From contig OX597819.1 of NCBI GenBank assembly GCA_951406725.2, forward strand, positions 20,522,001 through 20,586,000: a DNA stretch of 64,000 nt, read 5' to 3'. Position 1 is the stretch's first letter, and the number at the start of each line of letters is the position of its first letter. This DNA comes from Octopus vulgaris. Lineage: Eukaryota. A program made the translations under genes and the position numbers. Below are positions 1 through 64,000 of the stretch, piece after piece. A model generated the notes under the pieces. That model was not told the DNA's origin, did no database searches, and was given only the letters and a program-made list of their open reading frames with translations.

Positions 1-209
1 GGGAAGCTTTATGAAAATAGACAAAAGACGAAGGCAGGTGGAAAACAAACGAACAATTGTATTAGTATGGCGCTCAGGAAATATAAATAAAACAAGTCTT
101 TAACGTTTCGAGCCTACGCTCTTCAACAGAAAAATACACAGAGAGAAAAAAAACACAGAAAGAAGGAGAGAAAAAAATGCGTGCAGTAGCTAACGAATCA
201 ACATGGCGA

Positions 210-210
<1 letters not shown>
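1..210 (-). mobile_element. PLE family A terminal-repeat (pLTR) fragment containing an HHR-like motif
   Basis: Near-identical to 24625-24863, the 3' end of the GIY-YIG-encoding PLE. It ends in an (AT)n tract. Confidence 0.8.
97..134 (-). ncRNA. Minimal hammerhead-like motif, family A (CUGUUGAA core)
   Basis: Minus strand reads UUUUU-CUGUUGAA-GAG cguagg CUC-GAAA-CG-UU-AAAGA, with palindromic ACGU stem III and an atypical core. Confidence 0.55.
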
Positions 211-264
<54 letters not shown>

Positions 265-1438
265 ATTTATATTGCTCCATAGACACACAGGTATTTATAA
301 ACATGTATATTTATATGTACCTATATTACGCATATTTGTGTGCGTGTGTATGTATGTATAAAGAATTTGATTGATTAAACTCAGAATGATTTAGAAATTC
401 ATATATATATATATATATATTACAAATTATCAATGGCAGCCATCTTTAAAATATTTGCTCGTTTATTTCTAATGGGAGAGACTGTATGCCGATACCGTCT
501 TCTGTTCACACATTCAGAGACTGAATAAGATTTTACAAAACGTCATAGAGATTATTGCACAATCGGCACAGCAACGAGATTTAAAACAAAAATTTTGTTT
601 TACAATATGCGGCGTTAGCTGAATCAGCATACTATCAAAATATTTCTAATTATCAATTTAATTAATTAATCAGTTAATTAATGATATCATTAGCTCATTA
701 ATTGAATAATAAAGATATTAAACATTCATTTAGCATTGCTGTAAATTCCAATAACTTTGAGTTCAAAGTTATAAAGACATAGCTTGTTGTGAGAACTGCT
801 AGAAATACGATTAAATTAATGTTCGACCAACTGGTGTTTTGTGGACGCAACACAAACATTTTATGAAATAAAAGAATGATTGTAGCGTAGCCGAACTGAG
901 TATCTTTGCATACACACACATAAATGATCATATGTATGCAGGTTAGGTGTGTATATATGTTTGCAAGCAGCTTTGCATTGTATGACGTCATGCATGTATC
1001 CATGTAAGCATGCATACATGCATGCTTGTATGTATATACATATATAAAAGAGATCCTCTTTGCAGAATTCATGCGGATTAGTAACAATACGACTAAGATC
1101 TTTTGTTTCAGTGATGACAGGTATTGGGCGACAATTAAACGTGATGTGCATGCATGTTTGTATTTAAGTGTATATCTATGGCTGAGAAAAATGTCGTCAG
1201 ATATATTCGTACGCATTTATTGTACTTTTATTTCCATCCTCACAATTCTGAAAAGAAACAAATCCATTCAAAAATCTAAAATAGTGAACAAAACAATATG
1301 AACATACCTACTAAAATATAAAACACAAGCAATATATCTTTCGTGTTAATTCAAAAATCATTGTCAAATCGTAAAAAGAATTGGAAAGGCTAAAGAATTT
1401 TCTTAGAATGTGATCTACATTACAAATATATATATGTA

Positions 1439-1528
<90 letters not shown>

Positions 1529-1554
1529 CATATATACATATGTATATATGTATG

Positions 1555-1589
<35 letters not shown>

Positions 1590-1590
1590 C

Positions 1591-2345
1591 TGTTGTGTCT
1601 GGGGAGAGTCATTCTCTTTTAGTGCCTTATTATTTAACACACTCACAATAAAAAAATTAAAAATTAAAATATAAAAATATAAAATATATAAAAAATATAA
1701 AAATAACAAAAACACAAAAAACAATTTTTTTTTGTTATTTTTTAATATCTATTTTTATTTTTATATATTTTTTTTTATATCAGTATGTAAGCATTTAGAT
1801 ATGTAAATAAACAGATCAATATACAGACGGATAGGTATATAGACTATATGAAGAGACACATATGAAGACACGGATTCACACATATAAAGATGCACATCCA
1901 TACATACAAACATGGTACATAGTTACACAACACACACACACACACACACAGACACGCACACACAAGGAGACAGAGGTGCATACATATACAAACACAGGCT
2001 TACACACAGACAGAAAATAAACAAGCACGGACAGGTGAGCACATAAATATGCAAATATATACATACATACACATGCAAACATACGTACACATAGATACGT
2101 ACATGTATGCATGTATAGGCACACACAATAACCCCCACACATGCGCACAAAGAAACAAAAGGGAACGCAGTGTAACTAACGGACAGAGTCAAGGCTATTG
2201 AAAAGTTTGCAAGACGCAACGAAAATTTTAGAAAATAACAATAAAAAATAAGTGGAAATTTTACCGGTGAGTGTGTTAAATAATAAGGCACTAAAAGAGA
2301 ATGACTCTCCCCAGACAAAATAGAATATGCTCTTCAACACACGAA

Positions 2346-2348
<3 letters not shown>
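1591..2348 (+). mobile_element. ORF-less PLE-like element, family C, with 5' inverted terminal copy, embedded in (AT)n
   Basis: 1591-1646 is the reverse complement of ~2267-2320. A ~30-nt tail runs to 2348, and (AT)n flanks both sides. It carries an HHR-like motif and has a second copy at 42546-43110. Confidence 0.7.
2195..2231 (+). ncRNA. Minimal hammerhead-like motif, family C (U3/A8 core)
   Basis: CUA-UUGAAAA-GUUUGC aagac GCAAC-GAAA-AUUU-UAG, giving stem I CUA/UAG and palindromic AAUU stem III. Confidence 0.5.
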
Positions 2349-2443
<95 letters not shown>

Positions 2444-2455
2444 TGTGTGTTTTTG

Positions 2456-2495
<40 letters not shown>

Positions 2496-2496
<1 letters not shown>

Positions 2497-2790
2497 GGCG
2501 TAATGGCCCAGTGGTTAGGGCAGCGGACTCGCGGTCGTAGGATCACGATTTCGATTCCCAGACCGGGCGTTGCGTGTGTTTATTGAGCGAAAACACATAA
2601 AAGCTCCACGACGCTCCGGCAGGTGGGGGGGATCCTTGCTGTACTCTTTCACCACTCTTTCTCTCACTCTTTCGTCTGTTGGCCTGCTCGCTTAGCCAGA
2701 GGGGTGGCGTCATTCGAAAGCCAAAACAATGCGAACGGATTGTGACCAGCGATTCGTAACAACATCTGATAGTCTGGTCGGTCACGTGAT
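2496..2790 (+). mobile_element. tRNA-derived SINE (head A + tail X)
   Basis: A-box TGGCCCAGTGG and B-box-like TTTCGATTCCC. The 5' ~170 bp are shared with 27406 and 35305, but the 3' half differs. Confidence 0.85.
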
Positions 2791-2797
2791 ATATGTG

Positions 2798-2864
<67 letters not shown>

Positions 2865-2989
2865 GTATATATATATATATACAGACAGTTATGTGGATGC
2901 TCTTACATCAATGCAAGCAGTCACATCATGGAAGTACCTTTTTGGCCATTCCCAACACAAAAATACGCACATACAAAAACCTTAACTCA

Positions 2990-3900
2990 ACAGTATTCAA
3001 GGTGGGGTCGGGCAAAAGTGGAGAAGAGAAGGATAATGGTATGGATATCTCTCGACTGGAACATTCTGAGAATCCAGGAACACATTCTGCGGGCCATGTC
3101 AACTTTAGTGTTTATATGAGTGGCCCAGCTTATGTTGTTGTCCACAATTACTCCCACGTCTCTGATGTTGTTGGATGCCACGAGAGTTTCACCTGAAGGA
3201 AGGGAGTATGCGAGTTTCAGGGCATTCTCTTTTCCAAAGTGGATTAACTCGAATTTATCCTCGTTCAGCAGCGTATTGTTCTCTTCTGCCCATTGGATAG
3301 CAGCCAGTAGATCTGACTGAAGTCATGTCCGGTCACTCGCCTCATTTATGACCTTCTGGAGCTTGGAATCATCTGCAAAGATTTTTATGTTGCAATGCTT
3401 TATGATGTCATTAATGTCATTAATGTAGATGATGAAAAGAAGTGGGCCCAGCACAGTGCCTTGCAGAACGCCACTACTGACTTTGGCTGGGCTTGATTTT
3501 ACTCCTTCAACTAAAACATGTTGAGATCTGTCTATCAGGAAACACTTGATCCATTTCAGTAACTTTCCAGAGACACCAATGTTGGATAGTTTTTTCAATA
3601 GGATCTTGTGATCAACCCTATCGAAGGCCTTGCTGAAATCAAGGTAGATGACATCGGTGTTGGAGTCCTCTCCCAAAGCTCTCAAAATGTCATCAAAGTG
3701 ATGCAGGAGCTGCGTTAGGCAGTCCCTTCCATTACGGAACCCATGTTGGTTAGAGATCAGCTGTCTGTTGCTTTCCAGAAATTGGGTTATTCGAGATCTC
3801 ACCAGCCTCTCAAATACCTTGATGATATGAGAGGTGAGTGAGATCGGACGGTAGTCAACTGCAACGTACTTCTTTCCCTTTTTGAAAACTGGGACAACAA
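2990..3900 (-). pseudogene. CR1/L2-type LINE ORF2 reverse transcriptase fragment
   Basis: YRPISLTS, QHGFR, YLDFSKAFD, GVLQGTVLGPLLF, FADDSK and RPHLEYC motifs. In-frame stop at 3323-3325, truncated at both ends. Confidence 0.92.
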
Positions 3901-3913
3901 TATATATATATAT

Positions 3914-4209
3914 AAAGACACCCTTCGGCCATGAATGACCATGGGATTGCACCTAGAAAGTTATCCTTCTAGACACAAGTCCGGGCAAGGTTGTTTATGG
4001 AAGGTCAGCAGTCGCCCATGCATACCAGCCTCCCCTCTCCACGCCACCAGTGTTATCCAAGGGAAAGACAAAGGTCGATACAGCTTCGCACCAGTGACGT
4101 CGCAGCTCATTTCTACAGCTGGGTGAACTGGAGCAACGTGAAATAAGTGCCTTGCTCGAGAACACAACACGCAGCCCGGTCCGGGATTCGAGCTCACAAC
4201 CTCACGATC

Positions 4210-4210
<1 letters not shown>
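3914..4210 (-). mobile_element. tRNA-derived SINE (head B + tail Z), 5'-truncated
   Basis: Minus strand has B-box GCTCGAATCCC, then GTGTTCTCGAGCAAGGCACTTATTTCAC...CAGCTG, a central block also seen in 61795-62107. Confidence 0.75.
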
Positions 4211-4276
<66 letters not shown>

Positions 4277-4388
4277 TAGGTACTGTAAATACTTGATAGG
4301 TGTAAGCATCTGTATATGCCAGATAGTGGCAGAGGTGAAAGAGAAAATATCAAATAAAATTAAATTGTGTTCTGTTTTTAATTTTATT

Positions 4389-4489
<101 letters not shown>

Positions 4490-4544
4490 AAAATAGTAAA
4501 GAGTGAAAAAACGACAGAAGGCTTAAATGTTAAAGAATATATAT

Positions 4545-5580
4545 AAATTTAAAAACCTATTGAACAGCATAAACCCAAATATACAGTTCACAATGGAATA
4601 CAACCAAAAGGAGCTCCCGTTCTTGGATATACTAATTAAAAAAATTAACCTTAAAATAGAAACAGACATTTTCTACAAAGCCACAGACGCCAAACAATAT
4701 CTTCTTTTTAATTCATGCCACCCAAGACACACTAAAACAAACATCCCCTTCAACCTTGCAAGAAGGATATGCACAATAGTGTCAGAACAAAATACCAGGA
4801 ACTTCAGACTGCAAGAACTCAAAATCACCTTAATTGACAGACATTACCCAGCTCAACTCATAGAGGATGGGATCAGACGTGCAACAAAAATCAACATAGA
4901 AACTTTAAGAAAAGTTCAACACAACAACACACCTTCCCCGAAAATACTACCTTACATATCTACATTCAACCCCAGAAACAAAGAAGCTTTCACCATCATC
5001 ACCCAGAATTTACCAATACTTCATAAAAAAACCCAAATTAAAGGAAATTCTAAACATACACCAAATCATTAAAAGCTACAAACAGCCTAAATCACTTAAA
5101 CAGATTCTCACAAAGGCAAAATTATCTTCTGAAATTACGGATGCAAAAGTAAAAAAATGTGGTAGATCGAACTGTGCAACATGTCCTAACCTACTAGAAG
5201 GATCAGAATTCTTCTTTAAAGAGGGACAGAAATTCAAGATTAAATCTAACTTTAATTGTGCCTCTGAAAACATAATTTATGTCATTAAATGCTCGGGCTG
5301 CAACCAAGACTACGTGGGGTCCACGGGACTATCACTCAGACGTAGATGCACACTGCATCGACAACAGATTGCATTCCTCGAATATAGAATGATACCTTTT
5401 AGTGAGCACATTGAGAAATGCGCAAAGCAACTACAACCACAATTTTTAATCTTTCCATTTTACCAATGTGCTTTCGGATCATCAACACAAATTAGACTAA
5501 ACAAGGAAACATTCTTCATTGAAAAGTACAAACCCAGACTCAACTATCCAAACATAATAATACAGAGAAATTCACACTAA
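4545..5580 (+). pseudogene. PLE RT thumb + Cys linker + GIY-YIG endonuclease (frameshifted near 5030)
   Basis: IQFTMEY..LPFLDI, YKATD..QYLLFNSCHP, NIPFNLARRI; then KCGRSNCATC, FNCASENIIYVIKCSGCNQDYVGSTG..LRRRCTLHRQQI. Confidence 0.9.
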
Positions 5581-5716
5581 GAGAGGAAGGGAAAAAAAAA
5601 TTTTTAAGCGATTATCTCCCTTACACCGGAAGAAATCACGCACTACCTTCCCTTATTTAGAACTCTCCGTAGCAAAAAAACAAGGATAACGCTATTAAAG
5701 ATAAACATTACGTCGC

Positions 5717-5755
5717 AAGAAATTTGAAGAGCTAAATGCGAAACCGGTCTTTCTT
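5717..5755 (+). ncRNA. Minimal type I hammerhead ribozyme motif, family B
   Basis: AAGAAA(U)-UUGAAGA-GC uaaau GC-GAAA-CCGG-UC-UUUCUU, with palindromic ACCGGU stem III and a GUC site. Confidence 0.75.
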
Positions 5756-5886
5756 TAAAAATTATAAAATTATGTCATTATAAGAAAGGAAAAAAATTTT
5801 TCCAATATTCTCCAGACATATTGACGCAAATATATATATTCTTTAACATTTAAGCCTTCTGTCGTTTTTTCACTCTTTACTATTTT

Positions 5887-5943
<57 letters not shown>

Positions 5944-5944
5944 G

Positions 5945-5976
<32 letters not shown>

Positions 5977-5977
5977 C

Positions 5978-6022
<45 letters not shown>

Positions 6023-6078
6023 GTATGAATGTATATATATATACATTCATTTTGGCCCAGGAATGTTTGTGTAAATGT

Positions 6079-6200
6079 TAGACACAAATCATTAGTTTTA
6101 GTAGAATGGAAAATTTCGCTGTACTAATTATAAAACAAAAAAATCTTTACTTACTCATCTGCATGTGTGCCTATGAGTGTGTGTATGTGTGTGAGGATGG

Positions 6201-6250
<50 letters not shown>

Positions 6251-6302
6251 ATGTATGTGCGTTTGTATATGCAACTATATGCAAATATAAACGTTTATGT
6301 AT
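6079..6302 (+). repeat. Diverged direct repeat, copy 1 (copy 2 at 10593-10783)
   Basis: Shared TAGACACAAATCATTAGTTTT..AGAATGGAAAATTTCGCTGT ... TATATGCAACTATATG..AAACGTTTATGTAT. Confidence 0.75.
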
Positions 6303-6505
6303 CCAAATATGTATTTATACAGGTCTTCGCAAATATTTTTGTAGAAGACAAACACTGAATCATTTACGTAAATTTCCCTGTGCACACCGCAAAACTATTA
6401 TTCCAATTACTCAATTTCCAGATATACACCAACACCCGGTCAAGTTTGCCGTTTCACCTTATATATTCGTACAACCATATGCGTCATACCTAAACATAAG
6501 TATTA

Positions 6506-6538
<33 letters not shown>

Positions 6539-6547
6539 GTGTGTGTG

Positions 6548-6604
<57 letters not shown>

Positions 6605-6649
6605 CTGTGTGTGTGTGTCTGTGCGTGTTTGTTTGTGGGTACTGCTCTT

Positions 6650-6750
6650 TACGTTTTGAGTTCAAATGCCACTGAGGTCGACTTTTCATTTCATTATGTA
6701 GGGGCCGCTAAAATAAGCACAAGCGTAGAACTGGAGTTGATGTAATCGAT
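6650..6750 (+). mobile_element. Decayed Nin-domain-like SINE fragment
   Basis: GAGTTCAAATGCCACTGAGGTCGACTTT matches 54380-54410. Confidence 0.55.
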
Positions 6751-9002
6751 ATAAATTTATTGGTGGTTTTTAGCCTCAATTAGGAAGAATTATCTATTTT
6801 CTTATGCTATTGCGGTTATGGTGTTTTGTTGATGTTATCAGTATTGCTTTGTGTCTATTGTGTTTAACGAGTGGGATTCAAATCGAATGTGAAATCTGAA
6901 ACTACTCTGTAAGAAAATGAGCCATTTAATTATTTGCATCATTTCACCCAGATTTGTGTGAAGGAATTCTTTCTTTTAGAAGAAAATATTTCCTTCATTT
7001 GTAAATTGACAAAATGGCTTATTTTAGCTGTAACGCCTCCAAAATCCTGAACTGTAACAAATACGTTTCTACAGACAGTAAACAAGAAATAGGAAGAATG
7101 AGAACAAGAATACTTCAATGCCGTACACATGCAATTCAAAAGGCAACAGAATGAAAAAAACGTGGTGACTTCTCCATTGATAATAGCACTGAATTTTATC
7201 CACTCGATTAGTAATGGAAAAAAATACGCTAATTCTTAAATACAAAACATATATAGTCGGCTGACAACGTAATAGGTGGAAGAAGATTTGGAGAAAAAGA
7301 AGTCTGGTGAAGAAAAAAGAGTTAAAGAAAGAAACTACGTCAAATACGTAGTGTAAAATAAATACCCAGGGGAGGAATTTATTCATATAGAGACGCGAAG
7401 ATGGGCGGAAATTCTGCCTCACAAAGAAAAAGGATATAGACTAGAGTACTGAATTTCTTCAAAAGGTAATTTAAAGATTCTCTGGTGTGCAGTGGATCAT
7501 GATATTGGCAATCGACTGCAACACAGCATTTGGAAGCACTTTCATTGTCTCTATGACTGATTGGGGGGCAAATCCTCCAAATAAATTAGTGCCTTTATAA
7601 ACTCGCGAATGATTATCTTCCTTCATATCTGAACCAATGCAGTACAATAGTGATAGTGTATATATTTACCAGCAATATTTACTTAAATTCCCCTGTTACA
7701 TTTAGCTTCGTCATTTTAAGAGATTTTACCAAATTTCCGCAAAGAGATCGTGGATGGGTTAGATGTACGGGAAGACCTGGAGATTCGAGTTGTGCAGTTT
7801 TCTTTGTGCAAACAAATTGAGAATGAGAATGGAGACATATAGCTGAAAATTTGGATGTTCTATATGTAGTAGCTATTGCAGCCAGCTGAGGGGTATCTCA
7901 TCGAGGACTGGTAAGAGAGTAACAGACTTGGGGGTTATCGAATTCCCTTTCTTAGCAGTATCAACTCATTTTGAGAAGGCGGTGGAGAGATTGATGTCGG
8001 AAAATATACTCAAACCATTTACGGATTAACATTAATAGAGAATAGAAAAAAAATAACAATTCTACCAGAAGTAAACAAGTAGATAGATAGAGGAAGGCTC
8101 TTTGATTCTGAAAGAGAATAAATAAAGCATCATAGAGATAAAAAGGAAGCCACCAATGACACGTAGAAGTAGATCCCGTTACCATAATATTGCTCTACTT
8201 TATACAAGGGTGATCCTTTGAGCAATGTTCAATAAGTCTTTAACCTTCCGGTACAATCTATTAATAAAAGCACAATACTTTTCATATTTTCATTTTGCTG
8301 GTTAGGAAGCTAACCTTGGAAATCCTGGTTGAATATTAACATCCTGAATGGCTATACACTACAGCATAACAAAAACATTTCTGTCACCGAAAGGAGAGGG
8401 AACAGATGTTCCCTGCAAACAAAATCGACATGAAGTTAAATGAAATAATATCAATAAATTCTAAAGCAGCAAGTGATTCAAAAATATATAGGCAAAAACG
8501 AAAACAAAAAAAAAATTAAATCTACTATTACAAACTCGAAACAAATAATTGATGCGGCAAAAGATATCTCAAGACTAAGATCAAGAGCCTTTCTATAAAT
8601 CAATAATAAAATCTCTGCTACTTAAGAAAGCCTGGAGAGGCGAAAGTATTATGCTAATATTCATGAACTTATTTTCTTTAGTATTCTTATTGATTGGAAC
8701 GACATTGAGTCTAATGCAACCAATAATGGGAAAATATTCTTCCCACCGAATCTGTTACACACTGTATATGAATGTCAAGTCGCATGTCCTATTTGTCTTT
8801 CCAGGCCCATTAAATTTTTTATTGTTTTTTAATGATAGCAGGGTAAAAAAAAGGTGATTTTGGGGGTAAAACTACCTTATGTTTACAACTTAAAGAGACA
8901 GGCATACATATATATATGTGTGTGTGTGTGTGTGTATGTGAGTGTGTGTGTGGTTGTGTAGTAAATGTGGAACAAAGTTTGATGAACTCAAAATATCGGT
9001 CG

Positions 9003-9111
9003 TTCCCTACGTACGTTTCACCATTGTTTTTATCTGCACCAGCAGCAATGACTGCTCAATGTGCCATTAGCTTGTGAAACGCAGCGGTCTCTCAACAATT
9101 CTTCTGTGAAA
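9003..9111 (-). ncRNA. Degenerate hammerhead motif, family E
   Basis: Minus strand reads CAGAAGA-AUUGUU...AACAAU(GGU)-GAAA-CGUACG-UA-GGGAA. The 3' half matches 44065-44089, and U4 is mutated. Confidence 0.45.
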
Positions 9112-9446
9112 TATTCCATTGCATTAATTTATAAAAATCAATTGCTTCTCTATTTGATCGTTTGTGTGGTGCTCACCATTGGCAGCCGCACATCTTACTA
9201 TACACACAACACAAGAAATACTATATATGTATGTATGTAAGTATATAAGTATGTATGCATATGAGTGCTTGTGTGTGTGTGTGACATGTTTATATGAGTG
9301 TGCGTGTGTGTGTCTATGCGAGTGTGTGTATAATTAATTATATATATATATATATATATATATTTAACTATACAGAAAGATAGAAAGATAGATACACTCA
9401 CACACAGACATACATACACAGATAAATAGAAAGCTAGCTAGCTAGC

Positions 9447-9494
<48 letters not shown>

Positions 9495-9498
9495 TAGG

Positions 9499-9558
<60 letters not shown>

Positions 9559-9576
9559 TAGAGAGAGAGATAAATT

Positions 9577-9627
<51 letters not shown>

Positions 9628-9657
9628 CGATAGATAGATAAATATATATATATATAT

Positions 9658-9689
<32 letters not shown>

Positions 9690-9720
9690 ACAGACAGACA
9701 GACAGAGAGGATAGATACAT
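9447..9720. repeat. Compound microsatellite (AT)n/(GA)n/(GATA)n/(GACA)n
   Basis: Directly visible. Representative of dozens of (AT)n, (GT)n, (GATA)n and (TAA)n tracts in the window. Confidence 0.95.
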
Positions 9721-10592
9721 ATACACATATGCAAATAACAAAAGAAAGAAAGGTGTCAATATTCAACACTTTTGATAGCGACAGCGTTTTATGATGTTTT
9801 GTTCCAGGCCATTTCAGATTGGGCACAAGTATGGTGAAAGAGTTCCCCTCGGACCCTATCCCATCTATCATTCTGACCTAGAATGCTTTGGAAAAAGCAT
9901 TTCAGCATCGCGTCCTACATTCTCAAGAATTCTGTATGATATGAGAGATGAATTTTCTGCTGTTTCTACCAAGTTCAACGAAATTTATAAGCACTTTTAT
10001 TAATTCTCGGTGCAGAATGATAGGCTATGCTAAACTTACTTCAAATACATAGATTTGTATGAATACAAAGTACATTATCTTACCGCTACCATACAAATGT
10101 ATTACAATATTCATATAAGTTTGTCACGTTTGAGAGAACATAGTCGTTGGTCGCATAATTTATAATTTTACACACATTTTCCTCGGTTCCTTTGTCAATA
10201 TTTGCCAAACAAACCATAATGTATATGTTTAGTATAATTACACATCCAGTTATAAAAATGGAAATATAATTTCAAGATATTTTCTGCTTCTGTATGAGTT
10301 AAATATCTCATAAAAAGTTTATCATGTCTCAGACAGAAAACGAGTTAAGTTCGATTTTGTTGTAGCCCGGTAATTTTCTATTGAGACTAAAATAATATAA
10401 AGAGTGAGAAATTGGAATTTGTAAGGAGAATTGCGACATTTTGGGAGGGAAATATAAAAGAGACGAACACCAGTGAACCATTGTTGAAACAAGTGAATTG
10501 CTTAGAAATTGAGTTATTGCGCAAATATAGTATTTTTCAGTCTAGTAAGTGCCGGTCTTAATGTTATAAATCTATGAGATAGATTAATGTTA

Positions 10593-10783
10593 TAGACACA
10601 AATCATTAGTTTTAATAGAATGGAAAATTTCGCTGTTCTAAATATAAAAATAAATAAATCTGTACTTACGCATGTGTGCGAGTATATGTGTATGAGTGTG
10701 TGTAAGTGAGGATGTACCTGCGTGTGTGCGTATGTATTTGCGTGTGTATATGCAACTATATGTAAGTATAAAACGTTTATGTA
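10593..10783 (+). repeat. Diverged direct repeat, copy 2
   Basis: See 6079-6302. Confidence 0.75.
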
Positions 10784-10942
10784 TTCACACACACACGCGC
10801 ATACACACACACTCATATATACATATACACGCATAAATATATAAGAGTACATATATTTATATTTCAATCGATCTACCAATACCTACTTATTTATCTACAT
10901 CTGTCAATGTATATATATATATACATATCTATAAACACACAC

Positions 10943-10975
<33 letters not shown>

Positions 10976-11017
10976 GTATATAAAGATATATATATCTGTG
11001 TGTGTATATATATATAC

Positions 11018-11071
<54 letters not shown>

Positions 11072-11089
11072 TCTTTTTTACCCTTTTAC

Positions 11090-11200
11090 ACTTTTACTTG
11101 TTTCAGTCATTTGACTGCAGGCATGCTGGAGTACCGACTTTAGTCGAGCAAATCGACCCTAGGACTTATTTTTGCAGCCCATGCACTTATTCTATCGATC
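11090..11200 (-). mobile_element. 3' end of SINE family D
   Basis: TTTTACTTGTTTCAGTCATTTGACTGC..CATGCTGGAG matches 23664-23770. Confidence 0.7.
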
Positions 11201-11284
11201 ACTTTGTTGTTGTTGTTATTATTATTATTATCATTATTATTATTATTGTTATTATTATTATTAATTCTTTATTTATTTGTATAT

Positions 11285-11800
11285 TTATTTTCTCTGCGCA
11301 GCTTCTAACGCTGGATATGTACTATGGTGCCAGCTGCTCACTACCAGTGAACTAAGATAAAATCCCTTATTTTTCGAGCACAATTCTGAGTATTCGAGCA
11401 GTTCCAAGCAGTGCTGTTTTCTGCAAGTTGAATTATTCCTCTTTCACCCCATTGATCACACATACATTGTCGGTATACTTTAAGAGGAATATCATTTTCG
11501 TCTGCAGGGTTTCTGAGGCCGTAACGCTACATGACCACAGCATTAACTTGTTTTGCATCATCTACGCCGTGTGTGCTTGCCCGTTTCGGGGTAACGAGAG
11601 TCTGGAGCCGGACCAGAATCTCTGAGCCTGCCGGGTGCAACACTGTCACCATCATTGTATTCAGTTTTATTACCACCGTTATTCCCAATATTTTATCTCT
11701 TCTTTGTCTCTCATATGTGATAGCGATTATCATGTTACTCAATTACAAGTGTTTTACATCACTAGATGCATCATCATTCAAAGCATAGGGAGATTCAAAC
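11285..11800 (-). mobile_element. R4/Dong-type (RLE) LINE 3' end, internally deleted, between (TAA)n tracts
   Basis: Minus strand encodes LQKTALLGTARILRIVLEK*, then a short 3'UTR ending in AATAAA/(TAA)n. Confidence 0.65.
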
Positions 11801-11819
11801 TACTTATTATTATCATTAT

Positions 11820-12010
11820 TGAGTGAGAGAGCAGTGCATGCCATCAAAGTGACACTGGGGTAAAATATACGAAGCCCAGTATGCCCATCATGACTACCCG
11901 TCTGATAAGGGTATACTAGGCACATGCATCACAACCACTTGCGCGCGACATGGTGATCAAATATCAAGATTAACAGTGCATGACTTTGCAGGGAGACCCA
12001 GTTAGAATTA
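11820..12010. repeat. Interspersed repeat next to (TAA)n, homologous to 17885-18070
   Basis: Shared TATACGAAGCC...CCCATCATGAC...CTGATAA...CATGCATCA..ACCA..TGCGCG..CAT. Confidence 0.65.
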
Positions 12011-12679
12011 CTCTTTAAAATTTATTCTAAAACTCAATGAACACTCTGCATTTTTTAAGGTTAGAAATTTATGTAAATTATGTGAGGGGTAGATAATCTT
12101 TTAAATTTTACTTATACCAAGCGTTTCGTTTATATTTCTCTATAATCCTTCATATATTATTCCAGGTACCCCAATAACAATATAAAATGTCCTTGTTCTG
12201 TGATACCACATTCTTCTCTCTCCAAGTCCTTTTATTTGCTCAATTTCTCAATCGTCTTCTGAGATGTGAATTTCGTCCGCTGGTGCTGCAACACTCATCA
12301 AAAGACACATCTACTATTTAACATAACTTTTGACAATATCTTTTCGGTTAGCCTGCATTTGTCGATCAGTCCAAACTCTGAAAGTCCATTCCAAACAACT
12401 TCTGATAATTTATGTTCCCGGCAATTCTCTTTGCGAGGGAGCACGTGTGTCCTTTTAACACATTAATTCCCACTGTCTGCAAATAGGACACTAAATGAGA
12501 ACATTAAATAAGCTATATCACATTGTCTCACTGTCCTATTTATAAGACACCCAGTATTTTCATTTCTACTTGAAGTAAAGGAGTTTTAATAATTTTTTTT
12601 TTCATTTTAACTTGTTTTCAATCATCTGTAAAACTTTTAAAGTAATATTCAAAAATTTAAGCACTCTGGGATTTGATGG

Positions 12680-13160
12680 ATTAAGTACTGTATCGATGCC
12701 AATTGGATGCACCTTTTGATAGTGCGCTCGATTTTCTCTAGATGTCATCCGGATACGCGCATGATTGGCTGATTTCGTTTCATAACATTATACAGGTAAC
12801 TCATATTGGAAGACATTGACACGCAGAGCTAGAATATGCTCCCAGTTTCCAGCTTTATATCATAGAATGCCAGCTTGTGATGAGTAAGGTTTTGATTTAT
12901 ATCATGGTGCACAAACGTGTATTTCCCATACAGTGAATTTACCATTCATTTCATATCGTGGGATGCTGTTGTATTTCTGTATACGTATTATCTGTCTTGA
13001 CTCTTCATTTGAGGGCAGCATCTTATTCATTTACCTCTTCATCTAACTGCATTTCTTGGATGCATATCGCATTTTTGGTCGCACGGTGTAACTGCTTTCC
13101 TATCTTCAAAATTAAGAAAGCGCTGTAACATCTAGTTCTTTGTTGTAGAGAAGCAGTTGT
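12680..13160 (-). pseudogene. Decayed R4/Dong-type LINE post-RT/Zn-knuckle region
   Basis: Frameshifted remnants SLYGKY, DIKLETGSIF and EKIERTIKRCIQLASIQY resemble KPLHGKY..LKAETE..ETIDH..GC..LA..EY. Confidence 0.45.
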
Positions 13161-13166
13161 AAGTGT

Positions 13167-13208
<42 letters not shown>

Positions 13209-15344
13209 TTGTAAGAAAGTATGTATGTATGTATGTACGTATGTATGTATGTATCTATGTATGTATGCATGTATGCATATATGTATAAATGTAAACGCAT
13301 GCAAAGTTTTACCACCAAAGTTTTCTAATGTAACTAAAGTGAGAATTAAACTGAGAAATCTATGCTTCCCTAACGAAATAGCCTTTCCCTACAAGTCATT
13401 AATAGAATCGTATGTACGCCCACCATTATCCACAAATGTACGCTCAAATGTGAATAGAAAGGCTTGAAGAATGCAAGCTCTCTGCTATCTCAGAGCCCAC
13501 TTTGAGTATGTTTTGAAACTTGGAGGCCAGTTCCATTGAAGTGTTGGTAAAGTTACAGCTGAATATTTCTAGCGACCGTTTAGTAGCATGTTTTCTGCGT
13601 TCTACTTTCTTTTGTCGCCGGTCATACATTTAAATAAAAAAAGAAACTCCGAAACATGAATAAAGCACAATACTAAACTCCACTGTTAATGCATTTATGC
13701 ATATTTCTTCTTTACATTCCTGCATTATGTAATCATCTTCTTTCAGTTTCTGGATCCTGGTAAAACAAAAAGCGATATCCAAATAAATCATTGCACATTG
13801 CATTACAAAAAAAAAAAAAAAACCCAGAAAGAAAGAAAGAAAGAATGAAAGAAAATAGACAGGAAAAATTTATAAATTATTCATCCAGAATTTTAAAGAA
13901 AGCTCAAGTATTCAGTTTCATTTGAATTTCTTTCATTGCAATTCCTTTTTGTTTCATTCAGTTGCGAATAATTATCGTCCAAAAACTTTACTTCGTATTA
14001 TCGAACTTTTTTCTGTTTATATTCTGAAAAAGAACGTTGACCAAATGAAAAATAAGCAGCCCGATACGTTGCATGGTTGCATGAAAATATTCGTACTTCA
14101 CAAAACTTGAAAATTTTGAAAATATTATTATAATAATAATGATGACGCTAAGGTTGATCACGATTATAATGATGATGAGGATGATGATGATGACGGTAAT
14201 TATTACTATTTTTTTGTTGTTGTTGTTGTTGTTACTGATGATGTTGTTATTATTGTTCCGATTGTTGTAATCGCTTCTTTTACTAATTTGCACATTAGTA
14301 ATCAGTGCTTTTTCAAACATACAAAAGAGAAATTCGAGCCTAAAAGGAAAAATTATAAAGGAAAAATTATAAAATGATACGGAGTTATGTTAAAAAAATA
14401 TTGAGACAAATGTTAACCGATTTGTAATGTTCAGTGCCTAAGACGAGGAAAAACGGAAATGTTTTCAAACAAAAAATAAAAAGAAAACGTTATTTAAAAT
14501 GATGGCCCTTAAAATGAAAAGAATCGTTTTAGATTTGGTTTGGTTCATTTTATATATCTACGTAGTTGCAACTAGCTTTTTCTTTGCCTTATTTTATTAA
14601 GGATTTATATCAATTATTTTTCGTACGTAACAACAACCCGTATCTTCGGTTATTTTTGTCCGTATACATTGCGTTATTTTTCCCCGTTAAATTTCTCTGT
14701 ACGTTGCGATGTTTCAAAAAGTTGTGTTCTTTCAACTAAATCCTTGGAAGAATTAAAGCAAGAAAAACAGGGAAGAAGTGTAATAGATAAGATATACAAA
14801 AAAACAAGATGCAAGTGGAATCGCATTTCTTATAACGTTTCACTGAATTTTAAATGATATTTTATTAGAAATCGAAATGGAAGTACAGAAAAAGATCGCG
14901 GAAGCAAATATAGCACATCTGAGCAGGCATAGAACAAACTTACACAGACACACAGGTTTACACACCATACATGTTACCTTCCATAACTTTTAGATAGTTC
15001 ACTTATTGGGCTGCTGTCAAACTGGGGCACAGATTGCTTAGTCGAGTTACTCCGGTCACCTATAATGAATCTCGTACTGATATCGTCACTGTTTTCAAAC
15101 CACGAAGATGCAGGGGCGTAAAGAAACAAAAGCCGACTGGAAGTCTTCGAGGGTTGGAAAAAGCATAAATATAAAGCCATGTGCACACATGCACCTATGC
15201 ACACATACACCTATGCACACACAGATATTTGGAGTAAATATTCAAATGAATAATTATGTAGATAATTTTATCGTTATTATCAACGTTAAATTTAAATAAT
15301 TGATAATGACAACAAAAGCATTGGTGATAGCAATTAGTAACCTT

Positions 15345-15530
15345 TTCTACTCTAGGCACAAGGCCCGACATTTGCGATAAGTGGGCCAGTCAATTAGATC
15401 AACTCCAGTACGCAGCTGGTATTTAATTTACCGACCATGAAAATATGAAAGGCAAAGTCGACATCGGCAGAATTTGAACTCAGAATTCAGAACATAAAGT
15501 CTGATGAAATACGGTAAGCACTTCGCCCGC
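15345..15530 (-). mobile_element. Nin-domain-like SINE
   Basis: Reverse complement of TTCTGAGTTCAAATTCTGCCGATGTCGACTTTGCCTTTCAT, as in 54307-54541. Confidence 0.7.
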
Positions 15531-15754
15531 AGTAGCAAGTAATAGTAGCACTAAATAGACAGATAATAAAATTTATAATTATAATTAATTATAATTACAA
15601 TAGAGGTTATACGAGGCGCCTACTTCATGATTTTCATAAACCTTACTCACTTGCCCGATTTCTGTTGATCTGTTATGTGTTCAAGTTTACTCTATCAATA
15701 AAAATATTCAGTTCAATATTAACTCATTACATTTATATTACGCATTAAAGCCTT

Positions 15755-15890
15755 CCACAGACACGTGTAGATCTGAGAGGGATCCAGCGTGACACAAGGC
15801 TGGCCCTTTGAAATACAGGTACTGGAGCCACGGGGAATAAAATGTCTAGCTCAAGGACAAACGCGTCGACGTGAATTAAACTCACGACCT
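15755..15890 (-). mobile_element. Deleted SINE (head B + tail Y)
   Basis: TCCACAGACACGTGTA...CAAGGCTGGCCCTTTGAAATACAGGTAC matches tail Y. Confidence 0.6.
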
Positions 15891-16010
15891 TTAGATATAT
15901 ATACATGGATTTGTTTCGGGACGGTCATCTTTTTGTTTGACTAATAAAAACACGCACTATATATTTTTGCTTCACTCGTTTATTACTGTTCTTCTAAGAT
16001 GAATATTCCT

Positions 16011-16063
<53 letters not shown>

Positions 16064-16100
16064 TGTACATATCACATATATATATATACATATGTGTATA

Positions 16101-16193
<93 letters not shown>

Positions 16194-16969
16194 ATGTATG
16201 TATGTTTGTATGTATGCATGTATGAACATAGTTAGTGAGATTCACTCTGAGAAATTGTAATATATCTGACATTGTCGAGAAGACTTAGACCTTCCTTCCT
16301 CAGAACCATTAAATAGGTGCTTTAGACAACACTATATTAATCATATATTTTCTTATCATCAACGTTATCCTACGTTATCATTGTCGTTGTCGTCATCCTC
16401 ATCATAATCATCATCAGCATTGACAGTGTCATCGTCTTATACATCGTGGCTATGAGTATATTTCATTGTTAACATTCACAGTACTGTTGCTCTTTAATTT
16501 GCATATATTTTGTTATTCTTCTTGCTATCGTTGATGATGTTGCTTTTGTCATATGTACAAAAGCAATTATAAGATAAATAGCAGTAATGATAAGGAGAAC
16601 AATGATAACAATTATTAATATTATTCTTTCATTAATGCTATTATTACTATTGTTGTTGTTGATGGTGGAGGTGGTGGTGGTGGTGTTAGCGGTGGTAGCG
16701 TTGGTAGTGGTGGTGTTGGTCATGTGTTATTGTCTTATGATTCATTTTAATTTATATATATTGCACCTAAGTCTCAACCACAGACGTCAAGACACAACAA
16801 TGTATTTACGTCTGAAGATGCTCAGCTCTTTCATGTTGTTGTTGTTGTTGTTGCTCTTCTTCTTCTTCTTCTTTTTCTACTATTTCTTCTTTTCCTTCTG
16901 GTTCCCCTTCACCTTCATCTTCATATTATTATTATTATTATTACTTTTTTTTTTCTTCTTTCAAATTTT

Positions 16970-17482
16970 CTTCCATTTCTTGCCGAGTGTCTTCCCGACT
17001 CCTGGGGCAAAGAAACTCATAGTGTATATTGGTAGGCCATTATACCAAACTCAGTAGTTCGTTCATTTTTTTTTTTTTTTTTTTTAAGTTAAATTAAAAT
17101 GCATGAGCAGCAACAGTTCTCACATCGACAATGCTCTTCTCAATACGTGTGATGTACCAGTTAAGACAATCTTTTGCACTTCTTGCAGGGATGGTAAGCC
17201 AGGGATCATTCTCATATAATTTTCGGTTCCCTTCTTGATCATTCCTAGTGCTCCTACGATCACTGGTATTGTAACCGCCTTGAGATGCCACATTTTCTCA
17301 ATTTCAATGAGTAGGTTTTTATATTTTCTGAGCTTGTCAAACTCTTTCGCTGAGATATTATGATCACAGGGGATGCTGATGACGATCAATAAGCAAACAT
17401 TTTTTTTTTTGGTTTTTTTTTTTTTTTGTCTTTCACAACAATATCTGGTTTATTGGCCTTGATGTATTTGGTCTGTATGTAC
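16970..17482 (-). pseudogene. R4/Dong-type LINE restriction-like endonuclease C-terminus + 3'UTR
   Basis: KANKPDIVVKD..ISIPCDHNISAKEFDKLRKYKNLLIEIEKMW..IPVIVGALG..QKIVLTGTSHVLRRALSM*. Flanked by (TAA)n. Confidence 0.85.
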
Positions 17483-17582
17483 TGTATTATTATTATAATT
17501 ATTATTATTATTATGCGGTGCCCCAGCATGGCCACAGCTGGTGAGCTGAAACTAGATAAAATAAAATAAAAAAAAGTATTAC

Positions 17583-17684
<102 letters not shown>

Positions 17685-17884
17685 CATTATTATTATTATT
17701 TCTTCTGTTATTGTATACTTTTCATATCCATGTTTTTTTATAATCGCGTGCCGAGACACATCCAGCGTCCTCGAGCGAATGAAGGATAAGAGATATTACA
17801 GTCTGACTGAAAGCTTGTGGAGGGGGAAGCGGCACGGGCAGTTGCGAAATATCATGTAATAAAATATTATGATTATCATTATTA

Positions 17885-18345
17885 TTGAGTAAGAGAACAA
17901 CACATAACATTAAAGTAACACTATGGTATACGAAGCCGAATAGACCCATCATGACATTCCATCTGATAAAAGTACACCAGGGACATGCATCATAACCATA
18001 TGTGCGCGGCATAGGGATTTTATATAAAAATAAACAGTGAATCACTATGCAGGTTGAGCCCAATTAGAACTTTCCCCAAGTAGTGTTGCTCGTTCAATGA
18101 AAAGTTCCCTGAATGTTTGTTTAAGGATGATGAACAAGACACCCTTGTTTCCAATCATAAATTACTGAAAACAAAGAATTCCTCTCAGCACATGGCTACG
18201 ATAAACTACCATCACCACGACCGCTACTTCTCCTCGTGGTCAGAGATGCATTTAACATCAGTTACTAAAGGATATGCTCAAGTGGTTAAGGTAAAGCAAA
18301 TGACAAACAAATGTGGTATCGACCAGAATATTCTACACTTTTATA
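17885..18345. repeat. Longer copy of the (TAA)n-adjacent repeat
   Basis: Homologous to 11820-12010. Confidence 0.55.
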
Positions 18346-20349
18346 AGTAGATATGGATGTGAGCTTTGCTCCATGGAGATATAGGAAATTTTGAAACAGA
18401 GGGATAATGTAAATTTATTAAATAGCCTTTTTGAACTAGGAGTATCGAGTATACATTGTACTACCCGTACCTTTAAATATTTTTTTAAATAGCATTCTGT
18501 TATTTCTGAATTTTAGATCTTAATGTTTTCTTAAAATCAATAAGGAAATAGCATAAACTGCAATATTTTTTTATTTAATAAGCACAAGGTATTAAAAAAT
18601 CTAATAACATAGACAAATTGAATAAAGTTGAATATTTTATTTTTAGTTTCTAAAATTATTACATAAATTCTAGATATCTAATGATGTTATTAAGTTGTAT
18701 ACTTACTCCACAATAAGTTTTAAAGATTTGGTAATTTTCACATCTATATCTACGAGAATTCTACTCCACCTAATCCTTTTCGATATTATATATATTACCT
18801 TTATATAAGCCCAAATTATTACACCCCATATAACAATAAATATAGAATTTCCAAAAGAATAATTCTATTTCTCTATATTTTAATTTGTAAAAATTACATT
18901 TTTGGTTACTCCCTTCCATTGTATTTTAAAGATTTTGGTATGCGAGTCAATTAATGCCTTATTTACGGGGAATCTCCCCTTAAAAAGTTCTTCTAAATGT
19001 CCTTAATTAATATTTAAAACCTGATAAAAATAGATATTATTATCTAAGTTACATGGTTTCAATTTCCCTAAAACAGCTCTAGCTTCATGATCCATGTATG
19101 TATTAGAAAGCTTTATGATAATAAATTATAAATAATTAAATAACATTGTGTAAGTACCAATTAATAATTATAAATTATCATATAAGGATTAAGAATAGCA
19201 TTTTCTTAAAGCTATAATAAAAACCATAAGTTTATAAAAGTTTTGTTAATGATATAATTTTGCTCAATAACTTGATCATCTCTATACCCGACATTAAACA
19301 CTAGTCATTTATAGATATTCTCATGGTAAGTAAATATAAATTTTAGTCTAAAAATTGTAGAATTATAAAAAAATTTCTTCTAACAATTTACTTTACCTAT
19401 CAATATAAATAAGCAAGGTATATTTTAAAAGTTTTTAGAACACAAATCTGTTCTACCCCTTGTCTATAACAGTGTACAAAGATTTATATTGACTTTTCAT
19501 TATATTCCTTTTCATATCTTTACTTGAAGTTTAAACCAATTTTCTTATTTATTTACTCACTATATCATTTTAGTTATAATATATTTCTATAAGTTTCATA
19601 CTTAATCAATATAAAACTATACTGGTATATTTCACTATATATTTTATAATACAAAGAAATATTCTCTAAAATTATTAGCATCTAAAAAATATATATAAAT
19701 TTTTAACGTATTCCTTTAATTTAACTTATTAATACCAAAAATTACTATTTAATAATTAACTATAAATATATGTTAAGTTAGTATAGAAATATATAAATAT
19801 GGAATTATTTCTATATTCACCATCCCTCTATTATGTAAAATACAGAAACATTATTCTAATTTTGTGTGTGTGTGTGAAATCAATTCTCTAAAATGTACCT
19901 ATGTATATAAAAATAACACTGGGTTTATGGTTGTTAAATACTTAAGAATTATAGGTTTTACTCTCCCTACCCCATCAGCTTTAGCCTGCAAATTTTGGGG
20001 GAAATATATTCGTACTGAACCAAATGGTTTTACTTCAAACAAATCTTGATTTATGACTCTGCCACTTAAACTGTCTTTTTACTCTATCCATAAAAAGATA
20101 GATTCTAGTTTCTATTAGATTTGATAAACTAGTCTATAAATTAGAACTAACCCCACCCCATTAGTAAATCTGAATAAGAAAATAAAATCAATGATAAGCA
20201 GTGTCTTCCTGTGAAGAAACATCAGTTACAACTATGATGTTGTTGACGAAACATGTTCTTTGTCTATCTACTTATCCTCTTTGTGATTTTGGATAATAGA
20301 AAAACTATACAAACGAATCTTTCAAATTTAACTAAATTCTATATTCCTA

Positions 20350-20436
20350 TGCAGCTGAAGATTGCTCTACATTTTAAATTGATGTAATATTTGCATTTTT
20401 CAATTATATGGAGTCGCATGAAACGATCGTACTGCA
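20350..20436 (+). ncRNA. Type I hammerhead ribozyme motif with canonical CUGAAGA core and long stem II
   Basis: UGCAG-CUGAAGA-(UUGC...~50 nt...GCAU)-GAAA-CGAUCG-UA-CUGCA: perfect 5-bp stem I, palindromic ACGAUCGU, GUA site. The stem II closing pair is U-U. Confidence 0.8.
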
Positions 20437-20598
20437 CTACCTCTGGATATCCTTGTTGCTTATTTTGATTATAATCACCCCATTTTGAATTATATGGATA
20501 ATACCATGTTAAATTCTAGTGACATTAACTTAAGTACCATATTTAACTGAATCTAAATTTTATTGAACTTATATATATAAATATATATAAATATAAAT

Positions 20599-20665
<67 letters not shown>

Positions 20666-20724
20666 TGGAGAGAGTGTGGGAGAGGTCGATATACATATAG
20701 TTCAAATTTACAGTAAAACAAAAG

Positions 20725-21113
20725 ACGAATTAGCAGTCAGAATTTAAGGAATTAGCTCTTAGCATTACTGTAAAAAATAATCTTCTCTATGCTTATATTC
20801 TAAGAGACTATATATGTTTTATTAGACTATACTACAAATGCCTGAGGTGTTAGAAGACATACGAATTAACTACCTTGTTATCAACGTTTGTAAAAGTGCA
20901 TACGAGACGTTGTTTTCGGGGGAACCATCATTTTATTATAAATAAGTGGTCATATTCTTGTTTTCTCCGAATTGATGACACATGTGAAAAACACTTAGAG
21001 TAGAAATGTGCCTTGGAAATTTCTTAATTTCATAGATTGCCATTTTCAGTCGGGTTCAAAATATAGGAAGATATTAAATAGAAAATCAGTTAAGGTCATT
21101 TATTCAGCTGGAA
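20725..21113 (+). repeat. 389-bp direct repeat, copy 1
   Basis: Apparently identical to 21403-21791 (offset 678). Confidence 0.95.
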
Positions 21114-21157
21114 CAACAAACAGGTGTATTAGTTTGACGTCGGGAAAATAGAAATGT

Positions 21158-21195
21158 CCTTTTACGTTTCGAGCCTACGCTCTTTCACAGAAAGG
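21158..21195 (-). ncRNA. Minimal hammerhead-like motif, family A variant
   Basis: CCUUU-CUGUGAAA-GAG cguagg CUC-GAAA-CG-UA-AAAGG, with a perfect 5-bp stem I. Confidence 0.6.
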
Positions 21196-21402
21196 AATAA
21201 GACGAAAAAACGGCGAGAGGGAAAACAAACTCTGTAGTGTTTAGCGGTCGACTTATTTCGTTAGGAATATTTGATGGTGCTGATTGAATTTTATATGTGA
21301 TGAGGCTCATTGAATTGAAATCATGATGATTGGAGATTTATTTGGAAAATATTTCCCTGAATTGTTTAGTAGATTATATCGTGATGACGACATGACACAC
21401 TA

Positions 21403-21791
21403 ACGAATTAGCAGTCAGAATTTAAGGAATTAGCTCTTAGCATTACTGTAAAAAATAATCTTCTCTATGCTTATATTCTAAGAGACTATATATGTTTTAT
21501 TAGACTATACTACAAATGCCTGAGGTGTTAGAAGACATACGAATTAACTACCTTGTTATCAACGTTTGTAAAAGTGCATACGAGACGTTGTTTTCGGGGG
21601 AACCATCATTTTATTATAAATAAGTGGTCATATTCTTGTTTTCTCCGAATTGATGACACATGTGAAAAACACTTAGAGTAGAAATGTGCCTTGGAAATTT
21701 CTTAATTTCATAGATTGCCATTTTCAGTCGGGTTCAAAATATAGGAAGATATTAAATAGAAAATCAGTTAAGGTCATTTATTCAGCTGGAA
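21403..21791 (+). repeat. 389-bp direct repeat, copy 2
   Basis: See 20725-21113. Confidence 0.95.
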
Positions 21792-22266
21792 AATATTTCG
21801 ATTCTACTATGGGAGGTTACAATGCTGCAGAACGGAATAGGACTGAAGTACAGATCAACACAAACCATAGCAATGCACAATGTTTGAGAATGGATCACTA
21901 TAAGATTACAATTACGCAAAGTCGATTTATAGAGCTGTAAAATAGAGAAAAAACAAAGAAAGGCAAATAAATTGACCGCGGAAAACCTACTTTAGAAGCT
22001 CTTTCCTTTATTTGTATGTCCTGGTAAAAATAGGGCACAGCATTCTCAAAATGTATATGGTTCATACGTATATATAAATTGTTCCTGATTTATTTTGTAA
22101 AGCAGCATCTGTTAACTTTTACTTTGATGTTTTTGCCATGTTATTTATATAAAATACATAGTGGCTAAAAACAAAGAAGTTCTGAAGAGGTCTGCTGTCG
22201 AAAAATAAGGAAATTCAAGAAACTCTGTAGGTAATTCCTCCTTGATATCATTCGTAAACTATCTTA

Positions 22267-22341
<75 letters not shown>

Positions 22342-23663
22342 TGATGCTCTAGAATTCCATCTTCATATTTTAATCTATTTCATGTATGCATGTGTGCGTG
22401 TACGTGTGCCTCGCATGGGCCTATCTATGTGAGTACCAGTGCGTGTAGGTATGTTTCAGTGTGTGATTCCTCATGTGTCTATAATTGTGTACTGCGTAAA
22501 TGTATGCGATGGTGTTGAAGAGGAAGACTAACATCGATTTAATGTTGAAGATTATATTATCATCCGATGAAGAGTGTGTCCTCATACTTTATTTATTTGA
22601 ATTCTAACACATATATCTTCCCCCAAGAGAATCCATTTTTGTGCTTAAAATTGGATTTGAATATTCTTCGATGGAAAGCATTGGGTGCGCCAGAAATGAA
22701 TTTATTATTTTATTCATAAAGGTTATGCCATGTCAAGCGATGGTATACAACAAGCATGGAAATAGTCCGAATTACATATCTGGGCATTTCACGTGTAAAT
22801 CAAATTACAGAAATCAATCCAAACATGTATTGCTGGCAATGGAATTAAAATTTCATCAAATCATTAAAAATATTTAACAATAAAAATGTTACAAGCTGAG
22901 TGAAAATATAGGAAAGGAGTAATTGATTTAGCAAAAATTTCCTCAACGAAAAGTATGCAGATATCGTATACTGGAAGCAATGTTTCACATATATACATAA
23001 ACATACACAAATATTTCACGCAATACATACATACTGCGTCTATAGGTAAAACAACTTTCTCGTATATATGTCTGACTGTTTGTCTATATTTATGTATAAT
23101 ATGGTTGTTTTCTAACAATTTTTTCGTACGATTAACAATACAACGCATCTTCGTTCATGTGCGCTACTCCTTATCCGCATTAAAACTGAGGCAGATGTTG
23201 TGTTCTGCTCCAAACCACTCGACAATTCAAGCGTTTTGATTCATTTACGCTTTCCACTTATTTTCTTTAATACTGTATTCGTAATTATCGCAGTTATTCT
23301 GCCCCACATATCTATTTGCCGCTACTTCGTATATATTCCTTTATAGAAGTGAATGTACGAATGCCCCATACGATAGAAGCCTGATATTTTCACTATGATA
23401 TTCAAAATTTCACACAGTAGAATGTTGGTAAGCATGAACGTGGATTTTGCCAAAGTTTGGTTTTGTTTATATTTTTTTTCCGGAAAGTCAAACAAAGAAT
23501 ACGATTTACCGAAGTAACTGAAATGACCTTCAAAATGGTTTCCTAAAGGAAGTTATGTATTGGAGTGTTTGCACGTGATGCACCGTTTTATAAGCTCAAC
23601 TTGTAGCGGATGTAACATTCACTCACACACACACACGCACTTATATATATATATTTTTTTAAA

Positions 23664-23861
23664 TTTTTACTTGTTTCCGTCATTTGACTGCGGCCATGCT
23701 GGAGCAACGCCTTTAGTCGAGCAACTCGAACCCGGGACTTTTTCTTTGTAAGCCCAGTACTTATTCTATCGGTCTCTTTTGTCGAACAGCTAAGTAACGG
23801 GAACGTAAACACACCAGCATCGGCTGTCAAGCAATGCTATGGAGACAAACACAGACACACA

Positions 23862-23907
<46 letters not shown>

Positions 23908-24077
23908 TACATATATACGACAGGCTCCTCTCAGTTTCCGTCTACCAAATCCACTCACAAGGCATTGGTCGGCTCGGAGCAATAGCAGAAGACACTTGCC
24001 CAAGATGGCACGCAGTGGGACTGAACTTGGAACCATGTGGTTGGTTAGCAAGCTACTTACCACACAGCCACTCCTGC
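23664..24077 (-). mobile_element. Full-length tRNA-derived SINE family D with internal (AT)n
   Basis: Head GGAGTGGCTGTGTGGTAAG...GTTCAGTCCC, internal (TA)n/(TG)n, tail CTCCAGCATGGCCGCAGTCAAATGACGGAAACAAGTAAAA. Confidence 0.85.
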
Positions 24078-24400
24078 ACCAATATAATCATATTATTTGC
24101 AAAACTTTATAGCGAAATAAGTTTGGACGATATGATAGGGACTTGAAATTTAAAATTTCAGACACAGATTATTATGTCTTCAATAAATGAGTAAATACGA
24201 TACAACGATCCGAGTGTAGGATGTTAGTAAGCTTCAAACAGTGAGTGACAAATATGCAGAACGTAAAGTGGACGGTGTAACATGAAAATAATGATATATT
24301 GGCACCAAGTGTAACACTTCTGTAGTTGGGATTTTTATCAGCTACACTCTTTCAGTTTTGTATGTGTAGACACACACGTGTATATGTATATATATATACA

Positions 24401-24454
<54 letters not shown>

Positions 24455-24750
24455 CATATTGTGCTCCAACATGGCCGTGGCCAAATGACTGAAACAGGTA
24501 CAAGAAAATAAGGATAAAACAATAAAGGAATATATATATGTATGTGTGTATACACACACACATACACGCACACACACACAAACACACATACGTATACACA
24601 CACACATATATAAATATATATAACGGGAAGCTTTATGTAAATAGACAAAAGACGAAGGCAGGTTTACGGAAATAAACAAAAGACGAAGACAGGTGGAATA
24701 CAAACAAACAATTGTATAATATGGCGCTCAGGAAATATAAATAAAACAAG

Positions 24751-24788
24751 TCTTTAACGTTTCGAGCCTACGCTCTCCAACAGTAAGA
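24751..24788 (-). ncRNA. Minimal hammerhead-like motif, family A
   Basis: UCUUA-CUGUUGGA-GAG cguagg CUC-GAAA-CG-UU-AAAGA. Confidence 0.5.
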
Positions 24789-25089
24789 TACATAGAGAAA
24801 AAAAACACAGAAAGAAGGAGATAAAAAAATATGCGTCCAGAGGCTAGCGAATCAACATGGCGTTCTGATTTCGGCCAGAAGTCAACGATCAAACGTGAGA
24901 CGCAAGAGCGAAATTAGGGGAGATAATAGGGTTAAATGACCTCGCTCCAACATAAGAGTGTGTGTGTGTGTATGAGAAGAGTGTGTGTGTGTGTGTGTGA
25001 GAGAGAGAGTATTAGTGCGTATGAGAGGTCTGGACGTGTGTATGTATGTATGATGTGATGTGTAAAGTCGTATGGTGTAGTGTAGAGAG

Positions 25090-25562
25090 AGGAGATGAGG
25101 GAAGAGGGGGTAGGTATGGGGGGTAGAGGGGAGGGGATGGTGAGGGGGGAAGAAAGGGGAGAAGAGGGGATAAGGAAAGGGGAGAAGAGGAGGGGGGAGG
25201 GGGAGAAGGAAGGAGAGGAGAAGAGGAGGGGAGAGGAGGGGAGAGAAGGAGACAGAAGGGGGAGAAGGAAGGAGAGGAGAAGAGGAGGGGAGAGGAGGGG
25301 AGAGGAGGGGAGAGGAGGGGAGAGGAGGGGAGAGGAGGGGAGAGATGGGGAGAGAAGGGGGAGAAGGAAGGAGAGGAGAAGAGGAGGGATGAGAGAGGGA
25401 GAGGGGGAGAGAGAGAGAAGGGGAAGAGATAAGTAGGAGGGAGGGAGAAAGAGGGAAGAAGGGAAGAGGAGTAGGGGTGAAAGGATGAAGAACTGAAGAG
25501 AAGTAGGGGTCGAGGGGGAGGTTAGATGAGGAGGGGGTAGAGGGGGTTAGATGAGGAGGGGG
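25090..25562. repeat. G/A-rich low-complexity tract with (GGAGAGGAGG)n units inside the PLE 3' region
   Basis: Almost purely purine on the + strand. Confidence 0.9.
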
Positions 25563-25569
25563 AAAGTTG

Positions 25570-26278
25570 AAGTTGAGACCAAATGGCGTATAAGAGCGAA
25601 GAGAGAAGAGGAATATTAGAGCGAACAGGAATATTAATTCCTGTTCACGGCGCAAACGGGAATCCGGATGGCCTCTGTGTAAGGACAAACCGAACACAGA
25701 CAGGTGTTGCAAGGAGTGACCGGTGGAGCGGAAATGGCGTGAGACCGGTGTGTCGTTCGCAAGGCGGATGTCACGAAGGTGTTCCGCGAACCGGTCAGCC
25801 AAGGGGCGTCCCGTTTGTCCGATGTACAGGGAATGGCAGAGAGAGCAAGAGACGCAATAGATAATATTGCTGGAGGTGCAGGTGAAGGAGTTGATGATGC
25901 AATAGGGTCGATGATGGGTGCCAGTGAGGAGGGTGGTGTTGGAGAGGTAAGGGCAAGTGCTGCAACGTGGGCGGGAGCAGGGTAACGACCCAGGTTGGGA
26001 GGTAGAGTCAAGGAAGGAGCTATGGACCAAAAGGTCTCGAAGGTTATGGGATCATTTGAAAGAGGGGAGGGGTCGGTTAGGGAAGAGGTGTGAAGTGGAC
26101 GGGTCGGACTGAAGATGACGGAAAGCTCGAAGAATGGTGCGTTGGAGAGGTAGGGTCGTGGGGTGGTAAGTGAGGGGAAAAGGGAGGTGGGAGACTACAG
26201 GGCGGGTTCGAGGAGAGAGAGCCGATACACGGTCCACGGAACGTGCTCTGGAAAGGGCGGTGTGGATAGTGGTGAGGG

Positions 26279-26280
<2 letters not shown>
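25570..26280 (-). pseudogene. PLE linker + GIY-YIG endonuclease (stop at 26052-26054)
   Basis: PFPLTYHP, NLRDLLVHS, CSRPRCSTC, FTCTSSNIIYCVSCSLCHSLYIGQTGRPLADRFAEHLRDI..PVSRHF..REQELIF. Confidence 0.92.
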
Positions 26281-26338
<58 letters not shown>

Positions 26339-27405
26339 TCGTTTACGGCAAATGTTTTCAATATACAAATAAGTGTTCCTATTGTGTTATGCTAGCTACA
26401 GCCTGATAATGCCAACAGGCAGTACCAGTTTTTTTGAGTCGCATCGAGCTCTCCCAATATAAGATATTGTTATATATGCGAACGTCCAAACACACATGTA
26501 TATGAAGACACTAACACGCACATATGTATGCTTGTATGTGTGTGTGTGTGTGTGTCTGAGTTTGTGTGTGCGTGTGTGTATGTGTGTGTGTTTGTGTGTG
26601 TTACGACTGTCTATAACAATATTTCTACCACACTATTACTTACCGTTCAATATCTCTTGGGCAGGAGACAAGCAGGAAATAGCTTTCGTACTCAATTTAA
26701 CCAAGAAAAACAATATTCTGTAGACGTATTTTGAAACCTGTGGCAGAGATGAAGTGTAATTAATTGAATTAATTTATTGAATCCGTCATTCTTAATTTAG
26801 TGATAATGAATATATGACGACTAAAAGTCCAGTACTTGAAACGCTACTATGAATATGTTCTTGATAAATTAAATGAGAAATATATAAGTCAATTAGGTAA
26901 ATACTGCGTTACTATGTTTAAAATATGTAATTAGATGAAATACCGGATTATTCTATTGGACTTCTTTGATAAGTTATATAATGCATCTTAGTGATTTACA
27001 TGAATACACCTTCATTATTTGAAAATTCTAGAAAGAATTACATTTACAGGTTCACTTTTTTATTAACACTCACATTTTAGAGCTCCATGACCTTCATGTT
27101 TAGGAGCAAAATCTTTTTAACTGGTTCAATAACACTGGAATTTTGGAATATGCGCATAAATATCAGTAGTAAGGGATGTATGTGGTACGATTACAATTTT
27201 TTTTAGGGTGTGTAAAGAGGGATATAAACCTCATCTGCAATTTTGATGAAATCCGAAACAGATATTCTAGTTCATTATAGAAAATATAACAGAAAAGTCT
27301 AATTCTTCATTTGAATGTAACCAGGCAACGCCGGGTATCTCTGCTAGTTTTCTATAATGGCCTTTCAGTTTTATTTGGCTTCTATTTCGTTATCATTATA
27401 TTACG

Positions 27406-27790
27406 TGGAGGCGCAACGGCCCAGTGGTTAGGGCAGCAGACTCGCTGTCGTAGGATCGCGGTTTCGATTCCCAAACCGGGCGTTGTGAGTGTTTACTGAG
27501 CGAAAACACTTAAAAGCTCCACGAGGCTCCAGCAGGGGATGGTGGTGATCCCTGCTGTACTCTTTCACCACAACTTTCTCTCCCTCTTACTTCCTGTTTC
27601 TGTTGTACCTGTATTTCAAGGGGCCGGCCTTGTCACTCTCTGTGTCACGCTGAATATCCCCGAGAACTACGTTAAGGGTGCACCTGTCTGTGGAGTGCTC
27701 AGCCACTTACACGTTAATTTCACGAGCAGGCTGTTCCGTTGATTCGGATAATCCGGAACCCTCATCGTCGTAACCGACGGAGTGCTTCCA
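27406..27790 (+). mobile_element. tRNA-derived SINE (head A + tail Y) with TSD
   Basis: A/B boxes and flanking CATTATATTAC direct repeats. Near-identical to 35305-35670. Confidence 0.9.
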
Positions 27791-27932
27791 TAACCATTAT
27801 ATTACAGTTGACAGTGTTTACTGCCTTAGCAATATTTCTAAAGGATTAGAATTTATGTGAATTTTACTTAGATGAATCACGTAGATTTTACACACGCACA
27901 AACTTCTATATATGTGTGTGCTGTGTGTGTGA

Positions 27933-27976
<44 letters not shown>

Positions 27977-27979
<3 letters not shown>

Positions 27980-28243
27980 GTAAAAATTAAAAACTAAGAG
28001 TCACAAGGAAGAGTAAGTACGGTTAGGCAGCTTTTTAATCGCTACAAATATTTCATTACATACAGATCCTCGTATATACAGGATTTAAAGTTAAGTTCAA
28101 ATTAAATTATGTAACAATTTACCTGTATAAGAAGATCTATAATTAGCTCCTCAGGCGATAGTAAGTTGATGTCTACGTAAGAAAATCTAGATATCTAAGG
28201 GTGAACAAGTCCTATTTGCACTCTTAACAGAACACACCTCAAC
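27977..28243 (-). mobile_element. ORF-less ~270-bp insert in (AT)n carrying an HHR (probable solo pLTR)
   Basis: Unique sequence flanked on both sides by (AT)n, with an HHR at 28038-28159. Confidence 0.65.
28038..28159 (-). ncRNA. Type I hammerhead motif with extended stem II
   Basis: AUCGC-CUGAGGA-[AUUAUAGAUCUUC..UAUACAGG...CCUGUAUA..GAGGAUCUGUAUGUAAU]-GAAA-UAUUUG-UA-GCGAU, with a perfect 5-bp stem I. Confidence 0.72.
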
Positions 28244-28244
28244 T

Positions 28245-28392
<148 letters not shown>

Positions 28393-30138
28393 ATATATCA
28401 TAAGAGCACATAAAGCGACTACCTTCTAGAATATGGAGTTAAACTCTCAACGTTACCACCAATGACACTGAAATATTCAACAGAACCAACAGTAGTCGGG
28501 GAACTAGAAACAATTTTGCATATCATCACAGCTTAATGCTACATAGTTTGGTATTGTGGACCTACTTGTATCATGATTTCGTGTTGGCGCAAAACCTTAA
28601 CTCACTTCAGCATATCTAACCAAGTGAAAAATACAACTCTTCACTTTGGAATCTGCTGGCGTTCTGAATTTACTTTATATCATATATATATATATATATA
28701 TATGTATGTATATGTGTGTGTGCGTGTGTGTGTGTGTATTCGTGTGTGTATACACACACGAGTAAGTGAACGAACGAAGGTAACATGCAATATATTAGGT
28801 TGGAGTTGCATGTATTTCACAAAAGTTGAACTCAGATCCGCGTTCGATTTGATTATGTTAGTCGAGTAAGAATACGTTCAACGGACCTAATGTTTGTTAC
28901 GTGAGAGTTCTGGGCAAATCTCGAGATAATGTTTAAGTAGTTAGGCCATTATTACGTGGTATTAATACTATCAAAGAGTCAACGCCTATTTTCTTCATTT
29001 CTAGTCACCATTTTTGGACTGTATGTTGGCAAGATGCTAGCATGTCTTTGGCTGCAGGCTGCGATCTTATTTATTTGGCGACATTTGTTACTTGCATTAT
29101 TTGCCGTACATCACAGCTTTGCAAGCTAGTAGCTCAATCATCGATCGATGGAGTACGAATCTGTTAGCGGCTTTACGTTGTCTATAAGAGTAATGTAGTT
29201 TTATAGTGTTGGGTTACAGATGAAATTCCATGACCATAAAAGGTTCCAGAGGGTTAACGGGAAAGAAATACTTTTCAATCGTGATGGGATTTGCTCAGCC
29301 CAGGATTATATATCCAGTTAATCACAAGCTAAAAGTTTCAAGTTAATAAACGAGCGTGCCCCAGGCGCCAAGAATAAAATAATTCATTCTCCTTTCTGAT
29401 GGAACCTATGGGATAATCGACAAATATTAATCAGTCCAAAAGGCAGATTAGGCAATTGAGAGGACCAGCTGAGTTTTGAAAAACACTCTCAAGAATATTG
29501 TATTTCATGTTGGAGATATCATTACAAAGAGCACAGTGTCATCAGGTGAATAGGAGGTGGAGAAGTGGTGATGGAGATTGTGTATATTTGTATCTGAAGA
29601 ATGTGCGAGATGAGCATTAATTCCTTCACATTTATTGGCTGACTCGGCTAGTGATCAATCGAAGCATTCCAGGTGTAAAATCCAAAAGAGTGAACATGTA
29701 TCAGTAAATAATATATATGGTAGTCTGCCGCAAATGTGACACCTGTTTCCTGCAAACGTCCAATCAGAATTGGTAAAATGAAGTAAGTTTTGGGTAGCAT
29801 ATTCATAGCCCAAACCCAAAACTACCCGAGATGACCAACGAAGGCATAAAAAAATTGAAACCATCGTGAATTTCTGTCAAACATCGCATACAGTCTCCTT
29901 AAATCTAATGGGAAAGTCGGGTGGTAGACCACAAGAAAATTTGAAATCATATTGAACTGTTATTAAATAAACACACGCATATACACGTGTAAGCATGCAC
30001 ACATATATGGCCTCTATCTTTGTATCTGACTGTTTGTCTGTCTGTCTATTTATCTATCTATCTATCTATCTAGTTATCTATTTATTTCTATCTCCTTCTC
30101 TGTCTGTCTGTCTGTCTCTCTCTGTGCACACATATACA

Positions 30139-30269
<131 letters not shown>

Positions 30270-30501
30270 TACATATAGCATATGTCAGCATATATATGTG
30301 CATGTATATATGTGGATATTATACATCGATACAGAAATGTTTATAAGTGTATGCTTCTATATGTACGCACATGTGCATATATTATGAAACACACGTGCTG
30401 ACATATGCGAGGGAATATACTGTAAAGCGTGGGAAGTGACGTGCAATTCAGGAAATAATGAGGTGAAAATTCTTTACAGGTGACGATAACAGAAGCATCG
30501 C

Positions 30502-30547
30502 CACTCATCTTGGAAGACAAAAATCACTCATCTTGGAAGACAAAAAT
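30502..30547. repeat. 23-bp tandem duplication
   Basis: CACTCATCTTGGAAGACAAAAAT x2. Confidence 0.9.
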
Positions 30548-31489
30548 CTAAAGAAAACAGTATAACGAAATCATTAAGGAATACTCTAGACAAATCATGT
30601 GTCATTGTAGAGCGTACACCACCGGCGGGTTTAATATCTCCTGCAAGCGGACATTTAGCCGTAATCCTAAGTATGTTAAGGGATTGAATAGATATATTCA
30701 TCTCTCATCACCTTTAGCTTGTGTGTGCGCGCGCGCGTGTGTGTGCGTGTGTGTGTGCATGTGTGTGTGTGGAAAAGAATTTAAAAGTGCACTTGGATTC
30801 GTTTGGATATTTTGATTTATTTAACGACCTAAACCATATCTCTGATTTTCAAAAGTTGTGATAGAAAGAGGTGGAGTTATACTGCTCTTGCTTCTCAATG
30901 GGGTTTTAAAATTATCCTTTTGTTATAGAGAAAACATAACTCGAATTAATATGTTTTAGATGCAATTTGATTGTCTGAAGATGATCAAGTGATTAAGTTT
31001 TTAAAATGTTGTAAGTTTCCCACTATGCCCGTCCTTTAATGTCATATTACATTATGTTTAGTATCGTAAGTTACAGCCCTCAAGGTTGAGTAAACCTGTT
31101 CAGTGACAGTGACAAACAATCAAGGCTCACTGAATTTAGTCTGTTATCATATGGCAATAGTTTCTGCGCCGAAAATTAAGTCTGACATGGTTGTTTACAC
31201 ATGTCTAGTGACAATGCTAAACAATCGAAGCTCCCTTGATTTAATCTTTTAGGTCGTGCATTGCACAGGTGTTGTTCCTATGTAGATCAAGTGATTAATG
31301 GCCACGATTTGTATCGATGTACGCAGGTTTAAATTTTGTCCTCTACTGAATTTGTGCGTTAGTAATATAGAAGAGTTCATGATTGTCTCCAAATTCAGGG
31401 GGCTTGGCTGTATAAATTCAACATCACAAATGGCAGAATTAGTTTTGGTGTGACTAATTGTTGGACGAGATTGTTTCATATAGATTATT

Positions 31490-31900
31490 TACTTTGGGCG
31501 AGTATCATTGCATGAATATACTTTCTTTTCTTCATCCGTTCTCAGTTTGTGGTATTGACTGAACAAAGATAAAGTGGGAAGGCAAAAAAATTAAGAGACA
31601 TAATTTGGCATATAAGTTTGTGTCCACGCACTAGGATCAGTCTAGTACAGGGGTTTCGTACTTGTTGACGATGAGTAGTTAGTCTATTTCTGAGATTGAG
31701 TCTTATTTGAATTATTTTACCCCCGTTATATCCTTTACATTTAATAGATTTTATTATTTTTTTTAAGAACAGGTACAATGAACTTTTATGATGAAATTCT
31801 GATCCGATTTAAATTTATGTTTTTGATTTTTAATGAGGTAAAGGCAAGTCCAACAATTTGGATGGCCACAATTTTTGACTATTGCTGTTAGTTTTGGTGA
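31490..31900 (-). pseudogene. Decayed PLE GIY-YIG fragment
   Basis: IKCKG..LRNRLTTHRQQVR..FFAFPLY aligns to IKCSG..LRRRCTLHRQQI..FLIFPFY of 5280-5470. Confidence 0.6.
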
Positions 31901-31939
31901 GTATTTATTTTTGTGCTCTTCATTATTTATTATTTATAT

Positions 31940-32374
31940 TATTATCATTCTAACTCTCCCTAAAAGAGACTGCAGCAGCGGTACTGGATATTAACAGTTA
32001 TCGCCAAGTTATATTTCTATATTTGAAAACCTGTGAATGTATTCCACTGAAATTAGGTAAATAATCCTTTGAACAGACGGTCAACAGCGACGCCTGCTGG
32101 GTCTGGCTACATTGCATTGATAAAGGGCAAATACCCTGAAACATGTCAGCAGATGTCTGACCGGCAAGGGGAAACGGCTGACCTCCCCTGTTCGAAGGGT
32201 ATAATGGACACAAGTTCGTGTGTCATTTAGTCAGCTAGAGGCGATCGCCTCTTGGAGGTAATCACAGGCAGCTTTCGTCCTATATTTGTGGACTGCCATA
32301 CTAGCTTGGCGATAACTAGTAATATCCAGTACCGCTACCGTAGTCTCCTTTAGAGAGACTTAGAAATAATAATA
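31940..32374 (+). mobile_element. ORF-less element with ~70-bp inverted termini and internal HHR (family D)
   Basis: TTCTAACTCTCCCTAAAAGAGACTGCAGCAGCGGTACTGGATATTAACAGTTATCGCCAAG is the near reverse complement of 32303-32365. Confidence 0.75.
32109..32156 (+). ncRNA. Minimal hammerhead motif (U3/A8 core)
   Basis: ACAUUGCA-UUGAUAA-AGGG caaaua CCCU-GAAA-CAUG-UC-AGCAGAUGU, with palindromic ACAUGU and a GUC site. Stem I is imperfect. Confidence 0.68.
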
Positions 32375-33959
32375 TCTATATTTATATTAAGGAACACTAA
32401 TAACAAATAAAAAAACAAAAATAAACAAGCCTTCGACGGTTTTATAGATATTTCCAAATTATGATGCTAAGATGGTAGCTGTTTCTATTATTTTGTCCAG
32501 CCCCTGTGTATGCATATATATATATATATATATACATATACGATTTAAAAGTTGAATTGTTTGTTTCACTGAGAAATTCATAGTATCCTCAAGACCAATG
32601 CATAGAATGTCATGTCATATTCTCAACATTAGTTCTTAATTCATGACATTCAATAGCATATCTCATCTTGCCTGAATCACTGACATGATTCGTTGTACCT
32701 TAATATTTCACACATAAAAGTGTTGTTTAGTTGCCAAGTGCATTACAAAATTTGAATTATTTTCCCCAAAATATCTGCTGTAACTGAAATTAATAATGTA
32801 AACCCACTGGTTTTTAGTATTAATATGCTGTTTTTGAAGAACTGCGTGAAGTCTATAACTTCAGAAAATTCTCTATGAAAGAAAACTCGTAGCAACAGTT
32901 GCTTTCTGATATAATGATTACAGCCACTCAATATTAATAATTTTAAATTAAAATGTCAAAATCTGAGATTTATGAAGATAATGATTGAATTTTCTTGTTA
33001 GAAATATATCTAAATTTAAAATTTAATGAGCTTTTATAAAAATACTTAATGAAATTTCGGAAACCTAGTTTTGTAATATGAAACTCATCTAAATTTAGCT
33101 AATTTACTGGAACCTTTATTGATACATGAGAGCACGTTATTGCATAAACCCTAATACATATTATTATTTGGCCATCTTGATTTACTGATTATTTTATGGA
33201 AATATCTATTTATTTGAAAAATCTAACTCAATTCTCAATTTAAAGATATATTTTCAGAGATAACCTCGAATGTTATTTCAATTATTTTAGTTTCCCATGA
33301 TAATAATTTGAACGGATGTTCTCCTAATGTAAGCATCACGTTTATGGTGCGTTGGTTTATTTGCTAAACGGGACTCGTTTTGTGTCACGGAACAGAGTAC
33401 TTTATTTTAGGCTGTTCCACTAAACTAAACCAAAATGTCCCATTGACTGCTTGGTAATAATCCAGCTACAAGCAGAAACTTCGCTCATTCAGACCTATCC
33501 TCATAGAAACACCGATAAATCCGGAGTTTATGATGTAAATTAAATAATGTAGCGCCACAGTGTTTGAGGGTGCTAGATTGACCATTGTGATTTGGTGTCG
33601 AAGTCAGAAACATGTAGCTTAAATCTCTTATCTTTAACTTGTTTACTTACTGGACGGTGTATCAGATGAGGCACAGCCATGAAGTGTTTTATTATATATT
33701 AAATGCGAGGTCGTGGACAATATAACATCGTTAACCAACCTGTAGTGTGAATAAACAAAGAAACAAACTACACACACATATTACAAAGTGGAGCCTTGTT
33801 AGCGCACAGCGTCATCCTAACAATTCGTTCACAATTCGTTGAGATACATACATTTATGTGAGTGTATGTATACGAGCGAAATGCTATAATCTTACTGGCC
33901 TTTATTTAAGAATAAAATGTGATAGTATATATTGGTTCCAAGTTTGTGCAGGAGACCAG

Positions 33960-34360
33960 CACATAGGAGCGGGGAAGCTGTTTACATCGACCTCAGAGTT
34001 CAACTGGTACTTATTTTGTCCACTCCGAAGGAATGAGAAACAAAGCTGACCCCAGCGGAATTTGAACTGCGAACGTAAGGTTTAACATAATGTATATAGG
34101 TGTGTTTTGTAGCTGACTTAGTTATTTTAAATATTACTTTCAATTTTTTGACTCCAAGCCAGACATTTCGGGACGTAGCGAAGTCAATTGTACTGACAGT
34201 ATTGAGAACAGCTGCTGCTTATTTTATCGAACCCGAAAGGACGAAATGCAATGAGAACGACTCCGATGGCATTTTAACTGAAAAGGGAATGTCGGAGGAA
34301 AGGTGGCCGGCCAAGCATCTTTTTCCAGTGTGATAACGATTCTGCCAGCTCGCCTCCGTA
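33960..34360 (-). mobile_element. Two decayed Nin-domain-like SINE copies
   Basis: CTGGTACTTATTTT..CCGAAGGAATGA..GCGGAATTTGAACT and TTTTATCGAACCCGAAAGGACGAAA..TCTGCCAGCTCGCCTCC. Confidence 0.6.
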
Positions 34361-35127
34361 GTGATTGTAAATGTTAAAAGCATCATCAGTATTAATGTTC
34401 TACCAATATAATTTTGTATTACATGTTCTTAAATTGAACATAATTTTCTCCAAAATTATGTGTTATATGTGCTTTGATATTTCTCTTTCAAAGGCAAAGT
34501 TCCTGAATAGGATTGAGAATCATGGCAAGTCTCTGGGAAATAATCTCATCGATATCGTCGTAAATTAAAGTGTTTCCCCTCTTGAGACATACTCTTGTCA
34601 TTCAATGACGAATGAGGCAATTTGGAAGTGTTATTGAGAGCAAGAATTAATTCAACAAATGCCAAAACTGATTCCGTAAGTTTATCTATTTCACATTTAG
34701 GTGTTGTTCACTGTCAGAGATCACGAAGTGAGACAATATCTTTGCCTTCATTAATTTCCCCAACATAAAATAGTTTTTACTACATTCTAACAGTTCAAAT
34801 CTCTCCAATACAAGATCCCTTTACAGAAAATGTGAATACGTTTTCTTTCTTTGTTCGGCAAGTGCCCGGGTACTTTAAACAAATAACTTAAAGAAACACC
34901 ACCCAAATCTAGAATGTTCATTCCAAAGAGACCCCCACTCCCGAAATACTTTATTGATACTTTCACATTGCCTATTATATCTAAGATTGAAAGGTTTCCT
35001 TTGAGCATCTTGCTACTTTCGAGAACTTAACTGTCATTATCAACGTGGGTTGTAGGAGCAGTCATTAATGGTTAACTTAAATATTTAGCATATCGACGCG
35101 ACATCTTGCGAGCTGATAACATCAAAC

Positions 35128-35229
35128 AAATTAACAGATTGTTAACGGCACTATTTACCTAAAATAACAGGTTGTTAACGGCATTATTTACCTAAATTAA
35201 ACAGATTGTTAACGGTACCATTTACCTAA
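35128..35229. repeat. ~33-bp minisatellite x3
   Basis: AACAGATTGTTAACGGCACTATTTACCTAA-like units. Confidence 0.85.
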
Positions 35230-35304
35230 GTCTAAATATTGGAAGTGATATTCCATAAACTCTATTGCGTAGAACTCTAGGGAATCATATTCTTTACATA
35301 TCGA

Positions 35305-35670
35305 TGGAAGCACTCCGTCGGTTACGACGACGAGGGTTCTGGTTGATCCGTATCAACGGAACAGCCTGCTCCGGAAATTAACGTGTAAGTGGCTGAGCAC
35401 TCCACAGACACGTGTACCCTTAACGTAGTTCTCGGGGATATTCAGCGTGACACAGAGAGTGACAAGGCCGGCCCTTTGAAATACAGGTACAACAGAAACA
35501 GGAACAGGAAGTAAGAGTGAGAGAAAGTTGTGGTGAAAGAGTACAGCAGGGATCACCACCATTCCCTGCCGGAGCCTCGTGGAGCTTTTAGGTGTTTTCG
35601 TTCAATAAACACTCACAACGCCCGGTCTGGGAATCGAAACTGCCCTGACCACTGGGCCATTGCGCCTCCA
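35305..35670 (-). mobile_element. tRNA-derived SINE (head A + tail Y) with TSD
   Basis: Reverse complement of 27406-27790, flanked by TCTTTACATA direct repeats. Confidence 0.9.
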
Positions 35671-36920
35671 CTCTTTACATAAACACAAGATAAGCTACTT
35701 TATCTTAATGCAACGATGCTTTCACACATGGATGTTATAATCTATTGAATATATGCTTGTTTGCGCTAAACAGCACATTTTATAGGATACATCAGTGCAA
35801 GTACTTTCTATAGTCATTTCCATAAATAATGCGAAGGGTAAATCATGTTTGGTGCTCTTTGGTTAAATCTTGCCATTTATAGATCGATTAACGAACGCAA
35901 ACTTAACGACTTGAAGAGGATCAATATCCCGAAAAAGTAATCTACCTACTTTATCAATAATTGCCACAGCGATTTTCTAAATCGATACGTATGTTGGTTT
36001 AATTTTACAAAGTGACGTTTGAGAAGGCATCCTGCTATCGTTGCAATTATATGGTGCCAAGAAAACTGAATGTAGCATCAGCCTTGACAATAGATGTGCG
36101 AGGTTGCAGAAAGTCAGGTCAGGTAGATTTTGCGCCTATATCCGTTATTGCGAAATAGATTTTTTAGAAAAGTTAGCATCTTCACGTTACGTTAAATATC
36201 TTATTGTGTCATACAAAAAATTAATATATTGGCCTTAATAAACTAGAAACTCGATGATATATAACCACCCTCAGTAGAAATTTAACATTTAAAATAGAGT
36301 AAGATTATAACTGAAAATAATTTAAGTGAGAAAATTCATTCATATTTTATTGTTAATTTATGTTTTACCACTCTTAGTAACATAGAAATATTTTACATAT
36401 AAGAAATATCATTCTGACATAATCCTCAAATATTAAGAGTGTTATTATATATATAACACTATCTAGATATATTTAGGCTTAAAGAGCTTCTGTTAGATAT
36501 ACCTGTTCATCAATGTCTGAAGTTATGCATTTACAAACAATTGATGATTGATTGAAAAAGAACTGCAATTAACACCCAAGAATTTCAATAATAGCATAAA
36601 TAAAACTATGAATTAAAGAAATGAATTTAACTGTGACAAAATTTAGGCAATTTAAATAGGTGGTGATCTCCTGAATGAATGCTTGGCTCTTAGAAAAATT
36701 CAACGGTGTTCTAGTGATAATACTTATTGATAATGAACGTGTTGCATATTGAAATTGTACCAATACGAATAATTGCATATAACATCAAAAAAACCCACAA
36801 TTTGTAGAAATGTATGTAAATGTTAACAGATCTTGAAACACATTTGCTAAGGTAATTTTTGTGTTTCTTATTACTGGTTATTACAACATGAACTTCGGGA
36901 ATTACTCTGATCTTAAAGGC

Positions 36921-36984
<64 letters not shown>

Positions 36985-39069
36985 GTAGTTTATCTCTCGT
37001 CTAATGAATTTTCAGCCGACCACACAATACTGTCGAGTTGGTGTAATAGCAGCATTAACGTTTGAAGTTCGCTTGATGTTTGGTACAGAGCGAATATTCA
37101 AGGAAGTAAAATTTGTCAGCACTTCAGTGGCTTCACTCAGTGCCATTAAATCGAAATGCAACTGAAGAATGGTGAAACATGAATCTCTGGTCAACTATCA
37201 CATCTTAGCTCTGAATATGCATAAACATCAGTTAGTGCTGTATAATGATTAAACCATTCCTCGTTGCATTATCAGATCGAATAAAATTAATATTGTTTTT
37301 AATGACAAAGCTTTCAGTGGGCAATCATTAATAGCATTCGTAATTAGTGCACGAGACAAACGTTGTGCCAATGAAGTCGAAGCAATTAACACAATGGAAG
37401 CGCTTTAATACATGCTTGGCATGCCCGAAACAAAAAATGCACTTTCTTGTCACATATCCAAAATATGGCCCCTTTTGCTGAAAAAAATGTCACTGACTTG
37501 TCGATCATACAAATGCACGGAAGGGGGAGATAGTATGAGAGAATAACGGAGAGGGTGTAGGAGAATGAGGGAGGCAGAGAGTGATAGAGAGAGATAGAGA
37601 GAAGAAGGAGGAGAGATTTCGGAGAAATATTTGCTGAAGTGGTTTTCATTTGATGTCATTGTGTGGAACAGTCAAAGTACCTACCGATATGCAATTGTCT
37701 TAAGTGTTACTATTATTTTGTAGTGGGTTTAATGTTCTGCTTTTTCATACACTATTTTGAAGTCCATTGTTTTACTTTTGAATTACTCAATCGTTATAGC
37801 TGTCGTGATTACTGAACTAAAAAACATCCATTATTGGATTTTTTTAATATACTATATCGATGGAAATCTTTTGAAATTACGCGTTTTTTTTTAACTTGCC
37901 GATTTAATGCTTTCAGTAGTTACTCAAGCGGGAACATTGCAAGTCATAAGTCGTTATTTAACGAAAATCCCTATTGATTAGTTTAATATAAATATCTCAT
38001 AAACAATTCATAGTATCTTAACTGTAAAATTTTGCCATAATTCCAACACTTCGTAAGATATCGAATTTGCGGATGTGTTCAATCTGTTACAGGCAGGAAT
38101 GATGTTACCAAATTGTTCAAATGTATGTAAGCAGGGCCAGAATTATTTAGCTGAAGACGCTGTTTCAGATGAAAAATATATGTTCAATCAACGAGGACGC
38201 AAAGATCGTCCATGTTGAAAAACAGAATATACTATTGCCTGAAAAACGTATTTGGATTTTTTTTAAAATTATGAATTAATTATTGTAAGAAAATTGCTGT
38301 AAGAAACATATTGGCAAATGTTTATCAGAGAATAAAACTGCAGAGCCATATCGAGCTTTATCAAGAATTCTGCTTATGTTTTATCTCATGCTGCAAATGT
38401 GGCCGCCTGAAATTGGAAAATGAGAAAGCAAACCACAAATGTTCTGTGTCTATTTACTTCATAGGAAAGTTATAAGAATTGGTTCAATGGAGTGAATTTA
38501 GTTTTTGAGTAAGATAATGATACCGAGTGGTCAGTAGTTAATTTGTTGTGCTTATAAAGTCAGTTATTTAAGATAGGATAAAATTGTTTCCTGGCAAGGA
38601 CACTGTGTTTCGATATACAATCAGTGAAATAATGCTAAGTATGTTACGGTTGTAGAAAAGGTGTATTAGGCAATTGACCAACAAACTTACGGATGGTGAT
38701 TCGGCGCTTTCCTCTCAGCTGTAACCACATATGCGATGTTTTTCTCAATTTTGTTGGTTTCGGGTCTTCGAAAACGTTCGTGAATATCGATATTTTTCAG
38801 CCATCTTTTTAACGTCTGAAATATGTAAATATACATATCCCTACACTAATACATCTAATTATATTTTGGACAAACACTTCTCATTTATACATCTCCATTG
38901 ACTTTTCTCATTGCTGATGCCGTTCCCTATATAGGCACAAATGTCATGTCTTTCCAAAAAAAAAATTGCACTTCATATTCAAAATATTATACAGGTACTC
39001 AACTACGAGTTCACTGCATCTTACTGCAGAAACAGCTATGAGTTAATACAGCTGATAAGATAGTCATAT

Positions 39070-40230
39070 ACAGTCATGGCCAGTTGTTTTGGCAAGTACC
39101 ATTGTTTTTGCTATTTCGTGTGAAATATCATGTGAATGTTAATGATTTAATATTATTTTAACAGGTTATCTATTAAGATTTGAAAGAAAAACTGTTGAAA
39201 ACCAATAGACATTGCAAATAACTATCAGTTTGTGGAATTGGTAAAATCACATTCCTCTTCGAGATTTCAAGTTGGAATTGCATGCAAAATACTAATTGAT
39301 AACCAGAACAGTAAGTAAAGTTATGCATGGTGCCATGATACAGTTATGATTGATTTTTAATTAATGAATGCTCGTTTTCCTCGCAAAAGCTTCACATTTT
39401 ATTTTATTTTATTTCAGGGATAGTGTTGACACAAGCAAAGCGTCAGTCAATAATTTCTTTCTACCAAAACGGCCTAACAATATAGGATATTGTTGCTAAA
39501 GGCATTGCACCTAATAGTAATATGTATAGGATCAGAAAAACTTTCAAAGACACAGTATCCATAAGGGTGAAAAAGGTCACTGGTCGTCAACGTCTGTCCT
39601 CTGACAACCAAGACAGCGCTTTAGTGAGAAATCCATTGAGGAATCGAAGTGCCGGGAGCATATAACTTGCATATAACAGTGTCGGGGTTTCGACTCGGTC
39701 TGTTCGATGACGACTTTTTGGTAATGGTCTCGCTTCACGGAGTGCTAAAAAGAAACATTATTATCCAAGAAAACGTGCCTTTTGCAGAAAACATAAACTT
39801 GATCTAGTGAACAATGGGGCAAAGTGATATTTTTCTGATGAAGCATCATTTCAGTTATTTGTGACATCTGGAAAAGGCTCGCCCGAAGGCGATAATGCGA
39901 ACGCTATGATGAGTCGTTCATCGTGCTCACGGTCACGTATCCAGAAACTATTCATGTGTGGGATTGCTTTTCATCCAAGTACGTAGAACCACTGTCAGTT
40001 GTGCCGATAAACGCCTCTATGAATGCCACATGGGACCAAAATATCCTTGGAAACATCTCCTTCCAACCACTGAGAGATAGTTCAGCGAATAAACTCGCAT
40101 TTTGCAAGAAGATCGGGCACCTTGCCGCAAGGCTAAAAAGATTAAAGTGTACTTTAGGATAAAGGTATTAAAATTTCGGAGCCTTGGCCGGGAATGATAA
40201 TTACTATATCTCATACAACTAGAAATCTAC
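39070..40230 (+). pseudogene. Tc1-family DNA transposon remnant (transposase pseudogene)
   Basis: TA|CAGTCATGGCCA left end; HTH region ..TGRQRLSSDNQD..; WGKVIFSDEASF, IHVWDCFS, LQEDRAPC and WPGN motifs with frameshifts. Confidence 0.85.
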
Positions 40231-41908
40231 CTCGATAGAATACGGCGCCACGAAATCCCTGGCCACTGCGACAAATTTTTTCTCCGTTGTTGAGAACTGG
40301 GATCGAAACTAGAAAAAAATATTGCAACATAAAAACATTTTTCTTTAACCTGGCGAACATGCCACTCCTGCAATGTTTTAATGCCATAGGATATGTGCTG
40401 TTGTATTTTTTCTAATTGAGGTCATGTGTAAATAAGAGAAAATGCATGAAACACTTCCGCTAAATTCCTGTTCTAACGTTCATAGTATCTATCTAAATTG
40501 CTAGATGTTGCAGACATCGTAGCGCTTGCTTTTTCTTTGCTTCTGTAACTCTCTGACGCAACCTGACAATTATCCGCTGCTAAGCATTCACAAGGATTCC
40601 TTGACGTCAAATATTATCTTAAATTTAAATGGCAATATATATTGAAATACTCTTATTGAGAGATGTATTTTAATTGTTCCTTCTGAGAGATTGGTCAAGT
40701 GATATGTGATTAGTTTAACTGAAGACAGAGAACTGCATCGTTAATAAGAACGCAGCTATCATATTTATGACTGTGAGTTCTTTCACTGGATTCCAACAAT
40801 ATACCATTCTAAGAATTCAGTATTGTAGTCGCGCTTTATACATCCGAACAGTTGTTTACAAAACACTGACTGAATTTATTATGTTTTTTTTTTTTTTACT
40901 TTTTCGAATAACACAATTATTTTATACTGAATCAGTTTATGTTCTGGAGATAAAAAATTTATATACACAGGAATGTATATTAAAATAACAGAGCTTCAGA
41001 AATATTTCCTAAAGGTGTGTGTGTGTGAGAGAGAGAGTGTGTGTGCGTGTGTGTGTGTTTGTGTCTGCGCACGTGTGTGGTTGTGCGTGTGTGTGTGCAT
41101 ATATTTACGTATATATAAATACACACAAATATATATATTTATAAATATACATATACACACAAACATATATATTCAGTAATTGTCAGTAATATTCTATATG
41201 TTGCCATCTTAATCGTGTGGTATTATGAAAAAGTATGAAGCACAGGGTGTCCATCAATATGCTGTACAATTTTCAACTTCATAAACGTTTTTGGAAATAA
41301 GCGCAACTCAACTGTGTTTATTGGCAAAGTTTTCATGAAAAAAAAACAAAACCAGAAAGCTACCTCGTGGGCTCTGTTGGTTGTACGCATCCAGATGATA
41401 CAACACAATAGATTGTGGCGGTTGTAAAGATAATTTATGAACACCTGTAATTAATGGACGTGACATCGAGTCTCTGCAAATTCAAGTTACTTGTGGATGA
41501 TTATCATTTTAATCAAAGTTACTATTGTTCTCGGAAACTGTCTATTGCGTTTTTATTTGAATTTATTTTGTTATAATGACAACCTGTAGCGCAGTTCTGT
41601 TTCGTTCAGAATTGAACCTGTTATGGAATAATAAGCGAGCAGTTAATGGATGTTTGCCTCGCAAGCACAATCACAAAAATATACTCGCGCTTTCAAACAC
41701 ACACGCGTACACACACACACACACGCATACACATAGACACACATGTGTCAACTTTTATTGGCAAAAACGTTAAAAGCGACTTGTTAGTTACTGCCGAGCT
41801 TCTTATAAAAGTAAATAACGATGCATTCTACTAAAAGGTATTCGATTTCAACATTTCTTTACAAAAATGCAAAAACCAAACATTAATATTTACTTATGTT
41901 TACACGCA

Positions 41909-42006
<98 letters not shown>

Positions 42007-42122
42007 TAGTAAAAAGTGAAAAAACTACAGAAGGCTTGATTTAAAAGGTTAAAAAATATATATTTGAGTCATTATGTCTGAAGAATGTTATAAATGTTTT
42101 TCATACAATGACATAGTTTTTG

Positions 42123-42162
42123 AAGAAATGACCGGTTTCGCGTTCAGCTTTTCAAATTTCTT
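42123..42162 (-). ncRNA. Minimal hammerhead motif, family B (U3/A8)
   Basis: AAGAAAU-UUGAAAA-GC ugaac GC-GAAA-CCGG-UC-AUUUCUU, with a perfect 7-bp stem I. Confidence 0.78.
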
Positions 42163-42295
42163 ACATCGTTATGTTTACGTTAAGAGTGAAGGAGAGTTCC
42201 AGATAAAGGGAGGTAATAAGTGATTTCTTCCGGTGTAAGGGAGATAATCGCTTAATATTTCTCCTTCACACTTCTCAACGTAAACATAACGATGT

Positions 42296-42335
42296 AAGAA
42301 ATTTGAAAAGCTGAACGCGAAACCGATCATTTCTT
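42296..42335 (+). ncRNA. Minimal hammerhead motif, family B (U3/A8; stem III mutated to CCGA)
   Basis: AAGAAAU-UUGAAAA-GC ugaac GC-GAAA-CCGA-UC-AUUUCUU. Confidence 0.65.
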
Positions 42336-42496
42336 CAAAAACTATGTCATTGTATGAAAAAAAATTATAACATTCTTCAGACATAATGACTCAAATATAT
42401 ATCTTTTAACCTTTTAAAACAAGCCTTCTGTAGTTTTTTCACTTTTTACTATTTTCTATATATTCAACCACGTGCTTTAACACACCAACTTTCTCA

Positions 42497-42545
<49 letters not shown>

Positions 42546-42551
<6 letters not shown>

Positions 42552-43110
42552 GTCTGGGGAGAGTCATTCTCTTTTAGTGCCTTATTATTTAACACACTCC
42601 CCGGTAAAATTTCCACTTATTTTTATTTCCTAAAATTTTCGTTGCGTCTTGCAACCTTTTCAATAGTCTTGACTCTGTCCGTTATTTACACAGCGTTCCC
42701 TTTTGTTTGTTTGTGCGCATGTGCGTGGGTCAGTGTGTGTGTGCCTATACATGCATACATGCACGTATGTATGTGTGTGTGTGTGTGTTTGCATGTGTAT
42801 CTATGTATATAGGTGTGTGTATGCATACGTATGTATGTATGTGTGTGTGAGCATGTGTTTTTGTATATGTATGCACCTCTGCCTCCTTGTGTTTGCATAT
42901 CTGTGTGTGTGTGTGTGTTATGTAACTATGTACCATGTTTCTATGTATGGGTGTGCATCTTTATATGTGTGGATCGGTGTCTCCATATGTGTCTGTTCTT
43001 GTAACCTATGTACCTATCCGTCTGTATGTTGATCTGTTTATTTACATATCTAAATGCTTACATACAGAAATAAAAATAATAATAATACAAAAATATAAAA
43101 AAATAAATAT
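42546..43110 (-). mobile_element. Family C PLE-like ORF-less element, second copy
   Basis: Reverse complement of ~1750-2320, within the same microsatellite cluster as the palindrome. Confidence 0.75.
42630..42666 (-). ncRNA. Minimal hammerhead-like motif, family C
   Basis: CUA-UUGAAAA-G-GUUGC aagac GCAAC-GAAA-AUUU-UAG, with a perfect 5-bp stem II. Confidence 0.55.
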
Positions 43111-43811
43111 ATATATATATATAAAGAGAGAGAGAGAGAGAGAGAGAGAGGGGAAAGGAGATATAGATAGATACAAATTTAAACGTGTATGTATTTAATC
43201 AACAATGCTGGTTAATGTTTTCTCTCGAGGCACGCTTGTATTCAGCTCTTTTCTATGTAGCAAATTACCTTACCGAGAGAATGTGCTGTGTACAGAATAT
43301 TTCGCCGAATTACACTACTGCTTTACAACTGTTGGATCTCGGTATAATTCCCATCTTGAAAAATCATTAGAGAAGAAAAATGCCAAAATTGCATTTTAAT
43401 ATAAACTGCGGTAATGAAATTTCAAGCGCCGGTGTCAAACAAGCGAATGGCATCATACCGGCAGCATGGAAGGAAGCGAAGTACAAACAATCGCGATATT
43501 TTTGCTTTCTTCTCTCCCATCTTGAAAAACTACTTTTTCAAGCAGGAATATGTTATGATGAAACAAATCTGGAGAAGTAATTTAACACTTGTCGAACTCA
43601 GTTTCAACTTTCAGGACTTTCCTTCAGTATTTCCCACCTTGAACCCTCAATATAGAATATAGAGCTAGTCTTCAACCTAAACTAAACCAATACACTCAGG
43701 CGTTTACTAACAGTATCTTCAACGCCTTGCTTTTCAGTGCATGATGCTCGGAGTCTAGCGGCTGACTTCTCCGAATCCTACAATGTTATCTATCATTATT
43801 GCAACCTCGAT

Positions 43812-43980
43812 TAAGGCGGCGAGATGGTAGAATCGTTAACACGCCTAGCGAAATTCTTATCAGTATTTGCTCTGTCGCTACGTTCTGAGTTCAAGTCCCC
43901 CGAAGTCCATATTGCCTTTCATCCTTCCGGCTGATTAAATAAGTACCAGTTACGCACTGGAGTCGACCTAATCGACTCAT
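43812..43980 (+). mobile_element. Nin-domain-like SINE
   Basis: TAAGGCGGCGAGATGGTAGAATCGTTA...GCCTTTCATCCTTCCGG..AAGTACCAG. Confidence 0.75.
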
Positions 43981-43986
43981 CCCACC

Positions 43987-44089
43987 TTCCTTGAAAACCT
44001 GTTGTGGGGCGGGGAGGGATCCAGTAGAATTTTGAATCCACTTGTTAAACGAGATATTAATAATAACAATAGTGAAACGTACGTAGGAA
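43987..44089 (+). ncRNA. Hammerhead motif, family E (long stem II)
   Basis: UUCC-UUGAAAA-CCUGUU...AACAAUAGU-GAAA-CGUACG-UA-GGAA, with stem I UUCC/GGAA and palindromic ACGUACGU. Confidence 0.58.
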
Positions 44090-44344
44090 ATAAATGATAT
44101 AAGCCACGTCTAGAGTTTATCAAAACGTTTTCTTACGTTTGGTCTATACAACGTAAAAGCAATACCGTTGAGTACAGTATTTAACAAGTCAGTTTACTGG
44201 CAATACAGAATAAGACGGCTTAAAGTGTTAAAAGATTACATTAATGGTAAACGAATCAAAATGAATAAAGAGAACATTCGCGAAGATAATATAAGCGTAA
44301 ATTTTGATATATTTTTTTCATGTCTTTTACGGCACATACACGTT

Positions 44345-44411
<67 letters not shown>

Positions 44412-44686
44412 CCTGTGTGTGTATATGTATCTATGGATTCTTTATCTATGTGTGTGTGAGTATGTGTGCATGTGTGTAGTGACTATTTTCGCACAGACAA
44501 TGCACACTGCACTGTCAAAGTAGTGCTCATTTTTGTCATCCGAGTGGACTCTGGTAACGTGAAGTCACAAGGTACCACCCGGTTCCAGGAATCGAACCCT
44601 CAATCGTAGTATTATAAGTGCAGCATTCTAAGCATTAGGACCCGCAATTACCTGAAGACGTATGCATGCATACATACATATATATC

Positions 44687-44718
<32 letters not shown>

Positions 44719-44770
44719 CACACACACAGAACACATATATATATATATATATCTAATGATTTATGTGTAT

Positions 44771-44819
<49 letters not shown>

Positions 44820-45077
44820 CTGCACCTGCGTGTGCTGTCTCTTTTGGTTTTTTTATATGCTTTTGCGTGTAATTTACGTCACTTTTCAATCGTTCAAGCA
44901 TTTAACGAACATGGAGAGAATGGAAACTCTCATACTATGAAGTCCTCCTCCTACGCCTCGTTAAATGCTCCTCGTTTACTATCAAATTCAAACAAACAGT
45001 ATATCTCTCCTTCAAGACTTGTAACACACGATGCTATTTTTTTAGAAACTGACATTGAAAATAAATAAATAAATAAG

Positions 45078-45112
<35 letters not shown>

Positions 45113-46216
45113 ATGAGTGACGAAACAAAAATCCTCCAATCATTTCTGAGTTGTATCTAATTGCTAAGTGACAATGTTCTTAGGATTAAATTACTCGTCT
45201 ATAATTCTAGGGTGGAAATATTGAGGGATTTTAGTTGAATGTCAATATTTTTAATTTGCGCTGAGGCGAAATCCCTTTTGGTTTTCTGCTATGGTAATTG
45301 CATCTTTCTTTATTTTCTATTAAATTTTAGAAAAACTGTCATGCAGTGAAGGACACCGTCAGCAGCCATTAACAAATGAACTCTATCATATGATGAAAAA
45401 AGAAATACTTGCTCAAGCTGAATTGCACTTTATACGATCGAAACATTCACTGCACCTTAGTGTAAAGTTGTGCAACAAGGCATCGGAATTGTAGTGAACA
45501 ACGGAAATTGAATTCTCTTATTTCAAGCTTGCTATCCGAAATTCACGTCATCAAATGGAAATACATTTCTAACAAAGGAATCTAGGATCTCGCAACTGTC
45601 ATTCCAATGTATATAAAATCAGTATCATTCTCCCTATTGGTTTAGATTAAATAAATTATACCTATTCCTCTAGATTCCATGTTGTTGACAATATCCAGCA
45701 TCAGTATAAAGATTTAAACAATTCAGATTTAAGACATGACTTCCTGCGATTCGAAGTTAAAACGAAGATTTTCATTGCATCTGGATGCGTTCTGTCATTT
45801 ACATCTGTTAGCTCAATTATCCAGTTAAATTATTACCCTTATTATCACTAGTTCTGAAGAAAAAACCTTATCTTGATTCATTTCTTCCCAATGCTTTCAC
45901 CCACAACTTGTAGAATCAATATCACCTCTCTCATCAATTTTAAAGTACACTGACGCTGCGTATTGTACTTTGAATTAATATTTCAAGTATCACTAATAGA
46001 ATTACTGACAGACATGTCATCTTTCCGTAGCTATTCTAAAAACCTTTACATTTGTTAATAGGCGGGGTGGGAGAAATAGTTCATAGGCTGTTAGAGCCGT
46101 GAATGCTTGCATGCATTACTTTTACCCGCTTTATTTTTATTAATAGCTGTATTGTTTCCTTTCCGACTGTTCAAGTTAAATTCTTCAAAATTGCCTATTA
46201 GAGACTTGTCTTGAAA

Positions 46217-47216
46217 GTGGACAAAATTGGGCATAGTGGTGTTATTAAGTACCTGCAGAAAATGGGGTTTAGCCCCCAAGGACATTCATGCTGAGCTTCC
46301 TACTACATTAGGCAATGACGCTTCAGCTTTACCAACAGCGCTGAAGTGGGCGCTTAACCTAGGACGGGAAGAGAGGGTCTTAGAGATTATTCAAAGTCTC
46401 ATACCACTATGGAAAATATTGTATTCATCACATGCTGATAAATGACAGACGATTGACTATAAATCAAAGACCCAAATCTATTAGATTGTCCTGTGGAAGA
46501 GTTGAGGATGTTCAGCACAATGAACATTGCATGACGTAACCTTCTACTCAGTTAGTGCCACGACATCTGACACCTAATAAAAAGCACACGACGCTCACCA
46601 CATTACAGGAAAACCCGACATTATTCGAGGCAAATACAGCTGCTTTCTTTGAACGTTTCCAAACACAGGATGAGTGCTGGGTTCATTGCTTTGAGCCAGA
46701 GTTTGAAACAAAGACAATCTGGTCATTGGCAGCAATGTGCTTTACCTGCCATGAAAAGATCAGGATCGTTTCATCTGCAGGAAATATGATGGCCTCAGTT
46801 TTGGGGGAAGCAAAACGTATTGTGTTGAATATCGTCAAAATAACTACACTGTGAATGGAGAGTATTATGCCATCTTGCTGAAACAGTTATGGAGCGCTAT
46901 CAAGAGCAAACGCCTTGGAAAACTGATGCTCCAGTATAAAAGTCCTTACTTTCAACGGCTTTGGACGGGTCTTTCGCTTTGAAGTGGCTGATCATCCACT
47001 CTGTTCTCCTTTTGTGGCCCAATTTGTATATCCTCTCTTCCACGACAAAAAAAAACACACTTAACTAGAAGCCGGCATTGCAGCAATGATTTTATCATAT
47101 TTGCAGTTGATGACTTCTTTGATCAACTGGATGAAGGCTTCACCAGTTTTATTAAAGGACTGCAACACCAATGGAAGAAGTTTGTGAACCGCAACAGGGA
47201 AAATATTGAAATATAA
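46217..47216 (+). pseudogene. Mariner-family transposase pseudogene
   Basis: VPRHLT, QTQDECWVHCFEPE, SAGNMMASV, TVNGEYY..LL and HPLCSP (YSPD-like) motifs with stops and frameshifts. Confidence 0.85.
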
Positions 47217-49093
47217 ACCTCAGCAGGTCCTTGATTACACCAAGATGACAAACTGTGTCCATTTTAAAGACAAGTCTCGACTAGTTACTTTTGATGTCTT
47301 CTTTAAGCAACGAGATATCAGTTTATCTGGAAAGAAGACGATTATGAATATGAGTTGAAATGAATGCATGCAAGATATCACAGCTCAAACATCATTCTAT
47401 CACAGCCATCATATAAACTTTTCATCCCACACCCACTTACATTGTTCATTTGGGGGAAGGCTATGCTTCATTCGGGTCATCTTATGTTAGATTCTTTCAG
47501 TTTCTTTCAGCAGTTTACTTTCAAGGCGCATTCATACCAAACCGCGTTGCCTGAATTGCCCAAATCTTCAATCGACTGCTTTTGCTGCATTATTTCCTTT
47601 CTTTCTTTACTGTTTTTTTTTTAATATTTCATTAAACGATACTAAAGAGAATTTTGCTCAATTACTCGGGTAATATCGATTGATAAAAGCCCTTATTTTA
47701 AACTTACTCTATTACACGAGGAAGATTAAAGCTTATCACTTAATATTTTAGTATTATGAATTCGTTGCGGTGAAATTTAGCGAAAGTTTTGTATCTTTGT
47801 AGCTTTAAGATATATATGTAAAGAAACATAATTTTATGTTCCCTCTGTATATATTATAACAGAGCTGCAGAAATGAATTATAAATAATAAAGTATTTTAT
47901 TAGCGGTGGTGCCCCAGTATGACCGCAGCCTTCGGACTGAAACATTTATCGGTTAATTGCTCAAATTCGGTCAGAAATATCTTTGGTTTTTGCTGCGGTA
48001 TTACTGCCATCTTCTCCCGATCGACATATTAGTACCTCTCGCTCAGTAAATATATCTCTACATTTAGGATACCACTTAAATATCTATTTGAAACGCTCTG
48101 CTTCCTCACATTCTTTTCACATTAATTTGACATATCATTGCATTTTTGCAAAATCACCAGTAACTTCGCCATTAATTTCACAAAGGCAAAACGATGAAAA
48201 CTGGAGTGTCTAAACATTTGTTGTGCATTTGTATAGTGGTCATCTATGTATCAACAAACAAATATACTCCCTAAGTGTATCTAAGGTTTTGGTAATCACT
48301 CAGAGAAAATACATTTCAAAAATATAGAATTGATTTTGAAAAGCAGCAAACATTTCTAATATGGTGCAGTCAAAATAGATATCTAAATACACATATTACA
48401 TTATATTTATTATTGATTTCATTGTAATATTCATATACTATTGTCAGAAATTTCCATATTAATTTTACATACGAATGGCACTCATGCTAAACAACAACAA
48501 TTGCGAAAGTCTATAGAATAAAAACAAAAATGTCTTTTTCGGTGTCTGTGAGAGACGTCACTATGTTTATTTTCTTTCTTTCTTTCTTTCTTTGTTTATG
48601 TATTTATGAAGAATTTGCCATCTAACCATTCTGAAAATAGCTTCTGTTGATATATGCAGGGAATTTGAACGGCAAAATTTGATTTTTTTGTAGTGAATTA
48701 AAATATGGAATTATTTTATTTCATACATTACAAAAAACGCGACCCATACTACAGTATCATGTAAATATGACGACGAAGAACACATATATAATAGGATGTG
48801 TTTGGTAATGAAGAGACAGCAATGAGAATAAATTAAATATTTCAATGTAAAAAAGAAACAAGATGACGGATAATAATAGGAAAGACGAAAAAATATAAAT
48901 AAACAAATTGAATTTTTTGTTGAAGAAAAGAAACTTTTTCTGCATAATCTTGGTGAATATTCATAGGATTTGATTTTCGGAAAGCAAAATGAGAGAAATA
49001 GATACTAGAGATTCATTTTACAGCTGAGTCACATTCATTTATTCATAACATCTCTCATACATACATACATACATACATACATACATACGTACT

Positions 49094-50640
49094 TTTGACA
49101 GGATTCCCCAGTCATGGCTGCTGAAGTGTCTCCCTTTGGCGACTAGGTGCCTACTACTTTAACTGCTGACATTGTGCGGCTCACAAAGACTTGGGACGCA
49201 ATCCTTACACCTAGAACAGAAGGTGGAACGAACGTCTCCCATGCCATAAATATTTCAAAAGGAATATTCCAGGGAGATAGTCTCTCTGTACTTCTGTTGA
49301 ATTTGGTATTAAACCCATTAGGATTCGTGCCACAAGATACAAATGTCTAGATGTTAGTGTCTAAAACTTCAAGATATATTAATATAACCCATACTTTCTT
49401 TGAGGATGGCCCAAGTATTTATGCTAAAATGTTAAGAAGGTCAAAACACAACTGGAATTAATAACATTTTCAGCTGACATAGGATTGGATTTTGGTCAGA
49501 TGAAATGTTCTTATTTAATTGGTAAACGGGGGAAATCGGGTCTCCCAGACACAAAACGTGTTCATCAATGGTCTCACTATCTCTCCTGTCCTACACAAAG
49601 AATGTTACAAGTATAACATTGGTGAAAATATATCATACTAAAATAGTGTGAATAAAAAAAGAGTGACCCAAAAATATTACACCAGGCTAAGAAGAGTATG
49701 AGAGTCCGAGTTCTTCTCTCAGATGATAATATCCCACAATGAATTTGCAGTACCAGTGTTGATTCCAACATTTGGGATACGTGACTGGTCGGCCGAAAAG
49801 ATCCGCTCCATAGACATTAAAATCCGCAAGAGACTAACATCAACTTCAAATCTGCACCAGAATAGTGATACCGAGAGTATCTTTCAAAGAAGAAATACGG
49901 GATTTAGGGACATGAGATTAGTGCAGACAACCTACGAATGTCACAGAGTGTCTTCTGGTGGAATTGATGAAATACAAGGAACTATATTAACAGACGGTCA
50001 CGATATGGAGGTAATTGACGACAAGAGGTGTAAGGACTTAGACATCCTAGAAACAGACGAAATAAAAAAAAAGGAAATGAAAGACCTGCTTTCAAATGAG
50101 TATAACCGGGGACTGTTATTGGTGTTAAAGACAAAGTTCACGGGTAGGAATAAGATACTAGCTGTCAAAACATGGACCGATGTAGCTCTAAGATATAACG
50201 TTGGTGTGGTTGAGTGGAGAATTTGATAGAAAGATCTAGAAAATGATGACACTACAAGGGGCTCTACACCCCATAATTGATGTGGACGGGCTGTGTCTAT
50301 CGCGACATAGAGACAGAAATGTTCTCATGATATTTAAAGATGATATTCATGAAAGGGTTAAGTTAAATAGATTGAATGAATCAAAAATATATTTTTAATT
50401 CTTGCGGGAAATGCCTGAAAGAGTTCACAAAGAAAAGGTCTGGAATGGATGAGGAAAAGCGGCTTGCAAATTCAAACTGAATCTCTTTCAAACACAAGAG
50501 GCAGTGAGAATAAGTTATAACAACTTCAGCCTTGACAAGTCAGTAACCTCACCACTTTGTATATTTTGTGTTGAGAAAGCTGAAGCAATTAACCACAATT
50601 CTAATGGGTGTAAGGTGTAAGGTGTTTGTACTGAAAGCGT
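49094..50640 (+). pseudogene. Decayed R4/Dong-type LINE RT region(s)
   Basis: FDRIPQSWL, KGIFQGDSLS..LNPL, FSADIGLDFGQMKC, NKILAVKTW..LRYNVGVVEW. The post-RT segment appears twice, suggesting two joined fragments. Confidence 0.8.
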
Positions 50641-51266
50641 GAACATGTATCATTTACATAATGTGCTTTTCTATATAGAGCTGATACCATTTTCAAGATG
50701 ATATAACTTAGGGAACTCGTAGTATTACGATTTGCAGAATAATTTCCTATTTCTAGTACACCAAGCAACAATAGAGATACTTGTTTTCAAGACACCAAAG
50801 TCGATGTTTTGGTGCAAATTTCGAATGAGATGAATGTTTTACAGAGCGGGTTACGTATGCAGTACATTCGTGTCCGATGTGAGTGGGATATTCAAACATT
50901 TGGCAGATTTTCCTTCTTGGAACTTTTATAGTTTTAATGGATTTAAATATTGCCATCTCAGTACCATCCATGCATGAATTAGATAACGTAATGTAATGTG
51001 CAGGGTGAAAGGAGCACTGGTATTCAACTAACCGCAAATATCTGTTCAACACTTTTCCAGTGGATTACCAAATATAGCATAAAAGAAATGTAACATCTAA
51101 TCTAAATAGCAACACTTTTGTCGAAGTTGCAGACATCAACGTTGCACGCATTTAGTATTAATGGCGCATGCAAATCACTTTCCGTTGCGATAACAGGAAA
51201 TAACTCTTGCTGACATACAGAGCGTCTCTCGCTAAATCGGTTTCTCTCTCACCCTTCACACACACA

Positions 51267-51315
<49 letters not shown>

Positions 51316-51354
51316 AGAGGTACATACTTATATATAGATGCATGCCTATTCTTT

Positions 51355-51665
51355 TATTCTTTGACTTGCTTCAGTCATTTGACTATGGCCATGCTGAAGT
51401 ACTACCTTAAAGGGTTTTAGTCGCAGAAATCGACTCCGGAGATTATACTTTCTTAGCCTAGTACTTATTCTATCTTTTGCTTTTGCCGAACTGCTATATT
51501 TATGGAGACGTAAACACACCAACATTGGTTGTAAAGCGATGGTGGGGCACAAACGTAGACACAAAAGCACACACAAATATACACAGACATTCCGTCTACT
51601 AAATCCATGAACAAAGCTTTGGTCAGGCCAATATGCTGTGGGGTGGGACAGAACCCGGAAGCATT
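51355..51665 (-). mobile_element. SINE family D, decayed
   Basis: Homologous to 23664-24000. Confidence 0.75.
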
Positions 51666-52189
51666 TGTTTGGCCCTATATATATGTGTGTGGGTGTGTAT
51701 GTATGCATGTATGCATATATATTCGATGAGGCGAATGTGAATACTAATAGCACCACCACCAATAGTAGTATTAATAAATCTATGACCACTAACACCACCA
51801 CCACCACTACTTTAGGATGACAAGAGTTAGGGGTTGTCAGGTACTTGGTGGTAGTGTGAGCGGAGTGGGAAGGTGTATGTTCATGTGAATGTGTGTGTCA
51901 GTGTGTGGTGTGGGTACTGAGTTGAACATTGTGCACTGGTATTCGTATAAGGACGTGCGTCGCGATATTGGAGAGTGTGTACGTGTGTGCGTAATTGTGT
52001 GATGTGAGTACTAAGTTGAACAGTGTGTATGGGTGTTTGCATAATGGTGTCACTTGTGACAGTACTGAATTAAGTGGTGTACAATTATGGCGGTGGAAGG
52101 AAGGGATATTTAAAAGTGGGAGGTGTGTGGGTTTCGTGTTAGATGAAGTGTGGTGGTGATTTAAGTCCATGGGTGGCAAAGTAACGAAG

Positions 52190-52460
52190 AGAAAAGATTA
52201 ATTCTTGTGCACGGTGGAGGCCCCGTGGCCCCTGTGCAAAGACCATCCAAACACAGACTGATGTTGTTGCGAATGCTCGGTGGAGCGGAAGTGGGGTGAG
52301 ACCGTGGTGTCATTGCCTACTCAGATGTCTCAGAGGTGCTCAGCGAACCGGTCGGCAAAGTGGCGTACCGTTTCACCAACGTACAGTGAAGGAGAGGGAG
52401 AGAGGGGAGATGCAGTAGATGACATTGCTGGAAGTTCATGTAAAAGAGTCGGTGGTGTGA
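52190..52460 (-). pseudogene. Decayed PLE family A GIY-YIG fragment
   Basis: TSSNVIYC..LYVGETVRHFADRFAEHL, homologous to 25630-25900. Confidence 0.75.
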
Positions 52461-54306
52461 TGTGTATGCATGCGTGTGTGTGTGTGTGTATGTGTGTCTG
52501 TGTGTATGAATGTAGGTATGTATGTATATCGCTCATAGACGGATACTTACATAGACTTATGAAACTTATATATCTAAGCTATGATATGCAATTATCTATA
52601 TTTTCAAGCAAACATACTTGGAATGACTTAGTTCATTAGAAATAGCTACACAAATATATATAAGCGTGTGTGTGTGTGTGTGTGTTTCTTCATCTTTTAA
52701 TATTTATTTTTCATGTTACTTTCTACATTTATTCATCCAAACACACACACACACACGCACACACAGATGAACATACAGACACACACGTATATATGTATGC
52801 GCACAAGTACATATTTGTGTGTGTGTGTGTGTGAATGTGTGTATGTGTGTGTCTAGCGGTACACAGGAGAATATTTATTCGTTTGTGTTGAATAATTTGT
52901 TATGTATTTTAAGCAATATCTGAATAAGCGAAAAGAAAAGAAAAAAAACAATCAAAATATGTCGGTTTTCACTACTTAATCGACATCAAAGGAAACCGCA
53001 TACAAAATCGAATAAAGGGACTTTGAAATATAAGGAGACTATGGATTATTTTAGTTATGTATTCTGACCATAATTTGCAATGACTAATTGTTAGTGAGTA
53101 ATGCACTCTTTCACTAGAGGATATATAATCTGAATTTATGCCGTAATTATAATTCAATTTTTGAAAAAATAATAAATAAATACGCACACATTAATCAATG
53201 AATAAATATCCGAAAGGAAAATCCGGAATTTGCTGCATCAGTCGATGAAAGATTAATAAACTGGTTTCTGGATAATTACATTTGATAACTATGGCGTATC
53301 AAATAACCCAGAGGAGTGGCGTCTGCCGAATCTTCCAGATGACGTTTGCTAGCCGATACGTCTGTGGTTGGACTTATCTCTGCAAAAGAGATATTAATGG
53401 TTAACATATCCGATTGTTTTTTTCTAACGGTCTGCTCATCTATTTTCAGAAAAAGTCGCAATAATGTGTTCGGCTTTCTTAAATAGTGTGCAGCAAACAT
53501 AAAACAATACACAACACGTCATGATGTTGAAATAAAATACAGATATTTCTCATATAAAAAGACTGTTGTAGATAAAGTCTGATTACACATATGTATATAC
53601 ATACGTACGTACGTATGCTTGTAAGTATGTATGTATATGTGTATATGTATGTTGTGTGTGTGTACGTATATATGTATGCATGGCTGTTACTGTTTGTTTA
53701 TAGTCTGCCATTTTGTAAATTATAAACTTGCGCTGAATGTCAATGAGACAACAAAACCAAAATTCATTTTTTTTACATGATTTGTCTCTGTTCTTTTAAC
53801 TTCGGTGATCACTTTACACTCGGGACGTCAATACTTTTCATCCCTCACTTTTTGATTTGCAGAATCCGAAATTCAAATTGTTCCGGAGAAGAAAGTCCAT
53901 TGATACCCATCGCTATATCAACTTGAAAATTTTTGTTCCAACTTACATATTACAAGTTGTTTATATATTTTACATTTTATGTCTTTCTTTTTTATTATTT
54001 TTTCGTGATTGCTTTTGATTAATTCGGAATAAACAATGATCTAGCGGTCCTGTGATGAAATGAATAACAATTTTCTCATCCTGAACTATGTTATAGATAT
54101 TCAACGTCACAGAATACATTATCCTAAGTGTATACATTGCGAAACTGCAGTCTCGTATTGAGTGATTTTTAGTACTTGACTGATAATTATGGCAGATCGT
54201 GCGACAGCAAAAAACGATCTCTCTATAAATGAGTGAAAAACATATATAATGAATGTGTAGAGTTCTACAAGTATGCAAGCCGCGGCCAGAAGGTATCCAT
54301 ATGTTA

Positions 54307-54541
54307 TAAGGCGGCGAGCTGGCAGAAACGTTAGCACACCGGGCGAAATGCGTAAGCGTACTTCGTCTGCCGTTACGTTCTGAGTTCAAATTCCGCCGAG
54401 GTCGACTTTGCCTTTCATCCTTTCGGGGTTGGTAAATTAAATACCAGTTACGCACTGTGGTCGATGTAATCGACTTAATCCGTTTGTCTGTCCTTGTTTG
54501 TCGCCTCTGTGTTTAGCCCCTTGTGGGTAGTAAAGAAATAG
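54307..54541 (+). mobile_element. Full-length Nin-domain-like tRNA SINE
   Basis: A-box TGGCAGAAACGTTAG, B-box GAGTTCAAATTCC, central GCCTTTCATCCTTTCGGGGTTGGTAAATTAAATACC. Confidence 0.8.
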
Positions 54542-55001
54542 GGAATCTTTTCGGTTTGATCGGCAGCTTTTAACATAATTTATAGGTAGTTAAAAAATTT
54601 TAAACTTCGTATCCTGGTAGAATGTATTTATAAAACATCTTTTTCTCTTGGTTTTATTGAGAAAATTGTATAGTTTGTAAGATATTTGTTGTTTTTTTCT
54701 TCAATTTCTGCAATTTCAATCAATCACTGACGTCTATTGAGGTAAAAATCATTCTGTGTTGTATGAATATGTCCTTCGTTTAAGAAACATATTGGGTTTA
54801 TTTACATTTGTGAAGAAAAAAGATACCATTCCCCTACCCCTAACTCTGACCCTTACCCTAACCAACCCTAACTAACCTTAACTAACCCTAACCCTAAAAC
54901 AGATTGAAATGCAATAGATCGATACTAGGGTCATAATTATGGGTGACAATTTCATATGACACCGCTAGAAAAAAAAACTGCCATTCAAACCGAAAAGATC
55001 C
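54542..55001. mobile_element. MITE with ~24-bp TIRs and internal telomere-like (CCCTAA)n repeats
   Basis: GGAATCTTTTCGGTTTGATCGGCAG ... CTGCCATTCAAACCGAAAAGATCC, with AAATAG flanking duplication. Confidence 0.85.
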
Positions 55002-55984
55002 AAAATAGGTATTCATAGATATGTTAGATTGGAGCAAAATTCTTACACATGGTAAAGATGTAAGGAAAACAGGTTATATCGCCTATGTCAAAACGAGACA
55101 AGCTTTCGTGATTTCAGACACCGATGTCATAGAACAGTTGCATTTAACATTGCTAACACTTTGTTTCTATCGTAAATAATGATTTCTTACAATGCTTATT
55201 TCGGGAATGGTGATTTGTTATAATGACACAATGCTCTAATTTTGCAGCAGGCAAATGAGATTATGTAGTACACGAGTGATTATAAAATCACCATGCTGAG
55301 AAATAAATGCGAAAATGCATTCAATCACACACACAGAGACACGCACAGATATGCACAGAGGTATATAAATATATATATAGAGAGAAAGAAAGTGATGATA
55401 GCGAGAGAAGGAGAGAGAGAGAGAAATTGTTTTAAAGGCTTAGGAAAGCAAACGATCTGCACGAAATGCGAGGGCAACAGGGACAGGTTAACGTGTATGT
55501 CACTAAGATGCCTCTTGTCTCTTGTCAATCAATACCTATTGAGGAGATATGAAAAGATCTCGAATTGCAGCAAGCCGAGGTTCTGGGAAGAAAAGTTTGT
55601 GAATAGGGAAGTGTGTAGTGACAAAAACAGTGAACGCAATACATGTGTATTAAGAATGTTTGAGTGGAGATGACAAAATCTCCGTCATCTCTGAGAAATA
55701 GAGGTTATCATAGGAGAAGCGGCTGTGTGGTAAGTAGCTTGCTTATCTGTCTCGTAGAGAGAAGTGATTTTTTTCGGTCGTGCGTCAAACGTTTTGTTGA
55801 ACGTTGGATAATTTTTATGTTGGAATTGTTGACTGTATATTGTTGGACGTTTTCGAACTGTTGAACATTGTTGAACTTTGAAAATATTTGTGCTTTTTCC
55901 CGGTGACGGGAGAAAGTAATTGTTTGTGTAAAGCCATTGTTGCAGTTGTGAATAGTTGAAATATTGAACTTATTAAAGCCGATG

Positions 55985-56390
55985 TAGGCTTTATTGTCGC
56001 CCCCACCCCCAGTGGGGACGGGATTTGAACAGTTATCCTTGTTAAGAGAAAAAATATTATAGGTTTCCCGTTTTGAGGGATAATCAATTTATTATTGTGT
56101 GAAAAAATTAAATTTAGCCGTTGAAGGCTCTATTGTGGCACCCCGCCACCAGCAGTGGTGAGATTTGAACTGTTGTCCTTGTTGTGAGGAAGAAAAAATT
56201 ATAGGTTTCCCGTTTTTTGCGATACCGTATTTTTATTATTGTGTGAAAAATTTAATTTCGAACGTTGTAATCTCGAACGTTGTTACGTCTTGTCCACCAA
56301 CGGGGTTGGGATTTGAACTGTTGTCCTCGTTGAGAGGGTAAAAGAAGTAAAAAACTATACGTTTCCCATTTTCTGGGATTAAATTGTGTA
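55985..56390 (+). repeat. Three diverged ~140-bp tandem monomers in the LINE 5'UTR
   Basis: Repeated GATTTGAACTGTTGTCCTTGTT..AAATTATAGGTTTCCCGTTTT..ATTATTGTGTGAAAAA. Confidence 0.8.
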
Positions 56391-56599
56391 TAAATTTGTT
56401 TCAAATGAATATGTCGGTCGAAATAATTTGGAACAGCCAGTTAAGAAATTTTCAGCAGTTACCGCGGTGGCTACTGAAAACGTCGAACTACCAAAGGAAA
56501 AGCTCTCCGAGCTTTTTGAAAAAATGAAAGAAGAGGGTGGGATATAAAAATATCACCCTCACCTAGTGTTGAAAAATTGAAAAGAAGGAAAGTTGTTTT

Positions 56600-56817
56600 G
56601 GATCTTTTCGCTTTGACCAGCAGATATGTAAAATAATTTCTTTGTAACTAAACACTTTTAAGTTTCGTATACTGGTAGAATGTGTTTAGAAAACATCTTT
56701 TTCTCTTGGCTTTCTTGAGAAAATTCTGTAGTTTGTAAGCTATTTGTTGTTTAATTTCTTGCATTTCAGCAATTTCAACCAATCAATGACGTCTATTGAG
56801 GTGAATACAATTTCTGC
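56600..56817. mobile_element. Left half of the 54542 MITE family
   Basis: GGATCTTTTCG...AAACATCTTTTTCTCTTGG...GACGTCTATTGAGGT is collinear with 54542-54750. Confidence 0.85.
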
Positions 56818-56819
56818 CT

Positions 56820-57363
56820 GGGCTACGATGAAAATCAGTTGATAGACCTGTTCAGGAGAACTTTCGGGCCGGTGTACCCGGATAATTACCAGAAATCCCT
56901 GGCTTGGCAATGTTTCCGTGCAGCATTAACTTTTCGTGATGAACTGTCAAGTCACGGAAGTGCCATCTCGCCGACATGTCCGAGATAATGGCGGGACAAG
57001 GAAACCGTATTGCACGCATTTGTGGAATGTCCGGAATTAACGGGACTGATAGCATTCACAGAACAAGTATTGTCATCGATGGGAAGAGTACAGTTATCAG
57101 CTGAGTCTATCATCGAGATTGTGCCGCCTCCTTCTCTTAACAGGGAAAGGAAGGCTTGCTTTTTCTGTGTAGAAACAGTAAGGAAGACGCATGTGCGAGG
57201 CTTAGTGACAGGTACCTTGGTATCCGGCCAGGGGTTGGTTAACTATTTTAGTTACCACATCAGTAGTAAGATCAGGCTAGAGAAGAGGTACCTGTCACGA
57301 GTTAGATTCATTAAAAGATGGAAACCTGTGGCAAGGCAGTTGGGAGCGATTGGCACCAGCTAA
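56820..57363 (+). pseudogene. L1/Tx1 ORF2 C-terminal zinc-binding (zf-RVT-like) region
   Basis: DNYQKSLAWQCFRAAL..SPTCPR*WRDKETVLHAFVEC..FIKRW. Confidence 0.8.
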
Positions 57364-58305
57364 GTGGAGTCCAAAAGAAGGAAAAGGAAAGAGAAATCAA
57401 GGGTTCTACCCTGGTGGTCGGATGCATTTCCTTCACGGAAGTCACTGCAATCGCAATGAGTAATATGTTATCATGTAATTGGTAATTAGTAATTAGTAAT
57501 TTGTAAATTGTAATTTGTTAATAGTAATATGATATTTCAAAATTTTATTATGAATTTATCATCATAAATTTTTAAACGTTATAGCAGCTTTTATGGTTGT
57601 CTCTCCTTGTTCGTCCCCTCTTTGTAATGCCTTCATGGCAAATTTTATGAAATAATGTAGCTTGCTTACCAAGTAGCCTTCATACTTCCCATGAGTCCTT
57701 GTTGTCAGTGTACGCATGCGTCATTGTGTTGTACACTAAAGAAGATAGCCGGCAGTGTTTAGCCTGCCAAAAGAAAATGTTGCAAGGTAAGAATTTTCTC
57801 TTGGATCCCGTGCGGGTCGTTGTCTGTGCTTATATGTTTTACAAACAGGGAATCCTCATCTTTTTCTCATTGTCTGGTGGGCGTATTCTTCAAACCAAAA
57901 AACTTTACTTTTTGGCGGTGTATGTTTTTACAACAACATTTACCATTATTGGAAAACTGTATTTCAAGTGTTCACATGAAGTGAAAATTTTATCTCATTG
58001 TGAGAACTATAGCTTGGTGATATAACCTGCCACCAAAAGTCGCTCGCTGTTTCTAAACTGTGTGTATTTTACAACTACGTCGGAAAGCTGTATTTCAATT
58101 GGAGCGGTACAGGTTCGAATTGGAGTACCTGCATGCCCAGAAGATTTTTTTTTGCTGTTTTATTTTTGAGCTGTTGTTTTCTTCTATTGTGACTTTTTAA
58201 TTGAACTGTTTGCTTTTTTTCGTCTTTCCTTTTTTCTTCTTTTGAATTCTCTCTTTCCTTTTTTGTGAACTATTGTTTTGGACCGTTATATTTGTAATTT
58301 AAAAC

Positions 58306-59548
58306 ATGGCAAAAACAATACGGATAAGATTGTAGAGTGTGAGATTATCTCACCTAAGGAATGGCTCAAACAGCAAGAGGAAAAGAAGGTGGTGTTGAGA
58401 ACATATTAGAAGGTTTTCCACACCATTACCATCTTCACCAAGCAAATGATTGAGCAGGAGTTGGCAGAACATCTGCCAACCATTAAATATATCTCTAGGC
58501 GAGTCAAACATGCAGCGGTGTGGTTGCTGTTTGACACCATAAAGGAGGCTCCCAGTTTTGTGACCCAGCCAATTGAGGGTAAAGAAATTTTGTTTCTTCC
58601 CACTTATTGTGGGGAAACATTGACGAGGGCCTGGGTCTGTGGTATGCCACCCGGAATTAAACCCCACTGGAGAGAGGATACTATCCATCGGCGTCTGGGC
58701 GGCAGCGGATCCAGGCTCCTCAACGTGAAACTTCTTCCTGAGGCTGATTGGGTTGGGTCAAAATCTGTTTTTACTCTGCGGACCCAATCATCCATGAATC
58801 TAGTTATGCCAGATTTTTTGAAAATGGCCGGGTGCAGGGATCCGGTGAAACTTGAGCGTCGCCCCCACCCTCCAGATGTCATCGCTTCCTGGAACCTGGC
58901 TTTATAAAGAAAAACGGTCCTCAGGAACAGAGCAAAATCCTGGAGCAGTCAATTGTGACCTCTGTAGAAGAGGGAACGAAGGCAGCTGAGGCGACGGAGG
59001 ACTCCTCAGGGAAGAGCCGCAAGAGGAAGAAGGTGAGCAACAATGGGTACTCACCGAAGGATCCTAGGGATGAGGGAAGGGAGGTGAATCTCCCGGTCAC
59101 GGAGGAGACGCATCCTCCCTCAGTTGAGAGGAAGAATAACAAGAAAAGGAGGAGAAACGGGACATTGCCGGCAGTCGGTGACATAGCACCGGAATGTACC
59201 GGAACCTTGCCGGTAGTGGTTGTGCCACAGGCAGGGGAAAAGACACCGTTGAGGATAATTGTGCCGCCAACGGTAAAATTGACTACCTCGAACCCGGAGG
59301 AAGTGGAACTATTGGTCCTTTTCTACAGAGGCGGAGAGTTAGAACAGGTGGTGGAAGGGCACCATAAGGGAGTAACTTTAGCCTTCACACAGGATCCCAA
59401 ATGGCCTCCGCCGAAAGCTGTGGAGGTCATAACGGTGTCTTTGGAGTGTAGGCTGCAGGAACTCAAGGAGGAATATCGCTTGTGGCTTTGCTGGAAGGGC
59501 TGTTTTAATGAACTCGCGTATTGTCCTTACCTTCGTCACGCGGAATAG
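58306..59548 (+). pseudogene. Probable L1/Tx1-type ORF1-like pseudogene with no following ORF2
   Basis: KKVVLRTY resembles RRKVVL at the 56.59-kb ORF1 start. It has an RRM-like FLPTYCG..RAWVCGMPP segment, a degenerate knuckle RCHR..PG..K.GP and a basic low-complexity tail. Confidence 0.55.
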
Positions 59549-59884
59549 ATGAAACAGGGAACAACTGATGAAGGGGAATGTTCTTTATATTGGCTGCTTT
59601 CTCTCTTTGTTTTTTTTTTCGGTGTTTGAAAAAAGTTCGTTTTGTATGTTTTTGGTTTTTATGTTTTCATTTCTCATTGTGTCTATGATTTTTGATGTCT
59701 TGTACCCATATTTGTATGTATAATATACGCGCATATATATATAACATATATATCGTATCATATATATATATATATATATATACATCAATAAATATATATG
59801 TGTGCGTATTTATATATGTGTGTGTGTATATATATATATATATGTTTATATAGAAAGAGACAGACAGACAGATACAGAGAGAAA

Positions 59885-60632
59885 TATTCTTTATTGCTTT
59901 TATTGGTTTCACTATTTTAGGGTCTTCTGTGGGTACTGTTTTTAGTAAAGAAGCGAGATGGACGAAACTGTTCTTTTTTTGTGCCTCCTGCCTTGATGTG
60001 GTCTCATCCGGGATTTCAGAGTGAAATTTGTCAAGGGGCTTTTTTGAACGTTTCCACACCTACATCTTGCATATGTCGTAGGTTCCTTCGTAAGTTATTA
60101 AACACATTTGGTCTCTTGAAACCCAAGCTATTGCAATACTTGGTCCTGTCTCAGATAATGAAAACGCTGTCTTTGGTATTATGCAATGCCGTCCTTTTTG
60201 GGAGATGGTGTAACTTTTAATTACAAAGTTTGGAGCTAGATCGTCCAGGATCATCTATATGTATATCATTGCATACCTTTCTCGCCTTCTCTGCAGAGAG
60301 TAAATCTTCAGTTCTTGTAACCTCTTCCACCAGCTCATCTCTTTCACCGAGTGAATCTTCTTTGCATAGTGCGGCTTGATTGCCGGCCCCACAACTCAAG
60401 CAGGGTATCCATATTTCTGGTTCTGAAGCATCTAAGTATTCATTCAGCTATCCGCCTGCACAGTGTTGCCCTCCTGGAAATATGTTGCATTACTACTTAC
60501 GTGGATTCTCAAGTGACGCACCAATCCTAGCTCCGGGATTACATTGCCCCGTGGTCCTATGTATTCCTGTTGTAGTCTGTTTGTGGACCGATAGCGGACT
60601 GCTTGAAATTTACCGGCATTGAAATGCAAGGG
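59885..60632 (-). pseudogene. CR1/L2-type LINE 3' end, decayed
   Basis: MHFNAGKFQ, ILDDLAPN, GRHCIIP, PNVFN.L and FKKPLDKFHSEIPDE, with a tail ending TGAAACCAATAAAAGCAATAAAG. Confidence 0.75.
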
Positions 60633-60959
60633 ATTCCCATCAGCCCATTTATATATTTATGTATGCAGGTCATTTTGCAGGTTTACTACGTCATTAGGTC
60701 TCTTGACCACATGAGATATATGTGTGATATACGTGTGTGTGTATATACACACACTCACGTATATACGTATGTGTATGAGTATGTGTATGTGTGTGTTTGT
60801 GTATTTAATGTTTTTGAGTTGCTGCTCTTTGTTAAAGAATTAAATATTAATCTACATTGTTTGACTTGTTTAACTACGCAAAACGAAGACATAACCTAGT
60901 AACGGAGCTATCGGATAACACGCTAGAGCCTCCCGTCTGGGTAAACCAAGCAAGTGTGT

Positions 60960-61615
60960 GAGTGGTGGTCTTTCCTCGTCCGACAAGGACGCTTCTGCAG
61001 TTTCTCGATGCACAAACCTCTGGAAATGATTTCTTGATACTCAAACAATGTCTGTGCTTTACATCAGCTCACATCCTCCATCACATCGACGATGCCTGAA
61101 GAGGTGCATGGTGTACCACGTGACAGGTGTCGAAGTGATCACCGAGCAATAAGAGACTAACTGTTTTGATCAAGAACACAACGTAGTTAAACCAAAGCGT
61201 TTGACCCGAGCAAATGAACAGAAGAAAAATATAGTAATAGGTGTAAAAGAACTTGCTATATGGAAAAAGAACGCGCGCTCGCGAACGGGTGTGGGGAGAG
61301 GCCTCGTAAAATTCTCATCGTTAAACTAAGGCCTCTAAACTATAGTGTTTGACCCGAGTCACCCGAGCCAAAAAAGAAACAGAAAAAATAGTGTAATTGG
61401 TGTAAAAATATTTGCGAGCGCACGTTTTTTTCTTTTTTTTTTCATATTCGTTTAGAGCAAGTTATTTTACACTTATTAACACTATTCTTTTTTTTTTTGT
61501 TTGCTCGGGTCAAACGCTTTAGTTTAACCCACAATATGCCACCAGGTCCAGCAATTGAAACTACGATGTTGCGATGGTGACCGCAGCAATCTAATCTGTA
61601 GGCAATGCGCCATCA
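60960..61615 (-). mobile_element. Decayed tRNA-derived SINE interrupted by a MITE
   Basis: Minus-strand head GGCGCATTGCC..GTTTCAATTGCTGGACC..TTGTG|GTGTTCTTGATCAAAACA. Confidence 0.5.
61185..61529. mobile_element. MITE with long imperfect TIRs and an internal third copy of the terminus
   Basis: GTTAAACCAAAGCGTTTGACCCGAGCAAA ... TTTGCTCGGGTCAAACGCTTTAGTTTAAC, with degenerate 8-bp TSD CACAACGT/CACAATAT. Confidence 0.8.
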
Positions 61616-61794
61616 TAACCCTAGCAACAAACATCTAAACCTTACCCTACCGTCTTAAGTAAAATACATGCGCTTCCTTCGATAAGGATATTAGATAATA
61701 TCCAAGATCAATTTGATTATCCTTTCTGAAATACATTGCGACTTAACGTAGTTGGAATATTCACTGTTAGGATGCTTTGACATATATAAAAAAA

Positions 61795-62107
61795 GGAGCG
61801 CTCTGTCGGTTACGACGACGAGGGTCCCAGCTGATACGATCAACGGGGCAGCATCCTTTTGAAATTAATGTGCAAGTGGTTGAGCACTCCACAAACACAT
61901 GTACCCCTAACGTACTTCTCAGGGAGGTTTAGCGTGTGACAAGGCTGGCCCTTTGAAATCCATGTACAACTCATTTTTGCCAGCTGAGTGGACTAGAGCA
62001 ACATGAAATAAATGACTTACTGAAGAATACAACGTATCGCCGGGAATTGAACTCACGCACTCATAAACGTGAGTCGAATGCCCTAACCACTAAGCCACGC
62101 GCCTTCA
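61795..62107 (-). mobile_element. tRNA-derived SINE (head B + tail Y)
   Basis: GGCGCGTGGCTTAGTGGTTAGGG..GAGTTCAATTCCC, with the tail CCCTCGTCGTCGTAACCGAC shared with 27406. Confidence 0.8.
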
Positions 62108-63798
62108 TGATATATGATGTAACCCAACGATGCTATATACTTTCAACTATCTTCTCTTCAGGAAAATTCGTTTAAGATTCTGATGTCACCATATTAATAT
62201 ATGTTCTGGTAAACTAGTAAGTGCATTGTTTCTTGCATTTAATATTTAATGCGAGATAAGTAGGAATTGTGACGTTTGTAGACAGAGATGTCGTTGATGG
62301 TTAGCGTCCAGATATTTTTCTTACCAAATCCTAATCGAGGATATTTGGACGGATGAACAAAATGTAGAAAGTTGCAACGATTCCAGTAATGACGATTAAA
62401 TGATGTGTCTTGTGTTGAACCTATGAAGGAAGTGTGAAAATATGTTGCTTACAGTTTAGGGTGTTTGTACGCCCGATGGGAAGGTTGTGGTTTAGAGTTT
62501 TGGACTGTACAGTGCGTTATCTCTTTGAGAAAAATACTTTATTTAATAGTGTTACATTCCATGTAGCCGCCAGACGTAAAGTTGAGACGGGTTAGCGTCC
62601 CATCTAGAAGGGCTGTTTTGATCACGAACATTTATTATGCCGGGGAAACCATCAAAATCGTCATTGGTGTTGTAGTGGTTGATGGTGATGTGATATAAGA
62701 GAAAACCTGAATTGGAAATTTAGAATCAGTGGGCGGAGGGGGGGAATTACAACCATGTTTCGCGGTCTGCTACCACAACAGTTCCTTTATAGGATACATT
62801 TAGCTCAAGACATCATCAGGAGGAACCACGTCCAGTTTCGGCCCCTACTCCTCTACCGTTCTGACGTGGCGGGACCCCCCTTTCGGAGGTGTATTCAGCT
62901 CTGGTGTTGGGTGCATATCTTCTTTCTTTTGTTCCCTGGCCTCTTCAGTGTAAAGTTAGCGAGTGTCAGCGGGCAACTGACTGTCTTGTCAATGTTTTCT
63001 CTTTCAATACCTGCTGCTAGGCTCCAGCAGGCAGCCCCAGTAAGTTGTCACGTGACACTGTCTCAACTTTAACTGACCAATGAAGGCGAGTAGCTTTAGC
63101 CCACGCAATCTCTAAACGACCATCACCTGTCCATCAGCGAAGCTAATTCAGTGTCAGCTTGTCTCACCTAGCGATGTTAATTCCCCCCGGCATGTTATGA
63201 CTTTCAAGATATATATAGAAGCTGGCTTTTTCGACCGCCTCCTGCACTCTCATTAGTTTTCTCTGCTCTGAGCCAGAAAAAACAAATCTTCTTTTGAATA
63301 GCGTTTTCATTTTTCTTTCAATGAGGCTTCTAGCCCCCACTGTCAGGTGGTAATACTCGACATTCCATCCCTGTTATCTGCACTCTTCGATTAGTTTACC
63401 GTACCTCATCTTAGCTAGAGGAAAGTGACGAACATATTAATTGTCTTAGAAGAGGCGAGGAAAATTTTACAGCTCATATGATGGAGAAATATTTTATAGA
63501 TTTGTCGAGTGAGACTGCCAGTCGTCTGAAAGATATCACTGTAATACAATTCTTTTATATGTTTTAGTCCTTAAACTTCGGCCATGCTAAAGCACCACCT
63601 GGAGGAGTCCACTCGAATAAATCTAACCCAATACGTCTGGTACTTATTCAATTTAACGAATAGCTATATGGCGGGGACATGAACAAGATTTCACCTCTTG
63701 CAGACAAACGCAAGTATACATGCAAATATACTTACGCGCACAAGCACACTCACACACACACACATACACACAAACATAAATGATGATAATACTAATAC

Positions 63799-63831
<33 letters not shown>

Positions 63832-64000
63832 TAATAATAATGACGTTGATGATGATGATAATATGACAACTAAAGAATGAATGAGACCTCGATATTATGT
63901 AAAATAGAGGAATTCATCTATAAATATGATATGTAACAATTAGTTGGTTATCATTAAAAAAAACTCAGAGTTTCGGATACCGGGACTGAAATCTGCTCCG

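What the first reader, a model, noticed from the sequence alone, without database searches (positions are those of the whole stretch)
42001..42498. ORF-less palindrome of two inverted Penelope pLTRs with two opposed hammerheads
Seen: ~195-bp near-perfect inverted arms around a 64-bp spacer. All of it is homologous to the 3' end of the coding PLE at 4486-5890, and each arm has an HHR (42123 minus, 42296 plus). It looks like a MITE but is retroelement-derived. Inference: it is either an extreme 5'-truncation/inversion product or a non-autonomous fold-back retrozyme-like unit. A transcript from either strand would form a long dsRNA hairpin that masks the ribozyme and could be an ADAR or small-RNA substrate.
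Basis: partly seen in the sequence, partly recalled or inferred. Interest (0 to 1): 0.75.

Follow-up and report, generated by a model that had tools for sequence, protein, structure and literature searches.

The report
Head-to-head Penelope retroelement stub
This palindrome is an ordinary, one-off remnant of a Penelope-type jumping gene: two short copies of the element's end lie head to head in a TA repeat, a known layout shared by about four in ten sampled copies of this family, and the only fresh lead is that the element's enzyme likely stutters as it starts copying and adds new AG repeats.

Summary
The palindrome and both hammerhead motifs are real, at the stated coordinates. It is two 5'-truncated 3' ends (262 and 198 nt) of a Penelope-like element joined head to head through a 3-nt overlap, plus the 42-nt PLE "tail" on one arm, in a (TA)n target. 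The "spacer" is just the longer arm's extra part. The junction occurs once in the 2.8-Gb genome, so this is no amplifying fold-back family. At least 36 of 88 sampled insertions are head-to-head pairs, with 47 different junctions among 48 short pairs. Each strand carries only one ribozyme; the short arm's has a private helix III mutation. The layout, opposed hammerheads and U3-A8 core are in print (PMC3846280, PMC8557442, PMC4209133), and the scan found this layout before on other DNA of this genome. Two family-level leads: pairs almost never carry two tails (0 of 35), suggesting one RNA primed twice; and (CT)n runs continue 151 element ends, never (AG)n (0), suggesting reiterative copying by the reverse transcriptase. 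Transcription is untested. Ordinary.

The parts
41913..41951 (.). Left half of the (TA)n target microsatellite
   Evidence: Sequence; nearly all family ends abut (TA)n
41953..42000 (-). (CT)n run of about 24 units in register with the element's terminal CT; likely added during reverse-transcription start
   Evidence: 151 exact genome-wide ends continue as (CT)n, 0 as (AG)n within 4 nt; 30 of 31 such runs are followed by (TA)n; origin inferred
42001..42262 (-). Long arm: last 262 nt of the PLE (3' pLTR), tail-less end; includes the so-called spacer 42196-42259
   Evidence: 93-97% to dozens of genomic copies over 1-262; 74% to window 5604-5888
42123..42162 (-). Type I hammerhead motif, U3-A8 core, 2-bp helix II, palindromic helix III; predicted cut after C at 42130; matches the commonest family variant
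   Evidence: the commonest variant, 47 arms; activity untested
42260..42262 (.). Head-to-head junction, 3-nt overlap shared by both arms; unique in the genome
   Evidence: alignments; (1 match); the stricter caller put the overlap at -1 because of a nearby mismatch
42260..42457 (+). Short arm: last 198 nt of the PLE, tailed end
42296..42335 (+). Second hammerhead motif with a G-to-A change at 42326 in helix III (G in 144 of 148 other arms)
42458..42499 (+). 42-nt AC-rich PLE tail; in full-length copies it runs on into the 5' UTR and ORF start
   Evidence: 667 exact tailed ends genome-wide; internal tails in L070, L074/L084, L083
42500..42545 (.). Right half of the (TA)n target
   Evidence: Sequence
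4489..5889 (+). Sister-subfamily PLE copy: 57-nt inverted arm (4489-4545) plus 5'-truncated, frameshifted RT-thumb/GIY-YIG region and 3' pLTR with hammerhead at 5717-5755; same head-to-head layout
   Evidence: (GIY-YIG E 0.003, below Pfam cut-off)

Best explanation
It is a single, likely dead-on-arrival insertion of an endonuclease-bearing Penelope-like element in which two short cDNA copies of the element's 3' end were joined head to head inside a (TA)n repeat. Shown: two 5'-truncated 3' ends, a tail on one only, TA flanks, a unique junction, and the same layout at many loci with other junctions. Inferred: the GIY-YIG endonuclease cut both strands of the (TA)n target; each 3' end primed reverse transcription on the same element RNA, one at the pLTR end and one 42 nt downstream at the tail end (both sites read CT then ATATATT, so the TA primer can pair there); the enzyme stuttered on CU at the first site, leaving the AG run; both cDNAs stopped early and were joined through a 3-nt microhomology. 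The two hammerheads are passengers, one per strand.
For: Unique junction. Four other end-to-end look-alikes each have another junction. 36 of 88 tail-selected, 10 of 40 TA-selected and 5 of 20 CT-selected loci are head-to-head pairs (lower bounds). 47 different junction coordinate pairs among 48 pairs up to 700 nt; 26 of the 48 overlap by 1-10 nt, 6 are blunt, 16 have extra letters. Partner arms are closer than random arms (median 1.9% against 5.0%; 49 of 54 in the closest quartile), as for one source. 35 of 35 tail-selected pairs with two outer ends have exactly one tail (p 8e-7 to 6e-11 against independence). Our arms are each 1.1-1.6% from the nearest copies, by rare or private changes. Family ORFs carry RT and GIY-YIG matches. 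Layout in print: PMC3846280, PMC8557442; two start sites and two-strand cutting in vitro: PMC11167929.
Against: The order of steps is inferred; self-priming on an antisense template (PMC3846280) or fold-back second-strand synthesis gives the same end product. One pair with two tails exists (L004) and 3 of 10 TA-selected pairs scored no tail (one has a degenerate tail). In vitro, the anole element starts at sites not homologous to the target, unlike the TA pairing proposed here. Pfam hits are below curated cut-offs. No empty allele was examined.
Confidence: 0.93

Rival explanations
1. A non-autonomous fold-back (MITE-like or retrozyme-like) unit that amplifies as a palindrome using PLE enzymes.
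For: ORF-less, has both ends and a tail; four other loci match end to end at 85-95%. A few junctions do recur: L198/L199 share one and L087 holds two alike.
Against: Junction found once in 2.8 Gb; the four look-alikes have other junctions; L198/L199 join through the 7-nt helix I complementarity and differ in tail placement; L087 is a local duplication with shared right flank. Only one hammerhead per strand, whereas retrozymes need two in tandem. It lacks the ORF-start RNA that the anole protein needs (by analogy).
Confidence: 0.03
2. Whatever its origin, the locus now acts as a regulatory hairpin RNA (ADAR or small-RNA substrate, ribozyme switch).
For: Any read-through transcript would fold into a stem of about 195 bp that hides the hammerhead.
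Against: Arm differences are uncompensated and mostly private; the plus-strand hammerhead is mutated; hundreds of such palindromes are expected from the sampled rate, so nothing singles this one out. No host gene was identified in the window (ORF list, not annotated further).
Confidence: 0.04
3. Same end product, other route: one cDNA folded back or switched template (self-priming, possibly on antisense RNA) instead of two primings on the two target strands.
For: Several pairs are near-perfect palindromes with equal arms (L082, L141, L105, L100); proposed in PMC3846280.
Against: A fold-back copy of the first cDNA should carry the same end on both arms; 35 of 35 pairs have a tail on one arm only, and L036 has CT runs of different length on both arms, each in its own sense. 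Our arms are unequal (262 and 198 nt).
Confidence: 0.2

Closest known systems
Inverted 5'-truncated pLTR insertions with optional tail of EN+ Penelope-like elements (Arkhipova 2013 PMC3846280; Craig 2021 PMC8557442, Fig. 2 legend)
   Same: Inverted truncated copy adjoining the 5' end, 30-40 nt tail on one end only, microsatellite target, microhomology at junctions (passages read).
   Different: Both arms are so short that no ORF is left; tail is 42 nt; an added (CT)n run at the tail-less end.
Schistosoma Cercyon PLE minimal hammerheads (Cervera and de la Pena 2014, PMC4209133)
   Same: Dual hammerheads 100-700 bp apart on opposite strands tied to truncated PLEs; U3-A8 core variant; G10.1-C11.1 pair; palindromic helix III.
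   Different: Here helix I is 7 bp and helix II only 2 bp with a 5-nt loop, against the longer helix II of most PLE motifs in that paper.
Poseidon_Ac of the green anole (Frangieh 2024, PMC11167929)
   Same: Two start sites bounding an AC-rich tail; AT-rich target cut on both strands; predicted dimer.
   Different: Here both start sites are followed by a TA-like 7-mer that can pair with the target; the endonuclease has the upstream C-x4-C-x2-C motif given for Neptune/Nematis, not Poseidon.
Animal non-LTR retrozymes (bioRxiv 10.64898/2026.07.22.740005)
   Same: Non-coding, pLTR-derived, type I hammerhead.
   Different: Retrozymes are head-to-tail tandems with at least two same-strand hammerheads; this is head to head, one per strand, single copy.
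Template slippage at LINE 3' repeats (UnaL2 TGTAA; cited in review PMC3747384)
   Same: Repeat units thought to be added by slippage at the start of reverse transcription (one passage).
   Different: LINE templates end in several repeat units; this PLE RNA has a single CU at each start site.

Membership tests
EN+ Penelope-like element, truncated inverted insertion | Homology to the 3' pLTR of an RT + C-terminal GIY-YIG element | tested here: met
   Arms continue into the ORF in long copies; RVT_1 E 3e-5 and GIY-YIG E 0.003, both under Pfam cut-offs
EN+ Penelope-like element, truncated inverted insertion | Inverted 5'-truncated copy adjoining the 5' end (head to head) | tested here: met
EN+ Penelope-like element, truncated inverted insertion | Optional 30-40 nt tail at one end, equal to the start of the element body | tested here: met
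   42458-42499; runs into the ORF start in L084, L083, L085
EN+ Penelope-like element, truncated inverted insertion | AT-rich or microsatellite target | tested here: met
   (TA)n on both sides; family tally
Neptune/Nematis clade | CX2-5CxxC motif upstream of GIY-YIG plus CCHH motif | tested here: met
   Seen by eye in the translation of 4909-5580; definition from PMC8557442
Neptune/Nematis clade | RT phylogeny with named references | not tested
   No Repbase references on hand; clade name is a lead only
PLE type I hammerhead | Core with 3-8 pair, GAAA, NUH, G10.1-C11.1, palindromic helix III | tested here: met
   Long arm: all met with U3-A8; short arm: helix III broken
PLE type I hammerhead | Self-cleavage | not testable with these tools
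   Monomer folds are weak, z 0.06 and -0.61; genomic footprint test inconclusive
Non-LTR retrozyme | At least two head-to-tail units, each with a same-strand hammerhead | tested here: not met
   One hammerhead per strand; definition
MITE / amplifying fold-back family | Many dispersed copies of the same unit with the same interior | tested here: not met
   1 junction match; 47 of 48 junctions distinct
MITE / amplifying fold-back family | Termini and target duplication of a DNA transposon | tested here: not met
   Termini are retroelement 3' ends, unequal (tail on one, CT run on the other); a duplication cannot be read inside (TA)n

The most novel reading that the evidence does not exclude
The stub is a fossil of the PLE priming step: one element RNA is primed once at each of two CT-ATATATT sites by the two cut strands of a (TA)n target, and the telomerase-related reverse transcriptase copies a single CU (or CUAU) over and over before it elongates, writing new (AG)n and (ATAG)n microsatellites at about a quarter of tail-less ends: telomerase-like repeat addition by a Penelope element in vivo.
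Probability: 0.45. Interest if true: 0.5.

Novelty: already known. Interest (0 to 1): 0.14.

Why it matters
The locus itself does not matter: it is one of probably hundreds of such stubs. The family statistics do give two testable points on the still unresolved PLE integration mechanism: the one-tail rule (two start sites used once each per insertion) and polar (CT)n additions that would link PLE reverse transcriptases to telomerase-type repeat addition and to microsatellite birth.

Tried and rejected
1) Amplifying palindrome family: rejected. 2) The 4486 copy as direct parent: rejected, 74-77% against 93-97% for other copies. 3) Genomic footprint of hammerhead cleavage: 17 of 143 short arms were called as starting within 2 nt of the predicted cut, but several were miscalls at palindrome centres. 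Genome-wide, 15 hits at about 10 loci (one is an internal duplication) against 323 intact copies; a control position 34 nt upstream gave 19 hits (its denominator was not counted). Not distinguishable from a TA-microhomology hot spot; dropped. 5) Expression: no RNA holder on record was listed; contigs of one large run and three runs guessed to be RNA covered both arms, and no listed piece bridged the junction; neither result bears on expression. 6) Rfam: no hit. 7) The de-duplication can merge distinct tailed arms, so locus counts are taken; there 5, 6 and 4 loci had no end recognised and stay in the denominators, L074 was dropped as the same insertion as L073, and 'single' includes pairs whose second arm escaped the 32-nt end motif. 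8) AG run as a pre-existing target or later replication slippage: disfavoured, not excluded. 9) Paper searches for slippage or microsatellite addition by PLEs and one search of scan notes found no description; the library lacks most subscription papers, and I read no supplements (those of PMC11167929 and PMC4209133 may show such ends).

Full report
Observation. The inverted repeat is real: 42001-42195 pairs with 42260-42457 (195/198 nt, 6 substitutions, one 3-nt gap), with 64 nt between; folding z is -36. Hammerhead-shaped motifs sit at 42123-42162 (minus) and 42296-42335 (plus). Rfam reports nothing at gathering threshold. Only short chance-size ORFs overlap it.

Anatomy. The minus strand from 42262 to 42001 is one continuous PLE 3' end, so the spacer is only the longer arm's extra part. 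The short arm starts at 42260, giving a 3-nt overlap. 42458-42499 is a 42-nt AC-rich tail: it follows 667 exact element ends genome-wide, and in longer copies it runs on into the 5' UTR and ORF start. Both flanks are (TA)n; on the left a 48-nt AG run lies between the target and the element. The copy at 4489-5889 is only 74-77% alike, is truncated and frameshifted, and has its own 57-nt inverted arm; the true source subfamily matches at 93-97% (which scored the best 40 of 1949 candidates). Family ORFs give RVT_1 (E 3e-5) and GIY-YIG (E 0.003) hits, both below Pfam cut-offs; 2 of 4 proteins scanned had no hit. A C-x4-C-x2-C motif before the GIY-YIG points to Neptune/Nematis by the description in PMC8557442; no tree was built.

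A 34-nt junction pattern with up to 2 mismatches matches once in 2.8 Gb, at this locus. Four other loci match end to end but have other junctions. Among loci chosen only by their 3' end (the first listed on contigs C1 and C2, plus a few followed up), 36 of 88 tail-selected, 10 of 40 TA-selected and 5 of 20 CT-selected are head-to-head pairs; 24 of the 88 span 500 nt or less (lower bounds). Among 48 pairs up to 700 nt from all loci, 47 junction coordinate pairs are distinct, and in 14 both arms hold a whole hammerhead. The few repeats are explained by helix I complementarity (L198, L199) or local duplication (L087). So the palindrome is the short end of a continuum of inverted insertions, not a family.

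Age and selection. Each arm is 1.1-1.6% from its nearest copies and 2.7% from the other; the differences are rare or private alleles, among them the helix III change (G in 144 of 148 other arms). Partner arms are closer than random arms in 49 of 54 pairs: one source per insertion, then neutral decay.

Ribozymes. The core is the U3-A8 variant with palindromic helix III, the commonest form in the family. A transcript of either strand holds only one sense hammerhead, fully buried in the stem. Such motifs need a dimer and cleave poorly in vitro (PMC4209133), and were dispensable for insertion in vitro (PMC11167929). A genomic footprint of cleavage was sought and not established.

Mechanism. Shown: layout, tail on one arm, TA target, unique junction. 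In full-length context both insertion end points read CT followed by ATATATT. All 35 tail-selected pairs with two outer ends have one tail, none two (p 8e-7 to 6e-11); against this, L004 has two tails and 3 of 10 TA-selected pairs scored none. Inferred: both target strands are cut and each primes on one RNA at a different start site, as the two start sites, two-strand cutting and predicted dimer of the anole element allow; the short cDNAs are joined by microhomology (26 of 48 junctions overlap by 1-10 nt, 6 blunt, 16 with extra letters; no shuffled expectation computed).

Side lead. Exact ends continue as tail 667, (TA)n 420, (CT)n 151 and as (AG)n 0. 30 of 31 CT runs in the sample are followed by (TA)n, 3 tailed ends carry (ATCT)n, the far flank of paired insertions is TA, and L036 has a CT run on each arm in its own sense. 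The element has one CT at each site, too little seed for replication slippage. Reiterative copying by the reverse transcriptase is the simplest reading, but realignment would need a terminal mismatch, 20 of the sampled loci were chosen for having CT runs, and no empty allele was seen. Searches found no description for PLEs; slippage at LINE tails is known (PMC3747384, three passages).

Literature seen. PMC8557442: 12 passages. PMC3846280: 10 passages. PMC11167929: parts 1-2 of 4. PMC4209133: parts 1-2 of 4, which states that dual minimal hammerheads occur 100-700 bp apart on opposite strands and describes U3-A8. bioRxiv 10.64898/2026.07.22.740005: part 1 of 5 and 9 passages. No supplements read. 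Earlier scan notes on other DNA of this genome reached the same reading; I formed mine before looking, and they are not independent support. They call the genome an octopus; I did not test that.

Expression remains untested.

Verdict. Observation confirmed; ordinary truncated, inverted PLE insertion with tail; already known; interest 0.14.

Noticed in passing
window 41953-42000; genome-wide: (CT)n runs in register with the element's terminal CT at 151 exact ends, none in the (AG)n orientation; (ATCT)n at 3 tailed ends. Likely added by the reverse transcriptase.
   Followed up: partly
L083:2345, L084:4922, L085:3858 (internal tails): Both end points of insertion (pLTR end and tail end) read CT then ATATATT, a 9-nt repeat that offers pairing to a (TA)n primer.
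   Followed up: partly
L083:2117-3263 (G000:C2 near 37.544 Mb): Tandem of 459-bp units, each starting exactly at the predicted hammerhead cut and running through tail and about 286 nt of the ORF start; found without selecting for that position. Template jump or circle, or local duplication.
   Followed up: partly
L194:1135-1953 (G000:C3 near 141.73 Mb): Three mini-units that start at the predicted cut and end about 54 nt past the tail, in inverted and tandem order; this locus was selected for that start.
   Followed up: partly
L198 and L199 (G000:C13): Two separate palindromes share a junction made by the complementarity of the two strands of hammerhead helix I.
   Followed up: partly
L087:1775-3503 (G000:C1 near 150.047 Mb): Two palindromes with the same junction 1.3 kb apart and a shared right flank: local duplication.
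   Followed up: partly
L084:4812-8001 with L148: Near full-length family copy: short pLTR, tail, 5' UTR, long frameshifted ORF with a His/Thr/Gln/Pro-rich N-terminal stretch, preceded by a 1.8-kb inverted arm.
   Followed up: partly
L004:1029-1950 (G000:C27): Two adjacent palindromes, one with no tails and one with two: the exception to the one-tail rule.
   Followed up: no
all short pairs: The tail is more often on the shorter arm (22 against 9).
   Followed up: no
window 2990-3952 (minus): ORF fragments that read like a LINE-type reverse transcriptase, just upstream of the 4489 PLE copy; not scanned.
   Followed up: no
window 5717-5755: The sister copy's hammerhead has a U3-G8 core instead of U3-A8.
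   Followed up: no
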